DNA of 64,000 nucleotides, taken from a virus. Below, piece by piece: positions 1 through 64,000 of the stretch. The position numbers were made by a program, and so were the translations under genes. The stretch lies in the IMG/VR virus record IMGVR_UViG_3300027985_000286, positions 32,001-96,000 of that record; one strand, 5' to 3'. Positions within the stretch are counted from its first letter, which is position 1; each line of letters begins with the position of its first letter. Below the pieces are notes generated by a model. The model saw only the letters and a list, made by a program, of their open reading frames with translations. It ran no database searches and was not told the origin of the DNA.

Positions 1-39
1 TATGGATTAAACCTTTAAGAACTTCTGTGTCAAACGCCA

Positions 40-396
40 TTACACTTCCTTGATAGCTGCGGTCGGGTTTTTCCCATCAAAGATAAGCATATCAAGAACT
101 CGTCTTACAAATCGCCTGGTCTCTAGATCTTGGATGATAGACGGGGATTCTTTACCAGGATCAACAACCTCACCATTCAACTCAAAAACTACATGGTACA
201 CTGCAGGATTCTTGGAGTTCTCTACATCTAGAGATAGACCAGTCATGTATACAGTATAACCCTTAAGCTCCCCCGTCAAGACATCAAACGCAACACACCC
301 CCTTTCCATGTCATAGAAATCACGTATCTTTACACCATTGACTTTGATAGCTCTTTTGGTGATTTTACGGTATAGCTTGGCTAGGAAAGAAAACAT
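40..396 (-). CDS. Hypothetical protein, positionally and by size like T4 gp40 head vertex assembly chaperone
   Basis: 118 aa ORF coupled to the uvsX stop; T4 order is uvsX-40-41; no motif recognised. Confidence 0.4.
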   Translation of the reverse strand: MFSFLAKLYRKITKRAIKVNGVKIRDFYDMERGCVAFDVLTGELKGYTVYMTGLSLDVENSKNPAVYHVVFELNGEVVDPGKESPSIIQDLETRRFVRRVLDMLIFDGKNPTAAIKEV

Positions 397-1496
397 TACC
401 CAAGCTCCACACCAGTGGTAGAAGCAACGATTTCACCTGTCTCTTCATCATACACGACATTACCAATTTTACCTGACCCATCGTTTGACAGAGAGTAAGC
501 GTTTTTGATGTCTCTCTGGAAATCCTTATTGTTCAAGACAGGTCCCCAGAACTCTTCTGTGGACGTATCTCTTCTGCGCCAACCTTTGTCGTTTTCGACG
601 CAGGTTCGGCTGTACCACCCCTTCTTACTGGCATCGATGTAACCGAGCGCAGCGCCAATATCTAGGAGGCCAGAGTACGGGTCGATACCACCTTCGAATG
701 TAACAGTAAGAGGAATAGAGCTACGTTCCTTTACAGCTCTGCTCTTATCAATATCAATAATGAACTCGTAGCCAATAACATCCGTTCCTTCTTTAATCTG
801 CCGTCTACGGATAATAAAGATGCTGTTAGAGGCATAGTAGCCGCCAGTACCGCCACCCACAATTTGTCTAGGGTGCGTCGCGATTTCAGAGTAAGTATGG
901 TTAACGCAGATGAACGGAATATCTTTGGTCGCGAAGTGTGGAGTTGACATGCGGAACAGACTTTTGAGCGCCTTGGCTCTTGTCATATCTGCAACAGACT
1001 TCTCAGTTAGCGCGTCCTCTACTTCTTTCTTGGATGCCAAGTTACCAATCGAGTCAACGAACATAATAACATGGTCTTCACGCTTCAGTTCTTCCAGCAT
1101 AGACATCAGATTGAACTTAAGCTCTTCAATATTGGTAACAGGCACATGAATCACTCGATTTTTGTCAATACCGAAGAAGTCAAAGTACGAGAAACTTGCA
1201 CCAAACTCTGAATCAAAGAACACGCAAACAGCATCATCGTACTTCTCCATGAAAGGAGCGATCATGGCCAAGCTGATATTTGACTTGAAGTGCTTGGATG
1301 GCCCAGCAGGCATGATAACACCACAGCTCAACCCACCTCCAAGTTCACCGCTCAAGGCGATGTTAAGAGCGTAGATGGGAGTCGGTACTTCCTTTCTGTC
1401 TGTGAAAAACTTCGAGTTTGCAAAGATCTCTGCCCCTTCCGTCTTAACAGCTTTCATCATACGTAGGGCGAGTGAAGAGTGGTTAGAGATTGCCAT
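396..1496 (-). CDS. uvsX: UvsX RecA-like recombinase
   Basis: GPSKHFKS Walker A variant, FFDSEFG, DSIGNLASKKE and DMTRAK motifs typical of T4 UvsX. Confidence 0.95.
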   Translation of the reverse strand: MAISNHSSLALRMMKAVKTEGAEIFANSKFFTDRKEVPTPIYALNIALSGELGGGLSCGVIMPAGPSKHFKSNISLAMIAPFMEKYDDAVCVFFDSEFGASFSYFDFFGIDKNRVIHVPVTNIEELKFNLMSMLEELKREDHVIMFVDSIGNLASKKEVEDALTEKSVADMTRAKALKSLFRMSTPHFATKDIPFICVNHTYSEIATHPRQIVGGGTGGYYASNSIFIIRRRQIKEGTDVIGYEFIIDIDKSRAVKERSSIPLTVTFEGGIDPYSGLLDIGAALGYIDASKKGWYSRTCVENDKGWRRRDTSTEEFWGPVLNNKDFQRDIKNAYSLSNDGSGKIGNVVYDEETGEIVASTTGVELG

Positions 1497-1535
1497 GTAA
1501 TGTCCTTTAGCGTTGACTATGAGAATATGCCCTAC

Positions 1536-1566
1536 ACTGCGCTAGACGCGTTCTCCCACGACTTCT
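1536..1566 (-). repeat. Dispersed 31-nt intergenic repeat, copy 1 (upstream of uvsX)
   Basis: Minus strand AGAAGTCGTGGGAGAACGCGTCTAGCGCAGT matches 48601-48631 at 29/31 positions. Confidence 0.8.
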
Positions 1567-1592
1567 AGCGTAGTGCAGTGTAACTGTACTGA

Positions 1593-4226
1593 TTAGAAAA
1601 AAGACTGGGGAGGACCGTCTCTATCTTCTTCAAGCTTGGGCTTGAACTCTAAGTCCCAACCTATCAGCCCTGCAAAAGACTCGGCAGGCGAGACAAACGA
1701 CTTCTGGAAGATAGTTTCTCTGTCAACATATTGGTGAAGTTTAAACTCAGGAGGCAGTTCCTCTCTGAACGCAATCACATCTACATGATGGTGATTGGGC
1801 TTGAGCATAATATAGCGGATTTTCTCTTTATCTGCAATAGGAGGGATACTCTTAATCTCAAGCTTTCTTAGTATTGCATTATGGTAGATAGACCCCCGAA
1901 TGTGGGCTTGTACGCCCTTCACAGTAGGCATGCCTTTTGAGTCTGAGTACTTCTTGATACCATTTACACCTCTAGGCACTGCAATGGTTTCTACTGGCAT
2001 TGCTTGGTATTCTACCTTAACACCTCTGAAAAGTTCAAAGAGCGCTTCCTGGTCTTTCAGTAGACACGTCATGTACACCTTTTTTAGATACTCTCGCGCC
2101 CACTTTGGCGTAGACGACTTTACCGACTCAAGCCCCTGTACCTTCAAGTCAGGCTCGTAGTACCTAACGCCTTCGTTATCCCAGACTGCCATGGCGTAGT
2201 GTTTCTTTGAACTCCAGATCGCTACCTCTGCAATAGCCTCTCTCTTCATAAAGAGTTTCTGATCGTAACCGTTCAGGTACTCTCTTAAATTCTCGCAGGA
2301 CTGGTTGATAACAGGCTGGATCCTGGTTTCACAGAACTTATCCAGCATGGTAACGATGTCGTTGGTCGACGCTTTGGGGTTGAACTTGGTATACCTGTTG
2401 ACGATGTCACTAAGGTCAACGTACGATGAGTCTGTATCTGAGTATATCCACCTGGACTTTGTATCACCTAACACAGACATCAAGAACTCATCGATATCAC
2501 GAGATGCCCACCTTACTGCAGTCTGCCCACCTGTTGTGATTGCCTCTGCAACATCAATCTTGAAGTATTGGAAGAACTTGTTGGAGATTGCGCCATAACC
2601 AGAGTTCATAGCAATCTTGAGTGCCATCTGCATGGCATCCTTAGCTGCAACTGCGTTTTCGTAGAACTTCTTGTCCTCCTCGGTTGTTGCATCGACCTTC
2701 TTTTGTTTGAGCGCCAGCATCTCTTTCTTCACAACCTTTCTTTGGTTGTAGTAGAACTGCATCATCTCGCTAAGGAACGACCTGAAGTCTCTTCGGTACA
2801 AAGAACCATTAGGTGTAACACACAGGTTCAATGTCTTTGCGTAGTGCAGCAGAGTTTCTGATACCTCTTTGTTGACGCATGTATCAATGCTTACAGCGTC
2901 AATGTCACAGTCAAACTCAGAAGACTTTGCGTACCTAATTGCATCTTGGTCGTTTGACTTCATCAACGCTTGTCTAAAGTCAGACCTAGACACCCAGGTT
3001 TCCGGACCAAGATTCTGGTGCATGATAAGGTGTGGATACAGAGACGCAAAATCGAAAGATACAACCCAACGATACTTCCCTGCCTTAGGCTCCATGACAA
3101 ACCCGCCAGGAAACTCTCGGTATAGCTCTTTATTGGGGAAGACCGGTGGTATCTGTTTCTTGTCAAGGTACAGGTACGAATAGATCGCGTTGGTCCACAA
3201 TCTGGTAGTACCTAGCGTATCTGCGTAGTTTGACATCGTCAAGTAAGACAAAGCATACGTGATGTCTAGATACTTGAGTTTTCTATCTAGCTCAACAACA
3301 AGCTCAACGTCAACGATGTTGTAAACCTGGTAAAGCTGAGGATTCTCTCGTGCTAGATCCTGAAGGTTGTGGTTGCTGTAAGCCACCTTGTTACCTACAC
3401 CTTCTGCCTGAGCAATAAAGCCCAAGCGATACGATTCTCTTGTCAGGTACCTGTGCTTCTTGTAAAGACTGATATAGTCAAGGTCGGTCATACCTACGAT
3501 GTCAATCTTCTTGACCTCGTTTCCAAAATTAACTGTAGTCTCGACAACAAAAACACTCTCGAACGGACTGAGTTTTTTCGCCCATGTTTCACCCAAGACC
3601 TTACAAATGCGGAAGTACAGATACGGAATATCAAAAATCTCTGTATTCCATCCGGTGAAGTTATCGGCATTCATGGATGCCCAGAACTGAACAAATGCAA
3701 CCAATAAGTCGTGCTCACTATCAAACTTCTTATGCACCACGTTCAAGTGGGATATCATCGGGTCACTAGAATCAAAATCATACAGGCTCAGGCAAACGTA
3801 CGTATCTGTGATATTATCGTGTACGGTCAGGAGGTCAACAGGGTACTTTGCTTCTTCTGGATTTGGAAACTCGTCTGCATTAACCTCAATGTCCAAGGTT
3901 AGGGTTCTAATCTTACTCTTATCGTACTCAATCTTTCCGTACCTGTTGCATACCTCTTCCAGAGCAAAATCAGATGTACCGCAAAAGCTAACCCCTTCAA
4001 CACCTTTGTACGACTTCAGGAACTGCGATGCGTCTTTAGCTGAGCTAAAGCTCTTAGGTTTCAGAGATGTTCCGTAATAATCGGTATAACCAGACTCAAA
4101 GCTCGGGTCCCTTTCCCAGATAGTCGGCTCTAGCTCTACTATCACATTCTTTGTGTCTACATCATCCTGTTTTTCTCTTACCAGTACAGTGTTTCCCCAT
4201 CTACGATAGAAAGTGTAAAATGACAA
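1593..4226 (-). CDS. 43: Family B DNA polymerase (gp43)
   Basis: Exo motifs LDIEV, FTGWN..FDIPY, YNIVDV; polymerase motifs SFDFASLYP, KIAMNSGYG, YSDTDS; no intein evident. Confidence 0.97.
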   Translation of the reverse strand: MSFYTFYRRWGNTVLVREKQDDVDTKNVIVELEPTIWERDPSFESGYTDYYGTSLKPKSFSSAKDASQFLKSYKGVEGVSFCGTSDFALEEVCNRYGKIEYDKSKIRTLTLDIEVNADEFPNPEEAKYPVDLLTVHDNITDTYVCLSLYDFDSSDPMISHLNVVHKKFDSEHDLLVAFVQFWASMNADNFTGWNTEIFDIPYLYFRICKVLGETWAKKLSPFESVFVVETTVNFGNEVKKIDIVGMTDLDYISLYKKHRYLTRESYRLGFIAQAEGVGNKVAYSNHNLQDLARENPQLYQVYNIVDVELVVELDRKLKYLDITYALSYLTMSNYADTLGTTRLWTNAIYSYLYLDKKQIPPVFPNKELYREFPGGFVMEPKAGKYRWVVSFDFASLYPHLIMHQNLGPETWVSRSDFRQALMKSNDQDAIRYAKSSEFDCDIDAVSIDTCVNKEVSETLLHYAKTLNLCVTPNGSLYRRDFRSFLSEMMQFYYNQRKVVKKEMLALKQKKVDATTEEDKKFYENAVAAKDAMQMALKIAMNSGYGAISNKFFQYFKIDVAEAITTGGQTAVRWASRDIDEFLMSVLGDTKSRWIYSDTDSSYVDLSDIVNRYTKFNPKASTNDIVTMLDKFCETRIQPVINQSCENLREYLNGYDQKLFMKREAIAEVAIWSSKKHYAMAVWDNEGVRYYEPDLKVQGLESVKSSTPKWAREYLKKVYMTCLLKDQEALFELFRGVKVEYQAMPVETIAVPRGVNGIKKYSDSKGMPTVKGVQAHIRGSIYHNAILRKLEIKSIPPIADKEKIRYIMLKPNHHHVDVIAFREELPPEFKLHQYVDRETIFQKSFVSPAESFAGLIGWDLEFKPKLEEDRDGPPQSFF

Positions 4227-4237
4227 GCTGCACCTCT

Positions 4238-4957
4238 TTATGATAGGCTTTCTATGACTTCTTTTAGTACCATGTGGACTGTTCTTTCCGCTACGTGGTA
4301 ATTATAGGTTTTGGATAGAACAGTAACTCTAGCACAATCTGTGCTGGAAGAAAACATATTGTCCAAGAGGTAAGCAAAGTCTCTCCTCTCTTCTGATAGG
4401 TTCAGCGCGTTATGCGGATTAGCAACCCAAACAAAACCGGCCTTTCCTCTTTTGATATCTTTCTCGTAGTGACCAATAAAGGCTTTGATCTGGTCAATAC
4501 TATCATCTACCAAGATTGGTGCATGTCCGTAAGGCGTGTTCTTTCTGATGAAGTCAACTTTGGTTTCGTACAGAGGAAGGCAATCAATTTCGTCTGGCGG
4601 CTTACACGAAACGGCACTAAATTGAGTTGAGCTGTCAAACGCAGACAGAACATCAACGATGTTATTTTCTCTTAACCTCTTGGTTTTAGTGCTTGACCCA
4701 CAAGAAGATAAGAGGTGCGTACCTTGAAGGTGTCTGGCTAGAACCCTGGAGTTCTCTAGAGTGTTAAGGTTTCCGAAAAATTCGCTTTCGTTGAACTTGC
4801 GGACAGACGCGTCGAATTCTTCTTCACTCAGACCAAATCTAGGTAGCTTGTTTGCGTGCCATCCTAAACACTTATGCTCCACTCCGTTCATATATTCGCG
4901 GATACCTTCTTTCCAGTCAAGGATGGTATCGTCTACATCAATGAATGTTTTGTGCAT
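4238..4957 (-). CDS. HAD-family hydrolase, 5'(3')-deoxyribonucleotidase-like
   Basis: N-terminal IDVDDTI (DxDxT), LSS motif II, ILVDD motif IV. Confidence 0.65.
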   Translation of the reverse strand: MHKTFIDVDDTILDWKEGIREYMNGVEHKCLGWHANKLPRFGLSEEEFDASVRKFNESEFFGNLNTLENSRVLARHLQGTHLLSSCGSSTKTKRLRENNIVDVLSAFDSSTQFSAVSCKPPDEIDCLPLYETKVDFIRKNTPYGHAPILVDDSIDQIKAFIGHYEKDIKRGKAGFVWVANPHNALNLSEERRDFAYLLDNMFSSSTDCARVTVLSKTYNYHVAERTVHMVLKEVIESLS

Positions 4958-4970
4958 CGTACTTTACCTA

Positions 4971-5765
4971 CTAGACTGTTGGCATTTCGGAAATTTCTAC
5001 GGGTGTGATGTTTTTGGTTACAAGGTTTTGCATGTTAAGGTCATCTGTATTCGGGTTCTTTTTCTGCAATAGGTCTGCAATCATTTCTGCAACCTTTTTT
5101 GATTTCAAGGGGTGAACTGCATATTCTTCAAAATCCAGATAAGATCCGGTTGCTTCTCTAAACGTGACAAACCTCTTTAAGCACTGCCAACATTCACCAC
5201 AAGGAACACCATTATGACTATGCCAGCAAGAAGATGACTTCTTGCTGATATCATAAATGCTTACGCCGTGATTCAAGGCCCATCTAACAGCATCAACCTT
5301 AGTCCATCCTCTGTCGGCTAGTGGGAAAACCACTCTGACCTGTTCTTCCTTGAATGGAGACAAGGTGTAGGTTGTAAGACCAGATACCACGTCTCTAAAG
5401 AAGGCGTTCTTATCTGTAGCGTCAATATTTACCTCATCAACCAAAGATCCTAGCCATATCTCATCTGGCAGGAACTGGCAAGCAGCAAGGGTAACAAACA
5501 CTAGGTTTCTCCCTGGAATGTAGATACTACCCTTTAAAGGCTCGCTCTTCTTGGCGACGCAGCCAATACCATTCTTACCCAACCAGTCTACGTTCATGCG
5601 AATAACGTTTAGAGGGAGAAGGGAAACTTCCTCTTTCTCCGATTCTGCTCCGTGCGCATAATAAACGCACACAACATCGTCATCTTTATTTTCTACCTCT
5701 GACAACCTCTTCATTATGAAACTGTCTAGACCACCAGAGTAAAGGATTACAATCTTTTTACGCAT
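4971..5765 (-). CDS. queC: QueC-like 7-cyano-7-deazaguanine synthase
   Basis: SGGLDS PP-loop, YIPGRN, zinc site SC...PCGECWQC. Confidence 0.9.
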   Translation of the reverse strand: MRKKIVILYSGGLDSFIMKRLSEVENKDDDVVCVYYAHGAESEKEEVSLLPLNVIRMNVDWLGKNGIGCVAKKSEPLKGSIYIPGRNLVFVTLAACQFLPDEIWLGSLVDEVNIDATDKNAFFRDVVSGLTTYTLSPFKEEQVRVVFPLADRGWTKVDAVRWALNHGVSIYDISKKSSSCWHSHNGVPCGECWQCLKRFVTFREATGSYLDFEEYAVHPLKSKKVAEMIADLLQKKNPNTDDLNMQNLVTKNITPVEISEMPTV

Positions 5766-6150
5766 CGTCGTGTCTCACGTTTTCTTTTTCTACAAGGTTA
5801 TGATGAAGAAGGACGATATTAACCCAAGGGCAAGCCTTCTTTATGATTTCTGCCTGAATCTGGTCATCCTCAAAATGGATATCTATCCGTTTTCCAGAGT
5901 CCTTAAGCATAGTAATCACTTCAGCCTTATGAAGAGCAGAGCTCTCTCTAGTCTTTTGATTGAACGGAAGAGGATTGTAAAACACTCTGTTCGCAATGCC
6001 TAGCCCACCTAGAAATCTTTCTGTTTCGGGCATCTCTTCAAAAGACCTACCTGTGATGATAACGTCAGAGTGACATGGTCGGACCCCAGTCCGACCATGT
6101 CCCATAAAGATTACACCGTCAATATCGAATGAGTTCATACTAGAACTCAT
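5758..6150 (-). CDS. Small capless HAD-family phosphatase (start may be ATG at 6138)
   Basis: SFDIDGV motif I, ITGR motif II, conserved K, HFEDD motif IV; overlaps both neighbours. Confidence 0.75.
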   Translation of the reverse strand: MSSSMNSFDIDGVIFMGHGRTGVRPCHSDVIITGRSFEEMPETERFLGGLGIANRVFYNPLPFNQKTRESSALHKAEVITMLKDSGKRIDIHFEDDQIQAEIIKKACPWVNIVLLHHNLVEKENVRHDDA

Positions 6151-7264
6151 TCGTGAGGTAGTAGGTAGGGATCTCTCTGGCAGCTAGGTACTCACATTCT
6201 GCCTTCGCTTCCGAGTACATCATTTGCATTGGAGGTGTCTTCTGAGTCCACGCGCTAGGTCCACGAAGAGAACCTTTAATGCCCAATTCCTGAGCCACCT
6301 TTAGATACCTGATAGCATCAATAACAACACCCGCAGAATTTTCACTATCTTGGACTGACAGCTTGATATCAACTGTAATCTCAGCCCCTCCGAAAGATTC
6401 AAGGATGACGTTGAAGTAAGCAACCTTATTGTCTTTCAGGTACGGAATAAAGGTACTTGGCCCAGCGAACAACGTATCCTTTTCCATAGGAATACCACGT
6501 ATGTCATTCTGAGCCCTAATGACATTCTCTTTGCTAATCTTCTTGGAAGACAGCCTGTTAGGGTTCATCATGTTGGCGAAGTCTGTATTTCCACCAACAT
6601 TCAGTTGCTGATGGAACTTTACCTTGCACCCTCTGTCAAAGGCGAGCTCCTGAATAACCTGAGACAAGATAGATGCACCAACTTGACTACGCATATCATC
6701 ACCAATAAGAGGAAGACCGGCATCAATAAACCTTTTCTCCCACTCAAGGTTAGACGCAATGAATACTGGAATACAGTTTAAGAAAGGAATACCTGCATCA
6801 ATAGCACTCTGCGCGTAGAACTCAGTACCAACCTGAGACCCCACAGGGAGATAGTTAATGAGCATCTGTGCACCACTGTCTCTGAGGGCTTGAGCTACAT
6901 CAACAGGCTCTTCCTTGGCAATTTTGAAATTGATTGTATCGTGGAAGTTCTCCATATGAAGTGAGACACCATCACAAACTCTACCCATTTGAACCGTACA
7001 CTTGTCATCAATCTGAGTATGAAACACGCGGCAACAGTTGGGCTCTTCGAACATTGCAACATGAAGAGGCTTACCAACCTTTCTTTCATCAACATCAAAA
7101 GCAGCAACTACCTCAATGTCTGTTGGTCCATAACCACCGATGTCTTTAAACATAATACCAGGAAGACTATCCTGATTATTGTGACGATAGTAGTTGATGC
7201 CCTGAATCAGGGCAGATGCGCAGTTACCAACTCCCGCGATAGCAACCTTAATTTTTTCAGACAT
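6140..7264 (-). CDS. ino1: myo-inositol-1(3)-phosphate synthase
   Basis: VAIAGVGNCASAL NAD-binding start, NYLPVGS, GDDMRSQVGA, QLNVGGNTDF, SKKISK, DSENSAGVVIDAIR. Confidence 0.93.
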   Translation of the reverse strand: MSEKIKVAIAGVGNCASALIQGINYYRHNNQDSLPGIMFKDIGGYGPTDIEVVAAFDVDERKVGKPLHVAMFEEPNCCRVFHTQIDDKCTVQMGRVCDGVSLHMENFHDTINFKIAKEEPVDVAQALRDSGAQMLINYLPVGSQVGTEFYAQSAIDAGIPFLNCIPVFIASNLEWEKRFIDAGLPLIGDDMRSQVGASILSQVIQELAFDRGCKVKFHQQLNVGGNTDFANMMNPNRLSSKKISKENVIRAQNDIRGIPMEKDTLFAGPSTFIPYLKDNKVAYFNVILESFGGAEITVDIKLSVQDSENSAGVVIDAIRYLKVAQELGIKGSLRGPSAWTQKTPPMQMMYSEAKAECEYLAAREIPTYYLTNEF

Positions 7265-7341
7265 GTCTGTTTCCTTTAGAGTTAAAGGGTGGAAAGGCCT
7301 AAGGAAAACACCCCAAAAGCGACGCCTTTATGTCAATCTAT

Positions 7342-7370
7342 ATAGTAACACTTTCAGAGATACTAGTCAA
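7342..7370 (-). promoter_or_regulatory. Sigma70-like promoter upstream of ino1-HAD-queC-HAD-gp43
   Basis: TTGACT-N17-TACTAT on minus strand. Confidence 0.6.
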
Positions 7371-8691
7371 ACAAAGAGTCTAACGTTCCTCTTTGAGTTG
7401 TTATTTTTGATGCTTTAAACCCAACTCTTGTCAAGGTACTGCCGTTCTTTTCGTTTGTTATGACCAAATTGGTATTGAACCTGTTGTTGGATACGGTTCT
7501 ATAGTCGCCAACGTGACTAAAGCTATCACTTCGTCCTAAACTAGAAAAATAATCATCCAACCTTACTGTTTCTTGAACCGTTGCGAGACCGCCTCTCAGT
7601 GGTCTTGCAACTTTCTCTTGCATGACACCCTCTACAAACCTTAACCAGGTTTCGTCTACATCTCTGGAGTATGATACTGCCTGAGAGTTGTTATAAACTC
7701 TAGAAGAAGCCAGTAGCTGTTTGATTTTCTCTGTAACGCTACTCAATGACTCCAAGTGCGCCCATTTTTCGTGCATTAGCGTCCATGGCATCTCTTTTAG
7801 AACAACAACAGGGCAAGAAAAAGCCTCTTCAATCACACCGTAGCCGAAAGTCTCCATCTTAGCTGGATGGTAAGCCACTTTGGCCTTAGAAATGAAGTCA
7901 ACCTTAGCAGCCCCTGTTAAACTATGTCGAATCTCATACTCCTTAACTCCGTTATCTTCGAGAGACCTTCTGAACTTCTCAGCGCTGGAACCAGATGTCA
8001 TTACTAGAGCTTTGCACTTCAGTTCTTTCACAACTCTAATGAACTCTTCTGGATTTTTTCTATCCTGGTACGTTCCGATAAACAGCAACCCTTCTTTACT
8101 TGGATAGAGGTTCGCGTATTCTAAGGATGGTTCTGCTATGGGTAAAGGAAGGCACACCCCTTTTGATGTTGGTGGTATCAACTTTAGATTATCGTTTGAC
8201 TGACTTCCTATTACCACGTTCTTACTAAGAAGAGACAACAACCATTCTTGGTACGGTCTGTTGAACACTGACTTTTTAGCAAGTAAAACCGATTCCGGGT
8301 TATGGGTGTAGTACACTACTGGAACGTTCAGATCCAAAGATACAATTGGATCAAGAGCCTCTTCATCATTGACAATGATTAAGTCATACACTGATTCTCT
8401 AATAGCGTCAATCAAAGCGTTCCTAAAGTTTACCTGTCTCTCAAAGCAAAGTCCATCACTGAACATGAATATCTTCTTATGGTGGCTATAAGCCAACGGA
8501 TCTTTAGGGCTAACTACCTTGCACTCCTTTTCAACATCTGGGTGCAGTCTTCCTCTCATTAAGGGTGAGTCTACAACAATATCAACAACCCACCCATACT
8601 TCTTCGCCATAAGATGAAACCCCTTGATAAAGGTCCCAACACCACCATTAATAGACAAATATCGATTCGAAACGACCTGACACACTCGCAT
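7363..8691 (-). CDS. GT-B fold (GT4-like) glycosyltransferase with C-terminal clamp-binding-like peptide
   Basis: N-terminal GGVG loop, LLFIG...RKN, ETFGYGVIEE (E-x7-E) motif; ends TLDSLFD. Confidence 0.85.
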   Translation of the reverse strand: MRVCQVVSNRYLSINGGVGTFIKGFHLMAKKYGWVVDIVVDSPLMRGRLHPDVEKECKVVSPKDPLAYSHHKKIFMFSDGLCFERQVNFRNALIDAIRESVYDLIIVNDEEALDPIVSLDLNVPVVYYTHNPESVLLAKKSVFNRPYQEWLLSLLSKNVVIGSQSNDNLKLIPPTSKGVCLPLPIAEPSLEYANLYPSKEGLLFIGTYQDRKNPEEFIRVVKELKCKALVMTSGSSAEKFRRSLEDNGVKEYEIRHSLTGAAKVDFISKAKVAYHPAKMETFGYGVIEEAFSCPVVVLKEMPWTLMHEKWAHLESLSSVTEKIKQLLASSRVYNNSQAVSYSRDVDETWLRFVEGVMQEKVARPLRGGLATVQETVRLDDYFSSLGRSDSFSHVGDYRTVSNNRFNTNLVITNEKNGSTLTRVGFKASKITTQRGTLDSLFD

Positions 8692-8699
8692 GGTAACTC

Positions 8700-9983
8700 C
8701 TAGTCAAAGAGATCATCCAGAGACGATACGTTTGCCGCTTTCGTTTCCAGCCTTTGACTGTGAACCTTAGGTCCAATAGTTTTTGACCACTTAATGAATT
8801 CGTTATAGTCAGTAACTTGCAACAAGGTAGATAGAATAGATTGCCCTTCTCTAGACAACCATTTCAATAGGGAAGACTCTTCCCTAAACAAGGAGTTCAC
8901 GTGGTAGGTGAAATTGGCTATACTAGCAAACGCAGCAGCAACCATGAACACATGATATTGTTCAACTCTGTCTTCAGAAGAAAAATAGTCCCAGCTCCTC
9001 TTTGAAGAGTTTGTTGTCAACGACTCAACCACATCGCTCAAAGAAAACCTAGCACCCACATCACCAAAGTACCTTATGATATCCCTATGGTATTCTTCTA
9101 TTACCTTAACGTTGGTTGTTCCATAGAGCTGAAGCTTACCTCTACTGTTTAGGTAAGACCCGTTACTGAGCTTCATGGTATGAGACGTTGAATCGTAAGA
9201 TAGGTGCGTGTTCTGGTTAAGGTAACCAGTTTGATACAAGATAGCAGAGGGGAAAAGCCTAGCGATGCTTCCAACACCCAAAAGGTGCACGTTGGCTTTG
9301 ATGTCTTCCTCACACGGGAGAACAGGTACAGATGCCGCCCTTTCAATAGCTTCAAGAAGACCGTTACCGATAGACGTACCAGCAATTGATACACCTGCAA
9401 TCTGACAGTGCATGTCTATTGGGACCTCTTTAAGAAGAACCTCAACCCAACGTTGAAACCAATAGATCCCATTACCCTGCACGATCATCATAGGCTTGGT
9501 TTTATAGCCATGGGTCCTAAAGTACTCAATCTGAGATGCGAGATTGTACCCTGACTTCTTAGCGTACGAGTCGAAGTTATCTTTATCAAATCTCTTGCTA
9601 TTCAGGTCATTAATGACTGACCGGTTGTTGACTACAACAGGGACCTCATCAAAAGACATTGCGACTGTTGAGTGCTTCCCTTGTTTTTCATAAACAGCCT
9701 GCCTAAGACTGTCAGTAATCATTTTTCCTAGAGTAACGACCTGTAGGCCTCCCGAATCTGCATGTACGCTAGAAACGCTCTTAAATCTGTCATACGCTGC
9801 ACCAAACTTCTTTTCAGTATGCGCGTTGAACAAAATTCCATAACTATGACCGTGCGCTCCTTGTATAGGAGCAAACACCTCTTTGTCAATCCTATCCAAT
9901 ACGCTGTTGTTCTGGTAGCTTCTACTTAGAGCGAACCGGGTATGACCCATTCCTGAAGCAATGTACTCTAGATTAAGTGGCAT
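8700..9983 (-). CDS. DpdA/TGT-family guanine transglycosylase (candidate DNA 7-deazaguanine inserter)
   Basis: ADSGGLQ, SFDE, IVQG, VHLLGVG, SYDSTS motifs of the TGT fold; adjacent to folE; ends SLDDLFD. Confidence 0.8.
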   Translation of the reverse strand: MPLNLEYIASGMGHTRFALSRSYQNNSVLDRIDKEVFAPIQGAHGHSYGILFNAHTEKKFGAAYDRFKSVSSVHADSGGLQVVTLGKMITDSLRQAVYEKQGKHSTVAMSFDEVPVVVNNRSVINDLNSKRFDKDNFDSYAKKSGYNLASQIEYFRTHGYKTKPMMIVQGNGIYWFQRWVEVLLKEVPIDMHCQIAGVSIAGTSIGNGLLEAIERAASVPVLPCEEDIKANVHLLGVGSIARLFPSAILYQTGYLNQNTHLSYDSTSHTMKLSNGSYLNSRGKLQLYGTTNVKVIEEYHRDIIRYFGDVGARFSLSDVVESLTTNSSKRSWDYFSSEDRVEQYHVFMVAAAFASIANFTYHVNSLFREESSLLKWLSREGQSILSTLLQVTDYNEFIKWSKTIGPKVHSQRLETKAANVSSLDDLFD

Positions 9984-9985
9984 GT

Positions 9986-10663
9986 TTAGTTTCGGATTAG
10001 GCTAGTAAACTCTTTTCTAGTACTCTCATTTTCAATGAAAGCACCGTTCAAAGATGTTGAAGTCGTCTCCGATCCAGCATCTTCAATACCCCTCGAAATC
10101 ACGCAATAGTGCTTCGCAGTAATAGACACTGCCACATCATTCGTATCAAGGATGTACTTGAGCGCCTCTGCAATCTGCACAGTAAGCCTCTCTTGAACCT
10201 GAGGCCTGCGTGAGAAGTAGTCCACAATGCGGTTAATCTTGCTCAGGCCAATCACCTTAGCCTTAGGGATATAGGCTACAGTAGCCTTGCCATCAATAGT
10301 AACACCGTGATGCTCACACGCAGACATCACCCGAATGCCACGCTCTACGAGCATCTCATCGTACCCCATCTTATTCTCGATGGTGGTACACTTAGGGAAA
10401 TACTCTGGCTTCAAACCCCAGAACAGCTCGTTGACGAACATCTTAGCAATTCGGTTGGGTGTATCCCTCAGAGAGTCGTCTTGCAGGTCCATGCCTAAGA
10501 TAGACCAGATTGACTTCATGTGAGCACGAATATCTTTAATCTTTTCCTCGTCATCACCTCTTAGATGAGTCTCGATGACAGGGGTTTGCAACTTGAGCTT
10601 TAGGAGGTGCTCTTGAACTCTGAGACCCAGCACCTCATCACACTTAGACTTATCCGGCTTCAT
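9986..10663 (-). CDS. folE: GTP cyclohydrolase I
   Basis: TPNRIAKM, SACEHH, GLSKINR, RRPQVQERLT, HYCVISRG. Confidence 0.95.
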   Translation of the reverse strand: MKPDKSKCDEVLGLRVQEHLLKLKLQTPVIETHLRGDDEEKIKDIRAHMKSIWSILGMDLQDDSLRDTPNRIAKMFVNELFWGLKPEYFPKCTTIENKMGYDEMLVERGIRVMSACEHHGVTIDGKATVAYIPKAKVIGLSKINRIVDYFSRRPQVQERLTVQIAEALKYILDTNDVAVSITAKHYCVISRGIEDAGSETTSTSLNGAFIENESTRKEFTSLIRN

Positions 10664-10686
10664 TCGGTTTCCTTAAAGGTAAGAAA

Positions 10687-10715
10687 GGGTGGTGTAGGAG
10701 ACTCCTACACCACCC
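10687..10715 (-). terminator. Intrinsic terminator of the GC-rich HTH gene
   Basis: Perfect inverted repeat GGGTGGTGTAGGAG-A-CTCCTACACCACCC followed by TTTCTT on minus strand. Confidence 0.75.
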
Positions 10716-10738
10716 AGCTTAGTTAACACCGGTGGGCA

Positions 10739-11275
10739 TCAGTAAGCCACACCATCTCGCATCTCATCCACAGTGTCCCGCACGTAGCTGGAGGCGAGGG
10801 CCTTGTTGCTGTTGAAGAGGTCCACAGCGGCCTTCTCGATGACCGCCTTCTCCGACTCCTTCACCTTCTCCATATCCGACCCAGCCTTCAGGAGGTCGGC
10901 GTCCATCATTTCCTTGACCATCCGGATGACGTCCCCCTTCTTGCTGGAAATCAGCGTGCGCTTCCGATACACGCTCTTGCCGTTACGATACTTGACCTCA
11001 CGGTCAATGTGCACCACGTTGCCGTCGCTCGGGGCCGGGGCCGGGGCCGGGGTGGTCACCGCCTCTTCGGGCTGGGCCGGGTCAACATCCACCAGCTTCA
11101 GGGCCGGCGCAGCCTGCGGGATGCCAGCCTTGGCCCACCGACGGGCGCTGGAGACCGAAACACTGTGCTTCGCGGCCGCAGCAGCCGGGCTCATACCGTT
11201 GGACATATCCGCGATCACCGCATTCTTCACCTTCATGTCAATTGCGTTCGAGTTCATGTTGTTACTCCTTTCCAT
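10739..11275 (-). CDS. Putative HTH DNA-binding protein, GC-rich stand-alone transcription unit
   Basis: N-terminal MSPAAAAAKHSVSVSSARRWAK is HTH-like; PAPAPAP linker; G/C-ending codons dominate; own promoter and terminator. Confidence 0.55.
   Translation of the reverse strand: MERSNNMNSNAIDMKVKNAVIADMSNGMSPAAAAAKHSVSVSSARRWAKAGIPQAAPALKLVDVDPAQPEEAVTTPAPAPAPSDGNVVHIDREVKYRNGKSVYRKRTLISSKKGDVIRMVKEMMDADLLKAGSDMEKVKESEKAVIEKAAVDLFNSNKALASSYVRDTVDEMRDGVAY
11031..11052 (+). repeat. (GGGGCC)3GGGG tandem repeat encoding the PAPAPAP linker
   Basis: Read directly from the sequence. Confidence 0.85.
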
Positions 11276-11319
11276 TGTCTAGTAGTGTTCTGGCCCTTGC
11301 CAGCGTGTTTTGTGTTTCC

Positions 11320-11356
11320 ACAGTATGAATAATACTGTCTTTTAGATATCTTGCAA
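11320..11356 (-). promoter_or_regulatory. Early-type promoter with overlapping inverted repeat
   Basis: (CC)TTGCAA-N16-TATTAT on minus strand; ACAGTAT-N5-ATACTGT at 11320-11338 covers the -10 box. Confidence 0.5.
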
Positions 11357-11400
11357 GGCTTTTCTGCACAAGAGTTTCTTATGAGAATGATAAATTTTAC

Positions 11401-12282
11401 TTATGTCCCCCAGCTGTTCCCGAACAGGTCAATGTGAAGCCTGGGGCTGTACCGGTAGCCATACTTCATTGCAAGGTTAGCCACAGTGGTTGAATTCTTG
11501 ATGTAGTCTTCATAAGTACCACCAACAGGCATCAGGTACACCGGTACGCTAAACGGTAGTTTGGCATATTCCATGAACTCGCCAACCTCGAACACATCTT
11601 GTTCATCCTGAACAACGAACTTGAGAACTGGTTGTGCTCCGGATTCAAACAACGTATTGACCGCATCGTAAGACCATGCCTTCTCCCTACTCTCTCCAGA
11701 TGCTCTCATCTTCGGTGAGATTGACAGTGTGATGCAATCTAGGTCAATAAGGCTCCCTCCGGCGATTAGAGCACCGTTAACACACCAAAAGTCCGACGGC
11801 CACGCTTGCGTGCCATTCGTCTCAAACGTGATATGCTGAAGTCCGTTCTCACGACAGAGTATGTCAATCGTCTCTAACAGACCTTTAGCGTTCTTCTGAA
11901 GCAGAGGCTCCCCGCCTGTAATAACAAGGTGCGTGTTCTCGTCAAACTGCTCATCAAAGAACAGTCCCCCGTTCACCTCAACAATCTTATATGCTAACTC
12001 CTTAGGGGTCATCTCAGTGCTCATATGCTTGAAACGCTTATCCCAAGCAGCGTAGCTATCACACCCAGTCTTGACAAGAGGAAGATCTTTGATGCTACCA
12101 TATTGATAAAATAGAGCAGCTACGGAGTCACGTTCCTTGGACTTCTGACCTTCAGGCATGCCAAACCCTGCGCACTGAAGATTGCATCCAAAGAGGCGCA
12201 CAAACACCGAAGGAGTGCCTACATGCAGGCCCTCACCTTGAATAGACTTGAACACCTCAACAACAGTTAGATTGCTGCTCAT
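11401..12282 (-). CDS. queE: QueE 7-carboxy-7-deazaguanine synthase (radical SAM)
   Basis: EVFKSIQGEG...PSVFVRLFGCNLQC...GCDS, VITGGEPLLQ, FETNGT, SISPK, RLHIDL; likely start MSSNLTVV at 12282. Confidence 0.92.
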   Translation of the reverse strand: MSSNLTVVEVFKSIQGEGLHVGTPSVFVRLFGCNLQCAGFGMPEGQKSKERDSVAALFYQYGSIKDLPLVKTGCDSYAAWDKRFKHMSTEMTPKELAYKIVEVNGGLFFDEQFDENTHLVITGGEPLLQKNAKGLLETIDILCRENGLQHITFETNGTQAWPSDFWCVNGALIAGGSLIDLDCITLSISPKMRASGESREKAWSYDAVNTLFESGAQPVLKFVVQDEQDVFEVGEFMEYAKLPFSVPVYLMPVGGTYEDYIKNSTTVANLAMKYGYRYSPRLHIDLFGNSWGT

Positions 12283-12790
12283 CTTTCTTCTCCATATACT
12301 TTTCCATGAACTCTTCGTAGCGGATAGACATTGTAGCATGGTACTCACGAGGGTTCATATTACACTTTACTGATGGCTTGCTTGAGTTCGTCAACCCTGC
12401 CGATAGGGTGAAAACCTTCTGCCTACTATGACCTGCTCCCCTACCAGACCAGTACACTACTTCTATGAGTTGCGTCTTGTCTTTATTTAGAATCCTGAAG
12501 ATCTCAGAATCGTTAACTCTAAGGAGTGCAGTACACCTAGCCATCACTTCGATTTGTTTCTGCTTGGGTAAGCAAGACTGCTCTGTGGGATATACCTTGA
12601 TTGTTGAGCCGTCAACAAGGTTGAGGTAATCTGTAAGGCCACCAACAGGACAGTTGGTGTTAGCGTCAATGGTTACGCAGTAGTAACCTGTCTGCTTGTT
12701 TGATTCCTGAATGAATCCAATGCCATCGAAAGCATAGTACAGTTCTGGATATAGAGTTCGTTTCTGTCTAATAGCAACAACTCTTGTCAT
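12257..12790 (-). CDS. Hypothetical protein
   Basis: 177 aa ORF co-oriented, with RBS, overlapping the queE start. Confidence 0.6.
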   Translation of the reverse strand: MTRVVAIRQKRTLYPELYYAFDGIGFIQESNKQTGYYCVTIDANTNCPVGGLTDYLNLVDGSTIKVYPTEQSCLPKQKQIEVMARCTALLRVNDSEIFRILNKDKTQLIEVVYWSGRGAGHSRQKVFTLSAGLTNSSKPSVKCNMNPREYHATMSIRYEEFMEKYMEKKDEQQSNCC

Positions 12791-12824
12791 ATCGCAAACT
12801 CCTCATCAATAAAAAGAGGGGGAG

Positions 12825-13178
12825 TTAATCCTCCCCCAAACCTTCTTCGTCGTCATCAAACTCGTCGTCTTCGATGTCGCTGACCTCGATGTCGTTCAGC
12901 TCTTTGAGCGTATCCTCGTCATTGAGATCATCATCATCAACATCAACACCGTAATACTCACTCATGTATTCCTGCATGAAATCCAGATCTTGCCAGTAAG
13001 AGCTAGCAATCTCCTTACCATCCGAATCCGCAAGAACCAAGCAGTAGCTCTGAGTCTCGTTGCTGAAGTAAACGTTGAAATACTCTGCCTTATCGATCTG
13101 CTCGTCAGTGAACGGTGGCTGGACTTCTCCATCCTCTGCCATACGAACGAACGTCATGTACTCGTTAAGTTTCAACAC
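12825..13178 (-). CDS. Hypothetical highly acidic protein
   Basis: 117 aa, D/E-rich C-terminal half, GGAG RBS. Confidence 0.65.
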   Translation of the reverse strand: MLKLNEYMTFVRMAEDGEVQPPFTDEQIDKAEYFNVYFSNETQSYCLVLADSDGKEIASSYWQDLDFMQEYMSEYYGVDVDDDDLNDEDTLKELNDIEVSDIEDDEFDDDEEGLGED

Positions 13179-13208
13179 TGTCTTTTTCTCCTATGGTGAA
13201 CGTCTTAT

Positions 13209-13727
13209 TTACACCTTATCACCAACGTAGAAAAGACCATCAGACTCCAGGTCAGGAGTAAAGAACGTTTCCTTGCTCTTAAGGAATTTGCCGGCAGGGA
13301 AGAACTTACCGTTGTCGTCGGTATGATCCTTCACTACACGTAGAGCATACGCAGATTTCTTTTTGAACTCCACCGGGAAGATTATGCAGTCCACACCATG
13401 CTTGAGCTTGTACGTCTCAGCTGTTCGGTAAGCGCACTCGTAGGTAGGACACAGCTTGCTCATGTTACTATCAAAGACTCGACGCATCCCTTCATCGGCG
13501 TCCATCCCCATAACATACGCAAGGCCATAAGCAACAACCAGGAGGTCCAAGCACCCGTCTGCCATCTCCTTGATATCCTTTTTCTCGAAACCCTCAAAGA
13601 CCTCTCCAGCTTCCTCTCGGATGAGGTCTACGTACATCGAAACCGGACCCCAGTCCAGATTACGAACGTCCCCTCTCACATTGCCAAACACCTCGTTCAT
13701 TACTGCAACATCTGAAAAGTTGCTCAT
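13209..13727 (-). CDS. MazG-like (all-alpha) nucleoside triphosphate pyrophosphohydrolase
   Basis: LIREEAGE, EMADGCLDLLVVAYG, VFDSNMSK. Confidence 0.85.
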   Translation of the reverse strand: MSNFSDVAVMNEVFGNVRGDVRNLDWGPVSMYVDLIREEAGEVFEGFEKKDIKEMADGCLDLLVVAYGLAYVMGMDADEGMRRVFDSNMSKLCPTYECAYRTAETYKLKHGVDCIIFPVEFKKKSAYALRVVKDHTDDNGKFFPAGKFLKSKETFFTPDLESDGLFYVGDKV

Positions 13728-14203
13728 GCTCCACCTTCCTTGCGAGCCCGAGCCTTATCAGCTCGCATCATATACTTGGGTTTCAGAGACCAATTCTTCT
13801 TGTCTGCGTAACTAAGAATCTTGATCATACCCAAGTGCGATACATTGGACTCAGCGTCCGCCTTATCGATGAGTTCACACAGTCCCCATTCCTCTAGAAG
13901 AAGTGCGATACGGTTGCGCCGTCCGTAGTCTTCATGCGTCATGGTGGACGGGCGACCATCCTGAGCAAACATTTCCTTGAAGTGCAGGATTGCGTACTCA
14001 CCCTGGCGATGCAGGATGTGGCAACTCTGCCAAAGCACGCTACCCTTTGCAGGCACGCCAATTCGGGTAAGAGACTCCCTGATCTTGTTGAAGTCTTCGT
14101 GGCTCTTCAGCTTGATTCGAATGCCATCGCCGTCAAACACATCGGTTTCAATTCCTTCAACTTCCGCCAGAAGGGTACCGTTGTTAGTCGTATCAGAACT
14201 CAT
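13724..14203 (-). CDS. regA: RegA translational repressor
   Basis: DFNKIRESLTRIG, LWQSCHILHRQG, HFKEMF, RRNRIALLLEEWGL; follows gp62. Confidence 0.93.
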   Translation of the reverse strand: MSSDTTNNGTLLAEVEGIETDVFDGDGIRIKLKSHEDFNKIRESLTRIGVPAKGSVLWQSCHILHRQGEYAILHFKEMFAQDGRPSTMTHEDYGRRNRIALLLEEWGLCELIDKADAESNVSHLGMIKILSYADKKNWSLKPKYMMRADKARARKEGGA

Positions 14204-14610
14204 TTTACTCTGCCTCCAACGTTCATTCTCTGCTTAATGTCGTCAATTTGCTCTTTAGTTAAAACCTTAAGAGCATCAACTGCCTTTGCCTTACTGTAAC
14301 CGTAATAACGCATAACAACGTCCAAATCATCGTATGCTGACTTTTTAGCCCACTTTCCTCTGCGTCTCTTCGACCGGATTGAGTTAAAAAGGTAGTCGAA
14401 GTGCATCTGCTTACTTACCAAAGGATGCTTATTCATCTCATTGGCATACAAGATCGTATCTACGTGTTGACTCAAAGCTTGCACGATGATAAAAGGATCG
14501 TAGGTCCTAACGTTGTCTTCTCCGTTTTCGCCCCTAGTAGCATCAACCTTAGTAAACGTAATCGAGTCTAGGATCTCAAACAAGTCAGCCACGTTAAGCC
14601 TTCCACTCAA
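14200..14610 (-). CDS. 62: Clamp loader small subunit (gp62)
   Basis: YDPFII...ANEMN...MHFDYLFNSIR..R, YYGYS..KA; synteny 45-44-62-regA. Confidence 0.9.
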   Translation of the reverse strand: MSGRLNVADLFEILDSITFTKVDATRGENGEDNVRTYDPFIIVQALSQHVDTILYANEMNKHPLVSKQMHFDYLFNSIRSKRRRGKWAKKSAYDDLDVVMRYYGYSKAKAVDALKVLTKEQIDDIKQRMNVGGRVK

Positions 14611-15550
14611 CAGAGGCCATTAAGGAAACCGCTAGGGCAACCAAATGAACCTCCTTGCTTGGAACAATACCATCAAACCGTTGGTACTCTTCAAGGGTCA
14701 AGATAACCTCAGGAATTGACGAAGGCTTAACCTTCTCGTAGAGAACCTTATAGAGACCCTCGTAGATAGCAGACGTGTCGTACCCTGATGTGTCCGCTGC
14801 CCACTGTCGAATCTCTTTGAAGTCTCTATTCTTCATTAGCTCAACAAGCTTGTCAACGTTAGAACCTTTGAGTGCCTCAAGGATACCAACGTCAATTTTC
14901 CCGCTCTTAGCGTAGCTGTTAAGCTCTGTAAGGACCTTACGGTTATCGGGGAAATAACGCTGGATAACTGCAGCAACCACTTTCTTATCGTGCACAACAC
15001 CTTCCAGTTCCAGAATCTGGATAGTCCTCTTCATCAGCTGAAGAGCAAGCGGTGCTTTCTCAGTTGACGGGATTGAGAAATCAATCTGCTTCAACCGAGA
15101 GCGAAGAGGTTCGATAATAAGATTGGGATAGTTGCAGGTGAAGATAAAGCTACAGTTCTTGCTGAACTCTTCAATCGCAGACCTCAAGGCAGGCTGAGTA
15201 GAGTTCTTCTGTAGGTGGTCAGCCTCATCAAGGATTACAACCTTGCCGTTACCTGTTAGGCTGGTGGTAGATGCAAACTGCCTAATCTTGGTACGTAGTA
15301 CATCAATACCACTATCTTCTGATGCTGGAATAAACATCCAATCGCAGTCCAGCTCGTTACACAGAGCTTTCGCAGCAGTTGTCTTGCCAGTTCCCGGCGG
15401 TCCTGACAGAAGTAGATTGGGCATTCTACCGCTATCTACAATAGAGAGCATTAGCCCAGATGTTGCAGCTGGAAGGATGCAGTCTTTGATTGTTGCTGGT
15501 CTATACTTTTCTGTCCAAAGGTGTTCGTTTTCGTTAAATGAAATCGTCAA
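14594..15550 (-). CDS. 44: Clamp loader large subunit (gp44)
   Basis: LWTEKYRP, GPPGTGKTT, ILDEAD, PLRSR; likely TTG start at 15550 after GGGGAG. Confidence 0.95.
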   Translation of the reverse strand: MTISFNENEHLWTEKYRPATIKDCILPAATSGLMLSIVDSGRMPNLLLSGPPGTGKTTAAKALCNELDCDWMFIPASEDSGIDVLRTKIRQFASTTSLTGNGKVVILDEADHLQKNSTQPALRSAIEEFSKNCSFIFTCNYPNLIIEPLRSRLKQIDFSIPSTEKAPLALQLMKRTIQILELEGVVHDKKVVAAVIQRYFPDNRKVLTELNSYAKSGKIDVGILEALKGSNVDKLVELMKNRDFKEIRQWAADTSGYDTSAIYEGLYKVLYEKVKPSSIPEVILTLEEYQRFDGIVPSKEVHLVALAVSLMASVEWKA

Positions 15551-15602
15551 AACACATACTCCCCGCAATGTGCCCTCCCTGGCACTGTCCATCTCAACGC
15601 TA

Positions 15603-16307
15603 TTATACGTTGAATTCGCTGCTATCTGCAACAGCCATCACATAAACAATCGGCTGGTTTTTGTTGATAAAGAGCGCAATGAGAGAACCTTTACGCTTTG
15701 CGATCTTAACAGTATAGTCCCCACCAAGCATCTTGAGGTTGTCAGAGTCAAAGACAATCTTGAACACCTTATCAGACGAACATAGCTTAGTCTTGAATGA
15801 ATTGCCCTTGCTTCCTGTGTCCAACTTCACATCTAGCGCAGTAAATGAAATATCCGATCCGTCACCAACAAACGCAAGGTTAGGAAGCTTCAGTGTAGCC
15901 GACGCGCGATAAGCAGCAACAAGCTTATCGTTGCCCAAGTCAAACTCAACAAGAATCTCATCAGGTACCAGATCTCTATCGGAGAATCCAGTAATCATTC
16001 GCTCATCTGCCATGTGGTACTTAATGGCAAGCTCTCCCTTCTGGTCCTGAATTGACAGGAAATCGTCGTCGACGAACTCAATAAGAGGAGACTCGACCAA
16101 AGAAAGAACAGACAAGAGTTCCATAATGTCGTACACCACAAAGTTGCCCGGGAAGGCACCAACCTTTGCAGTGAGCATGAGGGTATTATCAGGGCTCTTA
16201 ACACGAAGAATATCAGAGTCCTTCTTAATCATCACGTTACGATGAATCGTGCCTGCATTTTTGAGAATATCAAACAGCTCTTTTGTTACCTTTACCTGAC
16301 TAGTCAT
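15603..16307 (-). CDS. 45: Sliding clamp (gp45)
   Basis: Size, synteny upstream of gp44, NLKMLGGDYTVKI motif. Confidence 0.85.
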   Translation of the reverse strand: MTSQVKVTKELFDILKNAGTIHRNVMIKKDSDILRVKSPDNTLMLTAKVGAFPGNFVVYDIMELLSVLSLVESPLIEFVDDDFLSIQDQKGELAIKYHMADERMITGFSDRDLVPDEILVEFDLGNDKLVAAYRASATLKLPNLAFVGDGSDISFTALDVKLDTGSKGNSFKTKLCSSDKVFKIVFDSDNLKMLGGDYTVKIAKRKGSLIALFINKNQPIVYVMAVADSSEFNV

Positions 16308-16326
16308 GTTTTCTCCAAACGTTGAA

Positions 16327-17586
16327 CTAAGCTACCTTGTGATACCTGGTGGTCTCAACCAAATCTTGCCTGATCACTTCCCCAGAAAACGGATTATACG
16401 CTACGAGCTTACCTCCATAAACAGCCCCACCGTCAATATTGGCCTTAACCTTGTCAATGTTCTCTACGTACTCCCAATGCCTATGGCCGTGCACCTGCTT
16501 CATATCAAACGAACGGAACCACTGGTGTTCGTCATCGAACATGATAGAAGTCCGACGATTAGAGACAGAAATCGGAAAAGTAATACACCCGTCAATAGAC
16601 GCGTTTGCGTCCATACCAGCATGAGTGATCAGCACAGAATCGCAACTGCCGTCCTTCATCAGAATGATGCTAGGAGGCATATGACCAATAATCAGGTCAA
16701 TGACACCCTCCTTGGTCATGATTGTGCTTTGCTCTAACTGACGGTGGGTGTACTCCCTAGAAACACTCCTACACACCTTATTCTGGGTGAGTTCCATCAA
16801 GAAGGAGTGCTCGTGGTTTCCCCGAACGCAATGCAGGTTGATGTCTTTCGAGGATTCCGGGAGCTCGACGTTGTCTTTAATGAACCTCAACATCTCAATA
16901 CTACCGTACCCGCGGTCAATAACATCCCCAGCGAGGATCACGTCCTTTGCTCCGACGTTTGCGAGCTTCTGCATCAACTCAAGAAACGTCTGATAGCAAC
17001 CGTGGACATCACCAACAACCCAAGCAGACCCGTTGGTTTGGACGATCTTCGTCCAGAAATTCTTTCCGTACTTCGTGAAGAAGAGATGAACAGAGTCGTC
17101 GAAGTTCTTCTCGTACATCTCCTTGGTTACAGTAAAAACTTCAATACCACTGGTGTACAGCCACTTATCGCTGCTCTGGAGCTTCGACACCGTTCCTTCA
17201 ACTACAGCCTTGGGCACGTAGAGCCCAAAAGTTTCGGCCCGTCTGCGAATGTTTCCCATAAGGTACTCAACATCTCGCACCCTGAAGTCAATCACGATCA
17301 ACCTTGCCCGGTAACGGTCAACAATCTTCTTGATCTCGTTAATACCTTTCGAAGTGGCAAAAGTCGCATCGATAACAGTGGGCGCCCCGCGAAGGAGCCG
17401 GCTCTCTAGGGCCTGGTTGATAAAACTGAACACCTCTTTCGAAGTGTCCTGGTCAGCACTGTTGCCACCAAGCATCACCCTCAAGGCATCGGAAGACAGA
17501 ATGATAGATGTAGGAAACAGTACTCTAGCAAGAGTACTCTTGCCGGACCCTTGAGGCCCTCTCATCAAAACCACAGTGTTTCTCAT
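16327..17586 (-). CDS. Polynucleotide kinase / metallophosphoesterase (Pnkp-type end-healing enzyme)
   Basis: GPQGSGKST P-loop, SSDALR, IDAT; C-terminal GDVHG, GDVIDRG, RGNHE, THAG, VHGH, IDGGAVYGG. Confidence 0.88.
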   Translation of the reverse strand: MRNTVVLMRGPQGSGKSTLARVLFPTSIILSSDALRVMLGGNSADQDTSKEVFSFINQALESRLLRGAPTVIDATFATSKGINEIKKIVDRYRARLIVIDFRVRDVEYLMGNIRRRAETFGLYVPKAVVEGTVSKLQSSDKWLYTSGIEVFTVTKEMYEKNFDDSVHLFFTKYGKNFWTKIVQTNGSAWVVGDVHGCYQTFLELMQKLANVGAKDVILAGDVIDRGYGSIEMLRFIKDNVELPESSKDINLHCVRGNHEHSFLMELTQNKVCRSVSREYTHRQLEQSTIMTKEGVIDLIIGHMPPSIILMKDGSCDSVLITHAGMDANASIDGCITFPISVSNRRTSIMFDDEHQWFRSFDMKQVHGHRHWEYVENIDKVKANIDGGAVYGGKLVAYNPFSGEVIRQDLVETTRYHKVA

Positions 17587-17590
17587 GATG

Positions 17591-18574
17591 TCACTCCATG
17601 TTAAATCCGAGGTACTTAACGTACTTCTGGAAGTTGGGCTGCTTTTCTAGCCACTCTTCAACAGAAAGTCCTTCGATGTTGTTCTTAGCGTCATTATACG
17701 CTGCTTCCAGCGCAGGAACAACTTCTTCCTCACAATTCAAAGGAACGCCGTTGTGCATATCCATGATAAGAGACTTTGCCTTGTGCTTTAACTCGCCATA
17801 CCAGTAATGACGCACAAACAAGAAAAAGCGAGTCTTCACCTTGAATACAACAAGGGGCTGGTCATCGGCGTCCTTCAAGTGCACTACCCACCCTTCGGTG
17901 TTTCTGTATCTCCGGAGCATGTTCAGGTATCCACCAAAACCCACCATATCCCCAAACGTTCTTCGACCATCAAAAACTACGCTCTTGGGGATGATAACCT
18001 CATCGTCAAAAACGCTGGTTCGGTAGTCAAGGTACCTGCCCGTAACCGTTTCACGGACTCCAATAAGAACAGCAGTGTCCAACACGTCGTGCCGGTTATT
18101 ACGCTCCAAGAAAGGGAACATGACATGAGGATCGTTCTTGGTATCCATAACCTCGAACATATAGGTGTGGTTCTTTCGCATACCGTTGTAATTACAGACC
18201 TTATCCAGCAAGACCCGGTCATTCAAGGTCATGTCAGTCCCTGCACTACCCTTGTTGGTATTGATCCACTGACCTTTATGATTGAAGACAATGGACAAAT
18301 GACCATTGAACTTCTCATACGCCTCGAAGTAAGACCCAGGGTTTTCAAGGTGAATTCGAAGTAGGTTGGCCTCTTTAGTATTGTGCACCTCGTTGACGTT
18401 GAAGAACTTATCAAACGGGTTGCTTACGATGTCACCGTGCTTGTCGTAAACATGACCACGAGACTTAATAACCGTTGGAGTCCACAGTCTCTTGTAGAAG
18501 GCAGCCTTCGTGTAGCAGTGAAGCGTAAGATCTTCACCAAAAGGAACTTTCCTTACAACACGATTGGAGCTCAT
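17591..18574 (-). CDS. Rnl1-like RNA ligase
   Basis: SRG, PFDKFFN, EKFNG (motif I lysine), YMFE, EGWVV, FKVK. Confidence 0.85.
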   Translation of the reverse strand: MSSNRVVRKVPFGEDLTLHCYTKAAFYKRLWTPTVIKSRGHVYDKHGDIVSNPFDKFFNVNEVHNTKEANLLRIHLENPGSYFEAYEKFNGHLSIVFNHKGQWINTNKGSAGTDMTLNDRVLLDKVCNYNGMRKNHTYMFEVMDTKNDPHVMFPFLERNNRHDVLDTAVLIGVRETVTGRYLDYRTSVFDDEVIIPKSVVFDGRRTFGDMVGFGGYLNMLRRYRNTEGWVVHLKDADDQPLVVFKVKTRFFLFVRHYWYGELKHKAKSLIMDMHNGVPLNCEEEVVPALEAAYNDAKNNIEGLSVEEWLEKQPNFQKYVKYLGFNME

Positions 18575-18671
18575 ACCGCCTCCTTAACGAAACATGGTCG
18601 CAGAAATCGCAAAGATTGCGATCAGCAGAGCGGCCAGACCTGCGGTAGCGAGGCGGCAAAGGGAAAACGGC

Positions 18672-19157
18672 TCACAGCTTCGAATAGTCATACGCATCAA
18701 CCTCCCATGGGAATTTAATCCAAGTGTTTGCATCTTTATTCACACGTCTTGCTGCATAATCACAAGTGAAAGAGCTATTGGTGTTCTCAATCAATACCGC
18801 AGACTTGCACCTGTCAGAAGTTTGAAATCTGGACATCACATGGTCTAACGTCGCACCGCTATCGTTAATATCATCAACAATCAGCACATTTGACTCACTC
18901 TGAGAAAGTAGGTCAAAGATGCTGCCGTCCTCGTAAGATAGGTGCCCGTTGTCGTTTCTGCCATTATAGTGGCTAACGAAGTAGGTGTAAACAGAGCCAA
19001 CGTTCAACTGATGGCTAAGAATGGTTGCAGGAACCATTCCACCTCGAACCAACGCAAGAATGCAGTCTGGCTTGAAACCTGAAGTTTGAACGAGAAGACA
19101 GAGGTCACGGACATTATCCAACACTTCCTGAAACGACAATTCCTTATCAGCCATCAA
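18672..19157 (-). CDS. Type I phosphoribosyltransferase (xanthine/guanine PRT-like)
   Basis: LVRGGMVPA, VLIVDDINDSGATL PRPP loop, WIKFPWE. Confidence 0.88.
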   Translation of the reverse strand: MMADKELSFQEVLDNVRDLCLLVQTSGFKPDCILALVRGGMVPATILSHQLNVGSVYTYFVSHYNGRNDNGHLSYEDGSIFDLLSQSESNVLIVDDINDSGATLDHVMSRFQTSDRCKSAVLIENTNSSFTCDYAARRVNKDANTWIKFPWEVDAYDYSKL

Positions 19158-19164
19158 GACACCC

Positions 19165-19686
19165 TCAATAGTTGGTTGGCTCGAAAGGTCTTCCTAAGAC
19201 CTCTTCCCAAGACATCACGTTAACTCCTCTGTTCTTCAGGTAATCTACTCCCGTTAAGTCTCTGTATGCTTCCAAGTAGTATAGCGACTTGACACCTGAG
19301 TTTGCAACTCTCATTGCGCATTGAAGACAAGGCGAGTAGGTCTGGTAAATCACACTGCCGTGAGCAGATACTCCTTCCTTGAGCATCTTGTCTAGAGCGT
19401 TCTGCTCTGCATGGATGACAGTAGGCTTGGTGATGAGCTCAAACCCGCCTCCTGGCCAGAACTTGGCATTGTCCTTAATCTCGCAACAGTTATCATCACC
19501 GGGTGCGGTTCCGTTGTAACCTACATATACGCCCATGGAAGGAGTGACAATACAAGCGCCAACCTTCTTCCTAACTGCGTAGCTTGCATCCTTTATCATG
19601 AAGGCAATCATCATCCATTGCATCGGGTACTTTTCTTGATTGTCCGCGCTGTATGATGGTTTCAAGTGCAGCAGATCATGGTTCAT
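19165..19686 (-). CDS. cd: dCMP deaminase
   Basis: KVGACIV, GYNG, HAEQNA, SPCLQC; likely start MNHDLL at 19686. Confidence 0.9.
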   Translation of the reverse strand: MNHDLLHLKPSYSADNQEKYPMQWMMIAFMIKDASYAVRKKVGACIVTPSMGVYVGYNGTAPGDDNCCEIKDNAKFWPGGGFELITKPTVIHAEQNALDKMLKEGVSAHGSVIYQTYSPCLQCAMRVANSGVKSLYYLEAYRDLTGVDYLKNRGVNVMSWEEVLGRPFEPTNY

Positions 19687-20311
19687 TGTCAGAAGCCCAC
19701 CCTGCCAATGCTTTTTGAATCTGCAGTGCATCAATAATGCAGTCATGCAGAGAATCGTGCTTCTGGCAGTTTGGTGTTTCGTCAGACACATCAATGTAAC
19801 CACGTTCAGCACCTACTAGGAAGTGAAGCATAGTACGAATATCTCTCCAACGCCAAAAGTCGTAGAACCCGTCCTTTTGTACGCTCTTTCCTTGAGACTT
19901 GTACAAGTTATGCAAGAGCTTTACTTCAAGCTCCCCACGACTTGCCAACCAAAAGTTCAGATGGTCACCACTCTTGTTAGAGAAGTGGTTTTCCTTTAGA
20001 GTTTTCTCAATGTTGGGTACAAGATCTTGGATGGGGATATCGTTAGGGCTTGGCAAAACGCAGCGTTTCCGCACGTCGGGTGCCTGCATCTTCCACCAGT
20101 CTACAGTATCACTATCTACCGTCCTTCCCATCAGTTTTTGAGACGAAACATCTAGCTTCCACCTCTTACCTGAGCTCATCAGCTCTTTTTCTGTGTAGTT
20201 CAGTCTCTGGTTGAAATCAACCAAAACCATAGAGAAATCTAAAATGACAGACCCTTCGTCAACACCCAAGGTCTCTGCGTCACAAATCATAAACCGCATG
20301 TTCATTGTCAT
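19676..20311 (-). CDS. dexA: DexA-like 3'-5' exonuclease (DEDDh)
   Basis: DAETLG, TVDWW..Q, WRDIRT, HDSLHDC. Confidence 0.8.
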   Translation of the reverse strand: MTMNMRFMICDAETLGVDEGSVILDFSMVLVDFNQRLNYTEKELMSSGKRWKLDVSSQKLMGRTVDSDTVDWWKMQAPDVRKRCVLPSPNDIPIQDLVPNIEKTLKENHFSNKSGDHLNFWLASRGELEVKLLHNLYKSQGKSVQKDGFYDFWRWRDIRTMLHFLVGAERGYIDVSDETPNCQKHDSLHDCIIDALQIQKALAGWASDNEP

Positions 20312-20871
20312 TTATCAGCCTCGAAGTAATCCATAGATTGCTCATCATCGTCGTCGCCACCAAGCACTTCGTCAGCAAGCTCATCCAACTTATACTTGTC
20401 TGTTAAAGGTAGCCCATCAACCCTTCCGAACATGGTACCATCCTTGATGCTATCCAGAACTTCCTTGGGCATCACTCTAAGGTTCATCTTCGCTTGAGCT
20501 GACTCTTCTTTATCTTCATCAGAGACCCTGTCATCAAGATCCTTCCTGGTGTAGAACATCTCTGACAGAGTCATGGCATTCCAGAGAATCGCGTCAACCT
20601 CAGCACTCCCCTTCATTGTAGGGTCATCGTCCATATCCTGACCATTCTGAAACTTCGTAAGATGGCGCAACATGCAATCAATAAGCTCAGACCACTGAGC
20701 ACCCTTCTTCCAGTTACCTCTTGAATACTTTACAGAACCTCGTTCACAATGGCCCGCAAAACCTTTGATAGCGTTGGGCCATTCAAGAAAATAGCTGAGC
20801 TTAGGCTTACCAGAGTTATTTCTGGAGCAAAGAGTAGCGTCTCTGTTAGGGTCTTGTGAGTCGATTGCCAT
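20308..20871 (-). CDS. dATP/dGTP diphosphohydrolase-like (DUF5664-type) protein
   Basis: GKPKLSY, GSVKYSRGNWKKG, DCMLRHL, LWNA pattern. Confidence 0.75.
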   Translation of the reverse strand: MAIDSQDPNRDATLCSRNNSGKPKLSYFLEWPNAIKGFAGHCERGSVKYSRGNWKKGAQWSELIDCMLRHLTKFQNGQDMDDDPTMKGSAEVDAILWNAMTLSEMFYTRKDLDDRVSDEDKEESAQAKMNLRVMPKEVLDSIKDGTMFGRVDGLPLTDKYKLDELADEVLGGDDDDEQSMDYFEADK

Positions 20872-20879
20872 TTTGTCCT

Positions 20880-22601
20880 CTACTTGATGACCGTAAAATC
20901 GTTTTCTAGCTTGAAAGAAATCTCGCTTCTAAAGTGCGAAGCCATCTCTTCTTGTCTCTGAGTGATAACAAAGATGTTCTTATCCGAAAATTCCTGCTTA
21001 AGAAGCAACAGTAACATTTCAACGCCCTCAGGGTCAAGTGACTCCATCATCTCATCAATAAAGAGCAAGTTGCACGATAGAGTAGACTTTGCCTCTGCCA
21101 CTTTCTTCCAAGTAAGAAGAATTGCAAAGTCAACCCTCCTCTTCTGACCGTTAGACAGGTTTTCGTACACAAAGCCAGACCTGGCTGGATTAGCAAACGA
21201 CTCGCCGAACGTTTCGTCCAACTGAAACGCAATGTTAAAGTTCATCTTCTCAAGAAAACCATTAAGGATCTGGTTAATCACAGGAATGTACTGCTTGATG
21301 ACGTGAGCCTTTGCACCGTCATCCTTTAAAGAAATCACTACGTCTCTTAGCGCATCGTAAACCTTATCGACGTCAGCTTTTCTGATAAGCAGTTCGCTCA
21401 TCTTGCTCTGGAGCTCTTTCAGCGTTTCCCTCTTAGGGTCCAAATCAAGACTACTCTCTAGCTTTTTGATAGAGGCCTCGATAAGAGAAAGATTGGCCTT
21501 TGCAGCATCCAGCTCTGCTGACACCAGCATGGCTCTTTGCTTGATTTCTCTTACCTTCTCCTCAGTATCAATGAACGAGTTAACTGCAAGACGATGATCT
21601 TCCTCCCTGCGCTTCAGCTCCTCATGCTTTCCGTCAAGGTCTCTGATTTGGATGTTGCAATCATCAACAATAGACTTCACGTGGCTGGGGTTCATGCTCT
21701 GCCCGCACGTAGGGCAAACGCTATTACTTTCAAAGAACCCAATCTTGTCCCAGCAGGCTTTGATCTTAGTTCTAATCTCACCACCAAACCTAAAGAAGTT
21801 GGCAGTCTTCTCCTTCATCTTATCGCCGTCGTACGCTGTTAGAGCGGTCAGGAGAGGACTTGCCTCTTCCTTGACCAAGCGTAAACGTTCTACAATTTCG
21901 TCGCAGCGTGCACGCTCTGAGGCAGCCTCAGCCTGCTTTTCGCTAACCTGTCTTGCTGCATTGGCCTCAAGTTCAGAGATTAGAGACGCAGCATTATCAA
22001 TGTCTTTTTGTAGAAGACGGATGTTAAGCTCAATGTCATCATACTCAATCTTAACTTGCTTGATTTTTGCAGATGCAATCTTGTTCATGAACGAGAAGAT
22101 GCTAATACCTAAGACATCTTCTACAACCTTTCGTCTACTAGCAGCATCTAAGGACATGAAGGGGACAAAGTCTTCCTTTTCCAGGATGACCATCTGGGTA
22201 AAAAGTTTCTTGTCAAAACCAATCCTATTCTCCAACATCTTCTGATATAGCTTAATGTTGGCAGGTTGCTTGAGAAGCTCACCGTTTTCCCAAATTTCAA
22301 ACTTCTTGGGTTTTTCTCCTCGTACTACCTTATACAGAGTGCTTCCTTGCTTCCACTCGATCTCAACCTCTAGTCCGCCCTTACTCTTGATGTTGATTAG
22401 ACCACCCAGATTCACTTTTCTGTGAGGTCTACCAAACAAGGCATACACGATAGCTTCTGCGATTGTGGTTTTGCCTGATCCGTTAAGACCTGTGATTGCG
22501 GTTAGGTGCGATTTATCCAAGTCAATGGTAATCCAGTTGTTACCTACCGCAAGAAAGTTTCTGTATCGTACCTTAATGAAGTCTAAGTGCATTCTACTCA
22601 C
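20880..22601 (-). CDS. 46: Rad50/SbcC-like recombination ATPase (gp46)
   Basis: NFLAVGN, GLNGSGKTT, CPTCGQ hook, LSNGQ, LFIDE. Confidence 0.95.
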   Translation of the reverse strand: MSRMHLDFIKVRYRNFLAVGNNWITIDLDKSHLTAITGLNGSGKTTIAEAIVYALFGRPHRKVNLGGLINIKSKGGLEVEIEWKQGSTLYKVVRGEKPKKFEIWENGELLKQPANIKLYQKMLENRIGFDKKLFTQMVILEKEDFVPFMSLDAASRRKVVEDVLGISIFSFMNKIASAKIKQVKIEYDDIELNIRLLQKDIDNAASLISELEANAARQVSEKQAEAASERARCDEIVERLRLVKEEASPLLTALTAYDGDKMKEKTANFFRFGGEIRTKIKACWDKIGFFESNSVCPTCGQSMNPSHVKSIVDDCNIQIRDLDGKHEELKRREEDHRLAVNSFIDTEEKVREIKQRAMLVSAELDAAKANLSLIEASIKKLESSLDLDPKRETLKELQSKMSELLIRKADVDKVYDALRDVVISLKDDGAKAHVIKQYIPVINQILNGFLEKMNFNIAFQLDETFGESFANPARSGFVYENLSNGQKRRVDFAILLTWKKVAEAKSTLSCNLLFIDEMMESLDPEGVEMLLLLLKQEFSDKNIFVITQRQEEMASHFRSEISFKLENDFTVIK

Positions 22602-23676
22602 CCACCGCCATCATGTCTACCGCTTCATCGTAGATCTGTCTAACGGTATTAGCTAAAGTCGTCTTATCTGCCTTACTGTACTCTTCAACGTAACCCATCA
22701 AAACCTCTACGGTACCTTTCTTGGCAGCGTCTTGGATAATCTTGCTCGTATCGTCTGGGCTGATGTTAGTCAACAGGTAACGTTCAACAACTCCAAACGA
22801 TATGAGATCTAACGTGTCAAGCCTCTTTTTAAGACTAAGGTACTTCTTGTTATCGCTCTTGTTCAAGACGATAAGCTCAAGAATACTGCCCTCCAGCTCA
22901 CGTTTCAAGACATCGGCATCCGGAACCTCAAACTCAACCGAATCATCATAGTAGATACGCTGAAACAAGCAGTAATCATTTTCAACATACTCATCGTCGC
23001 CTGTATCAGTGTCAAGAACGAAGAAGCCTCTCTTGTCTCCGTAACACTGCCAGGTCAAGTGAAACGTAGACCCGATATACTGGATGTTATCTGTTAAACC
23101 TGGATGGTGGTAGTGTCCGCTATACACCTTTTTGAAGTGCTTGAAGATACCCGAGTCCAAGCCCTTTTCCGACACGCTGTTGGCGTACATCTTAGCACCA
23201 GCGACCTCGAAGTGGCCTACACAGTAATCAGCTGTGGACTCTGCCATCTTCAAAAGAAACTGCTCAGCGTTATTCTTAGATAACCACGGTACGAGGCAGA
23301 AGGTAGTACCACCGATATGAACGTCTTCTACGGATTCGATTAGCTTGACGTTTGGATGGTTAGGGAAAAGTTCTTTGATAGCATTGATCTCATTGTCATG
23401 TCTAAAGAAGATGTCGTGATTGCCCGGGATGACATACATCATCACACCTTCTTTCTCAAGCATATCAAAGAAAGACTCTTTCATGGAACGATGGACCTTA
23501 TAGTTGATGTTTGTTTTCACATCAACAAAGTCACCACCATGAATGATTACTTTAATGCCGTGCGCCTTGAGATATGGAAAGAAGACCTCTTTCCAATAGT
23601 AGCGCATCAGTTCTTCGAAGGCGCTGGAGTTACCCCTAGCGCCCCAGTGAGTATCAGAGATTAACGCAACCTTCAT
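22594..23676 (-). CDS. 47: Mre11/SbcD-like nuclease (gp47)
   Basis: SDTHWG, GDFVD, PGNHD, GHFE, SGHYH. Confidence 0.95.
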   Translation of the reverse strand: MKVALISDTHWGARGNSSAFEELMRYYWKEVFFPYLKAHGIKVIIHGGDFVDVKTNINYKVHRSMKESFFDMLEKEGVMMYVIPGNHDIFFRHDNEINAIKELFPNHPNVKLIESVEDVHIGGTTFCLVPWLSKNNAEQFLLKMAESTADYCVGHFEVAGAKMYANSVSEKGLDSGIFKHFKKVYSGHYHHPGLTDNIQYIGSTFHLTWQCYGDKRGFFVLDTDTGDDEYVENDYCLFQRIYYDDSVEFEVPDADVLKRELEGSILELIVLNKSDNKKYLSLKKRLDTLDLISFGVVERYLLTNISPDDTSKIIQDAAKKGTVEVLMGYVEEYSKADKTTLANTVRQIYDEAVDMMAVGE

Positions 23677-23960
23677 TCTTTGCCTACCTTACGTCTCGCC
23701 CAATGGTAGATATCCGTCTTTGAGTGAGCAAGCATCTCGTTCAGGAGCTGAACGATAACTTCAGCTCCCTTAACCGAAAACAGAGACATAACCGCCGAGT
23801 GTTCAAAGTCGGCATTGTTTTGCAGCTCTCCGTAATGCACACTCACCCGATAGTTGTACCGCCGACTTTCCGAGTTCTTTAGCAGCACAGTTGGACCGTG
23901 ATTGTAGATATCGAAGCAGAACTTGTAGAACATGCTAGGCGTGACAGTTTTCATTTTCAA
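23673..23960 (-). CDS. Hypothetical protein
   Basis: 95 aa ORF with ATGA overlaps on both sides. Confidence 0.6.
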   Translation of the reverse strand: MKMKTVTPSMFYKFCFDIYNHGPTVLLKNSESRRYNYRVSVHYGELQNNADFEHSAVMSLFSVKGAEVIVQLLNEMLAHSKTDIYHWARRKVGKE

Positions 23961-24610
23961 TCCTCCAGAATTGCATCAAGACCAACCTTGGGTGGAGTAG
24001 TCTCACTCCCCTCATCAACTGCAGCCTTAGGCTTCTTGCCTCCGTACGCAGGACTATTTTCAAAATGATCAACAAACTTCAAGGCATCTACAAACTGGTC
24101 TGATAGTACAGACCCACCCATTATAGCAAAGTCTTCGTCGTCCTGCACAGCAGAAAAGCCGCCATTTTCAACGAAAAGCTTATACCGTATGTACTGCTTG
24201 GTTTTTTCCTCTTTGATCTTTTTGATAAAAGCAGTCCTAACAGTCTGAGTAATGTACGCAAACGGGTTCCTAGACTCAGACGGGTTAAAGGCTCGGGTAT
24301 ACCTCACACAAGCTTCAATGGCATTACCTATCATATCCTCTTTCCATGAGCTGGTATATCCACGAAAGAGATGATGGTTTGAGTAGCCTTGCGCTATAAG
24401 GATGAAAGCCTCTCCCATGTACTCCGTCATCTTAGGCATTTCATCAATCAAGCCTTGCTTGTATTTCTGATACTCTCCGTGGAACCAAACATAGTCTTGG
24501 TACAAACGCTCGTTGTCTATGTAGTGTCGAGTCTCTCTTAGCCCTCTAACGACTTCTTCATCCACTTTATCTGGTTCCATCGTAACTGACTTCACGATGG
24601 CTTTCTTCAA
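23957..24610 (-). CDS. 55: Late-transcription sigma factor (gp55)
   Basis: HYIDN, F.GYT..WKEDMI, NPFAYITQ..AFI..I..E; C-terminal GLDAILED. Confidence 0.93.
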   Translation of the reverse strand: MKKAIVKSVTMEPDKVDEEVVRGLRETRHYIDNERLYQDYVWFHGEYQKYKQGLIDEMPKMTEYMGEAFILIAQGYSNHHLFRGYTSSWKEDMIGNAIEACVRYTRAFNPSESRNPFAYITQTVRTAFIKKIKEEKTKQYIRYKLFVENGGFSAVQDDEDFAIMGGSVLSDQFVDALKFVDHFENSPAYGGKKPKAAVDEGSETTPPKVGLDAILED

Positions 24611-24639
24611 CGCTAGTTCTCCTTTTCTGAGTAACCTAC

Positions 24640-24668
24640 AATATAACGCTTTTGGCTATCCTAGTCAA
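24640..24668 (-). promoter_or_regulatory. Sigma70-like promoter for gp55-47-46 operon
   Basis: TTGACT-N17-TATATT. Confidence 0.65.
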
Positions 24669-24734
24669 CCTTTATTCTACGTTTCTTTCACAACGTTCAA
24701 CTCAAAGTTTTACAAAAGTTTACACTTTTCAGGC

Positions 24735-24763
24735 TTGACAAGGTCGATTTGAGCTAATACATT
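24735..24763 (+). promoter_or_regulatory. Sigma70-like promoter facing an AT-rich non-coding tract
   Basis: TTGACA-N17-TACATT. Confidence 0.55.
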
Positions 24764-24951
24764 ATTATTCTTGTGTTGTTAAATCTGTTAGCCAATCGCG
24801 TAGCGAGACATATACAGTAACATCAACTTGAAGAATTAGCTAATATCGTCATTCTCTAAAGAAAAATCAAATAAGAAAAAGATAAATCAATGAAATTATA
24901 ACAATTATTCCAATTTCTATGAGTGAAATTAGGCTGTACTCTTAATCAGCT

Positions 24952-24957
24952 TAAATA
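24952..24957 (+). promoter_or_regulatory. Late (gp55) promoter core TAAATA
   Basis: Same hexamer recurs upstream of late genes at 29348, 34358, 36164, 39655, 41660, 42014, 43386, 53365, 58698, 59493, 62279, 63939. Confidence 0.65.
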
Positions 24958-24963
24958 CAGTTA

Positions 24964-25653
24964 TTGCACACAAGCGTGACTGGCATGGCTGATACCCCAA
25001 CTAAATCAAAGCAAGAAGCTCTAGAACGAGAACTGGACAAGAGTAGACCAGCTCTTGTCCGTACCCTCATCAAAAGATACCATCGTGACTTCGGTGCTAA
25101 CGCAGCACGTCACTCTCGTAGAAGTAGACAATGGTTTAGAGAGCAAGCGACTAAGATAGGCAAGGTTCGCACATCCAAGATCATGAAGGCTCAATGGATT
25201 GCGGACAAGCCTAAAATTGGTCGCTTGTACCTGTACCAGTACGATGCCAAGACTAAAGATACGTTACCATATTGGGATATGTTCCCATTGGTGTTCTTCT
25301 TCAACTCTTGGACAGGTAAGAATGGAAAGAAGTACCTAATTGGTATCAATCTTCATTACCTGCAGCCTGCTCTCAGAATGTACCTTTTTGCTGAGTTGCT
25401 TTCGCTAAGAAACGAAAAGAGGTACAGACCTAATACACGACTCAAGATATCGTGGGAGATACTACAGCGATTTGCCAACTTCAAGCTGGTTCAACCTTGT
25501 GTTAAGAAGTACCTAGTGGAGCACATCCGTTCGAAGTTTATTGAAATCCCGTCCGAAGATTGGGAAATTGTCATCCCGTTGGGTCTGGAGAGATTCCAGA
25601 AGGCAGCTTCAGCTAAGGTTTGGTCAGACTCAGCTAAAGGTAGAACAAAGTGA
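24964..25653 (+). CDS. 2: DNA end protector protein (gp2)
   Basis: GRLYLYQYDAKTKDTLPYWDMFPLV, GINLHYL, PCVKKYL; true start probably the ATG of MADTPT. Confidence 0.9.
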   Translation: MHTSVTGMADTPTKSKQEALERELDKSRPALVRTLIKRYHRDFGANAARHSRRSRQWFREQATKIGKVRTSKIMKAQWIADKPKIGRLYLYQYDAKTKDTLPYWDMFPLVFFFNSWTGKNGKKYLIGINLHYLQPALRMYLFAELLSLRNEKRYRPNTRLKISWEILQRFANFKLVQPCVKKYLVEHIRSKFIEIPSEDWEIVIPLGLERFQKAASAKVWSDSAKGRTK

Positions 25654-26504
25654 TAAGCACAAGCGAGATTCTCAATGACATCAAGCTTAACGGTATTGCT
25701 AGGAAGAACCGGTTCCTGGTAGAAATCCAGATACCGGACAAGGTTGTTGAAGCTGCAGCTGCCAAAGGCGTTAAGGTAGACAGTAGAACCTTATCTCTGA
25801 GATGTTACAGCACACAGCTTCCACCGAAATCTATTGCCAGCACTGATGTTAAGATTGGTGGTGTTAACCAGAAGATTCCTTACAGCAGAACCTTTGATGA
25901 TGTGACCATGACGTTTCTCATTGAGCGCAACATGAACACTAAGAAGGTTTTTGATATTTGGCAAGATGTGATCGCCCCTAATGACTTCGGGCATGTTGCC
26001 TATGCTGACGATATCTCAACAACTGTCTCGGTTAGCCATATCACGAACACAGATACGATTGAGTACACTCTATTCCTAAAGAAGGCATACCCAATTATCG
26101 TTAACTCACTGGATTATGCCAACGACGACAACGAGAGCTACCAGGCTCTAGGCGTTACGTGGACATTTAGAACTGTATCCTCTACAATGGACTCCAAGGA
26201 GACTAAGCTAACCACGCTACCTTCATTCGATGTATTCAATAAGGACGGGTTTACTGTTGCATCTGTGATGGAGTTTACCAACCAGCTGGCTAGCTTCAAC
26301 CTTCAAGGAGAGGCTCTCCTGTGGTACCAGAAGGCAGATAACTTTGTGGGAGGGTTCACCGGTGGTTACGGCATAAACAGCATTGGTTCTCTTGTTAAGA
26401 GGATGGAGTTTTCTGTTACCAATAACATCAGGTTCCTAGAATCTGATAGAGCTAAAATCACAACCGCTATCAGCTCTCTTAAGAGCAAGCTTGGTATCAA
26501 TTAA
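25650..26504 (+). CDS. 54: Baseplate tail tube initiator (gp54-like)
   Basis: ARKNRF.V, C....LP, F..WQD gp19-like fold; synteny. Confidence 0.7.
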   Translation: MISTSEILNDIKLNGIARKNRFLVEIQIPDKVVEAAAAKGVKVDSRTLSLRCYSTQLPPKSIASTDVKIGGVNQKIPYSRTFDDVTMTFLIERNMNTKKVFDIWQDVIAPNDFGHVAYADDISTTVSVSHITNTDTIEYTLFLKKAYPIIVNSLDYANDDNESYQALGVTWTFRTVSSTMDSKETKLTTLPSFDVFNKDGFTVASVMEFTNQLASFNLQGEALLWYQKADNFVGGFTGGYGINSIGSLVKRMEFSVTNNIRFLESDRAKITTAISSLKSKLGIN

Positions 26505-26516
26505 GGAGATGACTAC

Positions 26517-27260
26517 ATGGCATTGCCCAAACTAAAGGTTCCTGTTTCTAGACTGAAGTCTATGGATGGAAAGGTGACCTATACTATTCGTCCTTTCTCT
26601 AACAAAGAACAGAACATTCTGCTCATGGCCAAGGAGTCGGTTAAGGCTTCTACTGACAAGCGTCAGGCTATGAAAGCTGTGGTAGAGTCAATGGAACAGG
26701 TAATCGGTAACTGCTTGATTGATGCAAATATTGATGACATTCCTTGGTATGACTTCCAGTTTCTGATGATTGAGATTCGTAAGATTAGCGTAGATAATAT
26801 CTCTAAACTCAGCTTCAAGTGCACTAGCACCAAGGAAGACGGTAGCAAGTGCAACACACCTTATACCATCGGTGTCAACTTAGATAAGATTGAGGTTGTA
26901 GGCAAGGTCCCAGAGACTAAAGATGATAGAGTTATTGATATTGACGGTAACGTGAGCGCGTACATGAGGCATCCTACTTTCAAGATGTTCAAGTCAATCT
27001 ACCTCGATGACTTGAACGAGTATAATGCTCTACGCATGTTCATTGAGTACGTGTTTGATAAGGAAGGCAACATATACCCAATGGCTGAAGCAACAGATCA
27101 AGAGCTTGAAGAATTCTTGGAAGATGCCGGTCCAAACATGAAAAAGATCCAAGACTGGATTGAGTCTGCGCCCAAGCCGTATTACCGACTTGAATATACT
27201 TGCAGAGGGTGTGGAAACAAAAAGGTAATTGAGCTGAGGACCCCCGACGATTTTTTTTAA
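26517..27260 (+). CDS. 26: Baseplate hub assembly protein (gp26)
   Basis: MALPKL, RPF..KE..ILL, Cys pairs, ends DDFF. Confidence 0.85.
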   Translation: MALPKLKVPVSRLKSMDGKVTYTIRPFSNKEQNILLMAKESVKASTDKRQAMKAVVESMEQVIGNCLIDANIDDIPWYDFQFLMIEIRKISVDNISKLSFKCTSTKEDGSKCNTPYTIGVNLDKIEVVGKVPETKDDRVIDIDGNVSAYMRHPTFKMFKSIYLDDLNEYNALRMFIEYVFDKEGNIYPMAEATDQELEEFLEDAGPNMKKIQDWIESAPKPYYRLEYTCRGCGNKKVIELRTPDDFF

Positions 27261-27280
27261 CACTGCTCAGTCATGAGAGC

Positions 27281-27451
27281 ATGATTTCGTGCTTCAAGGT
27301 TAACCTCTCACTGAAGAAGCATGGATTCTCTATTACTGAGTTGGATGATATGATGCCTTTTGAAAGAGATGCCTACTTCCTCTTGATTGAGCAAGAGATA
27401 AACGAGAAGAACAGCAAGAATAAGAATAACAAGGCTTTCGATATAGGATAA
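27281..27451 (+). CDS. 51: Baseplate hub assembly catalyst (gp51-like), not in ORF track; probably expressed by -1 frameshift from gp26
   Basis: MISCFKVNLSLKKHGFSITELDDMMPFERDAYFLLI has the gp51-type S..ELD.M.P.ER..Y motif; frame open back to the T8 run at 27251-27258. Confidence 0.75.
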   Translation: MISCFKVNLSLKKHGFSITELDDMMPFERDAYFLLIEQEINEKNSKNKNNKAFDIG

Positions 27452-27455
27452 TGTA

Positions 27456-29336
27456 ATGGCAACAAACAGCAAAGATACAGACGTTCCACGTCAAGATATG
27501 GTTGACGAGAAGAACGCGAACATTACTCAATCCAAACTAGGCCAGTTCCTAAGCAGGGCTAGAGCAATCCAAGTTGCGCTAGATGTACGCCTTAAGCAAG
27601 GTGATGAGCTAGTTCAGTTCTTGCAGAAGAAGTTAGAGGATAATCTCAAGGCTCAGCTAACAGATAGTCTGGTTATTCGTCGCCAGTCTGTTAGAGAAAT
27701 GAGGACTATTAAAAATCAGATCTACCAAGGAAACCTTTCTCTATCCGAAAAGAACAGGGACGTGTTTGCTGGACTCTACAATAGAGCCATTGAAGAATCG
27801 GTAAAGAGTAACAGCATCCTTGCCAAGACCGCTAGCGATTTTGTCTCGAGCGTTAAGGGCAACCTTCCGTCGATGGACACAATATTGTCTGCCGTGTCGG
27901 TTGCTAACCCTGTTGTTGGTTTTGGATTGAGGCTGACAAAGGACCTGATTGGTAGCGCAAGGAACAGAAAGAGAGCATTTGAAGAAGAGCGTAAGAAGAC
28001 ACTTGAGAACCTAGAGGATGAGGCTAGGAAGACTAGCCTAGAGGACAAAGCTGCACAAAAGCAGCTTGACAATGAAGAGGCCCAAGAAGAAAAGGATAAG
28101 AAGGGTGACGGTGATATTGTCACCATGTCCGATAAATCTGTCAGTGACCTAAACGCACCTTCAGACGAGTGGCTCCAAAAGATTTACACGTCAATAGAGC
28201 AGATTAAAGAGCATACTCTTGATTTGCTAGGCAGACCGGAAGACATCAAGACTGACGATCCCCTAGATCTTCTAAGAGAGTCGCTACAGAACGATGGTAC
28301 AGTTAAGATTGATACTGCAGACCTCCTAAATGCTCAGGAAGACCTTAAGGGAGAGATTGAAAAGGTAGCGGACAACACGGGTGACATTCTCAGTATTAAC
28401 GAGGAGGAGCAACGTGATAACGAATCAGAAAGACTTCAGACCATCGAAGACAAGAGGGAAGATAAGTCGCTTGGGGTGGGCACAGAGAAGATCGCAGAAG
28501 AGGGCAAAGGGAAACTTGGGTCTATTGTATCTGGCATCACAGGAATGCTTCTGGGTCGCGGTGGCCTCGGTATGCTCTTGGGTCTTGCTGGTGCTATCAT
28601 TGGCACTATCATTTCTGTATTGACAGGCTTTGTTGGTCTAGCTGCATACATCCCTGGTATCGCTGTAGTTGGTGCGGCTTTTGCTGCAGCTAAGTCATTC
28701 TTTGACGGGTGGACAGATGCGGCTGCGATTCTTGGAAAACCAGAGAACCAGATTGACTTCGGCGATAAAATTGCTGCTGGTCTCGGTTCTATTGGTGGTT
28801 TGGTTGGTAGTCTCCTTGATATGATTACGTCTGCGTTTGGTTTTGACACTAACCTAGAGGAAGGAATCAAAGATTTCAGCGCCAAGTTTGTAGCAGAGTT
28901 GATTGATGACGTTGAGAGTCTTCTAAAATCTGCTGTTAGCGGTGCGACAGAGTTCTTTGGCAAGCTAGGTGAAACCATTGATAAGGTAATCGAATGGGCT
29001 AAAGAAAAGACCAAAGAGTACCTGCCGGATTTCATGTATGACTGGATGTGGGGCAACTCAAGCGATGTCAACATTGGAGAAGGGTTTACTCCTGGTGGGA
29101 GTGATGTGCAGATGGGAGAGGTTGCACCTTCTGCTAGGGTGTCTAGAGCAGAGGCGCTCAACAGCGCAGTTGAAAGAGCTAAAGCCCAAGGAGCGGCCGT
29201 GCCTACTGTAGTGGCACCCAGCCAGACTACAGTCGACAACTCTAGAAGCACTGTGATCAATGTTCCTAGGAGTGTGCGCAACGACGACAGGACTCTAGAC
29301 AGAATAGAGCGCCAGACTGCGAATGGCGGCTGGTAG
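27456..29336 (+). CDS. Tape measure / baseplate hub protein (gp29-like)
   Basis: 626 aa, helical/coiled-coil with G/A-rich hydrophobic centre; located between gp51 and gp48. Confidence 0.65.
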   Translation: MATNSKDTDVPRQDMVDEKNANITQSKLGQFLSRARAIQVALDVRLKQGDELVQFLQKKLEDNLKAQLTDSLVIRRQSVREMRTIKNQIYQGNLSLSEKNRDVFAGLYNRAIEESVKSNSILAKTASDFVSSVKGNLPSMDTILSAVSVANPVVGFGLRLTKDLIGSARNRKRAFEEERKKTLENLEDEARKTSLEDKAAQKQLDNEEAQEEKDKKGDGDIVTMSDKSVSDLNAPSDEWLQKIYTSIEQIKEHTLDLLGRPEDIKTDDPLDLLRESLQNDGTVKIDTADLLNAQEDLKGEIEKVADNTGDILSINEEEQRDNESERLQTIEDKREDKSLGVGTEKIAEEGKGKLGSIVSGITGMLLGRGGLGMLLGLAGAIIGTIISVLTGFVGLAAYIPGIAVVGAAFAAAKSFFDGWTDAAAILGKPENQIDFGDKIAAGLGSIGGLVGSLLDMITSAFGFDTNLEEGIKDFSAKFVAELIDDVESLLKSAVSGATEFFGKLGETIDKVIEWAKEKTKEYLPDFMYDWMWGNSSDVNIGEGFTPGGSDVQMGEVAPSARVSRAEALNSAVERAKAQGAAVPTVVAPSQTTVDNSRSTVINVPRSVRNDDRTLDRIERQTANGGW

Positions 29337-29414
29337 AGCGCGATACGTAAATAGTAGCATTGCTAGTACACGTCAGAAAAAGAACCGCTTAGAACGCGTC
29401 TTAGAGGGTCACAG

Positions 29415-30311
29415 GTGGCTAACCAAACACAAGCACTAAACGATAAGGCTAAGAGAAACCCTTACCTGAAGACCTCACTCAAGTATCCTTTGGACGTTGA
29501 GACTGAAGGGCAAGGTCATATCATTCTATTCAACATCAATGTGGTGTCTGGTACTAAGTTTGCAAACACCACATCCAATATCCAGAATCCAGGACCTGTA
29601 GTTCAAAGACCAGGATCTAACTCCCTAAGGTCTAGAACGTCCCTGGATAGGAACACAAAGCGAATTGACACGTCGATTGCTTTGCACTTACCTCTCAACC
29701 TTACCTTCAACTACATGCAGGATTGGAGCGAGAGTGAGATGGGTGCTGCAGCTAGAGCATACGACTTCGTCTCTAACTGGGACCAGCTTACCTTATCTCA
29801 GGTGTGGGAGTCGTTCAAGACAAGTGGTGGTAACATCCTTGCGAGTATGCTCCAGCAGCTAAGCCCTATCAATGCAAGAGACTTGCTAGATTTCGAACGG
29901 GGTCAGATTAAGAACCCGTACAAAGAGCTTCTCTTCGGTGGTACTAAGAACCGCGCGTTTAACTTTCAGTTCAAGTTCACACCAAGGAACGCAGAAGAGA
30001 CAAAGCAGGTAAAAGATATCTGCAAACAGTTCAAGCTACACCAGGCGCCAGAGTTTGTTGGAACTCTCGGTAACGCATATATCTTATACCCGTCAGAGTT
30101 TGATATTAGTTTCATTAAGAAAGATGGTACGAGGAATGAATGGATTAACAAGATATCAACGTGTGCGCTAACAAGCTGCGAGATTATATACGGAGATGAG
30201 GGAGGGTATCAAATCCATGAAGACGAGTCTCCGGTAGAGATCGCACTGAATCTTGCGTTCATGGAAATGGAAGCTTTGTCCAAGGCAAGAATTGAGCAGG
30301 AGGACTTCTAA
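29415..30311 (+). CDS. 48: Baseplate tail tube cap (gp48)
   Basis: LKYP, NPYKELLF, R.FNFQFKFTPRNAEE, YPSEFDI, L.F.E. Confidence 0.85.
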   Translation: MANQTQALNDKAKRNPYLKTSLKYPLDVETEGQGHIILFNINVVSGTKFANTTSNIQNPGPVVQRPGSNSLRSRTSLDRNTKRIDTSIALHLPLNLTFNYMQDWSESEMGAAARAYDFVSNWDQLTLSQVWESFKTSGGNILASMLQQLSPINARDLLDFERGQIKNPYKELLFGGTKNRAFNFQFKFTPRNAEETKQVKDICKQFKLHQAPEFVGTLGNAYILYPSEFDISFIKKDGTRNEWINKISTCALTSCEIIYGDEGGYQIHEDESPVEIALNLAFMEMEALSKARIEQEDF

Positions 30312-30781
30312 TGAGCTACTTCTTACCCTTTCCGATGGTAAGCTTTGACGGTACACAAATGCCGGACATTACTGTCTCAACTATCATTTCTAGTTACGGC
30401 AGAGATAGCTTCTTTGAGTATACGGTCCAAGACGATGAAACCCCTGAGATGCTAGCTCATAGGCTGTACCGTAATTCTGAGTATGCTAGCTTTATTCTCA
30501 TGATGAATGATATTGTTGACCCTTACGAAGAGTGGCCTCTTAATTCAGAGGCTCTCAACCAAGTTGTTGCAGATAACTACATTGACCCCTACAGTATTCA
30601 CCACTACGAAACTCTGATGGGAAACATTGTCTCAGAGACCTACCCAGAGTTTGACCGTATTCCTGTTACCAACTTAGAGTACGAGACTAGGAAGAACGAT
30701 GCTAAGAGAGATATCTTCCTGCTGGTTCCAGACTTAATTGCTTCTTTTGCCGAGCAGCATAAGGCTCTTCTGAAGGTGTAG
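30311..30781 (+). CDS. 53: Baseplate wedge subunit (gp53, LysM-like)
   Basis: MSYF..FP, YTVQDDETPE.LA..LY, NDIVDPYEEWP, IHHYE, EYE...N..KR. Confidence 0.9.
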   Translation: MSYFLPFPMVSFDGTQMPDITVSTIISSYGRDSFFEYTVQDDETPEMLAHRLYRNSEYASFILMMNDIVDPYEEWPLNSEALNQVVADNYIDPYSIHHYETLMGNIVSETYPEFDRIPVTNLEYETRKNDAKRDIFLLVPDLIASFAEQHKALLKV

Positions 30782-30782
30782 T

Positions 30783-32063
30783 ATGAACGAAATCCAGCAA
30801 GACAGAAAGTTTAGAGGTCAGTATACCATATCTAAGGTGTCTTTGATCACGCACCAAGGAGTTGAAGCTGACCTGCTGCATGTCTTTACTGAAATCAACA
30901 TATACGAAGACATCTTCTCAACCTCTCTGTCTGGTAATATCTCAATATACGATTCAATCAACCTGATTTCGAATTTACCAATCGTGGGTGGCGAAACACT
31001 AGAGCTTGAGTGGTCTACGTCAGCCAAAGAAGATACCCCTATTAAGAAAACCATGGTTGTGCATCGTATTGGTGACAAGATACCTCAGAAAGAACGTGTG
31101 CGCTCTTACACGCTATACTTCGTTACCCCAGAAGCCTTCATGAACCAACAGGTTCAGCTGATTAAGTCATATACGGGTACGCCATCCAAGATCATTGAAG
31201 ACATCTTTTACAAAGACGCGTTTCCTGATACAACCAAGCCTATTGTTGTTGAGAAGACAAAGAACATTCATTCTCTTGTATCCTGTCACTGGAACCCGTT
31301 TAAGGCGTTTACGTACCTAGCCAAGAGAGCAGTATCAATCGAAGGTAAAACTGCGTACCTGTTTTACGAGAGTCTGTATGGGTTTAATTTTAGATCTCTT
31401 GAGACGTTGTTTGAGCAAGAACCTTCTGTCAAGTACCAAAGAATCCTTGCAGTCAACGCCAACAATTTTAGCTCTGATGAGTTCAAGGAACGATTTAGCC
31501 ACGTAGAGTCTTTCTTGATTGGTGAGAGCGGACAGGTACTGGACATGGTGAACAGAGGTGCCTTTGGTCATACATGGGTGTATGTTGATGTATTCAACAA
31601 ACGCATTGATAAGAAACCCTACGTGTACGATTCAGACTTTAATAAGACCAAGCACGTAGAACAATACCCCTTCTATCCAGATAACGTTCAGTGGTTAGGT
31701 GACGAGAAGTCAAATAGGTACATGAGTGTGATTCACCCAGGGTCTACAATCGCCAACAATACGATGGCTGGTCAACTCCAGTATGGAAAACGATTGGCAA
31801 TCCTTAACCAGTTGTCTATGGTTGAAGAAACTATTGAAGTGGCAGGTGACAGTGAAATGTTCGTCGGCAACGTTGCTGAGTTCGACCCACCATCACCAGA
31901 GAGTATGGATACCCAATTCAAGAGAGAGCGGTACTACTCTGGTAAATCTTTGGTGACTGCAATCAGACACCAGTTGACTAAGACAGGCTACAAGATGTTT
32001 CTGACTCTCGCTAAAGACTCGTTGAGTGACGACCCAGCAATCGGAGGAAAAGATGCTACCTGA
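30783..32063 (+). CDS. Baseplate hub protein (gp27-like)
   Basis: INIYEDIF..SLSG.I...D, LFYES..GFNF.S, YSGK.LVTAIRH; directly upstream of gp5. Confidence 0.7.
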   Translation: MNEIQQDRKFRGQYTISKVSLITHQGVEADLLHVFTEINIYEDIFSTSLSGNISIYDSINLISNLPIVGGETLELEWSTSAKEDTPIKKTMVVHRIGDKIPQKERVRSYTLYFVTPEAFMNQQVQLIKSYTGTPSKIIEDIFYKDAFPDTTKPIVVEKTKNIHSLVSCHWNPFKAFTYLAKRAVSIEGKTAYLFYESLYGFNFRSLETLFEQEPSVKYQRILAVNANNFSSDEFKERFSHVESFLIGESGQVLDMVNRGAFGHTWVYVDVFNKRIDKKPYVYDSDFNKTKHVEQYPFYPDNVQWLGDEKSNRYMSVIHPGSTIANNTMAGQLQYGKRLAILNQLSMVEETIEVAGDSEMFVGNVAEFDPPSPESMDTQFKRERYYSGKSLVTAIRHQLTKTGYKMFLTLAKDSLSDDPAIGGKDAT

Positions 32064-32895
32064 TATGAAATGGTTTTTGGGTGTCGTTGAGGATATATCT
32101 GATCCTGAGAAGATGGACCGCGTGCGCGTGCGCATAGCAGGGTACCATACAGAGAATAAAGCTCAACTCCCTACAAGTGGGTTGCAGTGGGCAATTGTAA
32201 TGGACCCGACAACCTCAGCAGCGGTGTCAGGGGTGGGTCAGTCTCACGCCTTGGTGTGTGGTTCTTGGGTTATGGGAATATTCCTTGACGGTGAGGATAT
32301 GCAACAGCCTGCAGTCATGTTCTCTATGAAAGGAAAGCCTCAGATTAAGTACCCTACTAGTCAAGGGTTTTCAGATCCTAACGGAGAGTTCCCTAGGTAT
32401 ACTGGAGAGCCAGACACCAATAGGCTTGCCAGGAACGAAGGTTCTACCATTGTTTCTTCCAAGAACAGTACGCGCAAAACAGGTGTACAAGGAGTGTCTG
32501 GAGACTGGAGTGAGCCTGCATCACCTTACGCTGCTCAGTACCCGTACAATAAGGTAAAAGAGACTCCATCCGGTCATATTCAAGAGTTTGATGATACCCC
32601 AGGTGCTGAAAGAGTTCATACATATCATAGAACAGGAACCTATGATGAAATGCAACCTGACGGGTCTAGAGTAGAGAAGGTTATCAAGGATCATTACACT
32701 GTGGTACTAGGTGACGATAGAATGTACGTGGGTGGTAAGGTTCAAATCTATGTAGACGGTGACGCTGAGATTATCACCGGTGGCGATATCAATGCAGTAT
32801 CGCAGCAAAACGTATCAATATCAGCATCCGGTGAAATGAGACTACACGCTGATGGCAGAATGTGGCTAACAGCCGAAAGGATTGACCTCAACTAA
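32053..32895 (+). CDS. 5: Baseplate central spike gp5 (OB fold + beta-helix, no lysozyme domain)
   Basis: WFLGVVED..DP...RVRVR..G.H, YPYN...T.SGH..EFDDTPGAER...H.TGT; only about 280 aa. Confidence 0.9.
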   Translation: MLPDMKWFLGVVEDISDPEKMDRVRVRIAGYHTENKAQLPTSGLQWAIVMDPTTSAAVSGVGQSHALVCGSWVMGIFLDGEDMQQPAVMFSMKGKPQIKYPTSQGFSDPNGEFPRYTGEPDTNRLARNEGSTIVSSKNSTRKTGVQGVSGDWSEPASPYAAQYPYNKVKETPSGHIQEFDDTPGAERVHTYHRTGTYDEMQPDGSRVEKVIKDHYTVVLGDDRMYVGGKVQIYVDGDAEIITGGDINAVSQQNVSISASGEMRLHADGRMWLTAERIDLN

Positions 32896-33968
32896 TGGCA
32901 CGCACAGAAAGGTTCCAAGACCCAAACACTGCGGGTGGATATGTTGTCTCTATCCCTCAAGGTACTGTCTACGTCAACGGGTTGTTGGCATCTGTTGACG
33001 GTTCTTTAGTATCACCAGATGCAGAGTGCCACGACAATAACGTGCACTGTTCTCCTGATACGGCGAATGGTGGCCCGACAGTATTCGTTGAAGGCATTCC
33101 CTTGAATAAAGCAGGTGACTTGGATACCTGCGGTCACCCTAGAGATGCTGGGTCCCCTGACGTGTTCAATGATTCTTTCCAAGGGGCAGGTGCTTTGATT
33201 GACAGCAACCCACCTTACCATAAAGACCCTCCTACAGGTGGTCAGCCAACACCACCTGATGCGTACGTCACCAACACTGCAGCGGATGTGCATGTCATAG
33301 AAAATAACGATGACCCGGATGGAACCTTAGCTGGTCCTCCAGAGCTCACTGATACCAAGCCAGTAGAAAAGAAGGAAGAAGAGGATAAGCCAGTGGACAA
33401 AGAAACTCCGGTATTGAACTGCTCTTCAATAGAACAACTGCCGTCTGATTATTCGTGGGACGATGACGGCGCTCCAAGCTTTGAGACTTGGGCGAGGAAC
33501 TTTCAGCTCTCGCCGCGCTTTACGGTATACGACTTGACTATGGGTACTGCTGTTAGCTCATACACTTTCACAACAGCACCAATCCAGGCTTGTGGGCTGT
33601 CACAGAAGCAAATCCTACAGAACCTTTGCTACCTAGCTAAGAGCGTGCTTGAACCTCTTGTTGACAAGTTCGGGTCTTTTACTCTTACCTCGGTTTTTAG
33701 GAACAAGAGCGATAAGAGTCAGCACAACAAAGGCCAAGCAGCAGATATCCAGTTCCTTAACTTCCATGGGTCGTCAGATACGGGTAAATACTACTTTGAG
33801 CGTGCCAAAGAGATTAGGGACTCAATTCAGTTTGACCAGCTTATTCTGGAATGGTTTGGTCGCAACCCATGGATTCACATCAGCTCTAACTCTTCAGGCA
33901 ACAGGGGTTCGGTACTAACTCAAACCGGTTCTAGCAGCTACTCACCAGGGCTAATGAGACTAGGATAA
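32895..33968 (+). CDS. PAAR spike-tip domain fused to peptidase M15-like domain
   Basis: N-term VYVNG...H...TVFVEG.P....GD...CGH...GSPDVF; Pro/acidic linker; C-term TS.FR...SQH..GQAAD...DQLILE...WIHIS. Confidence 0.8.
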   Translation: MARTERFQDPNTAGGYVVSIPQGTVYVNGLLASVDGSLVSPDAECHDNNVHCSPDTANGGPTVFVEGIPLNKAGDLDTCGHPRDAGSPDVFNDSFQGAGALIDSNPPYHKDPPTGGQPTPPDAYVTNTAADVHVIENNDDPDGTLAGPPELTDTKPVEKKEEEDKPVDKETPVLNCSSIEQLPSDYSWDDDGAPSFETWARNFQLSPRFTVYDLTMGTAVSSYTFTTAPIQACGLSQKQILQNLCYLAKSVLEPLVDKFGSFTLTSVFRNKSDKSQHNKGQAADIQFLNFHGSSDTGKYYFERAKEIRDSIQFDQLILEWFGRNPWIHISSNSSGNRGSVLTQTGSSSYSPGLMRLG

Positions 33969-33971
33969 TAA

Positions 33972-34355
33972 ATGAAAACACCTGCATTCACATACAGAGA
34001 CCTAGACTTTAACTTCATCAGTCACCCCATCACAGGTGATGTGTCTACCAAGATTGATATTGGTGATGTGCAGCAATCTGTTAGAAACTTGGTCCTCACC
34101 AGTTACTACGAGAGAGGGTTTGCGGTTCACATTGGAAGTTCCATCCCTAAGCTTCTGTTTGAGCTGGCATCCCCTACCATCAACGTTGAGATCGAGGAAG
34201 AGATTAAAGCCTTGATTAACAACTTCGAGCCTAGAGTTGACCTTGTGTCAGTTACATCTGGATTTGACGACTACTACCTCAACATCATAATCAAATTCAA
34301 CATCCTCAATAACGATACCGTAAGGGACGTGTTTATCAAGCTTGAAAGACCTTGA
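33972..34355 (+). CDS. 25: Baseplate wedge subunit (gp25)
   Basis: YRDLD..F..HP, SVRNLVLT...ER, LLFE, NFEPRV. Confidence 0.92.
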   Translation: MKTPAFTYRDLDFNFISHPITGDVSTKIDIGDVQQSVRNLVLTSYYERGFAVHIGSSIPKLLFELASPTINVEIEEEIKALINNFEPRVDLVSVTSGFDDYYLNIIIKFNILNNDTVRDVFIKLERP

Positions 34356-34388
34356 CATAAATAGAAAAAATCAAAGAGGTAACTTTTC

Positions 34389-36155
34389 ATGACAACGAAT
34401 TTTGATACTGGCGTCCCTTCGCTTGACCCGTCTGTTATCAAGGCTTCACTAAGAGAATTCCTTAAAGGCCAGTCAGAGTTCTCTTCGTACAACTTTGAAG
34501 GTTCTGCTTTGTCGACAATCCTTGATCTGTTGACTAAGAACACCCATTACCTGGCCTTTGTTGCTAACATGCTTGCTCGCGAATCGTTCTTGGGTAGAGC
34601 ACAACTACGCAGAAACGTGGTAGAGCACGCTCAGAGGTTGTCTTACCGCCCTGGATCAAAAACCTGTTCGACAATTGAGGTAACGGTTGTCATTACGCCT
34701 GCTTCTGGAACAACTGTATTTCCAACCTTTATCACCATGTCCCCGAATACGCAGTTTTCTGGTCAGTATGATACTGAGGTTGTGCACTTCACGAATCAGG
34801 AAGAGTATACGCTATACAAGAATACAGATAACACTTACTCTCATTCTGGTGTAATCCTAAAGCAAGGTGACCTTGTCAACGAGACGTTCACTGTCACGAG
34901 TGATTCAAGGTTTGTGATTTCCAACCCAAACATTGATGTGTCTACTTTGCGCGTTACTGTTCAAAACAGCGCTACAGATACAAACCTAGTACCATTCACA
35001 GAAGCTACGTCTATCGTAGATGTTGGTCCTACAAGCACCGTCTATTTCCTATATGAGGACGATGATGAGAAGTTCCGTATTGAGTTCGGTGACGATGTTC
35101 TAGGAAAGAGTCTGAGCATTGGTAACGTAGTGAACGTTGAGTACATGGCTGTGAATTCTGACACCATTGCTAATGGCATTGATGCTCTTACGATGATTTC
35201 TGACATTGACGGTTTCGTTGACGCGGCTGTTACTCCAGACTCCCCTGCTTACGGTGGATCAGAAAGAGAGACTATTGAGCAGATTAGACGTTGGGCCCCT
35301 CTAGGCTGGGAGTCTCAAGACCGGTCGGTTACTGAGAGTGATTACGTTGTCAACCTAATGCGGTTATTCCCGCAGGCTAAGTCAGCTATCAGCTGGGGTG
35401 GTGAGGATAACGACCCACCCATGTACGGTAGCGTCTACATTGCAGTGAATACGAAAGACGGCTTGCCGTTGGTCGATAACGTTAAAGAAGCAATTAAGGC
35501 GCTTCTCAAAAAGACCAACGTTGGTTCGATTACACCCATCATCGTTGACCCAGATTACGGCGACCTTGATCTGAGTGTGTCTGTTGCTTACGACTCTACT
35601 AAGAGCTTAGGCTCTATGGCAGACGAGTTTAATGCAGTGTCCTTGATCTGTGTTTCGTACTCAGCTGACTACCTTGAAGATTTCAACCGTAATTTCATTA
35701 ACTCTGATCTTGTCGCAAAAGTGAAGGCTAGACCTGCAGTAGTGTCTTGCGATATTACCACCACTCTTACCAAAAAGGTTACTGTGGTAGAGGGTATTGA
35801 AGGTAGGTACATCGTTAAGTTCAATAACCCTATCACGGAAGGGAGCGTTGATGGTACTGGGTTTGCTGTCCTTCCCAATAGCACAGATACCAGATTGTAC
35901 GATGATGGCGCAGGAACGCTTCTAATTGATAGATTGGACGGTGGTGTTAGAAAGGTTATAGTAGAGAACGCAGGTACCGTTGACTACACTACCGGAGAGG
36001 TAGATGTCACGTTCTACCCAATCTCTGTGACAGACACAGACTCCACCGTTAGCATCACGGTTACCCCTTCTGATACTAACATCCTGGCTGTTCAGAAGGA
36101 TATCTTAAGAATCAACAGCGTAGGCGTAACAGAAAACACGAAGCTTAGGAGATGA
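34389..36155 (+). CDS. 6: Baseplate wedge subunit (gp6)
   Basis: LKGQSEFSSYNFEGS.LS.ILD.L..NTHY, IEFGD, Q.R.VT..DY, WGGEDN.PP.YG. Confidence 0.93.
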   Translation: MTTNFDTGVPSLDPSVIKASLREFLKGQSEFSSYNFEGSALSTILDLLTKNTHYLAFVANMLARESFLGRAQLRRNVVEHAQRLSYRPGSKTCSTIEVTVVITPASGTTVFPTFITMSPNTQFSGQYDTEVVHFTNQEEYTLYKNTDNTYSHSGVILKQGDLVNETFTVTSDSRFVISNPNIDVSTLRVTVQNSATDTNLVPFTEATSIVDVGPTSTVYFLYEDDDEKFRIEFGDDVLGKSLSIGNVVNVEYMAVNSDTIANGIDALTMISDIDGFVDAAVTPDSPAYGGSERETIEQIRRWAPLGWESQDRSVTESDYVVNLMRLFPQAKSAISWGGEDNDPPMYGSVYIAVNTKDGLPLVDNVKEAIKALLKKTNVGSITPIIVDPDYGDLDLSVSVAYDSTKSLGSMADEFNAVSLICVSYSADYLEDFNRNFINSDLVAKVKARPAVVSCDITTTLTKKVTVVEGIEGRYIVKFNNPITEGSVDGTGFAVLPNSTDTRLYDDGAGTLLIDRLDGGVRKVIVENAGTVDYTTGEVDVTFYPISVTDTDSTVSITVTPSDTNILAVQKDILRINSVGVTENTKLRR

Positions 36156-36204
36156 AATCGTCTTAAATATCAATAGCTATTCTTAGGATATTAGGGACGA
36201 ATCA

Positions 36205-36621
36205 ATGACATTCTGGGACTTCCTGTGGACTTTTTGGACCAACGATGGTTGGTTGTTTTCATTTATCTTCATACTATTCATTGCCTTTGTTAAGATCTTC
36301 AACTTTGTAAAGCTTGCTCTTCTTGTTAGACACCTCCCTGATGAAAGAACCAGGCAGGATATGAAGAACACCTTCGACGAGCTCAGGATTGCGAATACAC
36401 TAGCTAGGAATGAAATCGAGAACCTGCACAACCGAGTAATGGATACAAAGACGTTACTTGGAGAATTAAATAGTGACATAGCCGAGCTCAACCAAAGGAT
36501 AAGCAGAAGCAGAAGACTGCTCGTAGAGAAAAAGAAACTCACCAGTATTGCAAAGGACGACCTGCAAGAGGTGATTGACGTGTTGGACGGTTACAGTGAC
36601 TGGAACAGCGACAACAAGTAA
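36205..36621 (+). CDS. Hypothetical membrane protein (N-terminal TM + coiled coil)
   Basis: Hydrophobic WLFSFIFILFIAFV followed by heptad pattern; TAAATA at 36164. Confidence 0.6.
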   Translation: MTFWDFLWTFWTNDGWLFSFIFILFIAFVKIFNFVKLALLVRHLPDERTRQDMKNTFDELRIANTLARNEIENLHNRVMDTKTLLGELNSDIAELNQRISRSRRLLVEKKKLTSIAKDDLQEVIDVLDGYSDWNSDNK

Positions 36622-36982
36622 CATCACTCAATACAGGGTGGAGCAACTTTCCACCACGATTGAGCACATAGGAAAATCACTTGAGAAACTACAAGAGACG
36701 CAAGGTTCTCTTGTGGAAACTGTTAACCGTCTGTCTGTTCAGATGCAGATGGTGCTAGAAATCAGAAAAACAGTCAGCGAGCACGATAGGTCAATCACTG
36801 AACTGCAAACACGTATGACTGCGATGGAGACTGCGGCTGAATCTATCAAGACACTAACTGCTGCAGTTAACCGACACACTTGGGTTAATCAGCTTGGTAT
36901 CTGGGTAGTGAGTCTCATTGTGTCTTCTTTGTTTGGTCTAGGTGTATGGTTTCTCCAGAACGCCATAGCTAATTCACCATAA
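36575..36982 (+). CDS. Hypothetical coiled-coil protein with C-terminal TM (start uncertain)
   Basis: Long heptad region then GIWVVSLIVSSLFGLGVWFL. Confidence 0.55.
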   Translation: MTCWTVTVTGTATTSNITQYRVEQLSTTIEHIGKSLEKLQETQGSLVETVNRLSVQMQMVLEIRKTVSEHDRSITELQTRMTAMETAAESIKTLTAAVNRHTWVNQLGIWVVSLIVSSLFGLGVWFLQNAIANSP

Positions 36983-36991
36983 GGTCCTAAC

Positions 36992-38503
36992 GTGGCAAAA
37001 AGTGTAACTCTGTCAAAACTGATTGCCCAGCAAGTACCAGGGCACGTTAGAAAGAACTACGATACGTTCGTCAAGTTCTTAGAGTATTACTACGAGTGGC
37101 TTGAGCAGAAATACGGTCCCACTGACGTTATCAGAAATTGGGAGACGTACGGATCTGTTGACTCTGATGTAGACGAGTTTGTCAACGAGTTCAAGAGCGA
37201 AACGCTCTACTCTTTGCCTCTGAGTATCGTGGGTGATAAGAGACGACTTCTTCTACATGCTCGCGAGTTTCTCAAAACTAAGGGCACAGAAAGATCATTT
37301 AAGTTCCTTTTTCGTATCCTGTTCAATGAAGATGTTGATCTGTACTTGCCCAAAGAGAACATCTTCCGTCTGTCTGATGGTGACTGGGTCAAGAACGATA
37401 ATGTGATTGTAGCTACCTCTATTAACGACCCGTCCACGTTCCTGTATAAGAGAATTAAGCAGGTGCGTGTGATTAACGAGTTCCTCACAGAGGAAGCATC
37501 AGCTCTAGTTATCAAAGCTGAAAGGTATCGCAGGGACAAGATTGTCAGAAATAGGTTCTTTGTTTCTGATGTGCGAGGTGTATTCAAAGATACACATCCT
37601 GTCTTTCTAGAATCTGATGAAGGAACGTACGAGTATCTTTACCCTATTGTGACTAGCGTCGATATTACTACTGCAGGGACAGGTTACATCAAAGGGGATA
37701 CTATCAGCTTAGACGGGACAGCGCAGTGGGTTGTATCAGGAACGCTGAACATTGCTAAGATTTTTGATACAAAGGTCACCTCTCTTCTAGCTGCATCTGA
37801 TATTGTTGTCAAAGTCAATACTGTGACAACAACCAGCTTCACGTTCGATGGTAGATACATCACATTAAGCTCTTACGCTGAAGGCGACGATGTTGAGGTG
37901 CTGTTTCCTTCTGTTACTGGTTACGTTGAGGTTGATGGTGTTGACTCTACGGGTGGCATTGTTCAAACACGAATCTATGACTTCCCTATTGGGTACCCAA
38001 CGTCACCCACCTACTCAATTACATCTAGAACTGGTTCTGGCGCTGTCTTACAGGTGAACGTGGGTACAGTAGGGTATGTGGCTGGGTACTACATTGGCAG
38101 CAAAGGAATGCCGTCTTCAACCAATTTCTTGCAAGACAGTCTGTATTACCAGGAATACTCCTACGTCATACGAGCATCCAGGTCAGTTGACACCTACGCA
38201 AGCATCGTAAAGCAACTATTGCATCCTGCTGGTATGATGATGTTTGGTGAGATTAGCATCCTGTCTCTTATTTCAATGATTATTCGAGACATGAAGAGTT
38301 ACGTCGATGTGGTTGTACTGTACGGTTCGTATGTACTGGTTACATCAGAAGCCTTGCACAGCAGGGTGATGACATACGATAAGCATAAAACTGCAGTAGA
38401 CCTTGATGTAAATACATACGAAAACTTTACCATACAGTCCGTCTTGAATAACTACAGAACGAAATGGGATTATGGACTCCCAGTAACAGTTACTATCCAA
38501 TAA
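36992..38503 (+). CDS. 7: Baseplate wedge initiator (gp7-like)
   Basis: FV.FLEYYYEWLE, KGTE.SFKFLFRILFNE, LQDS.YYQEYSYVI, LLHPAG..MFG. Confidence 0.82.
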   Translation: MAKSVTLSKLIAQQVPGHVRKNYDTFVKFLEYYYEWLEQKYGPTDVIRNWETYGSVDSDVDEFVNEFKSETLYSLPLSIVGDKRRLLLHAREFLKTKGTERSFKFLFRILFNEDVDLYLPKENIFRLSDGDWVKNDNVIVATSINDPSTFLYKRIKQVRVINEFLTEEASALVIKAERYRRDKIVRNRFFVSDVRGVFKDTHPVFLESDEGTYEYLYPIVTSVDITTAGTGYIKGDTISLDGTAQWVVSGTLNIAKIFDTKVTSLLAASDIVVKVNTVTTTSFTFDGRYITLSSYAEGDDVEVLFPSVTGYVEVDGVDSTGGIVQTRIYDFPIGYPTSPTYSITSRTGSGAVLQVNVGTVGYVAGYYIGSKGMPSSTNFLQDSLYYQEYSYVIRASRSVDTYASIVKQLLHPAGMMMFGEISILSLISMIIRDMKSYVDVVVLYGSYVLVTSEALHSRVMTYDKHKTAVDLDVNTYENFTIQSVLNNYRTKWDYGLPVTVTIQ

Positions 38504-38513
38504 CGAGGAAACA

Positions 38514-38861
38514 ATGAAAGCTCTAAAATCAAGTAACTGGGTTGATCTCCCTGTTGTGGGACCACCAATTGATGGCGCATACTACGTGCTCGAAGGTACT
38601 TACACGATTACTGTGCCTGCTGGCGCTCAAATGGTGAGCTTTATCTGCAAAACAGGTACTGCGTACGTGATGGAAAGCCAGACAGATGCAGAAGTTTTGC
38701 CTACTCCCTGGCCTCCTGCTTCAAACGAAACAACCGGATTCCCTTGGGCTCCTCTAGCGGCATCTACTTCTTACGAGTATGGTGAATACGCGGTGGCACC
38801 GGGACAGAAGTTGCGTCTGTCCGTGCTGGCCACCAGCTCCGTGCAGGTGCTGTTCAGCTGA
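38514..38861 (+). CDS. Hypothetical virion-associated beta-rich protein
   Basis: 115 aa ORF with GAGG RBS; GC content rises in its 3' part. Confidence 0.55.
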   Translation: MKALKSSNWVDLPVVGPPIDGAYYVLEGTYTITVPAGAQMVSFICKTGTAYVMESQTDAEVLPTPWPPASNETTGFPWAPLAASTSYEYGEYAVAPGQKLRLSVLATSSVQVLFS

Positions 38862-39502
38862 TGGCCCGGCGACTCGGGACAGGGACAGGGAGCGGACGCG
38901 CTCGTTTCCACGGCGAGCACAGTGGAGGTAGCGGGTTATTCCTGCTCGACACGTTCACGGACAACGACGGGGTGTTGTTGACGGCCCACGCGCCGGAGGT
39001 TGGTGTGGCCTGGAACCCGGTTTACGGTTCGTCTGCGTCACCAACGATTGCGAATAACCGATTGCACGGAAACGGCACAGTGACGGCGGAATACATGGTT
39101 TCCACGGGTCTCGCACCGAGCGCCGACTATTCCGTGGCCGGTCAGTTCACCTATCTGACCGGAATTGGTGGAGACATGATTGGAGTGCTCGGCCGTGTCT
39201 CAACAGATGCGCAGACGTGGTACAAATTCGACTACTACGGCGGCGCTTTCAGGCTCGTCAAGCGGGTTGATGGTGTCGATGAGATCCTCGCGTCATTTCC
39301 GTTGATCCCGTCAGCAGGCGATACCAAAACAATTACGCTGACTATGGTTGGGACCAGTATTGTCGGCTACCTGGACGGCGCGCCCATTGCGTCTGCGGTG
39401 AATGGTGCGATTGTCGCCGCCGGTCACCCGGGCCTGGTGACGCGCTATTCGACTCCGACGACGGGCTGCGTACTCGATTGGATTCAGGCGGATGCGGCCT
39501 AA
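38861..39502 (+). CDS. GC-rich gene for a beta-sandwich (lectin/ConA-like) protein
   Basis: LDTF, YSVAG.F, IGVLGR, WY, TITLT..GTSI..YLDG, G.PG pattern; GC far above flanks. Confidence 0.55.
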   Translation: MARRLGTGTGSGRARFHGEHSGGSGLFLLDTFTDNDGVLLTAHAPEVGVAWNPVYGSSASPTIANNRLHGNGTVTAEYMVSTGLAPSADYSVAGQFTYLTGIGGDMIGVLGRVSTDAQTWYKFDYYGGAFRLVKRVDGVDEILASFPLIPSAGDTKTITLTMVGTSIVGYLDGAPIASAVNGAIVAAGHPGLVTRYSTPTTGCVLDWIQADAA

Positions 39503-39597
39503 TGACTGACCGCCTCATCACCGGCTACATCTACCTCCTCGCCGCGCTCTCCAGCGCGATGGGGGGACCGGGGTGGAGTGCAATGGGCATCTGCTGA
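39502..39597 (+). pseudogene. Short GC-rich hydrophobic ORF (31 aa), possible remnant of donor gene
   Basis: TAATG coupling to upstream gene; MTDRLITGYIYLLAALSSAMGGPGWSAMGIC. Confidence 0.3.
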
Positions 39598-39693
39598 AAT
39601 GCAGGCCAGAGTCGTCCAGGTGATCTAAAATCTGGACGCCTTACCTATAAGTAATAAATACAGGTAAGATTGCTCACATAGAGAAGAACTCAA

Positions 39694-41637
39694 ATGTCAT
39701 ATACTGGTGCACAACCAAGATACGCAAGACTAGAAACAGAATCCTTCGACGCTGACGGATCTACTGGTACTTTTGCTCTTACCTACGCCCCAGGTGTACC
39801 TGAGGGTATCTTAGTCTTTCTAGATAACGTCTTTCAAGAACCTAGGGTATCGTATACTGTATCCGGTAAGACACTTGTATTTGTAGGTGCCAATCCATCT
39901 GGACGACTCATTGTTATGTACCGTGGTATTGAGGGCGGCTCTGTTATCGAAGGATCGGTCAACATCTATGGAGACTATCCACTAGTTGGATCCCCGACTA
40001 ACCTAGGACAGTTCCTAACCCAGGTTAATAGCGGAATTCTGGGAGTGGTAGTTGCTGATAGAACTGCCGCGGAGGCTCTTCCGATCATTAATGGACTCAA
40101 AGTTCATATTAAGTCTGAAGATGGGGGTGATTTCATCCTAGAAACAGCAAACTCACCATACACAAGTGACGGCGGTTCTTACTGCGGTACAATAATTGCT
40201 CTAAGCGGTGGTACTGCAGGTCTTGTTCGAGTAAGACAGTCTAATTCTGTAGATATTACTTGGTATGGTGCATTTCCAACAGACGGAAGCACCACACCAG
40301 ATTGCTCTACTGCACTTACCTTGGCTTACAATGCTGTTTCATCTTCTGTGAGCGGGACTGACCCCACCAGGGTTTACTCTACTGGTGGCGAGATTATTTT
40401 TACCGCAGATGACAAGAAACGGCACTACTACTTTGCATCGGGTAGCTCTACTCTCCTGCTAACCTCTGACTTCATTACAATTCGAGGGTTGGGTGGACCG
40501 GTTATTCACAACCTTTCTGGTAATCCTGTTTTTGCTGTGGGAGACGGTTACTCTAACCTAGGACTTTGGATGACAACAAGCGAGCCGTCATTTGTTACTA
40601 TCTCTGACCTGATGATCTTCGATTATGCCGGCGGTGATCAGATTGAAGTGAGGGGTGGGCACTTCATCACGATCACCAACTTACTACTGAGAGGCAACGA
40701 TGCCAACACAATTGCAAGAAACGGTGGTATTAGAGCTAGACAGTTCCAGTGGCTAACTGTATCGCACAATCGTATTGAAGGGTTCAACGATTACGGAATT
40801 CTTGTCGAAACTGGCGACCAGCAAATAGACCATTTTCACTGCAACTCGAACAGCATATCTATTGGTGGTACGTTGTCTCTAGGTACAGAGGCTGCAGGTC
40901 TGTCTGTTAAAGGTCATAAGACTCTGGGTGCCATTGACTGGTCAATTGGAGACCTAACAGTATCTGCAGAAGTGTATGACCAGGCAACTTACGGAATAAA
41001 GATACAAGGTTACAGTGATTACACCTTCACTGCTGCTTCAATCAACAAGCCTGTTATCGAAGTCTTGAATATCGGTCACCTTGGACTAGAGTCTGTCGGT
41101 TACGGTATTTTCAACTCTCAAGGTGGTGCTATTAACATTGGTTCTCTTGACCATACGTCAAATGGTCACACCTACAGGTTGTATGATACAAACGGTTCGC
41201 CTTACTGTGAGACAGTAATTAGCGTGTTCAGCTCTCAAGGTGCATCTGCGCAGACTTGGTCTGGTGCTGGAACACCGCTGTTGTTCGCACCAAACAATAG
41301 TAGGCTCACACTAGGTATTGCTCGTGGTAGAGCAGTTGGGAGTATCTACTTTGCATCAACCCAATCTTTTACCAATATTGTCTTCTTGAGCACCGTTTAC
41401 GGTCCGTCTGGAAGTGAGTTCTACTACAGGAAATCAGGGTCGGTAACAATCACTGCCGCATCTACAACCTACGTTCTAGCTCACGGAGTGCTGAAAGCCC
41501 CTGAAAGGTACCATTTGCACCCTTCCTGGGATACTACTGTATTTGTGACTGCTGTAGACGATACGTCCATCTACATTTCGTTCGGCACAGCACCTGGGGT
41601 TGATTCTACACTCAGATGGGCTGCGAGCATCATCTAG
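39694..41637 (+). CDS. Tailspike / receptor-binding protein with beta-helix (pectate-lyase-like) domain
   Basis: N-terminal virion-attachment module (ILVFLDNVFQEP..SYTVSG), DITWYGA...D...AL..A, GGEI.F, G/N-rich beta repeats. Confidence 0.75.
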   Translation: MSYTGAQPRYARLETESFDADGSTGTFALTYAPGVPEGILVFLDNVFQEPRVSYTVSGKTLVFVGANPSGRLIVMYRGIEGGSVIEGSVNIYGDYPLVGSPTNLGQFLTQVNSGILGVVVADRTAAEALPIINGLKVHIKSEDGGDFILETANSPYTSDGGSYCGTIIALSGGTAGLVRVRQSNSVDITWYGAFPTDGSTTPDCSTALTLAYNAVSSSVSGTDPTRVYSTGGEIIFTADDKKRHYYFASGSSTLLLTSDFITIRGLGGPVIHNLSGNPVFAVGDGYSNLGLWMTTSEPSFVTISDLMIFDYAGGDQIEVRGGHFITITNLLLRGNDANTIARNGGIRARQFQWLTVSHNRIEGFNDYGILVETGDQQIDHFHCNSNSISIGGTLSLGTEAAGLSVKGHKTLGAIDWSIGDLTVSAEVYDQATYGIKIQGYSDYTFTAASINKPVIEVLNIGHLGLESVGYGIFNSQGGAINIGSLDHTSNGHTYRLYDTNGSPYCETVISVFSSQGASAQTWSGAGTPLLFAPNNSRLTLGIARGRAVGSIYFASTQSFTNIVFLSTVYGPSGSEFYYRKSGSVTITAASTTYVLAHGVLKAPERYHLHPSWDTTVFVTAVDDTSIYISFGTAPGVDSTLRWAASII

Positions 41638-41691
41638 CCAATTAGAAGGCTGTTCTTACTAAATAGAATAAACCATTGTTAGGAGAAAATC

Positions 41692-41961
41692 ATGGCTGCA
41701 CCAGTTCGTAAAGTAAAAGAAAACAACACAACTGTCAGACTTCCTGACGGTACCACGTATAACAGAGCAACCAACGCGGCTGCGGTTACTGCTGCGATTG
41801 CAACCACTGCAACGGTTGATGCGACACTCAATACTGGTGGAACTACTGCAGAGAGACCAGTTGCTCCGGTGACCTATCAGAGCTTCTTCGACACCACTCT
41901 GGGTAAGCCAGTTTGGTACGATGGCGCAGGATGGGTTGACGCAACTGGTACGACTGCGTAA
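41692..41961 (+). CDS. Small virion protein with tail-fibre-type GTTAERP...FDTTLGKPVWYDG..WVD motif
   Basis: Motif, AGGAG RBS, own late promoter (41660) and terminator. Confidence 0.7.
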   Translation: MAAPVRKVKENNTTVRLPDGTTYNRATNAAAVTAAIATTATVDATLNTGGTTAERPVAPVTYQSFFDTTLGKPVWYDGAGWVDATGTTA

Positions 41962-41984
41962 GCAGTACGCGCCTAAAGTTGTAG

Positions 41985-42011
41985 GAAAGGGGCTAAGGCC
42001 CCTTTCTTTTT
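41985..42011 (+). terminator. Intrinsic terminator
   Basis: GAAAGGGGC-TAAG-GCCCCTTTC followed by TTTTT. Confidence 0.85.
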
Positions 42012-42048
42012 GTTAAATACATGAAACCGTACCAACTGAGAGATTATT

Positions 42049-43380
42049 ATGGCCTCTATCATTACCACCCAGATTAGAAACTTCAACATTCAGCAAAACA
42101 AGGAAGCTTTTTCTGAAGTAGGCGCAGATAGGTTGTACCTCTTTGTTGGCAGAACTACTGCTTGGGCAGACGAACAGGTGCCGACTGTTCCTGTTGATTC
42201 AACCTGGACGTTCTTGGATGCTTACCGAAATATGGTGGGTCTCAAGTTGATTAACGCTTCAGATATCATCACCGTATGCAGACGGTTTGACTGGGAAGTG
42301 AATACAATCTACGACCAGTTTGATGATCTGGTTAACATGACCAACGGTTTCTCAATTGATGATACTAGCTTCCCGGTATTCTACGTTCTTACCGATGAGC
42401 TCAACGTCTACAAGTGCATCGATAACAACGGTAATTCTCTTTCAACAGTCAAGCCAACAGGTAACTCAGTGTCTTCCTTTGAGACTGCGGACGGCTATGT
42501 TTGGAAGTATATGTTTTCTCTAAAGACCACTGACGTATTCAACTTCCTTACCACAGATTGGATGCCTGTTGTGACTCTAAATGTCACAGACGGATCGACC
42601 CAATGGACCATCCAACAGAACGCGGTTCCTGGTGCTATTGAATCTATTGTCATTGAACAGGCAGGGCTAGGGTATGATGACGTACTCCTCCCTATCCTCA
42701 CAATCACAGGTGACGGTACTGGTGCGGAAGCCGCGGCTGAGGTAGATCCAGTTACTGGAGCGATCACAAAGATCAGAATGACTAACGTTGGTAGCGGATA
42801 CACGTATGCAGATGTGGCAATTGACGCCAACGGATCTGCCGGGGCTGGCGGTGTTGCGCGTGCAATTATGAGCCCTTCAGGAGGTCATGGTGCTGACCCA
42901 ATCGAAGAACTGGGTGGGTACTACATCATGGTTGCTACCAAGCTCGAAGGAGATGAAGGCGGTAAGATCCCTGAGACAATCGAGTTCCGACAGCTAGGTC
43001 TAGTAGCTAACCCTCTGTCTACCACCTTAGGGAAAAGAATTGGCTTTAGTGGTCTTGCAGGGTGTTTTGATATCGGAGACACAGTCACCGGTAGTGGTTC
43101 TGGTGCCACAGGAACTATCGTTAGTGTCAACTTGTCTGACGGATACATGGATGTCAACGTGACAGCAGGGTCATTCCTTGTTGGCGAAACGGTCACGTCC
43201 GGCGTATCTTCTGCTACCGTAGATTATGCGGTTGACACCTACCTGCCGCTGAGTGCGCTCACTGCTGCACTAGCTGACATTATCTCTGGGTCAGGAAAGA
43301 TGCTGTACCTTGAAAACAGAGTAAAGATTACCAGAAACGTAGGTCAGAATGAGCTAATTAAGTTTGTGATTGAAGGGTAA
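42049..43380 (+). CDS. 8: Baseplate wedge subunit (gp8)
   Basis: LYLFVGR..AW, FYV.T...NVYKCIDN, DGYVWKYMF, SPSGGHG.DP..ELGG. Confidence 0.9.
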   Translation: MASIITTQIRNFNIQQNKEAFSEVGADRLYLFVGRTTAWADEQVPTVPVDSTWTFLDAYRNMVGLKLINASDIITVCRRFDWEVNTIYDQFDDLVNMTNGFSIDDTSFPVFYVLTDELNVYKCIDNNGNSLSTVKPTGNSVSSFETADGYVWKYMFSLKTTDVFNFLTTDWMPVVTLNVTDGSTQWTIQQNAVPGAIESIVIEQAGLGYDDVLLPILTITGDGTGAEAAAEVDPVTGAITKIRMTNVGSGYTYADVAIDANGSAGAGGVARAIMSPSGGHGADPIEELGGYYIMVATKLEGDEGGKIPETIEFRQLGLVANPLSTTLGKRIGFSGLAGCFDIGDTVTGSGSGATGTIVSVNLSDGYMDVNVTAGSFLVGETVTSGVSSATVDYAVDTYLPLSALTAALADIISGSGKMLYLENRVKITRNVGQNELIKFVIEG

Positions 43381-43429
43381 CGCATTAAATACAAGCAGAT
43401 AACAACCAATGCTCTGATACGGAGTTAAC

Positions 43430-46400
43430 ATGGCGATCAATGAAAGCACTTCCCCTTATCATAATGACTATGATGAGGACAAGCAGTTTCTAAAAATCCT
43501 GTTCAAGCCTTCTGTAGCTGTTCAGGTTAGGGAAATGAACCAGCTACAGACTTTCCTGCAGAAGCAGGTCTCTAGACTGGGTGATCACTTCTTCGTTGAA
43601 GGCTCGATGGTGATTCCTGGTGAGGTCAACTACGATCTGGCCTTTGCATACGCAAAGCTCACCCTTGTTGATCCTTACGAAGATGTCGCTGCAGCTATTC
43701 TTAACGCAGGTGTTACGGTTGAAGGCACTGGTGGTCTTACTGCCGACGTCCTAGATTTCGTCAACGCTTCGGGCGCAGACCCTATCACGGTTTACTTGAA
43801 GTACAATGGTTCTGGCACTACAGGTGAGGTCTCTGCGTTTACTACTGCATCTACGATTACGTTCAAGGATTCTCTGGGCAACACCATCACCACAGCGACT
43901 GTTGATGAGACTGGTTTTGGTTCAAAAGTCAGTGTCAATCGGGGCATCTACTACATCAACGGGCAGTTTGTTCTAGTTACCGACCAGAATGTGATTGTTG
44001 AGAAGTACAGCCCAACGCCTACCAAGAAGGTGGGCCTGGTGTTTTCTGAGTCTGTTGTGACTGCGTTTGACGACGATTCTCTTCTTGACAATGCTCTGGG
44101 TACACCTAACTACACTGCACCCGGCGCCGACCGTTCTAAGATGACGGTAACCCTCACATCGTTGGATGTTGCGGACACTACATCTAATTTTGTTGAGCTT
44201 ATTAGGTTTGATGCTGGTAATGTGGAGAACCTTGTCGATAAGACTCAATACTCCATCCTTGCTGATACTCTTGCTCGAAGAACGTTTGACCAGTCTGGTG
44301 ATTTTACGGTTAACCCGTTCAACATTGTGCTCGCTGATCATCCCACAGATACCACTAAAATTCGAGTCGGTTTGGAGCCAGGAAAGGCGTACGTCAAAGG
44401 TTATGAGATTGGTACAACTGCAACACAGTATGTCAACGTCAATAAGGCTAGAGACACTGAATTGTTCAACAATTCTGTGACAATTGCTGAATTCGGAAAT
44501 TATGTTCTTGTTGAATCAGCGTACGGTTTGCCAGACGTTGCTACTTGTGACGAGATTGAGTTCTACACTGGTGCTGTAACTGTACCAGGATCAATGCCTA
44601 GTGGTACAAAGATTGCCACTGCCTACGTTCGTCATATCGAACAGATTAGCGCAACACAGTGGAAGATTTACGTTTTTGGTATTACAGGATCAATCGCTAC
44701 AGCGGTTTCTGTGTATGTCCCTGATACCTACGTTCCGTTTACAGGAACTCTGGTGCCGGATGTCTCTGGAAATAACCTCTACAGCTCAACTAACGGTTCG
44801 TACATTTTCCAGTCCCCACACACTAATGTCAAGACTCTTCTGGACGGGTTCGGAGCAACAGATACCAACTTTGTGGTAATGCGCAAGTATGACGTTACCG
44901 CAGATAGCTCAGCCAACGTCATTTTGACTGCAGGTACAGACGAGCTGTTCAGCGAATACTCTATTACGAATTACGTTCTCACTACAGTTGCGGGCGAGAT
45001 TGTTGATCTTACCGGTAAGGTGACTCGCGGTGGATCTCCTACAGGTACGCAGGTTACCATTGCTCTCGGTGCAGGGTACGAGAGCGTTAACGTGCGTGTG
45101 ATTGCTGCCGTTATTAGACAGGTTGCTCTTCAAAAGTCTAAGACTGTCCAGACTCAGGTCATCCCTGGTTCAGCTCTTGCTGCAGGTTTCCTATCTCTGG
45201 GTAAAGCAGACATCATTTCTCTTACTTCGGTGATTGATGACTCGACTTCCCAGGATATTACCAGCTCTTTCACTCTAGACAACGGACAGAGACGGTCCTA
45301 CTATGACCTAGGCTCAATCCAGCTCAAGGCAGGATATCCAACTCCCGCTTCAACAGTTACTGTGACGTTTGATTACTTCCAGCACAGCCCCGGTGATTAC
45401 TTCAGCGTGGACTCGTACTCAGTTATTGACTACGCTGATATTCCTACGTTCGTTGATGGTACCACCACATACAAGCTAACGGACTGCTTCGACTTCAGAC
45501 CTCGTATCAATGATGCTGGGACTGGTTTCAGTGGAACTGGTTCTTCCGTGGGTAACACAGTAAAGCCTGCAGGGTACATCACTGCAGACATTACCACCTA
45601 CTTGCCAAGAAAGGACAAGGTGTACCTAGACTACCGTGGTAACTTTGGTGTTGTTGAGGGTACTTCAGACCTTGATCCTAAAGAGCCACAAGACCCGAAC
45701 GATTCGATGGTTTTGTATAAGCTCTACGTCAACCCGTATACGGTTGACTCAAAAGACCTGGTTGTCACCTATGTCGAGAATAAGCGATACACCATGAGGG
45801 ACATTGGTAAGATTGAAAAGAGAGTAGATAACCTCGAATACTACACCGCGCTAAATGAGCTCGAAAAGAAAACTGTAGACCAGCAGGTGATTGACCCTGT
45901 TACCGGGAACGATAGGTATAAGAACGGGTTCTTTGCTGATCCGTTTGTTGACCATGCGATTGGTGACTTTGGGTCTTCAGAGGTACGGTGCTCTGTTGAT
46001 GAAGCCAACAGTATCCTGAGAGCTGAGTTTGATGCACAAGGTATCGACCTTGCGTTTGATGCTGCAGCTTCTACCAACGTTGAACAGCACGGCGACCTTA
46101 TCACTCTTCCGTTTGTTGACAGCGTGCTCATTAGTCAGCCACTGGCAACCCATTCCGTCAACGTGAACCCATACGACATCTTTGCGTGGATTGGGCGACT
46201 TGGCTTGACGCCTTCTTCGGACTATTGGGTTGACACTAGATACAAGGACCCGGATGTTACGTACTCTGAGAACGGTAAAAAGACAACTAACACGTGGTTG
46301 AGTTGGGCAACCGGATGGTCAGGGGCTCAGGTTGTTGATGTGAACGATACTGCTGCGTCTCGTTCAATCAACCTGTTCGGTAGAACGATTACTCTTTCTA

Positions 46401-48316
46401 ACGGTGTAAAGAGAACCACTACTACTGTTACCAACACAATCGTTGATGACAAGCTTGTGAGTAAGGATACTGTTCCTTGGATTCGTCCGAAGACCATCAA
46501 GTTTACTGCGCTCAAGCTCAAGCCATCTACTAGGGTATACCCGTTCTTTGATGGTGTTAACGTTTCAGCGTACTGCCGGCCTCTTGCAGGTGTTGCGGGC
46601 GCAGCACTCATCACCAATGCTGCTGGTAAGGTAGAAGGGTACTTTGATATTCCCGACAGCACCTTCAGAACAGGTACCAAAGAGTTCAAGCTCGTTGATG
46701 ACTCTGCGGGCGTTGATGCAGTGTCTCTGACGACTGCCAGAGACAATTACACAGCAAAGGGTATTCTGCAGACAAGACAGAAGACAATCGTTTCTACCAA
46801 AGAAACAACGTCTCAGGTTGTTTACGTTGATCCGTTGGCGCAGTCTTTTATGGTTGACTTGAACGGTGGAGCGTTCATTACCAAGCTTAGTCTCTATTTT
46901 GAGACCAAAGATGATAATATCCCGGTAAGCGTCGAAATCCGAGAGATGGAGAACGGTCAGCCAACCCCCAACGTTGTTCCTTACTCTTCTGTGGTTGTTG
47001 ATGCTGCTAGTGTGAACGTTTCAACCGACGCCTCATTAGCTACAGATTTTGTTTTCGACACACCGGTATACCTGCAGCAGGGCGTCGAGTATTGCTTTGT
47101 GGTTATGGCGGATAGCACTGCGTACAACCTATGGGTTAGCCAGATGGGTGAGCAGGACACTGTGACCGGAAAATGGGTCACCAAGCAGCCCTATATTGGT
47201 GTTATGTTCAAGTCTCAGAACAGCTCAACCTGGACTGAATCACAGCTAGAGGATATCAAGTTCCAGCTTTACAGGGCTAGCTTTACTCAGAGTTCAGGCA
47301 CAGTTAGTCTGAAGAACACTGACGTGGAAATGCTTCCTCTTCCTGGCCAGCCATTCTTGGCAACTAGCGGTTCATCTGTGCTACAGGTTAATCACCCGTA
47401 CCACGGTAAGATGATTGGTTCTTTGGTGACATACTCTGGTGCTACAGGTTCGGCTGGTATTGCTGATACAGACCTCAATAAGACGCATACGGTTGCGAGT
47501 ATTATTGACTCCGACACGTACACGATTGATGTGGGCGTGCTTGCAACCAGCGATACCTTAATGGGTGGTAATCCGCTGGCTAGCAGCAACATCCAGTTCA
47601 ACACGCTGCGTCCTTTAGTCAGAGAATTGATACTCTCTGGTACTAATACGTCTTGGTCAATGAGCGCGACTACAGGAAAGAGCGCAAGCGGATCAGAGAC
47701 CCCGTATGCGGCATTTGATTTGAGCGTCATCAATACGCAGGACCTGTCAGTGAAAGCTCCTCTCATTGTTCTGGAAGCCGCTGAAGAAACCTCTGCACTT
47801 GCAGGCAACAGAAGCTTTGAATTGGTGGGAACACTTACTACAGACAGCACCAACCTAAGCCCTGTGATTGACGTAAACCGTCTAGGTGCCATTGCAATAC
47901 GGAATAGAATCAACTCTCCTGCAGTTTTGGATGAGACTCCTGCGGTTGTTGATGACATTCCTGTGGCAAACAGAGCAACATGCAGATATATCAATAAGGC
48001 TGTGAGCTTGGACGACCCTGCCACTCTCCTTAAAGTCTGGTTCGATGTGCAGAAGCCTTCTGAGTCTGACGTGAAGGTGTTCTACAGGGTTGTTGCAGCA
48101 GATAGTGGTGACGACATCTCGAGTGTGAACTGGACTGAGATGGACGTTGTGAAGTACGCAACACCTAGTGGCTCTACATCGTACTTTGAGGAAGAGCACG
48201 ACAAGGACTTGAGTGCCACGCCGTTTACAGAGTTTCAGTTGAAGCTTGTTCTTATCAGTACGGTGGAGGGTGCAGTACCTCAGATCAAATCGCTTAGAGC
48301 AGTGGCTCTGAGCTAG
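43430..48316 (+). CDS. Large virion structural protein (VrlC/DUF4815-like)
   Basis: SPY..DY...K.F..ILF.P...VQ.RE..QLQ, APGADR, LARRT.D.SGDF.V, RYTMRDIG.IE.R...LEYYT, DPLAQSF. Confidence 0.85.
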   Translation: MAINESTSPYHNDYDEDKQFLKILFKPSVAVQVREMNQLQTFLQKQVSRLGDHFFVEGSMVIPGEVNYDLAFAYAKLTLVDPYEDVAAAILNAGVTVEGTGGLTADVLDFVNASGADPITVYLKYNGSGTTGEVSAFTTASTITFKDSLGNTITTATVDETGFGSKVSVNRGIYYINGQFVLVTDQNVIVEKYSPTPTKKVGLVFSESVVTAFDDDSLLDNALGTPNYTAPGADRSKMTVTLTSLDVADTTSNFVELIRFDAGNVENLVDKTQYSILADTLARRTFDQSGDFTVNPFNIVLADHPTDTTKIRVGLEPGKAYVKGYEIGTTATQYVNVNKARDTELFNNSVTIAEFGNYVLVESAYGLPDVATCDEIEFYTGAVTVPGSMPSGTKIATAYVRHIEQISATQWKIYVFGITGSIATAVSVYVPDTYVPFTGTLVPDVSGNNLYSSTNGSYIFQSPHTNVKTLLDGFGATDTNFVVMRKYDVTADSSANVILTAGTDELFSEYSITNYVLTTVAGEIVDLTGKVTRGGSPTGTQVTIALGAGYESVNVRVIAAVIRQVALQKSKTVQTQVIPGSALAAGFLSLGKADIISLTSVIDDSTSQDITSSFTLDNGQRRSYYDLGSIQLKAGYPTPASTVTVTFDYFQHSPGDYFSVDSYSVIDYADIPTFVDGTTTYKLTDCFDFRPRINDAGTGFSGTGSSVGNTVKPAGYITADITTYLPRKDKVYLDYRGNFGVVEGTSDLDPKEPQDPNDSMVLYKLYVNPYTVDSKDLVVTYVENKRYTMRDIGKIEKRVDNLEYYTALNELEKKTVDQQVIDPVTGNDRYKNGFFADPFVDHAIGDFGSSEVRCSVDEANSILRAEFDAQGIDLAFDAAASTNVEQHGDLITLPFVDSVLISQPLATHSVNVNPYDIFAWIGRLGLTPSSDYWVDTRYKDPDVTYSENGKKTTNTWLSWATGWSGAQVVDVNDTAASRSINLFGRTITLSNGVKRTTTTVTNTIVDDKLVSKDTVPWIRPKTIKFTALKLKPSTRVYPFFDGVNVSAYCRPLAGVAGAALITNAAGKVEGYFDIPDSTFRTGTKEFKLVDDSAGVDAVSLTTARDNYTAKGILQTRQKTIVSTKETTSQVVYVDPLAQSFMVDLNGGAFITKLSLYFETKDDNIPVSVEIREMENGQPTPNVVPYSSVVVDAASVNVSTDASLATDFVFDTPVYLQQGVEYCFVVMADSTAYNLWVSQMGEQDTVTGKWVTKQPYIGVMFKSQNSSTWTESQLEDIKFQLYRASFTQSSGTVSLKNTDVEMLPLPGQPFLATSGSSVLQVNHPYHGKMIGSLVTYSGATGSAGIADTDLNKTHTVASIIDSDTYTIDVGVLATSDTLMGGNPLASSNIQFNTLRPLVRELILSGTNTSWSMSATTGKSASGSETPYAAFDLSVINTQDLSVKAPLIVLEAAEETSALAGNRSFELVGTLTTDSTNLSPVIDVNRLGAIAIRNRINSPAVLDETPAVVDDIPVANRATCRYINKAVSLDDPATLLKVWFDVQKPSESDVKVFYRVVAADSGDDISSVNWTEMDVVKYATPSGSTSYFEEEHDKDLSATPFTEFQLKLVLISTVEGAVPQIKSLRAVALS

Positions 48317-48326
48317 GACGGAGAAA

Positions 48327-48584
48327 ATGGCTGAAAGATCATTGCTTCCTGTCAAAGGGTCAACAAGCCTGTTTAGAGACCCAATATCAGGTGCGGTAAT
48401 CAACAAGAACGTCAACGAGTACAGAAAGACGATTGAAACTAGGAAAAGGGCGGTTGAGCTAAACAACACAATCAAAGACCTTACTGAGTCTGTTCGTCGA
48501 TTAGAGTCTACTGTACGGGTTATGTGTGACAGGTTAGACGCCCTAGAGCACTCAGAGTGTATGCAGATAGCCTCTATGGACTAG
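48327..48584 (+). CDS. Hypothetical coiled-coil protein conserved between VrlC-like gene and gp13
   Basis: L.RDP.SGAVIN motif, GGAG RBS. Confidence 0.7.
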   Translation: MAERSLLPVKGSTSLFRDPISGAVINKNVNEYRKTIETRKRAVELNNTIKDLTESVRRLESTVRVMCDRLDALEHSECMQIASMD

Positions 48585-48600
48585 CTGTATAGCTTAAGTA

Positions 48601-48631
48601 AGAAGTCGTGGCAGAACGTGTCTAGCGCAGT
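48601..48631 (+). repeat. Dispersed 31-nt intergenic repeat, copy 2 (upstream of gp13)
   Basis: AGAAGTCGTGGCAGAACGTGTCTAGCGCAGT, 29/31 identical to reverse complement of 1536-1566. Confidence 0.8.
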
Positions 48632-48646
48632 CCTAAAGGGGGTTTC

Positions 48647-49390
48647 GTGGCAAGCATAGCAACTAGAGAAGAGTTCACAGCCTACTGCCTGCGTCGGTTG
48701 GGTTCTCCTGTTATTAACATTGAGGTGGATACCACTCAGGTAGATGATCGCATTGATGATGCGATCGACTACTGGTGCAGAAACCATATGGATGGCTCTG
48801 AGAGAACCTACTTCATCCATACCATTACACAAGCAGACATTGACACCAGGCTGATCACTATACCTGAGGAAATCTTTGAAGTAAGGTCTGTGATCCCGTG
48901 GTCAACATCTAATAGCCATGACATGTTCAGCGTTAGATACCAGGTTAGGTTACAAGACTTTGCGTACTTCCGTCCAATTGATTCGCTGTCCTACTTTATT
49001 AGAGCGTCTTACTGGGATTACATCAACGAGCTTTTGAGTGAAGGTACGTCGATTGAGTTCAACTGGCATAAAGGTAAGGTTAGGCTAGATATTGACGCTG
49101 CCAACCTGTTTGTTGCAGATGGCAGCGTTTTGGTTCTTGACGTACAAAAGATGATTCTTCCTGCAGATAACCCTCATGCTTGGAATGATGAGATCCTAAA
49201 ACGCTACGCAACAGCATTAATCAAAAGACAATGGGGTGAAAACCTCAAGAAGTACTCACAGGTAATGCTCCCAGGCAATGTGACTACCAATGGAGTTGAG
49301 CTTTTCCAAGAAGCAGAGGCAGAAATTGCTAAGATTGAAGATGAGATGAGGGAGCGGTACTCATATCAGCCAATGTTTTTCATGGGGTAA
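48647..49390 (+). CDS. 13: Neck protein (gp13)
   Basis: YCLRRLGSPVINIEV...QVDD.I..A, K.YATALIKRQWGENL.K. Confidence 0.93.
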   Translation: MASIATREEFTAYCLRRLGSPVINIEVDTTQVDDRIDDAIDYWCRNHMDGSERTYFIHTITQADIDTRLITIPEEIFEVRSVIPWSTSNSHDMFSVRYQVRLQDFAYFRPIDSLSYFIRASYWDYINELLSEGTSIEFNWHKGKVRLDIDAANLFVADGSVLVLDVQKMILPADNPHAWNDEILKRYATALIKRQWGENLKKYSQVMLPGNVTTNGVELFQEAEAEIAKIEDEMRERYSYQPMFFMG

Positions 49391-49391
49391 T

Positions 49392-49697
49392 ATGGAAACG
49401 TTCATCGGCACAATCACATCGCCATTCTTCATGCTGATATACGGCCTACTGACTCATTTCTTAAAGGATCTGGTCAGGCTACAGTCAGAGGGTCAGAAGA
49501 AGCTGTACCTTATTCCGTACTGGATTAAGTTCCCGCATCAGTCCCTAATTGCCTTAGTGGGTGCAGTTGCAGGGTACTCTGCTCTGATTGAAACAAACCA
49601 GCTATCGGGGCTAACTGCTTTTGGCGTGGGTTACATGGCAAACTCGATTGCTGATACCTTGGGGAAGAGAACGGTGGATAGGTTCAATGACAGTTAA
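49392..49697 (+). CDS. Small multi-TM membrane protein, holin-like
   Basis: 101 aa, 2-3 hydrophobic segments, AFGVGY.A.SI, charged C-terminus. Confidence 0.5.
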   Translation: METFIGTITSPFFMLIYGLLTHFLKDLVRLQSEGQKKLYLIPYWIKFPHQSLIALVGAVAGYSALIETNQLSGLTAFGVGYMANSIADTLGKRTVDRFNDS

Positions 49698-50331
49698 CTC
49701 CTACTTCAACTTCTATACCCCTACCAACGAGCAGGACTTGCAGGACTCCCTTGTGATCGAAGCCATCCAAATTCGAGGCTTTGATGCACAGTACATTCCG
49801 CGAGATTCTGTGAACACTGACTATCTTACCGGCGATAGTCCTGGCGAGTTCTATGATGTTGCGTTTCCTGTTGAAATGTACCTAGAGTCTGTTGATAGTT
49901 TTGGTGGTGATACAATGATGATGTCGAAGTTTGGTCTGCATATCGAAGACACCGCAACCTTGGTGGTTTCCAAGACTAGGTTTAAGGTAGAGGGTGCGAA
50001 GCTGACTCCTGCTATCGAGTATCCTAAGATCGGAGACCTACTCTACCTTCCTTTCTCAAAGTCGATTGTAGAGATTGAACACGTACCAACAGAAGAGCCG
50101 TTTTACCAGCTTGGACGGAACTATGTCTACAAGCTCAAGGTAAGAGCGTTTACGTTTACGCACCAAGATTTTGCTACTGGTATTGCTGACGTTGACACGT
50201 TTGCCACAGGGGTTGACCTAGACGGTGATCTTCTCCTGGCAAATGATACGTTCGGTGACAATATCGAAGCTGACACAGAGGTCGAGGCTGGAATCATAGA
50301 CCTCTCGAAAGACAACCCGTTTGTGAGGTAA
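49687..50331 (+). CDS. 14: Neck protein (gp14)
   Basis: EQDL.D.LV.EAIQIRG....YIPR, SKFGL, P..GDL.Y.P, PFYQLG; start MTVNSYF at 49687. Confidence 0.92.
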   Translation: MTVNSYFNFYTPTNEQDLQDSLVIEAIQIRGFDAQYIPRDSVNTDYLTGDSPGEFYDVAFPVEMYLESVDSFGGDTMMMSKFGLHIEDTATLVVSKTRFKVEGAKLTPAIEYPKIGDLLYLPFSKSIVEIEHVPTEEPFYQLGRNYVYKLKVRAFTFTHQDFATGIADVDTFATGVDLDGDLLLANDTFGDNIEADTEVEAGIIDLSKDNPFVR

Positions 50332-50333
50332 TA

Positions 50334-51047
50334 ATGAGCGGTTTGGGTGACACGTACTTTTATCACAAGACGACAAGAAAGGCGTTGGCTCTTTTCGAGT
50401 ACCTGTTCTCCAACATCTTTGTTCAACACGACCAGGGTGGTGGAACTGTCAAGACTATGAAGGTGCCTATCGCCTTTGGGTCTCCTCATAGGGATCACCC
50501 CGCCTACGTGAGCGATCCTAGCTACAAGCCCAAGGAAGGTGTGCGCGTGCGCACCATTCTTCCTCGGATGGGCTTTACTCTAGAGTCCTGGACTTTCGAC
50601 TCTGCAAGAAAGTTGAATACTGCAGAGCTGTTGCACCACACCACTACCGGAGTTAATAAAGGCCAGTACCAGAAGGTACCGTTCGACTTGGTTATTAGCT
50701 TGGGTATCCTCACTGATACGCTAGACGATTTGTTTCAGATTGTTGAGCAGATACTACCTTGGTTTGACCCCAAGCTAACAGTATCTACGTTGATGAATAG
50801 TGACCTTACAATCAACGACGACATCCACATCTTCTTAAATAGCTCTGACCCGTCAATTACGTTCGAGGGTTCCTTCGAGGATGCCAAGGTAATAGAGGCA
50901 ACACTGTCATTCACCATTAAAACGTTCATGTACCGTAGAACAATTGATGTTAAGCCTATCCTGAAGGTTGACATTGATCTGATCTCTGAAGACTGGTACG
51001 GCATTGAGGTCGACAACCACGGTCATGTAACGGAGATTGCACCGTGA
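50334..51047 (+). CDS. 15: Tail sheath stabilizer (gp15)
   Basis: YFYH...RK....F..LF, KVPI.FG, LPRMGF, QIVEQILPWF.P. Confidence 0.92.
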   Translation: MSGLGDTYFYHKTTRKALALFEYLFSNIFVQHDQGGGTVKTMKVPIAFGSPHRDHPAYVSDPSYKPKEGVRVRTILPRMGFTLESWTFDSARKLNTAELLHHTTTGVNKGQYQKVPFDLVISLGILTDTLDDLFQIVEQILPWFDPKLTVSTLMNSDLTINDDIHIFLNSSDPSITFEGSFEDAKVIEATLSFTIKTFMYRRTIDVKPILKVDIDLISEDWYGIEVDNHGHVTEIAP

Positions 51048-51571
51048 GTAATATTGGAAAAAGACTTGATGACATACTAGCTGGTTTCAATACCCAGATG
51101 ACAACTGATTCAAACCCTGCTGACGAGGAATTCCAGCGCCCGTCAAGTTTTCCAGAAAGGGTAGATATTACCAAGGTTCACTCAGACATTAAAGATACTA
51201 TTGGCTCTGACCTTGGAGATGACTTCGAGCACGCAAGAAACGTCTTAAGGCACCTCTTGGATAGAGGGGTTCTTACTCTTGAAGGTGCCATCAATATAGC
51301 CAAGGATACAGAAAATGCCAGAGCAGTAGAGGTTGTTAGTCTGCTAATGAGCACGATTAGCGATGTTACTACCAAACTTATGAAGCTACACGATGCGTCT
51401 CAGGTTAAAAACCTAAACAAGCCCAACGAAAACCTAGAAGGGGCTTCACCTGGTATCTACGTTCTAGGTAAAGGCAAAGATGCAAAGCAAATCCTTAACC
51501 ATATGCTAGGTAAGGCACTTAACGGCGAAGTCATTGAAGGCGAGATAGTAAAGGATGAGAAACGGACCTAA
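51044..51571 (+). CDS. 16: Terminase small subunit (gp16)
   Basis: DDFE.AR..L, A.....RA.EV...L, L.KLH; between gp15 and gp17. Confidence 0.85.
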   Translation: MSNIGKRLDDILAGFNTQMTTDSNPADEEFQRPSSFPERVDITKVHSDIKDTIGSDLGDDFEHARNVLRHLLDRGVLTLEGAINIAKDTENARAVEVVSLLMSTISDVTTKLMKLHDASQVKNLNKPNENLEGASPGIYVLGKGKDAKQILNHMLGKALNGEVIEGEIVKDEKRT

Positions 51572-53342
51572 ATCACAACCCAAGCAACTCGCGCCGCCAA
51601 TCTGGGAACAGGCCGCAGCGTTTGTTGAACAGAATTTAGATGTTGCGGTTGAGTATATTCGAAGAGATACGTGGAACGTAGAAGTACCTGACATTGAAGA
51701 CCACGTAAAGCTCAAGAATTGCTACCGTAACGACCCAAGAATCAAATCCTTTTCTGCGAACATCTTTTACTCAGAACTACAGTTACTTGAATGGGTGAAG
51801 TGTTCCAAAGACCCAGTCTACTTCTTAACGAAATACGTCAAAATCGTTAGCCTTGATTATGGTATTGTTCCTTTCAAGTTGTGGGACTATCAGAAAGATA
51901 TCATTAAGACCTACGTCCAAGAAAGATTCGTTATCTCTATGCAAAGCAGACAGAGTGGCAAATCAACCACGGCTGCTGGGTATATCCTGTTCTATTCGTT
52001 ATTCCAGCAAGATAGAACTACAGCAATCCTAGCTAACAAGGCTGCCCAGGCCCAGGAGATTGTTAGAAGAATCCAGGGAATGTACGAAAGCATCCCTTGG
52101 TTTCTGCAACCAGGAGTAACATCATACAACAAAAGGTCGATGGGTCTGGCTAACAGGTCTCAGGTCATTTCTGCAGCATCGTCGAATAGCTCGATACGTG
52201 GTCAATCGATCAACTTGCTGTATTTGGATGAGTTTGCTTTCATCCCAAGAGAGCAAGAGTTTTACGAATCAACCTACCCTGTGATTACGTCTGGTATTGA
52301 CACCAAAGTCCTTATCACGTCAACACCTAAAGGTGCCCGTGGTTTGTTCTTTAACTTGTGGCAAGGCGCAATCAAAGGCAATAACGAGTATGTGCACAAG
52401 CTTGTTACCTGGAGAGATATCCCAGGCAGAGACGAGAAGTGGGCCAAGACTACTCGTGCGAATATGACAGAAGCGCAGTGGAACCAGGAGATGGAGTGCC
52501 AGTTCCTGGGTTCTCAGAATACGCTTATTCCTTATTCTATACTATCAACTATCTTTACTGAAGAACCCTTAGACGGCATTACAGATAATGAGCACCTGGA
52601 CGTGTATGATGAGCCTGTTAAGGGTCGAAAATACTTCATGACAGTTGATACGTCACGAGGGTTTGGTCAAGACTACTCTGCGTTCATTGTCTATGACATC
52701 ACTGAGATTCCTTTCAAGACTGTCGCGAAGTACAGGAACAACAGAATTAGCACCATGTTGTTCCCTACCGTGGTCTTTAACACTGCGCTGCACTACAACG
52801 AAGCTGAAGTTCTTGTAGAGGTTAACGATGCAGGCATTGAGGTCGTTAATAAGCTCTACTATGACTTTGAATATGAAAACACACTGATGACTTCAAAGGA
52901 TGGCGCTAAGGTAATATTGGGTGGGTATGGTACCAATGCCATCCTTGGTCTTAGAACTACCAAATCCACAAAAGCCATCGGATGCGGTAACCTAAAGGTT
53001 ATGGTTGAGAAAGAAAAGCTACGGGTTACTGATTTTGACACAATCGACGAGCTTACGAACTTTGTGGAGAAAGGTTCATCTTACGAAGCAGACGAAGGGT
53101 GTCACGATGACCTTGTGATGTGTTTGGTGCTGTTCGCTTGGGCGTCATCGCAGGATCACTTCAAGCAAAACTATGATGTCGACATTAGGAAAAGATTTGA
53201 AGAAGAAGAGATGCTCAGAGAAGAAGCATCCCTTATGCCATTTGGCGTTATATCGTCTAACGCCTACGATGACGATGTACCTGCAACAATCGAAGATTAC
53301 GCGGAGATTCGATGGGCATCAGAACGTGACCCTACCTTTTAA
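51555..53342 (+). CDS. 17: Terminase large subunit (gp17)
   Basis: KC..DPVYF, RQSGKST, YLDEFAF, ITSTP.G, VDTSRG.GQDYS, HDDLVM. Confidence 0.97.
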   Translation: MRNGPKSQPKQLAPPIWEQAAAFVEQNLDVAVEYIRRDTWNVEVPDIEDHVKLKNCYRNDPRIKSFSANIFYSELQLLEWVKCSKDPVYFLTKYVKIVSLDYGIVPFKLWDYQKDIIKTYVQERFVISMQSRQSGKSTTAAGYILFYSLFQQDRTTAILANKAAQAQEIVRRIQGMYESIPWFLQPGVTSYNKRSMGLANRSQVISAASSNSSIRGQSINLLYLDEFAFIPREQEFYESTYPVITSGIDTKVLITSTPKGARGLFFNLWQGAIKGNNEYVHKLVTWRDIPGRDEKWAKTTRANMTEAQWNQEMECQFLGSQNTLIPYSILSTIFTEEPLDGITDNEHLDVYDEPVKGRKYFMTVDTSRGFGQDYSAFIVYDITEIPFKTVAKYRNNRISTMLFPTVVFNTALHYNEAEVLVEVNDAGIEVVNKLYYDFEYENTLMTSKDGAKVILGGYGTNAILGLRTTKSTKAIGCGNLKVMVEKEKLRVTDFDTIDELTNFVEKGSSYEADEGCHDDLVMCLVLFAWASSQDHFKQNYDVDIRKRFEEEEMLREEASLMPFGVISSNAYDDDVPATIEDYAEIRWASERDPTF

Positions 53343-53417
53343 GCTTCAAACCCTAAATTTCTACTAAATAGGTTTAGATAACCAAGTTAGCATTCAAGAA
53401 TAGAGAGGAATAACACC

Positions 53418-55256
53418 ATGTTGAATATGGCGTCTCCCGGTATCAAATCTACAGAACTAGACCTTAGCTACACTGTTCAGTCAGTTGCTGGCGTGTCTGG
53501 TGCTTTTGTAGGTGCTTTTCTTTGGGGCCCTGTTGAAGAGGTTTTGAACGTAACTGATGGCACACCAGGTATGGTTCAGCGTTTCTTCCAGCCCGATAAC
53601 AACACTGCAATCTACTGGCTGTCTGTTCGAGATTACCTTATCTACAACAACAGCGCTAAAGTGGTGCGACTCGTAGGAGCTTCTGCGGTCAACGCCGTTC
53701 CCACTGGAGAGACTGCACTTCTCGTCAAGAACGAATCCCACTACGATACCTTAACCCTTACAGGTCTAAGCGTTATCGCCAAATATCCAGGTTCTCTGGG
53801 TAACGCTCTAGCTGTCCATGCGGCAGATAGCGTCGGGTTCACTGGATGGGCTTACGCAGACGACTTTGAGTTTGCTCCTGCTGCGGGTCAGTTCAACATG
53901 GTTGTTGTTGATACTACCGGCGCATGGTCTGGCACTGCTGGTACCGTTCTTGAGAAGTACGAGCTCATGACCAACGTGGCAGGGTCTAAGAAGACCGACG
54001 GTTCTTCTGCGTACGTCAAAGATGTGGTCAATCGTGGTTCAAACTATGTTTGGATTGGTGATATTGATGCAATGTACTTCCTACAGGAAGCAACCGCGGC
54101 GGAAATCGTTTCTGGTGGTTCTGGTTACACTGCAGCTGATACACTGACTGTGACTGGTGGAACAGGTACGTCAGCAACGATTACCGTTGATACAGTCGAT
54201 GGGTCTGGTGTGATCACGGGTATCACTGTTGCAACAGGCGGCTCGTACTCTGACATTCCAACTAACCCGGTTTCGGTGACTGGTGGTACTGGAACAGGTG
54301 CAACATTCAATCTTACGTTTGCTTCCATTACCGGGTTGTTTGATGCGACTCTCCAGGGCGGTGTTGACGATAACACACTAACATCTCACGTGACAGGTTG
54401 GAACCTGTTCGACAACCCGTCAACCACTGACGTGTGGGAGTTGGTAGCCGTTAACCAGGCAACTGCAGATATTGACGCGCTTGTTACTATCGCAGAAGGC
54501 CGCGGTGATTGTGTTGGCTTCTTCAGCCCCCCTCTTGCCGCTGTGTTGAACAATGTTGGTAGCGAGGTAACCGACATCGTTACCTACAGAAGCACTACGA
54601 CCAATAAGAACTCCTCGTACCTGATGATGGACGATAACTGGAAACAGGTGTACGACGAGTTTAACGACTTGTATCGCTGGATTCCGATGGCGCCGTCTAA
54701 TGCAGGACTGCACGCGGTTACTGTCAACTCTTCACAGCCTTGGCAGAGTCATGCAGGTTACACTCGCGGTAAGGTAAAGAACATCATCCGCCTTGCCTGG
54801 AACAGTAACGAAGCATACAGAAACACGCTTTACAAGATTGGTGTGAACTCGTTCATTTCTGAGCCTGGTGAGGGCGTGGTTCTGTACGGCGATAAAGTGC
54901 AGGTCCAGAACCCAACTGCATTCAGTCGCATCAACGTCAGAAACCTGTTCATTGTAATGCGCAAGGCGGTGTCTAGAGCTGCAAAGTATCAGCTTTTTGA
55001 GCTTAACGATTCGATCACTCGCAGCTTGTTCAGAAACCGTGTGTCTGCTTACCTGCAAGGCGTTCAGGCTGGTAGAGGTGTTTACGATTATCGAGTGGTG
55101 TGTGATGAGAGCAACAACACTGCTGAAGTGATTGACGCCAACGAGTTCATTGCATCAATCTTTGTGAAGCCTGCAAGAAGCATCAACTTCATTGGTCTTA
55201 ACTTTGTTGCAGTTGCTTCTGGTGTCGATTTTACTGAAATTGAAAACGCCATCTAA
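53418..55256 (+). CDS. 18: Tail sheath protein (gp18)
   Basis: SPGI...E.D, F.WGP, AKYPG.LGN, FSRINVRNLF, KPARSINFI.LNFVA. Confidence 0.96.
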   Translation: MLNMASPGIKSTELDLSYTVQSVAGVSGAFVGAFLWGPVEEVLNVTDGTPGMVQRFFQPDNNTAIYWLSVRDYLIYNNSAKVVRLVGASAVNAVPTGETALLVKNESHYDTLTLTGLSVIAKYPGSLGNALAVHAADSVGFTGWAYADDFEFAPAAGQFNMVVVDTTGAWSGTAGTVLEKYELMTNVAGSKKTDGSSAYVKDVVNRGSNYVWIGDIDAMYFLQEATAAEIVSGGSGYTAADTLTVTGGTGTSATITVDTVDGSGVITGITVATGGSYSDIPTNPVSVTGGTGTGATFNLTFASITGLFDATLQGGVDDNTLTSHVTGWNLFDNPSTTDVWELVAVNQATADIDALVTIAEGRGDCVGFFSPPLAAVLNNVGSEVTDIVTYRSTTTNKNSSYLMMDDNWKQVYDEFNDLYRWIPMAPSNAGLHAVTVNSSQPWQSHAGYTRGKVKNIIRLAWNSNEAYRNTLYKIGVNSFISEPGEGVVLYGDKVQVQNPTAFSRINVRNLFIVMRKAVSRAAKYQLFELNDSITRSLFRNRVSAYLQGVQAGRGVYDYRVVCDESNNTAEVIDANEFIASIFVKPARSINFIGLNFVAVASGVDFTEIENAI

Positions 55257-55275
55257 TAGGAACCGGAGAGAATAG

Positions 55276-55800
55276 ATGAAGATTTCTGAATTCAAAAAGA
55301 ACCTTAGAGGCGGTGGCGCTCGTACCAACCTGTACCGGGTAGAAATTGACTACCCGGTCTTTGCTGGCGGTGAAGCCGAAACCCGAAGAGGTACATTCCT
55401 AATCAAAGCTGCATCCCTTCCTTCTTCGGTCATCGGAGTGATTGAAGTTGGCTACCGAGGAAGAAAGTTCAAGCTTGCGGGTGATAGAACGTTTGAAGAG
55501 TGGTCAGTCACTGTACTGAATGATACCGTGTTTGACATCAGAGATGCTCTGGAGCGCTGGTCTAACGGTATTAATCAGAACGAGTCAAACATTGGCCTTG
55601 AGAACCCTGAAGACTATATGTCTACTGCAATGGTTCACCAGCTCAACAGAAACGGTGACGTGGTAAAATCATACCTGTTCCAAGACGTTTGGCCATCCAA
55701 TGTGGGTATGATTCAGCTTAACCAGGATGACAGTGACACTGTTGAAGAGTTTGAAGTTACCCTTCAGTATTCACAGTGGACCAGCAACACTACTTCTTGA
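55276..55800 (+). CDS. 19: Tail tube protein (gp19)
   Basis: GGARTNLY.V, KAASLP, GDRTFEEW.VTV.ND, WP..V..I.L. Confidence 0.96.
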   Translation: MKISEFKKNLRGGGARTNLYRVEIDYPVFAGGEAETRRGTFLIKAASLPSSVIGVIEVGYRGRKFKLAGDRTFEEWSVTVLNDTVFDIRDALERWSNGINQNESNIGLENPEDYMSTAMVHQLNRNGDVVKSYLFQDVWPSNVGMIQLNQDDSDTVEEFEVTLQYSQWTSNTTS

Positions 55801-55836
55801 TATGCTAAACAGTGAAAACAGGTAAAGGAGTGAACA

Positions 55837-57441
55837 ATGCGCTGGGATTCATTCTGGAATGGTTTCGGTTCTAAGAAGGAAGATAGAAAGCAGCAAACCA
55901 TCGCGGCAAACACTGTTGTAGAAGAACAAGACGGTGCGATTGTCGTTGAAGGCGGTTTCGGTTACTACGGTCAGGCTTTTGTTGGTTGGGATGGTTCACC
56001 CACAAAAACAGAAGCAGACCAGATTTCTAAATACAGAAACCTGCTTCTTATTCCTGAAGTAGACTATGCAGTTGACGACATTACAAACGAGGCAATCTCA
56101 ACTGATACGACAGATGTATCAGTTGAGGTTATCCTTGATGACGTTGAAGTTAGTGATAAGATCAAAAAGAGGATAGTTGAGGAATTTGAGACTGTCCTGT
56201 CTTTGATGAAATTTAGCGTTAGAGGTTATGAGTACTTCAAAGACTTTTACGTTGATGGTAGAGTTGCGTTCCACAAGATTATTGATTCTTCCAAACCCAA
56301 GCAGGGTTTGATTGCCGTTAAGCAGTTTGAGGCTATCTGTCTGACTAAGGTCAGAGAGGTAAATAGAGATGGAGACGGCATTATCAAGGATTTTCGTGAA
56401 TACTTCGTGTATGATGAAACACTCTTACCCTTCCATTCAAGAAGATCAAGATTCAACGGTAAGAAGGTTGAGATTCCTAAAGATTCGGTCACCTTTGTTA
56501 TTAGTGGTGATGTTGATGTGAGAACAGGTATGGTTATCGGCCCTTTGCACAAAGCTGTTAAGTGGGCTAATAACCTAACCATGCTAGAAGATGCCACTGT
56601 AGTCTATCGCTACAGCAGAGCACCAGAAAAGAGAATGTTTTATATTGATACTGGAAACCTTCCACCAACTAAGGCGGAAGCGTTCGTTACTAAGATCATG
56701 AACAAGTTCAAGAATAAGATTGTTTATGATCCAATGACTGGTGGCGTAAAGGATCAGAAGAATCTCCTAAGCATGTACGAAGACTTCTGGCTTCCTAGAT
56801 CTGCAACTGGTCGAGGCACTGAGGTAACTACTCTGCAAGGTGGTCAAAATCTTGGAGAGATTGATGATATTCTTTACTTCCGTAAGAAGCTATACCAGGC
56901 ACTTAATATCCCTACTTCAAGGGTTGAACAGGATGGTGTGATTCAGTTTGGTAAGCTTGCTGAAATCACCAGAGACGAGCTGAAGTTTTCAAAGTTCGTT
57001 GGTAGGCTCAGAAAGCGTTTCAGTGAGGTTTTTACTGACATACTTGGTACACAGTTAATACTCAAAGGAGTGCTAACTGAAGATGAGTGGTTAAATATCA
57101 ATGGAGATGTAAGGTACGATTTTGTTCAGGATGCCTACATTGCAAGACAGAAAGAAAACGAGCTTCTGCAGTCTAAAGTTGACATTATGAGAGACCTTGA
57201 ATCATATATTGGTAAGTTCATAAGCTACAAGTGGACGGCTAAGAATGTTTGGAGAATGTCAGATGAAGAGATTGAAGAGATGAAGAAAGAGATTATTGAA
57301 GAAAGGAGTGATGAGGTATACGGCCAGCCAATGAATGATGAGGGTGGTGATTTTGGTGGAGGCCAAACACCACCAGATAACAACTTTGGACAAGGTAGTA
57401 AACAACAAGATAACAACCAGGATACAGAGGAAGAGGATTAA
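55837..57441 (+). CDS. 20: Portal protein (gp20)
   Basis: YVDGR, EDA.V.YR..RAPE.R.FYIDTGNLP, EDFWLPR, ITRDELKF. Confidence 0.97.
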   Translation: MRWDSFWNGFGSKKEDRKQQTIAANTVVEEQDGAIVVEGGFGYYGQAFVGWDGSPTKTEADQISKYRNLLLIPEVDYAVDDITNEAISTDTTDVSVEVILDDVEVSDKIKKRIVEEFETVLSLMKFSVRGYEYFKDFYVDGRVAFHKIIDSSKPKQGLIAVKQFEAICLTKVREVNRDGDGIIKDFREYFVYDETLLPFHSRRSRFNGKKVEIPKDSVTFVISGDVDVRTGMVIGPLHKAVKWANNLTMLEDATVVYRYSRAPEKRMFYIDTGNLPPTKAEAFVTKIMNKFKNKIVYDPMTGGVKDQKNLLSMYEDFWLPRSATGRGTEVTTLQGGQNLGEIDDILYFRKKLYQALNIPTSRVEQDGVIQFGKLAEITRDELKFSKFVGRLRKRFSEVFTDILGTQLILKGVLTEDEWLNINGDVRYDFVQDAYIARQKENELLQSKVDIMRDLESYIGKFISYKWTAKNVWRMSDEEIEEMKKEIIEERSDEVYGQPMNDEGGDFGGGQTPPDNNFGQGSKQQDNNQDTEEED

Positions 57442-57443
57442 CA

Positions 57444-57698
57444 ATGAATCTCTCAGAAGCAATTGAATCAAAAACACCGTCTCTTAAGATTGGAGAGATT
57501 GTGGAAGGTATCGCTGAAGCTACCCTATCTGGCATCATCAACGAGAATTTCGAAAGCGTTCTTGCTGAGCATTCTTTCATTCTCGAGAAGAAAAAGTGCT
57601 CTGAGGAAGAGGACGACATGGAAGGCAAGGAAGGCGATGATGACAAAGGTGACAAGGAAGGCGATGATGACTCTGACGAAGACGAAGACGAAGAATAA
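57444..57698 (+). CDS. Prohead core protein (gp67-like, acidic)
   Basis: Small acidic ORF immediately after portal. Confidence 0.55.
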   Translation: MNLSEAIESKTPSLKIGEIVEGIAEATLSGIINENFESVLAEHSFILEKKKCSEEEDDMEGKEGDDDKGDKEGDDDSDEDEDEE

Positions 57699-57725
57699 TT
57701 CTTCTCTCGTCAAGGAGTAGTCACC

Positions 57726-57977
57726 GTGGCAACAGGTAGAATTAAGACCAGGGTTACGTCGAAAGGTCAGAAAATTAGACGTAAGTTCTGCGCAGCTGGT
57801 TTTCGGTTCAACCGAGAAACCAACACGTGCGAGAAAATGTCTGCTTCTGACAGAGCTCACAAAAAGCTAGCAATTAGAAAGGCTCTAAGAACAAAAAAGG
57901 CAGACTTGGGTGGTAAAAAGAGAGCCACAAGAAAACGTCTAAAGGCACTCAAAAGAAGAAAGGCAATGGGGTTGTAA
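57726..57977 (+). CDS. Prohead core protein (gp68-like, basic)
   Basis: Very basic, ends KRRKAMGL; lies before gp21. Confidence 0.7.
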   Translation: MATGRIKTRVTSKGQKIRRKFCAAGFRFNRETNTCEKMSASDRAHKKLAIRKALRTKKADLGGKKRATRKRLKALKRRKAMGL

Positions 57978-57981
57978 CCTA

Positions 57982-58653
57982 ATGGCACTCAAGCTTATTC
58001 AAGAATCGTCATTTCAGCTGAGCACTATCCGAGAAGATACATCTGAAGGCAAGAGGATGTACATTGAAGGTATTTTCGCTCAAGCTGAGGTTGTCAACGG
58101 TAATAAAAGATGGTACTGGAAGCCTGTTCTTGAACAGTCGATTGGGAACTATATTGAAAACTTTGTAAAGAAGAACAGAGCAATCGGTGAAATTAACCAT
58201 CCCGACTACCCAATGCCTAATCCAGACAACGCTGCGATTCGAGTGACTGAGATGCAGTGGGATGGCAATAACGTATTGGGAAGAGCCCTTGTTCTAAAGA
58301 ACAATCAAGGTAAAAACCTCCAGAGTTTGATTGAGGATGGGTACCAAGGCGGCGTTTCTACTCGTGCTCTAGGTGAGATGAAGAAATCGAAGTCGATGAA
58401 GGGTGTTAATGAGGTCCAGATGGGTCTTATTACCACTGCAGTAGATTATGTGTCTGACCCATCTGGACCTGATTGCTGGGTAAACGGCATTAACGAGTCT
58501 CTCTCAGAATGGGTTCAAGATGCCAAAGGCGCATGGGTTCGGCGACTTGTTGAAGAGCGGAGCCGTGAGGCATTTGAAGACATCGACCCTAAAACAAGAG
58601 AGGCTTTGCTGCTCGAGTCTCTTAAGAGTTACTTTGACAGCTTTAGAGCATAA
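57982..58653 (+). CDS. 21: Prohead protease (gp21)
   Basis: YIEGIF.QAE..N.N.R.Y, GEINHP, GVSTRALG, D.V.DPS. Confidence 0.95.
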   Translation: MALKLIQESSFQLSTIREDTSEGKRMYIEGIFAQAEVVNGNKRWYWKPVLEQSIGNYIENFVKKNRAIGEINHPDYPMPNPDNAAIRVTEMQWDGNNVLGRALVLKNNQGKNLQSLIEDGYQGGVSTRALGEMKKSKSMKGVNEVQMGLITTAVDYVSDPSGPDCWVNGINESLSEWVQDAKGAWVRRLVEERSREAFEDIDPKTREALLLESLKSYFDSFRA

Positions 58654-58736
58654 CAAGGAGACTCGCAAGAGTATCCTTTCTAACCGTATTCATTTGTTAA
58701 ATAACAGAAACGCTTAGAAATACCAGAGGAAGAACA

Positions 58737-59471
58737 ATGAACGAACTGCTGAATATTTTTGAAGGCAAGGTTGAGCTCTCAGATGAACTGAAAACTGCTC
58801 TTTCCGCTCTTTGGGAGGCTAAGGTTGAGGCTGTTACCACAGAACTAGAAGCCAAGCAAGAGAAGTACATCACTGAAGAGGTCATTCCTTTTTACGAGCA
58901 GAAGGCTCAGAATTACATCGACGACGTGATTATGCCTGAGGTAAACGATTACGTGACCGAGTCGGTCAAGGACTTTGCCAGAAAGCACGAAAAAGAACTG
59001 CGCAACTATGCAATCACCGAGGCTAACTCTTATTTCATCGGTAAGATGAAAGACCTGTTTGAAGGGATGTCAATCAAAGTTCCTGAAGGCAAGGTTAACG
59101 AGCTGAGCGACGCAATGGCGCGCATCGCTAAGCTGGAGGAGCAGGTAGAATCTGCAACTCAGGCCAAGATCATTGCCGAGAAGGCAGTTCTTGACATGAA
59201 GAAAGGTATTATCGTTGAAGACCTGAAAGACGGCATGAGCGAGCTACAGGCCGAGAAGTTCTCCAAGCTCATCGAGTCTATCGATTCGGACAGCCTAGAA
59301 ACCTTCGAGAAGAGAGCTAACCTGATTAAAGAGTCTGTTACGGTGAAGGCCCCGGCTAAAGTCGAAGAAGGTAAGGATACACCACCTGCAAGTGTAATCA
59401 ACGAAGACGGTATCACTGACCCCTGGCTCCGTAGCCTTGTTGATTCTGTGAAAAAGAATCCTAAGGCTTAA
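58737..59471 (+). CDS. 22: Prohead scaffold (gp22)
   Basis: Helical, E/K-rich; between gp21 and gp23. Confidence 0.85.
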   Translation: MNELLNIFEGKVELSDELKTALSALWEAKVEAVTTELEAKQEKYITEEVIPFYEQKAQNYIDDVIMPEVNDYVTESVKDFARKHEKELRNYAITEANSYFIGKMKDLFEGMSIKVPEGKVNELSDAMARIAKLEEQVESATQAKIIAEKAVLDMKKGIIVEDLKDGMSELQAEKFSKLIESIDSDSLETFEKRANLIKESVTVKAPAKVEEGKDTPPASVINEDGITDPWLRSLVDSVKKNPKA

Positions 59472-59527
59472 GGTTTAGACTGGCAAAAGAATTAAATACC
59501 AATAGAAAACACAAGACTTGAAGAGGA

Positions 59528-60826
59528 ATGACAATGGAACGCATTTTCGAAAATCTTGACCACGGTGAGGCCGTTTCTCAGTTGCTGACTGATGAAAAGG
59601 GTGCACCTCTTATCAAAGAGAACTACAAGAAGTTCGTCACAGCAACTATGCTCGATAACCAGATTGACTTCCTGAAGGAGTCTGCTCCTCCTGTGAACGT
59701 TACTGGTTCGGCTATTCAGAATTGGGACCCCGTCCTCATTCAGATGGTTCGTCGGGCAACCCCTCAGCTGATGGCGTTTGACATCGCTGGTGTGCAGCCG
59801 ATGACCGGTCCTACCGGTCTGATCTTTGCCATCCGCTCACGTTACACGTCGCAGACCGGTGATGAGGCACTCTATAACGAGGCTAACTCCGCGTTCTCGG
59901 GTACGGGTACTCAGGCTGGTGATACGTCAGGCTTTGCTGCTGACGCGTTCGGTACTGGTGACCCTGCTACTGGTACTTCTGCTGGTACTGGTATGGCTAC
60001 GAGCGCTGCAGAGCTGCTGGGCACCACTTCTGGTACTGCCTGGTCAGAGATGGCGTTCAGCATTGAGAAGACCAACGTTACTGCTACGAGCCGCAAGCTG
60101 AAGGCTACCTTCTCGCATGAAATTGCGCATGACCTGCGTAAGATTCATGGCCTGGATGCAGAGACTGAGCTGGGCAACATCCTGTCCACTGAGATCGTTG
60201 CAGAGCAGGACAGAGAGATCCTGCGTCGGCTGAACATCTCTGCTTCGCTGGGCTGCGTGACCGGTACCACTTCTCAGTACATCTACGACGTTGCCTCTGA
60301 CTCTGATGGTCGTTGGCTTGTTGAGCGTTGGAAGGGACTGGTCTTCCAAATGGAGAAGGAAGCTAACGTGATTATGAAGGCTACGAGACGTGGCAAGGCA
60401 AACATTGTGATTTGCTCTGCTAACGTGGCGTCTGCGCTGAGCATGGTTGGCTTGCTGGACTCTAGCAACAACCCGCGTTTCAAGGGTGACCTGATGGTGG
60501 ACGAGACTTCCAGCACTTATGCTGGTGTGCTGAACGCTCGTTACAAGGTCTACATTGACCCATTTGCGACCATTGATTACATCACAATGGCGTATCGCGG
60601 TCCTAACGCTTGGGATGCAGGCATTTATTACTGCCCGTACGTGCCGCTCGAGATGTACCGTGCAGTGGGTGAGGATTCGTTCCAGCCACGTATCGGTATT
60701 GCCACTCGGTACGGCATTGTTGCCAACCCGTTCGCTGCTAACACAGCAACTGGTGAAAAGACTGGCAAGGGCCTTGGACAGGGTGAGAACCCTTACTTCC
60801 GCAAGTTCAAGGTGATCGGTATCTAA
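59528..60826 (+). CDS. 23: Major capsid protein (gp23)
   Basis: DPVLI..VRR..P.L.AFDI.GVQPMTGPTGLIFA, EM.FSIEK..V.A.SR.LKA, DAG.YYCPYVPL, FQP.IG..TRYG. Confidence 0.98.
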   Translation: MTMERIFENLDHGEAVSQLLTDEKGAPLIKENYKKFVTATMLDNQIDFLKESAPPVNVTGSAIQNWDPVLIQMVRRATPQLMAFDIAGVQPMTGPTGLIFAIRSRYTSQTGDEALYNEANSAFSGTGTQAGDTSGFAADAFGTGDPATGTSAGTGMATSAAELLGTTSGTAWSEMAFSIEKTNVTATSRKLKATFSHEIAHDLRKIHGLDAETELGNILSTEIVAEQDREILRRLNISASLGCVTGTTSQYIYDVASDSDGRWLVERWKGLVFQMEKEANVIMKATRRGKANIVICSANVASALSMVGLLDSSNNPRFKGDLMVDETSSTYAGVLNARYKVYIDPFATIDYITMAYRGPNAWDAGIYYCPYVPLEMYRAVGEDSFQPRIGIATRYGIVANPFAANTATGEKTGKGLGQGENPYFRKFKVIGI

Positions 60827-60851
60827 TACCAACAACCAGAGTAGTAACATT

Positions 60852-60879
60852 GAAAGGGCCTATTCGGCCCTTTCTTTTT
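60852..60879 (+). terminator. Intrinsic terminator after gp23
   Basis: GAAAGGGCC-TATTC-GGCCCTTTC followed by TTTTT. Confidence 0.88.
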
Positions 60880-61177
60880 GGTTGTCTTTTCTGGGGATGG
60901 TAACGTCGATGAGATCTTGGGTTAGCTTATCGAGCTTATCCCTTTCACTCTGTACTAGCTCACCAACAGTATTAAAGGTGCTGTTTTGGAAAGCAGGAAC
61001 GTTCCTATAGACACTCTTAAGTGGTGTACTAGGATCCATACCAGAGAAGAGTATGGCATAGTGTAGTATGACACTTCTGGTGTCTTCGATCTGGGTTAAA
61101 AGCTCCTTGCGACGCTCCCCCATACCTTTCTTAGCACGTCTCTTCTTAAGGTTACCGTTCATACATTGCTCCTCCAA
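60860..61177 (-). CDS. Hypothetical protein
   Basis: ORF with GGAGGAG RBS before an internal ATG; converges on the gp23 terminator. Confidence 0.55.
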   Translation of the reverse strand: MEEQCMNGNLKKRRAKKGMGERRKELLTQIEDTRSVILHYAILFSGMDPSTPLKSVYRNVPAFQNSTFNTVGELVQSERDKLDKLTQDLIDVTIPRKDNQKERAE

Positions 61178-61222
61178 TTAGTAGCGCAAACACGTTAGCA
61201 CAAAAATAAATCAGAATAAACC

Positions 61223-61250
61223 TTGTATCTTTGATATGTTCGTGTATACT
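61223..61250 (+). promoter_or_regulatory. Early-type promoter with A-rich UP element
   Basis: AAAAATAAA upstream; (CC)TTGTAT-N16-TATACT. Confidence 0.6.
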
Positions 61251-61268
61251 AACAACATACAAACAACA

Positions 61269-61303
61269 CAGCACAACTTGAAGATAGGACTACACAATGG
61301 CAC
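61269..61303 (+). repeat. Leader/RBS direct repeat copy 1
   Basis: CAGCACAACTTGAAG(AT)AGGACTACACAATGGCAC. Confidence 0.85.
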
Positions 61304-61551
61304 GTAACAAAATCGCATCACCTCAGCGTGTAAAGTCTGTAATCAAAGAGCTGGTAGAATCTGGGTTTGAGTTTGTAGAATGGACCGAAGATAGTCCTTA
61401 CGACTCTCCCAAAGTTCGCGTTAAAAAGAATGACATAACGTGGAGCGTGGCTATTGAAAAGGGTACCGTGCAAGCTCTTAGGATGAGCGACTGGTCTTGG
61501 GGCAAAAGCCATACCAACGTAATCGATATGATTGAAGAAATGGGGAGATAA
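61297..61551 (+). CDS. Hypothetical early protein
   Basis: 84 aa, AGGA RBS, first gene after promoter. Confidence 0.7.
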   Translation: MARNKIASPQRVKSVIKELVESGFEFVEWTEDSPYDSPKVRVKKNDITWSVAIEKGTVQALRMSDWSWGKSHTNVIDMIEEMGR

Positions 61552-61553
61552 CA

Positions 61554-61736
61554 ATGACACCCGAACAGCAAACAGAAATCCTTGAATTCCTGCGTTCACG
61601 GGCAGATGAATGGCAAAACAAAGCTGAATCGTTCAGCGGTGACCCAGATTTCGATGAAGGCGTGGTATCTGGAATGTTTCGCTGCGGTGACGAGGTTGAA
61701 ACTCTACTACGACGCCTGGGCCTCTGCAGGCGTTAG
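61554..61736 (+). CDS. Hypothetical early protein
   Basis: 60 aa, GGAG RBS. Confidence 0.6.
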   Translation: MTPEQQTEILEFLRSRADEWQNKAESFSGDPDFDEGVVSGMFRCGDEVETLLRRLGLCRR

Positions 61737-61745
61737 TACACATAG

Positions 61746-61778
61746 CAGCACAACTTGAAGAGGACTACACAATGGCAC
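61746..61778 (+). repeat. Leader/RBS direct repeat copy 2
   Basis: CAGCACAACTTGAAGAGGACTACACAATGGCAC, identical to copy 1 except a 2-nt indel. Confidence 0.85.
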
Positions 61779-62071
61779 ACAATGACAACGAAACTACTTT
61801 GGTCCTTAACCGAATTTTCACTGTTGCCAGCAAGTTCAACCTCATATTCGACGGCCCTGGTACTTCGAACTGGCGTCGTCGCAAAGGTGAGTACCACATC
61901 TACTTCCGCGCTGTAAACACAAAAGGTAACCCCACACTGAAGGAATTGTGGGTGAGCAAAGGCAATCGCATGGACTCGGAGCTCAGTAAAGAGCTCAGCA
62001 AGCACTTCAGCGCGGTAAAGTTTGAAGGTGGCTGCGCTGACCTTGGTGCTTCGTACAAGGTCAAGATCTGA
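61772..62071 (+). CDS. Hypothetical early protein
   Basis: 99 aa, GAGGA RBS. Confidence 0.7.
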   Translation: MAHNDNETTLVLNRIFTVASKFNLIFDGPGTSNWRRRKGEYHIYFRAVNTKGNPTLKELWVSKGNRMDSELSKELSKHFSAVKFEGGCADLGASYKVKI

Positions 62072-62081
62072 GGGGATAACC

Positions 62082-62258
62082 ATGGACCGCAACTTGCTGA
62101 ACATTGCTCGAGAGATTGAAGAAGACGGGTTGCTCTACGACCAAATCAACGGGTTCCATCGCACTGTACTGGACGAGGTAATAATCAACACTGTGTCAAG
62201 GAGCATGGATCCTGACTGCACTGCATACTCGCAGTGGGTGTTGAACCTCAATCTCTAA
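62082..62258 (+). CDS. Hypothetical early protein
   Basis: MDRNLL start after GAGGGG RBS. Confidence 0.55.
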   Translation: MDRNLLNIAREIEEDGLLYDQINGFHRTVLDEVIINTVSRSMDPDCTAYSQWVLNLNL

Positions 62259-62310
62259 CGCTTGCGGAGTCCTTTGCTTAAATAGAGTTGTTCTAGCAAA
62301 GGACTCCGCA

Positions 62311-62811
62311 ATGTCATCATCTATACAAAGCGCTCTTAACAACCTTACACCTGATAAGTTCTTGATGAGGGTGTCTGTGTTGCCCAACTTATCTTTCCGG
62401 ATAAAGCAAACTCAAATCCCCGGGTTGTCTGTTGCTGTACCTCAAATTGGAAACCGAGCAAGTCAGAGATTTAAACCCACTGCATACAACGTGGAGCTGA
62501 GTCCCCTCAATGTCACGTTTGTGGTAGATGAAGAGCTTAGGAATTGGATGGAGGCCTTCAACTGGTTTAAATTGTGTACCAAGTCAGATGACCTCTTTGA
62601 GGATGGCATTCTAGCTGAAATATCCATCTTGGTACTAGACTCTGACCTTAAAGAGGTGTTGGAGCTGCAGCTACAAGATTGCGTACCAGTGTCCTTGAGT
62701 GATATCAACCTAGCAGTTGATGACGAGAGTACAACCCTTCTGGCAACTGTTACCATTGACTACTCTACCTACAAAATCAAAACACCCTTGTTTGAAGTGT
62801 CATATGATTAA
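62311..62811 (+). CDS. 3: Tail tube terminator (gp3)
   Basis: NL.P..F, IPGL, PL.V.F.VDE.L.NW.E..NW, P.SLS; late promoter at 62279. Confidence 0.88.
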   Translation: MSSSIQSALNNLTPDKFLMRVSVLPNLSFRIKQTQIPGLSVAVPQIGNRASQRFKPTAYNVELSPLNVTFVVDEELRNWMEAFNWFKLCTKSDDLFEDGILAEISILVLDSDLKEVLELQLQDCVPVSLSDINLAVDDESTTLLATVTIDYSTYKIKTPLFEVSYD

Positions 62812-62855
62812 TCCGCCTATCGTGCTATACTAAATGAGGTTCTACTAGAGGTAAG

Positions 62856-63308
62856 ATGATGACAACCGACTCGTTGTTCGACAAGAAGTTTGATGATCTT
62901 AAGAAAGAAGCCAACAATGACGTTAAGATCAACGTTGCAGACCTTGGAAGGTCTGCATCAGAAAATCCTAAACTGTACGTCAAGTACCTTGACAAGCTTT
63001 CAACAGAGGTTGTCCAACTCGATAAGCTAGAAAGAGAAAAGGCAAGGTTGTACAAGTCAAGATGGTCTTACTATATGGGTCATGCACCTGAGGAAGAGTA
63101 CAAGAAGAGTCCATTAAGAGAGAAGATACAGAAGGCAGACATAAATAAATACATTGACGCCGACCCTTTGATGCTAGAGATGAGCGCGCGCATCGACAGG
63201 CAGAAGGTGCTCGTAAGATACCTAGAAGATGTAATCAAAGCTATCAAAGATCGACAATTTTCCATCAAAGCTGCCATTGACTGGCAAAAATTCCAAAGCG
63301 GGGCATGA
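62856..63308 (+). CDS. uvsY: UvsY recombination mediator
   Basis: P.LY.KYL, YY.G.A, K.DI..YIDAD, R.F.IK.AIDW.KF..G. Confidence 0.92.
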   Translation: MMTTDSLFDKKFDDLKKEANNDVKINVADLGRSASENPKLYVKYLDKLSTEVVQLDKLEREKARLYKSRWSYYMGHAPEEEYKKSPLREKIQKADINKYIDADPLMLEMSARIDRQKVLVRYLEDVIKAIKDRQFSIKAAIDWQKFQSGA

Positions 63309-63309
63309 C

Positions 63310-63498
63310 ATGAAATCATTCAAAGAATTCGTCAACGAAGCCAAGTATCAGGCATATGGTCCGTTCAAGACCAAAGAAGAAGCTATAGCAGATGCCAAAG
63401 AAGAGATTGGCGGTGGAACTCAAGGAAAGAACTTTTTCATCGAAAAGGAGAAAGATGGTTTCTACTGGTCAGAAACCAAGAAAGATGGGTCGATTTAA
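63310..63498 (+). CDS. Small protein with capsid-targeting-like N-terminus (internal head protein candidate)
   Basis: MKSFKEFVNEA resembles the T4 internal-protein capsid targeting sequence. Confidence 0.55.
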   Translation: MKSFKEFVNEAKYQAYGPFKTKEEAIADAKEEIGGGTQGKNFFIEKEKDGFYWSETKKDGSI

Positions 63499-63926
63499 CC
63501 CCATCTTTCTTTAGCAGCAGCGAAAGCAGCCTTATCGGCAATTTCGTTGAAATGATCGCCGTTGTGACCGCGTACCCAGTTCCATTTGACCTTGTGCCTC
63601 TGCGATGCGGCTATTAGCCGCTTCCAGAGGTCTGGGTTCTTCACGTTCACAAAATTCTTTCTTTGCCACCCAAGAACCCATTTCGTCATTCCGTTGACAA
63701 CGTACTGGCTGTCAGAAACAATCTCAACTTCGCAGGGGTACGGTAATGCCTCTAAAGCAGAAATTGGACCCATCAACTCCATACGATTATTGGTAGACTG
63801 AGCATCGTCACTGGCACCAGTCAAAACCTTGTAGTTTCCACTCTCGAGAATGACAACTGCAGCCCATCCACCAGGGCCTGGATTCTTACGAGTACTGCCG
63901 TCAGTGTAAATCTTTATCTTGCGCAT
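63495..63926 (-). CDS. rnhA: Ribonuclease HI (bacterial RnhA type)
   Basis: IYTDGS...NPGPGGW, TNNRMEL, SDSQYV, VKNPDLW, WVRGH.G...NE.AD. Confidence 0.95.
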   Translation of the reverse strand: MRKIKIYTDGSTRKNPGPGGWAAVVILESGNYKVLTGASDDAQSTNNRMELMGPISALEALPYPCEVEIVSDSQYVVNGMTKWVLGWQRKNFVNVKNPDLWKRLIAASQRHKVKWNWVRGHNGDHFNEIADKAAFAAAKERWG

Positions 63927-63986
63927 TTCTTTTCCTGTTAAATATGCTATATTGTAGTGAAATTTATCTAAAGGAGCAACACTATC

Positions 63987-64000
63987 ATGAAAACACTAAA
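63987..64000 (+). CDS. Start of a truncated ORF (MKTL...)
   Basis: AAGGAG RBS, TAAATA at 63939; runs off the window. Confidence 0.45.

Follow-up and report, generated by a model that had tools for sequence, protein, structure and literature searches.

Two candidate tailoring modules in a DpdA2-type deazaguanine DNA-modification cluster of an uncultured T4-like phage

The window analyzed here is a 64,000 nt stretch of the genome of an uncultured T4-like phage (149-kb record, estimated completeness 87%), and its features of interest are listed in Table 1. The cluster lies on the minus strand between regA and gp43, and occupies the variable regA-gp43 slot, the T4 "DNA-modification slot" adjoining gp43. 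All eight genes named in a first-pass annotation were found on this strand, mostly separated by the -11 to +13 nt it reported and leading straight into gp43. From FolE to gp43 the spacings are +2, +8, +98, -11, -8, +13 and +11 nt, the exception being the 98-nt gap between the genes for the glycosyltransferase (GT) and Ino1, into which a promoter-like site falls. A 178-aa ORF had been left out of the gene list, as had a terminator-like hairpin that splits QueE and this ORF from FolE. None of the related loci has a homologue of this ORF, which was a singleton when the loci were clustered. The QueE reading frame reaches a GTG at 12348, and the ATG at 12282, which has a GGAG-rich leader and agrees with homology, is the likely start. 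QueD is encoded outside the window, about 6.3 kb before its start (G000:25175-25654), and has the CxxxHGH motif. Chance does not explain the gene arrangement, because the same neighbours are found together in dozens of viral contigs that are independent of one another.

Table 1. Genes and sequence features at the cluster and nearby (window coordinates).
Feature	Position	Strand	Basis
QueE-like radical-SAM CDG synthase	11401..12282	-	PHROG 2076 5.6e-55; TIGR03365 4e-17, under cut-off
178-aa Ala/Pro-rich ORF	10739..11275	-	weak HTH_23 match only, 0.0037
Terminator-like hairpin	10687..10715	-	13-bp stem, 8 G-C pairs, T-rich tail; strong
FolE, GTP cyclohydrolase I	9986..10663	-	Pfam 2.4e-58; NF006824 2e-90, over cut-off
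DpdA2-type DNA guanine transglycosylase	8700..9983	-	tblastn; TGT fold of AlphaFold model
GT-B glycosyltransferase, retaining-type	7363..8691	-	three sub-threshold Pfam GT matches; EX7E motif; fold
Sigma-70-like promoter match	7342..7370	-	TTGACT-17-TACTAT with TG; consensus match alone
Ino1, myo-inositol-3-phosphate synthase family	6140..7264	-	Pfam PF01658 5.9e-23
Minimal HAD phosphatase, 130 aa	5758..6150	-	motifs I-IV conserved
Divergent QueC-like PP-loop ATPase	4971..5765	-	Pfam QueC 3e-12, 46.9 bits vs gathering score 22
NT5C-type HAD	4238..4957	-	DVDDT motif; PHROG 420
gp43 family-B DNA polymerase	1593..4226	-	Pfam DNA_pol_B 1.5e-24
Phosphoribosyltransferase, XGPRT-like	18672..19157	-	Pfam Pribosyltran 3.2e-15

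Homology shows FolE, QueD and QueE as the predicted makers of 7-carboxy-7-deazaguanine (CDG) from GTP, and DpdA2 as the enzyme predicted to swap guanine in phage DNA for a deazaguanine base. By tblastn, the DpdA-like protein shares 29-31% identity over 96% coverage (E 1e-42 to 1e-44) with the DpdA2 proteins of Vibrio phage nt-1 (YP_008125322) and VH7D, which have been characterised experimentally and insert deazaguanines into DNA (Hutinet 2019, PMC6884629; Cui 2023, PMC10516641). Its closest relatives are those of ACP17 (34%) and BUCT-ZZ01 (35%). The AlphaFold model (pLDDT 81.6) gave Foldseek matches to tRNA-guanine transglycosylases only, and the aspartates of the DSGGLQ and YDS motifs are invariant. 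The nt-1 and VH7D systems likewise belong to T4-like phages, combine FolE, QueD, QueE and a QueC-family enzyme with a full-length DpdA2 homologue (~30%), and act by post-replicative base exchange in DNA. They carry a canonical QueC with QueF, ArcS or DpdM, giving dPreQ0, dPreQ1, dG+ or mdPreQ1, whereas the window has a divergent QueC-like gene with Ino1, HAD and GT genes. ArcS and DpdM are absent from the cluster, and the noted absence of QueF holds across the 149-kb record, in which a second TGT, ADDT, TET/JBP and 5-hmdU kinase were not found either. The first-pass view of a DpdA-type deazaguanine DNA-modification cluster, with added genes unaccounted for by any end product described so far, is supported. 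Modification of tRNA with a queuosine-like base is highly improbable; papers on Menderaviruses annotate homologous genes as tRNA queuosine enzymes, but the transglycosylase is homologous to proteins shown to act on DNA, the window has no tRNA genes, and a search for queuosine genes found no QueA, QueG or QueF.

Ino1 matches the Mycobacterium tuberculosis Ino1 (1GR0) over its full length at 2.2e-86, and scores 336 bits against TIGR03450, also at full length, under the cut-off of 638. Its second-best PDB sequence match is a synthase of a five-membered cyclitol phosphate (6K96, 1.2e-51). This match, the score below equivalog level and the recurrence of a phosphoribosyltransferase in related clusters would suit an enzyme making a different cyclitol, for example one of this five-membered kind, in which case something other than inositol would be attached, or a carbocyclic nucleoside would be the product; the far stronger match to a true Ino1 makes this very unlikely. 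The small HAD keeps its DxDGV, TGRS, K and EDD motifs in 17 homologues, and in most of the 35 loci collected with Ino1 as the sole bait it is the next gene after Ino1.

Across a comparison set of about 170 viral loci, the Ino1-HAD pair occurs in two main contexts. In the window and in the Menderaviruses of Stenotrophomonas it is directly upstream of the QueC-like gene; elsewhere it has an ADDT gene (PF18724) on one side and a gene for a small P-loop protein on the other, among TET/JBP, GT-B, TAGT-like, 5-hmdU-kinase-like and T4 beta-GT-like genes. A coupling-type enzyme, either ADDT or QueC-like, directly flanks the pair in at least 30 of the 35 loci, and the pair is set inside modification operons of three unrelated kinds with overlapping stop and start codons. 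The Ino1 tree mixes both contexts, and its well-supported branches force at least eight switches (the trees are quick searches, with support by SH-aLRT only). Ino1 and the HAD are a mobile pair, a second plug-in module independent of the GT. Menderaviruses (Moby, IME-SM1, Ps15 and others) have the order folE-ino1-HAD-queC-like-dpdA-queE, with 61% (Ino1), 50% (HAD) and 46% (QueC-like) identity to the window proteins, and only 29% for DpdA. Their cluster has neither GT nor NT5C-like HAD, and is placed after uvsX while that of the window precedes gp43.

Thymidine hypermodification, as in phages ViI, M6 and similar, uses a 5-hmdU kinase and an amino-acid:DNA transferase. Caulobacter phage Cr30, along with many contigs, has the same Ino1-HAD pair inside clusters of this type, which share with the scheme proposed below the logic of an activated base attacked by a phage-supplied nucleophile; they differ in using thymine, and in activating it by pyrophosphorylation rather than adenylation. 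As an alternative user of inositol, this machinery (tested by Pfam PF18723/PF18724) was not found in the genome of the window phage itself.

The GT belongs to a family in which the catalytic EX7E motif (E280..E288), R211 and K212 are invariant. Among 80 loci with this family, FolE is nearby in 77, QueE in 74 and DpdA in 67, and it is a plug-in module travelling with the FolE/QueE/DpdA2 core. Ino1, HAD and QueC-like genes are absent from 79 of these loci, where the partner is in most cases a DpdL-like protein, not a QueC-like one, and many encode an additional GT as well as an NDP-sugar epimerase/dehydratase. Among DpdL-type clusters (Cellulophaga phage phiST, which has dDG, Acidovorax phage ACP17 and Synechococcus phage BUCT-ZZ01), the window's GT family is found beside DpdA in BUCT-ZZ01, the cultured example of the family, and in about 75 uncultured relatives. 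In such clusters the GT is accompanied by a DpdL-like protein (LxxxHRHxF) and another GT, frequently also by a sugar epimerase, and QueC is missing, whereas the window has QueC-like, Ino1 and HAD genes in place of DpdL and a second GT, neither of which is found there. Since the GT mostly occurs without Ino1, and most Ino1-QueC-like loci lack the GT, these are two independent modules, which the window combines as one of four lineages. In other phages, homologues of both Ino1 and the GT occur in linkage with dpdA/que genes, the linkage on which the first-pass interpretation, partly supported overall, depended.

That annotation had also seen a parallel to the start of mycothiol synthesis (Ino1, MshA and the MshA2 phosphatase), in which the GT would glycosylate inositol-3-phosphate and the HAD dephosphorylate it, the QueC-like enzyme then joining the glycosyl-inositol to CDG, unless this product serves elsewhere. 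An actinobacterial-type Ino1, a GT4-like GT and a phosphatase are contiguous in the window, as in loci L024, L056 and L148; the best Foldseek match of the GT model is MshA (3c4q), and the SPS and OtsA that follow, with BshA also resembling it in fold, are likewise GTs with phospho-acceptors paired with HAD phosphatases. However, the MshA match is generic for the GT-B fold, phage DNA glycosyltransferases giving equal MshA/BshA/SPS matches (PMC13326640; bioRxiv 2023.12.21.572611), and there was no NCBIfam MshA match. The coupling of the GT to DpdA in loci without Ino1, its absence from most Ino1-QueC-like loci, and the lack of MshB, MshC or MshD in the window, including any MshB/MshC-type deacetylase or ligase, make the parallel quite unlikely. 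In gene content, the window also resembles the huimycin/dapiramicin clusters, which have a preQ0 pathway and a GT-B glycosyltransferase; in huimycin, a GT and a methyltransferase tailor preQ0 (PMC7439116). Those clusters make actinomycete small-molecule antibiotics without DpdA or inositol, and use SAM methyltransferases on the base; in sister loci, QueC-like genes likewise have methyltransferases as neighbours.

The QueC-like protein, the only QueC-family member in the 149-kb record, aligns to 3BL5 with SGGLDS, PGRN, TDKN and C-x8-CxxCxxC motifs, TDKN replacing the canonical middle motif. It scores 36.6 against TIGR00364 (cut-off 150), far under QueC equivalog level, and tblastn gave no link to the QueC of nt-1 or VH7D at E<1e-3. 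The order Ino1-(HAD)-QueC-like is kept in about 22 loci, while the order of DpdA, FolE and QueE around it varies. In the tree, the Ino1-linked QueC-like proteins group together in a single clade with an SH-aLRT of 92; its sister clade has no Ino1, and the two differ at only four clade-specific positions. The Menderavirus cluster consists of just the six genes given above, and therefore no other coupling enzyme is available there. Of two routes suggested in the first pass, GT transfer on DNA and attachment of an inositol-derived nucleophile to the carboxyl of CDG by the QueC-like adenylating enzyme, the second is the better fit to this adjacency.

We infer, with a probability of about 0.5, a DpdA2-type operon with two tailoring modules. 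Ino1 and the small HAD would convert glucose-6-phosphate to free myo-inositol, and the QueC-like enzyme would adenylate the CDG 7-carboxylate and take inositol as nucleophile, instead of or besides ammonia. The resulting cyclitol-bearing base, loosely comparable to queuine, would be placed into DNA by DpdA2, and the GT may move a sugar from an NDP-sugar onto this putative acceptor before or after insertion. The recurrence of both GT and inositol kit in the modification gene sets of many other phages suggests that the DNA contains a purine carrying a sugar or inositol, which would be expected to shield virion DNA against nucleases, those of restriction included. No paper was found linking Ino1 or a GT to phage deazaguanine. 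Several points count against inositol coupling: PP-loop enzymes normally take nitrogen or sulphur nucleophiles, we know of no precedent for such an enzyme forming an ester to an inositol hydroxyl, and every QueC hallmark tested is retained (PP-loop, PGRN and four Zn cysteines). Chemical precedents in its favour are the tailoring of preQ0 in huimycin and the CDG amide ligases known from roseomycin-type clusters (bioRxiv 10.64898/2026.04.15.718813).

The QueC-like enzyme may be the plain preQ0 or ADG synthase of its phage group, in an ordinary dPreQ0/dADG system where Ino1 and HAD serve host metabolism and the GT has another target, all brought together in a hyperplastic region near gp43. The retained hallmarks and the Ino1-free sister clade agree with this, as does the variable slot that the cluster fills, and the Ps15 paper treats ino1 as of bacterial type and acquired separately. 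Two further points count against the inositol-coupling reading: the Ino1-QueC-like link traces back to a single origin on the tree, and vertical inheritance could account for much of it; and all loci are from T4-like or large phages that keep modification and accessory genes in one hyperplastic region, where some clustering would occur anyway. Such a system is nevertheless unlikely, given that the Ino1-HAD switches of context land always in modification clusters, within operons and beside a coupling-type enzyme, and given how often the GT family neighbours DpdA.

The small HAD is the constant partner of phage Ino1. The second HAD, found only in the window phage among the compared loci, scores 0.95 on Atlas features and matches viral NT5C clusters in structure at TM 0.67-0.8; it is probably a 5'(3')-deoxyribonucleotidase rather than an inositol-pathway enzyme. 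It may act with the distant phosphoribosyltransferase in nucleotide and guanine turnover. In BUCT-ZZ01 and 18 GT-type loci, QueE and FolE are separated by homologues of the latter, which is a possible accessory part of deazaguanine modification.

The modification cluster lies on the minus strand of a T4-like phage, in a source record of 149,348 bp with an estimated completeness of 87%. On this strand the replication genes gp45, gp44, gp62 and RegA are followed by a MazG-like pyrophosphohydrolase and two small ORFs of no assigned family, then by QueE, a 178-aa protein, FolE, a DpdA-like protein, a GT-B glycosyltransferase (GT) and Ino1, and finally by a 130-aa HAD phosphatase, a QueC-like protein, a separate HAD protein of 239 aa, the gp43 polymerase and UvsX. 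From FolE to gp43 the intergenic gaps are +2, +8, +98, -11, -8, +13 and +11 nt, with a promoter-like match inside the 98 nt gap that precedes Ino1. A strong, T-tailed hairpin parts FolE from QueE and the 178-aa ORF, and the ATG assumed in the first-pass annotation to begin QueE is indeed its most likely start. Throughout the 64-kb window no tRNA genes were found, and the 8-kb run gave no match to GenBank phages (megablast). The coordinates of individual features, including those of the loci retrieved for comparison (L-numbers), are collected in the table.

Coordinates of features of the modification cluster, its surroundings and selected comparison loci (window positions unless prefixed; G000, whole record)
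Feature	Coordinates	Strand	Remarks
239-aa HAD	4238-4957	-	NT5C-like
High-G+C stretch	10001-12000		G+C 0.507, against 0.42-0.45 in adjoining 2-kb blocks; covers QueE, the Ala/Pro-rich 178-aa ORF and the beginning of FolE
Hairpin with T tail	10687-10715		between QueE/178-aa ORF and FolE
Likely QueE start codon (ATG)	12282	-
MazG/PRA-PH-like pyrophosphohydrolase	13209-13727	-	adjoins RegA
Phosphoribosyltransferase	18672-19157	-	Pfam, 3.2e-15
GC skew sign flip	~25000-27000		coding-strand switch, minus to plus
QueD	G000:25175-25654		~6.3 kb before window start
~480-aa protein	L060:8755-10197		example; downstream of sister-clade QueC-like gene
~397-aa protein	L065:8830-10023		example; downstream of sister-clade QueC-like gene
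~280-300-aa protein	L018:8686-9534		example; in place of DpdA2
Long QueC-like ORF	L035:526-1686		386 aa

The core of the cluster is, by homology, a predicted DpdA2-type deazaguanine DNA-modification system. Across 96% of its 427 aa, the DpdA-like protein is 29-31% identical to DpdA2 of the Vibrio phages nt-1 and VH7D (tblastn, E = 1e-42 to 1e-44). The nt-1 match, YP_008125322, is the founding protein of DpdA2 (Hutinet 2019, PMC6884629; Cui 2023, PMC10516641), and both Vibrio enzymes have been shown to insert preQ0, preQ1 and traces of CDG (7-carboxy-7-deazaguanine) into DNA (PMC6884629; PMC10516641). All 50 of the PDB matches listed by Foldseek for the AlphaFold model (pLDDT 81.6) are tRNA-guanine transglycosylases (TGT), with E-values of about 1e-7. 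The protein has no Pfam match, and since the Pfam TGT profile is known to miss the DpdA2 family, homology to nt-1 and the fold search were used instead. Residues D76 (DSGGLQ) and D264 (YDS) are invariant among 18 homologues and, judged by motif rather than by structural superposition, may be the equivalents of Z. mobilis Asp102 and Asp280. The CDG/preQ0 pathway is co-encoded, with FolE and QueE in the run and QueD outside the window. The latter retains the cysteine of its CxxxHGH motif and is therefore QueD and not DpdL, the Cys-to-Leu form of QueD-type protein (Cui et al. 2023, PMC10516641). As shown by homology, FolE, QueD and QueE would convert GTP to CDG, and DpdA2 would exchange the base in DNA. 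No QueF, second TGT or second QueC was found in the 149-kb record (87% complete); a QueF signal (E = 0.001) falls within FolE, where it is accounted for by the T-fold common to both families and does not mark a QueF gene.

The QueC-like protein has an SGGLDS PP-loop and zinc cysteines (C180 and C189-x2-C192-x2-C195) that align with those of B. subtilis QueC (3BL5). PGRN is also kept, and TDKN replaces a different conserved stretch of canonical QueC. The protein passes the Pfam QueC cut-off (46.9 vs 22) but falls below those of the curated equivalogs TIGR00364 (36.6 bits vs 150.3) and NF008317 (27 vs 378), which makes it a member of the QueC family without implying equivalent function. Among 50,697 GenBank phage records, relatives were detected by tblastn only in the Menderaviruses (Stenotrophomonas phages Moby, IME-SM1, Ps15 and others), while locus searches recovered three loci with a single-protein query and 51 further loci with an alignment. 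Ino1 is directly upstream of the QueC-like gene in about 24 of about 40 clade members, its place being taken in the remainder by a SAM methyltransferase or a phosphoribosyltransferase. The trees of QueC-like and Ino1 proteins were quick searches with SH-aLRT support only; in the former, the Ino1-linked proteins group as one clade (SH-aLRT 92), to which 11 proteins without Ino1 are sister. There are two exceptions within the Ino1-linked clade, L042, which is genuine, and L051, which is only apparent, as the contig breaks off where Ino1 would lie. The phage protein thus appears to belong to a distinct clade, although just four positions (H38, F90, Q194 and K197) separate the Ino1-linked clade from its sister, too small a number to make a case for another substrate. 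Two of the main doubts about the proposed mechanism arise here: judged by its motifs, the protein appears fully equipped to act as a QueC, and its linkage with Ino1 traces back to one event in the tree.

Ino1 matches M. tuberculosis Ino1 (1GR0) over its full length (2.2e-86, residues 2-358) and, with 81.5 bits for Pfam PF01658, clears the gathering score of 27. It is below the NCBIfam equivalog cut-off (TIGR03450, 336.5 bits vs 638), and a related cyclitol synthase, 6K96, is also matched (1e-51). HAD motifs I-IV (DIDGV, ITGRS, K and EDD) are all present in the adjacent 130-aa protein and conserved among 17 homologues; it has no Pfam match, and its sole profile match, PHROG 415, is to a PNK-phosphatase part. 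With Ino1 as the only bait, 32 IMG/VR loci and three cultured-phage loci were retrieved (the IMG/VR scans overall being samples of 32-80 loci), and in nearly all 35 the HAD comes right after Ino1. The pair occurs in two settings. In the first, a deazaguanine setting found in the present window, the Menderaviruses, L007, L018, L021, L024 and L035, it is immediately upstream of the QueC-like gene inside FolE/QueE/DpdA clusters. In the second, a thymine-modification setting with Caulobacter phage Cr30 as cultured example, it is flanked by an amino-acid:DNA transferase (ADDT; PF18724, 7e-18) on one side and by a small P-loop protein on the other, and is accompanied by a TET/JBP oxygenase (8e-25), by GT-B or TAGT-like transferases, or by 5-hmdU-kinase-like and T4 beta-glucosyltransferase-like proteins. 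The two settings are interleaved in the Ino1 tree, where the well-supported branches require eight or more changes of setting, and this indicates that Ino1 and the HAD form a mobile module that has landed repeatedly inside DNA-hypermodification operons, beside an enzyme joining a nucleophile to an activated base. Inositol might instead feed a thymine pathway encoded elsewhere in the same genome; however, searches of the 149-kb record (87% complete) with PF12851, PF18723 and PF18724 (TET/JBP, 5-hmdU kinase and ADDT) yielded nothing at E<=1, leaving the deazaguanine pathway as the only candidate user of inositol in this phage.

For the GT, 53 homologues were found in a large protein collection, with E280-x7-E288 (EX7E), R211 and K212 invariant. 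Its Pfam matches fall under gathering scores, and the fold of its model is similar to those of MshA, SPS, OtsA, BshA and PimA, all retaining GT-B enzymes (Foldseek, E = 1e-13 to 1e-10). Published phage DNA glycosyltransferases yield the same kind of fold matches (PMC13326640; bioRxiv 2023.12.21.572611), so that the match to MshA says little about the acceptor. An identity as MshA itself is not supported, there being no NCBIfam match and Ino1 being missing from 79 of the 80 GT-family loci listed in a related-locus scan with a GT alignment. FolE (77/80), QueE (74/80) and DpdA (67/80) are the regular companions in these 80 loci, usually in the order QueE-[PRT]-FolE-GT-DpdA, and the combination of Ino1, HAD and QueC-like occurs in just one (L148). 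The GT clusters run on with a DpdL-like LxxxHRHxF protein, a second, weak GT-B, often an NDP-sugar epimerase/dehydratase, and QueD; phage ACP17 likewise has the DpdL-like protein and second GT. The cultured Synechococcus phage BUCT-ZZ01 encodes a GT and a DpdA that are 30% and 35% identical to those of the window but, unlike the latter, has neither QueC nor Ino1. Among the lineages examined, the GT is joined to the Ino1/QueC-like trio only in the window, L024, L056 and L148, and all four lack the DpdL-like protein and second GT. Within a shared framework of GT and DpdA2, the two gene sets look like alternative routes for handling the carboxyl group of CDG. A role of the GT in making a pterin glycoside, as in cyanobacteria, where FolE, a PTPS-like protein and a GT occur together, was also considered and set aside in view of the coupling of the GT to DpdA and QueE and of the lack of tetrahydrobiopterin glucosyltransferase among the listed fold matches.

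Taken jointly, these features would allow for a hitherto undescribed kind of purine in the virion DNA: a 7-deazaguanine that a repurposed QueC-like enzyme links through its 7-carboxyl to myo-inositol made by the phage, and that the DpdA2-associated GT then glycosylates. We assign this reading a probability of about 0.3. Ino1 and the HAD would make the myo-inositol, the QueC-like enzyme would adenylate CDG and couple it to inositol, DpdA2 would insert the bulky base, and the GT would add a sugar. Eukaryotic TGT accepts queuine, a parallel for a DpdA2 that takes a bulky base. That inositol, a GT-added sugar or both end up on the base has roughly even odds. The specific ester route via the QueC-like enzyme is less likely than not, and so is a full product with both inositol and sugar. 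Oxygen nucleophiles are unusual for PP-loop enzymes, and a further reservation is that all of the genes concerned sit in a hyperplastic region. On the joint reading, Ino1 and the HAD would be a portable 'nucleophile supply' module for two chemically unrelated pathways, deazaguanine and thymine, and a deazaguanine bearing both inositol and sugar would be a DNA counterpart of glycosylated queuosine. Tailoring of related bases has precedent in natural products, with preQ0 modified by a GT and a methyltransferase in huimycin (PMC7439116), and CDG acted on by amide ligases (bioRxiv 10.64898/2026.04.15.718813).

All eight 7-deazaguanine DNA modifications known to us have small substituents at position 7, and a literature search turned up neither a DNA purine described as carrying a sugar or cyclitol nor published work that connects the deazaguanine modification of phages with Ino1 or a glycosyltransferase. 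The text of Cui 2023 (PMC10516641) contains no word starting with 'glycosyl', and the Ps15 paper treats ino1 as a separate bacterial-like gene. If true, the proposal would mean a new chemical class of DNA base, a QueC-family enzyme that can be retuned into a ligase, and a two-gene substrate-supply kit exchanged by phages between unrelated hypermodification pathways. Base groups of such bulk would be expected to hinder restriction enzymes and other defences aimed at DNA, and could find use in labelling DNA enzymatically. The proposal can be put to a direct test in cultured carriers, namely the Menderaviruses (inositol kit), BUCT-ZZ01 and ACP17 (GT theme) and Cr30 (thymine version).

Several neighbouring genes relate to nucleotide metabolism. 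The 239-aa HAD has a DVDDT motif and resembles viral NT5C-type 5'(3')-deoxyribonucleotidases in language-model features and structure; it has no homologues in the related loci compared, and is therefore treated as nucleotide housekeeping and not as part of the inositol route. This gene, adjoining gp43, and the MazG/PRA-PH-like gene bracket the modification cluster, and together they could form a drain from dNTP via dNMP to deoxynucleoside; in Cr30, too, RegA is followed by a PRA-PH gene. The phosphoribosyltransferase has homologues within many related clusters, including between QueE and FolE in BUCT-ZZ01 and 18 GT-type loci, and may salvage guanine freed by DpdA.

Other variants were seen among the comparison loci. 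In L031 and L032, the only clear exception to the Ino1 pattern, a solitary Ino1 is found on the opposite strand among unassigned genes (one encoding a 1637-aa protein), with neither the HAD nor a recognisable modification gene. A SAM methyltransferase is inserted between Ino1 and the QueC-like gene in L045, L061 and L073, replacing the HAD in two of the three, which hints at a methylated cyclitol or a methylated base variant. In the sister clade (L057-L064, L071-L079), the QueC-like gene is without Ino1 and has SAM methyltransferases or a PRTase alongside, the PRTase of L057-L064 being directly upstream and different from that of the window. Downstream are conserved proteins of ~480 aa or ~397 aa with no Pfam match, which may be further undescribed deazaguanine tailoring enzymes. 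A family of ~280-300 aa, also with no Pfam match, occupies the place of the DpdA2 homologue beside QueC-like and FolE in L018, L021, L066-L070, L076-L078 and L088-L090, and may represent another DpdA subfamily. Finally, the QueC-like ORF of L035 extends ~120 aa beyond its relatives, reflecting either a fusion or a miscalled start.
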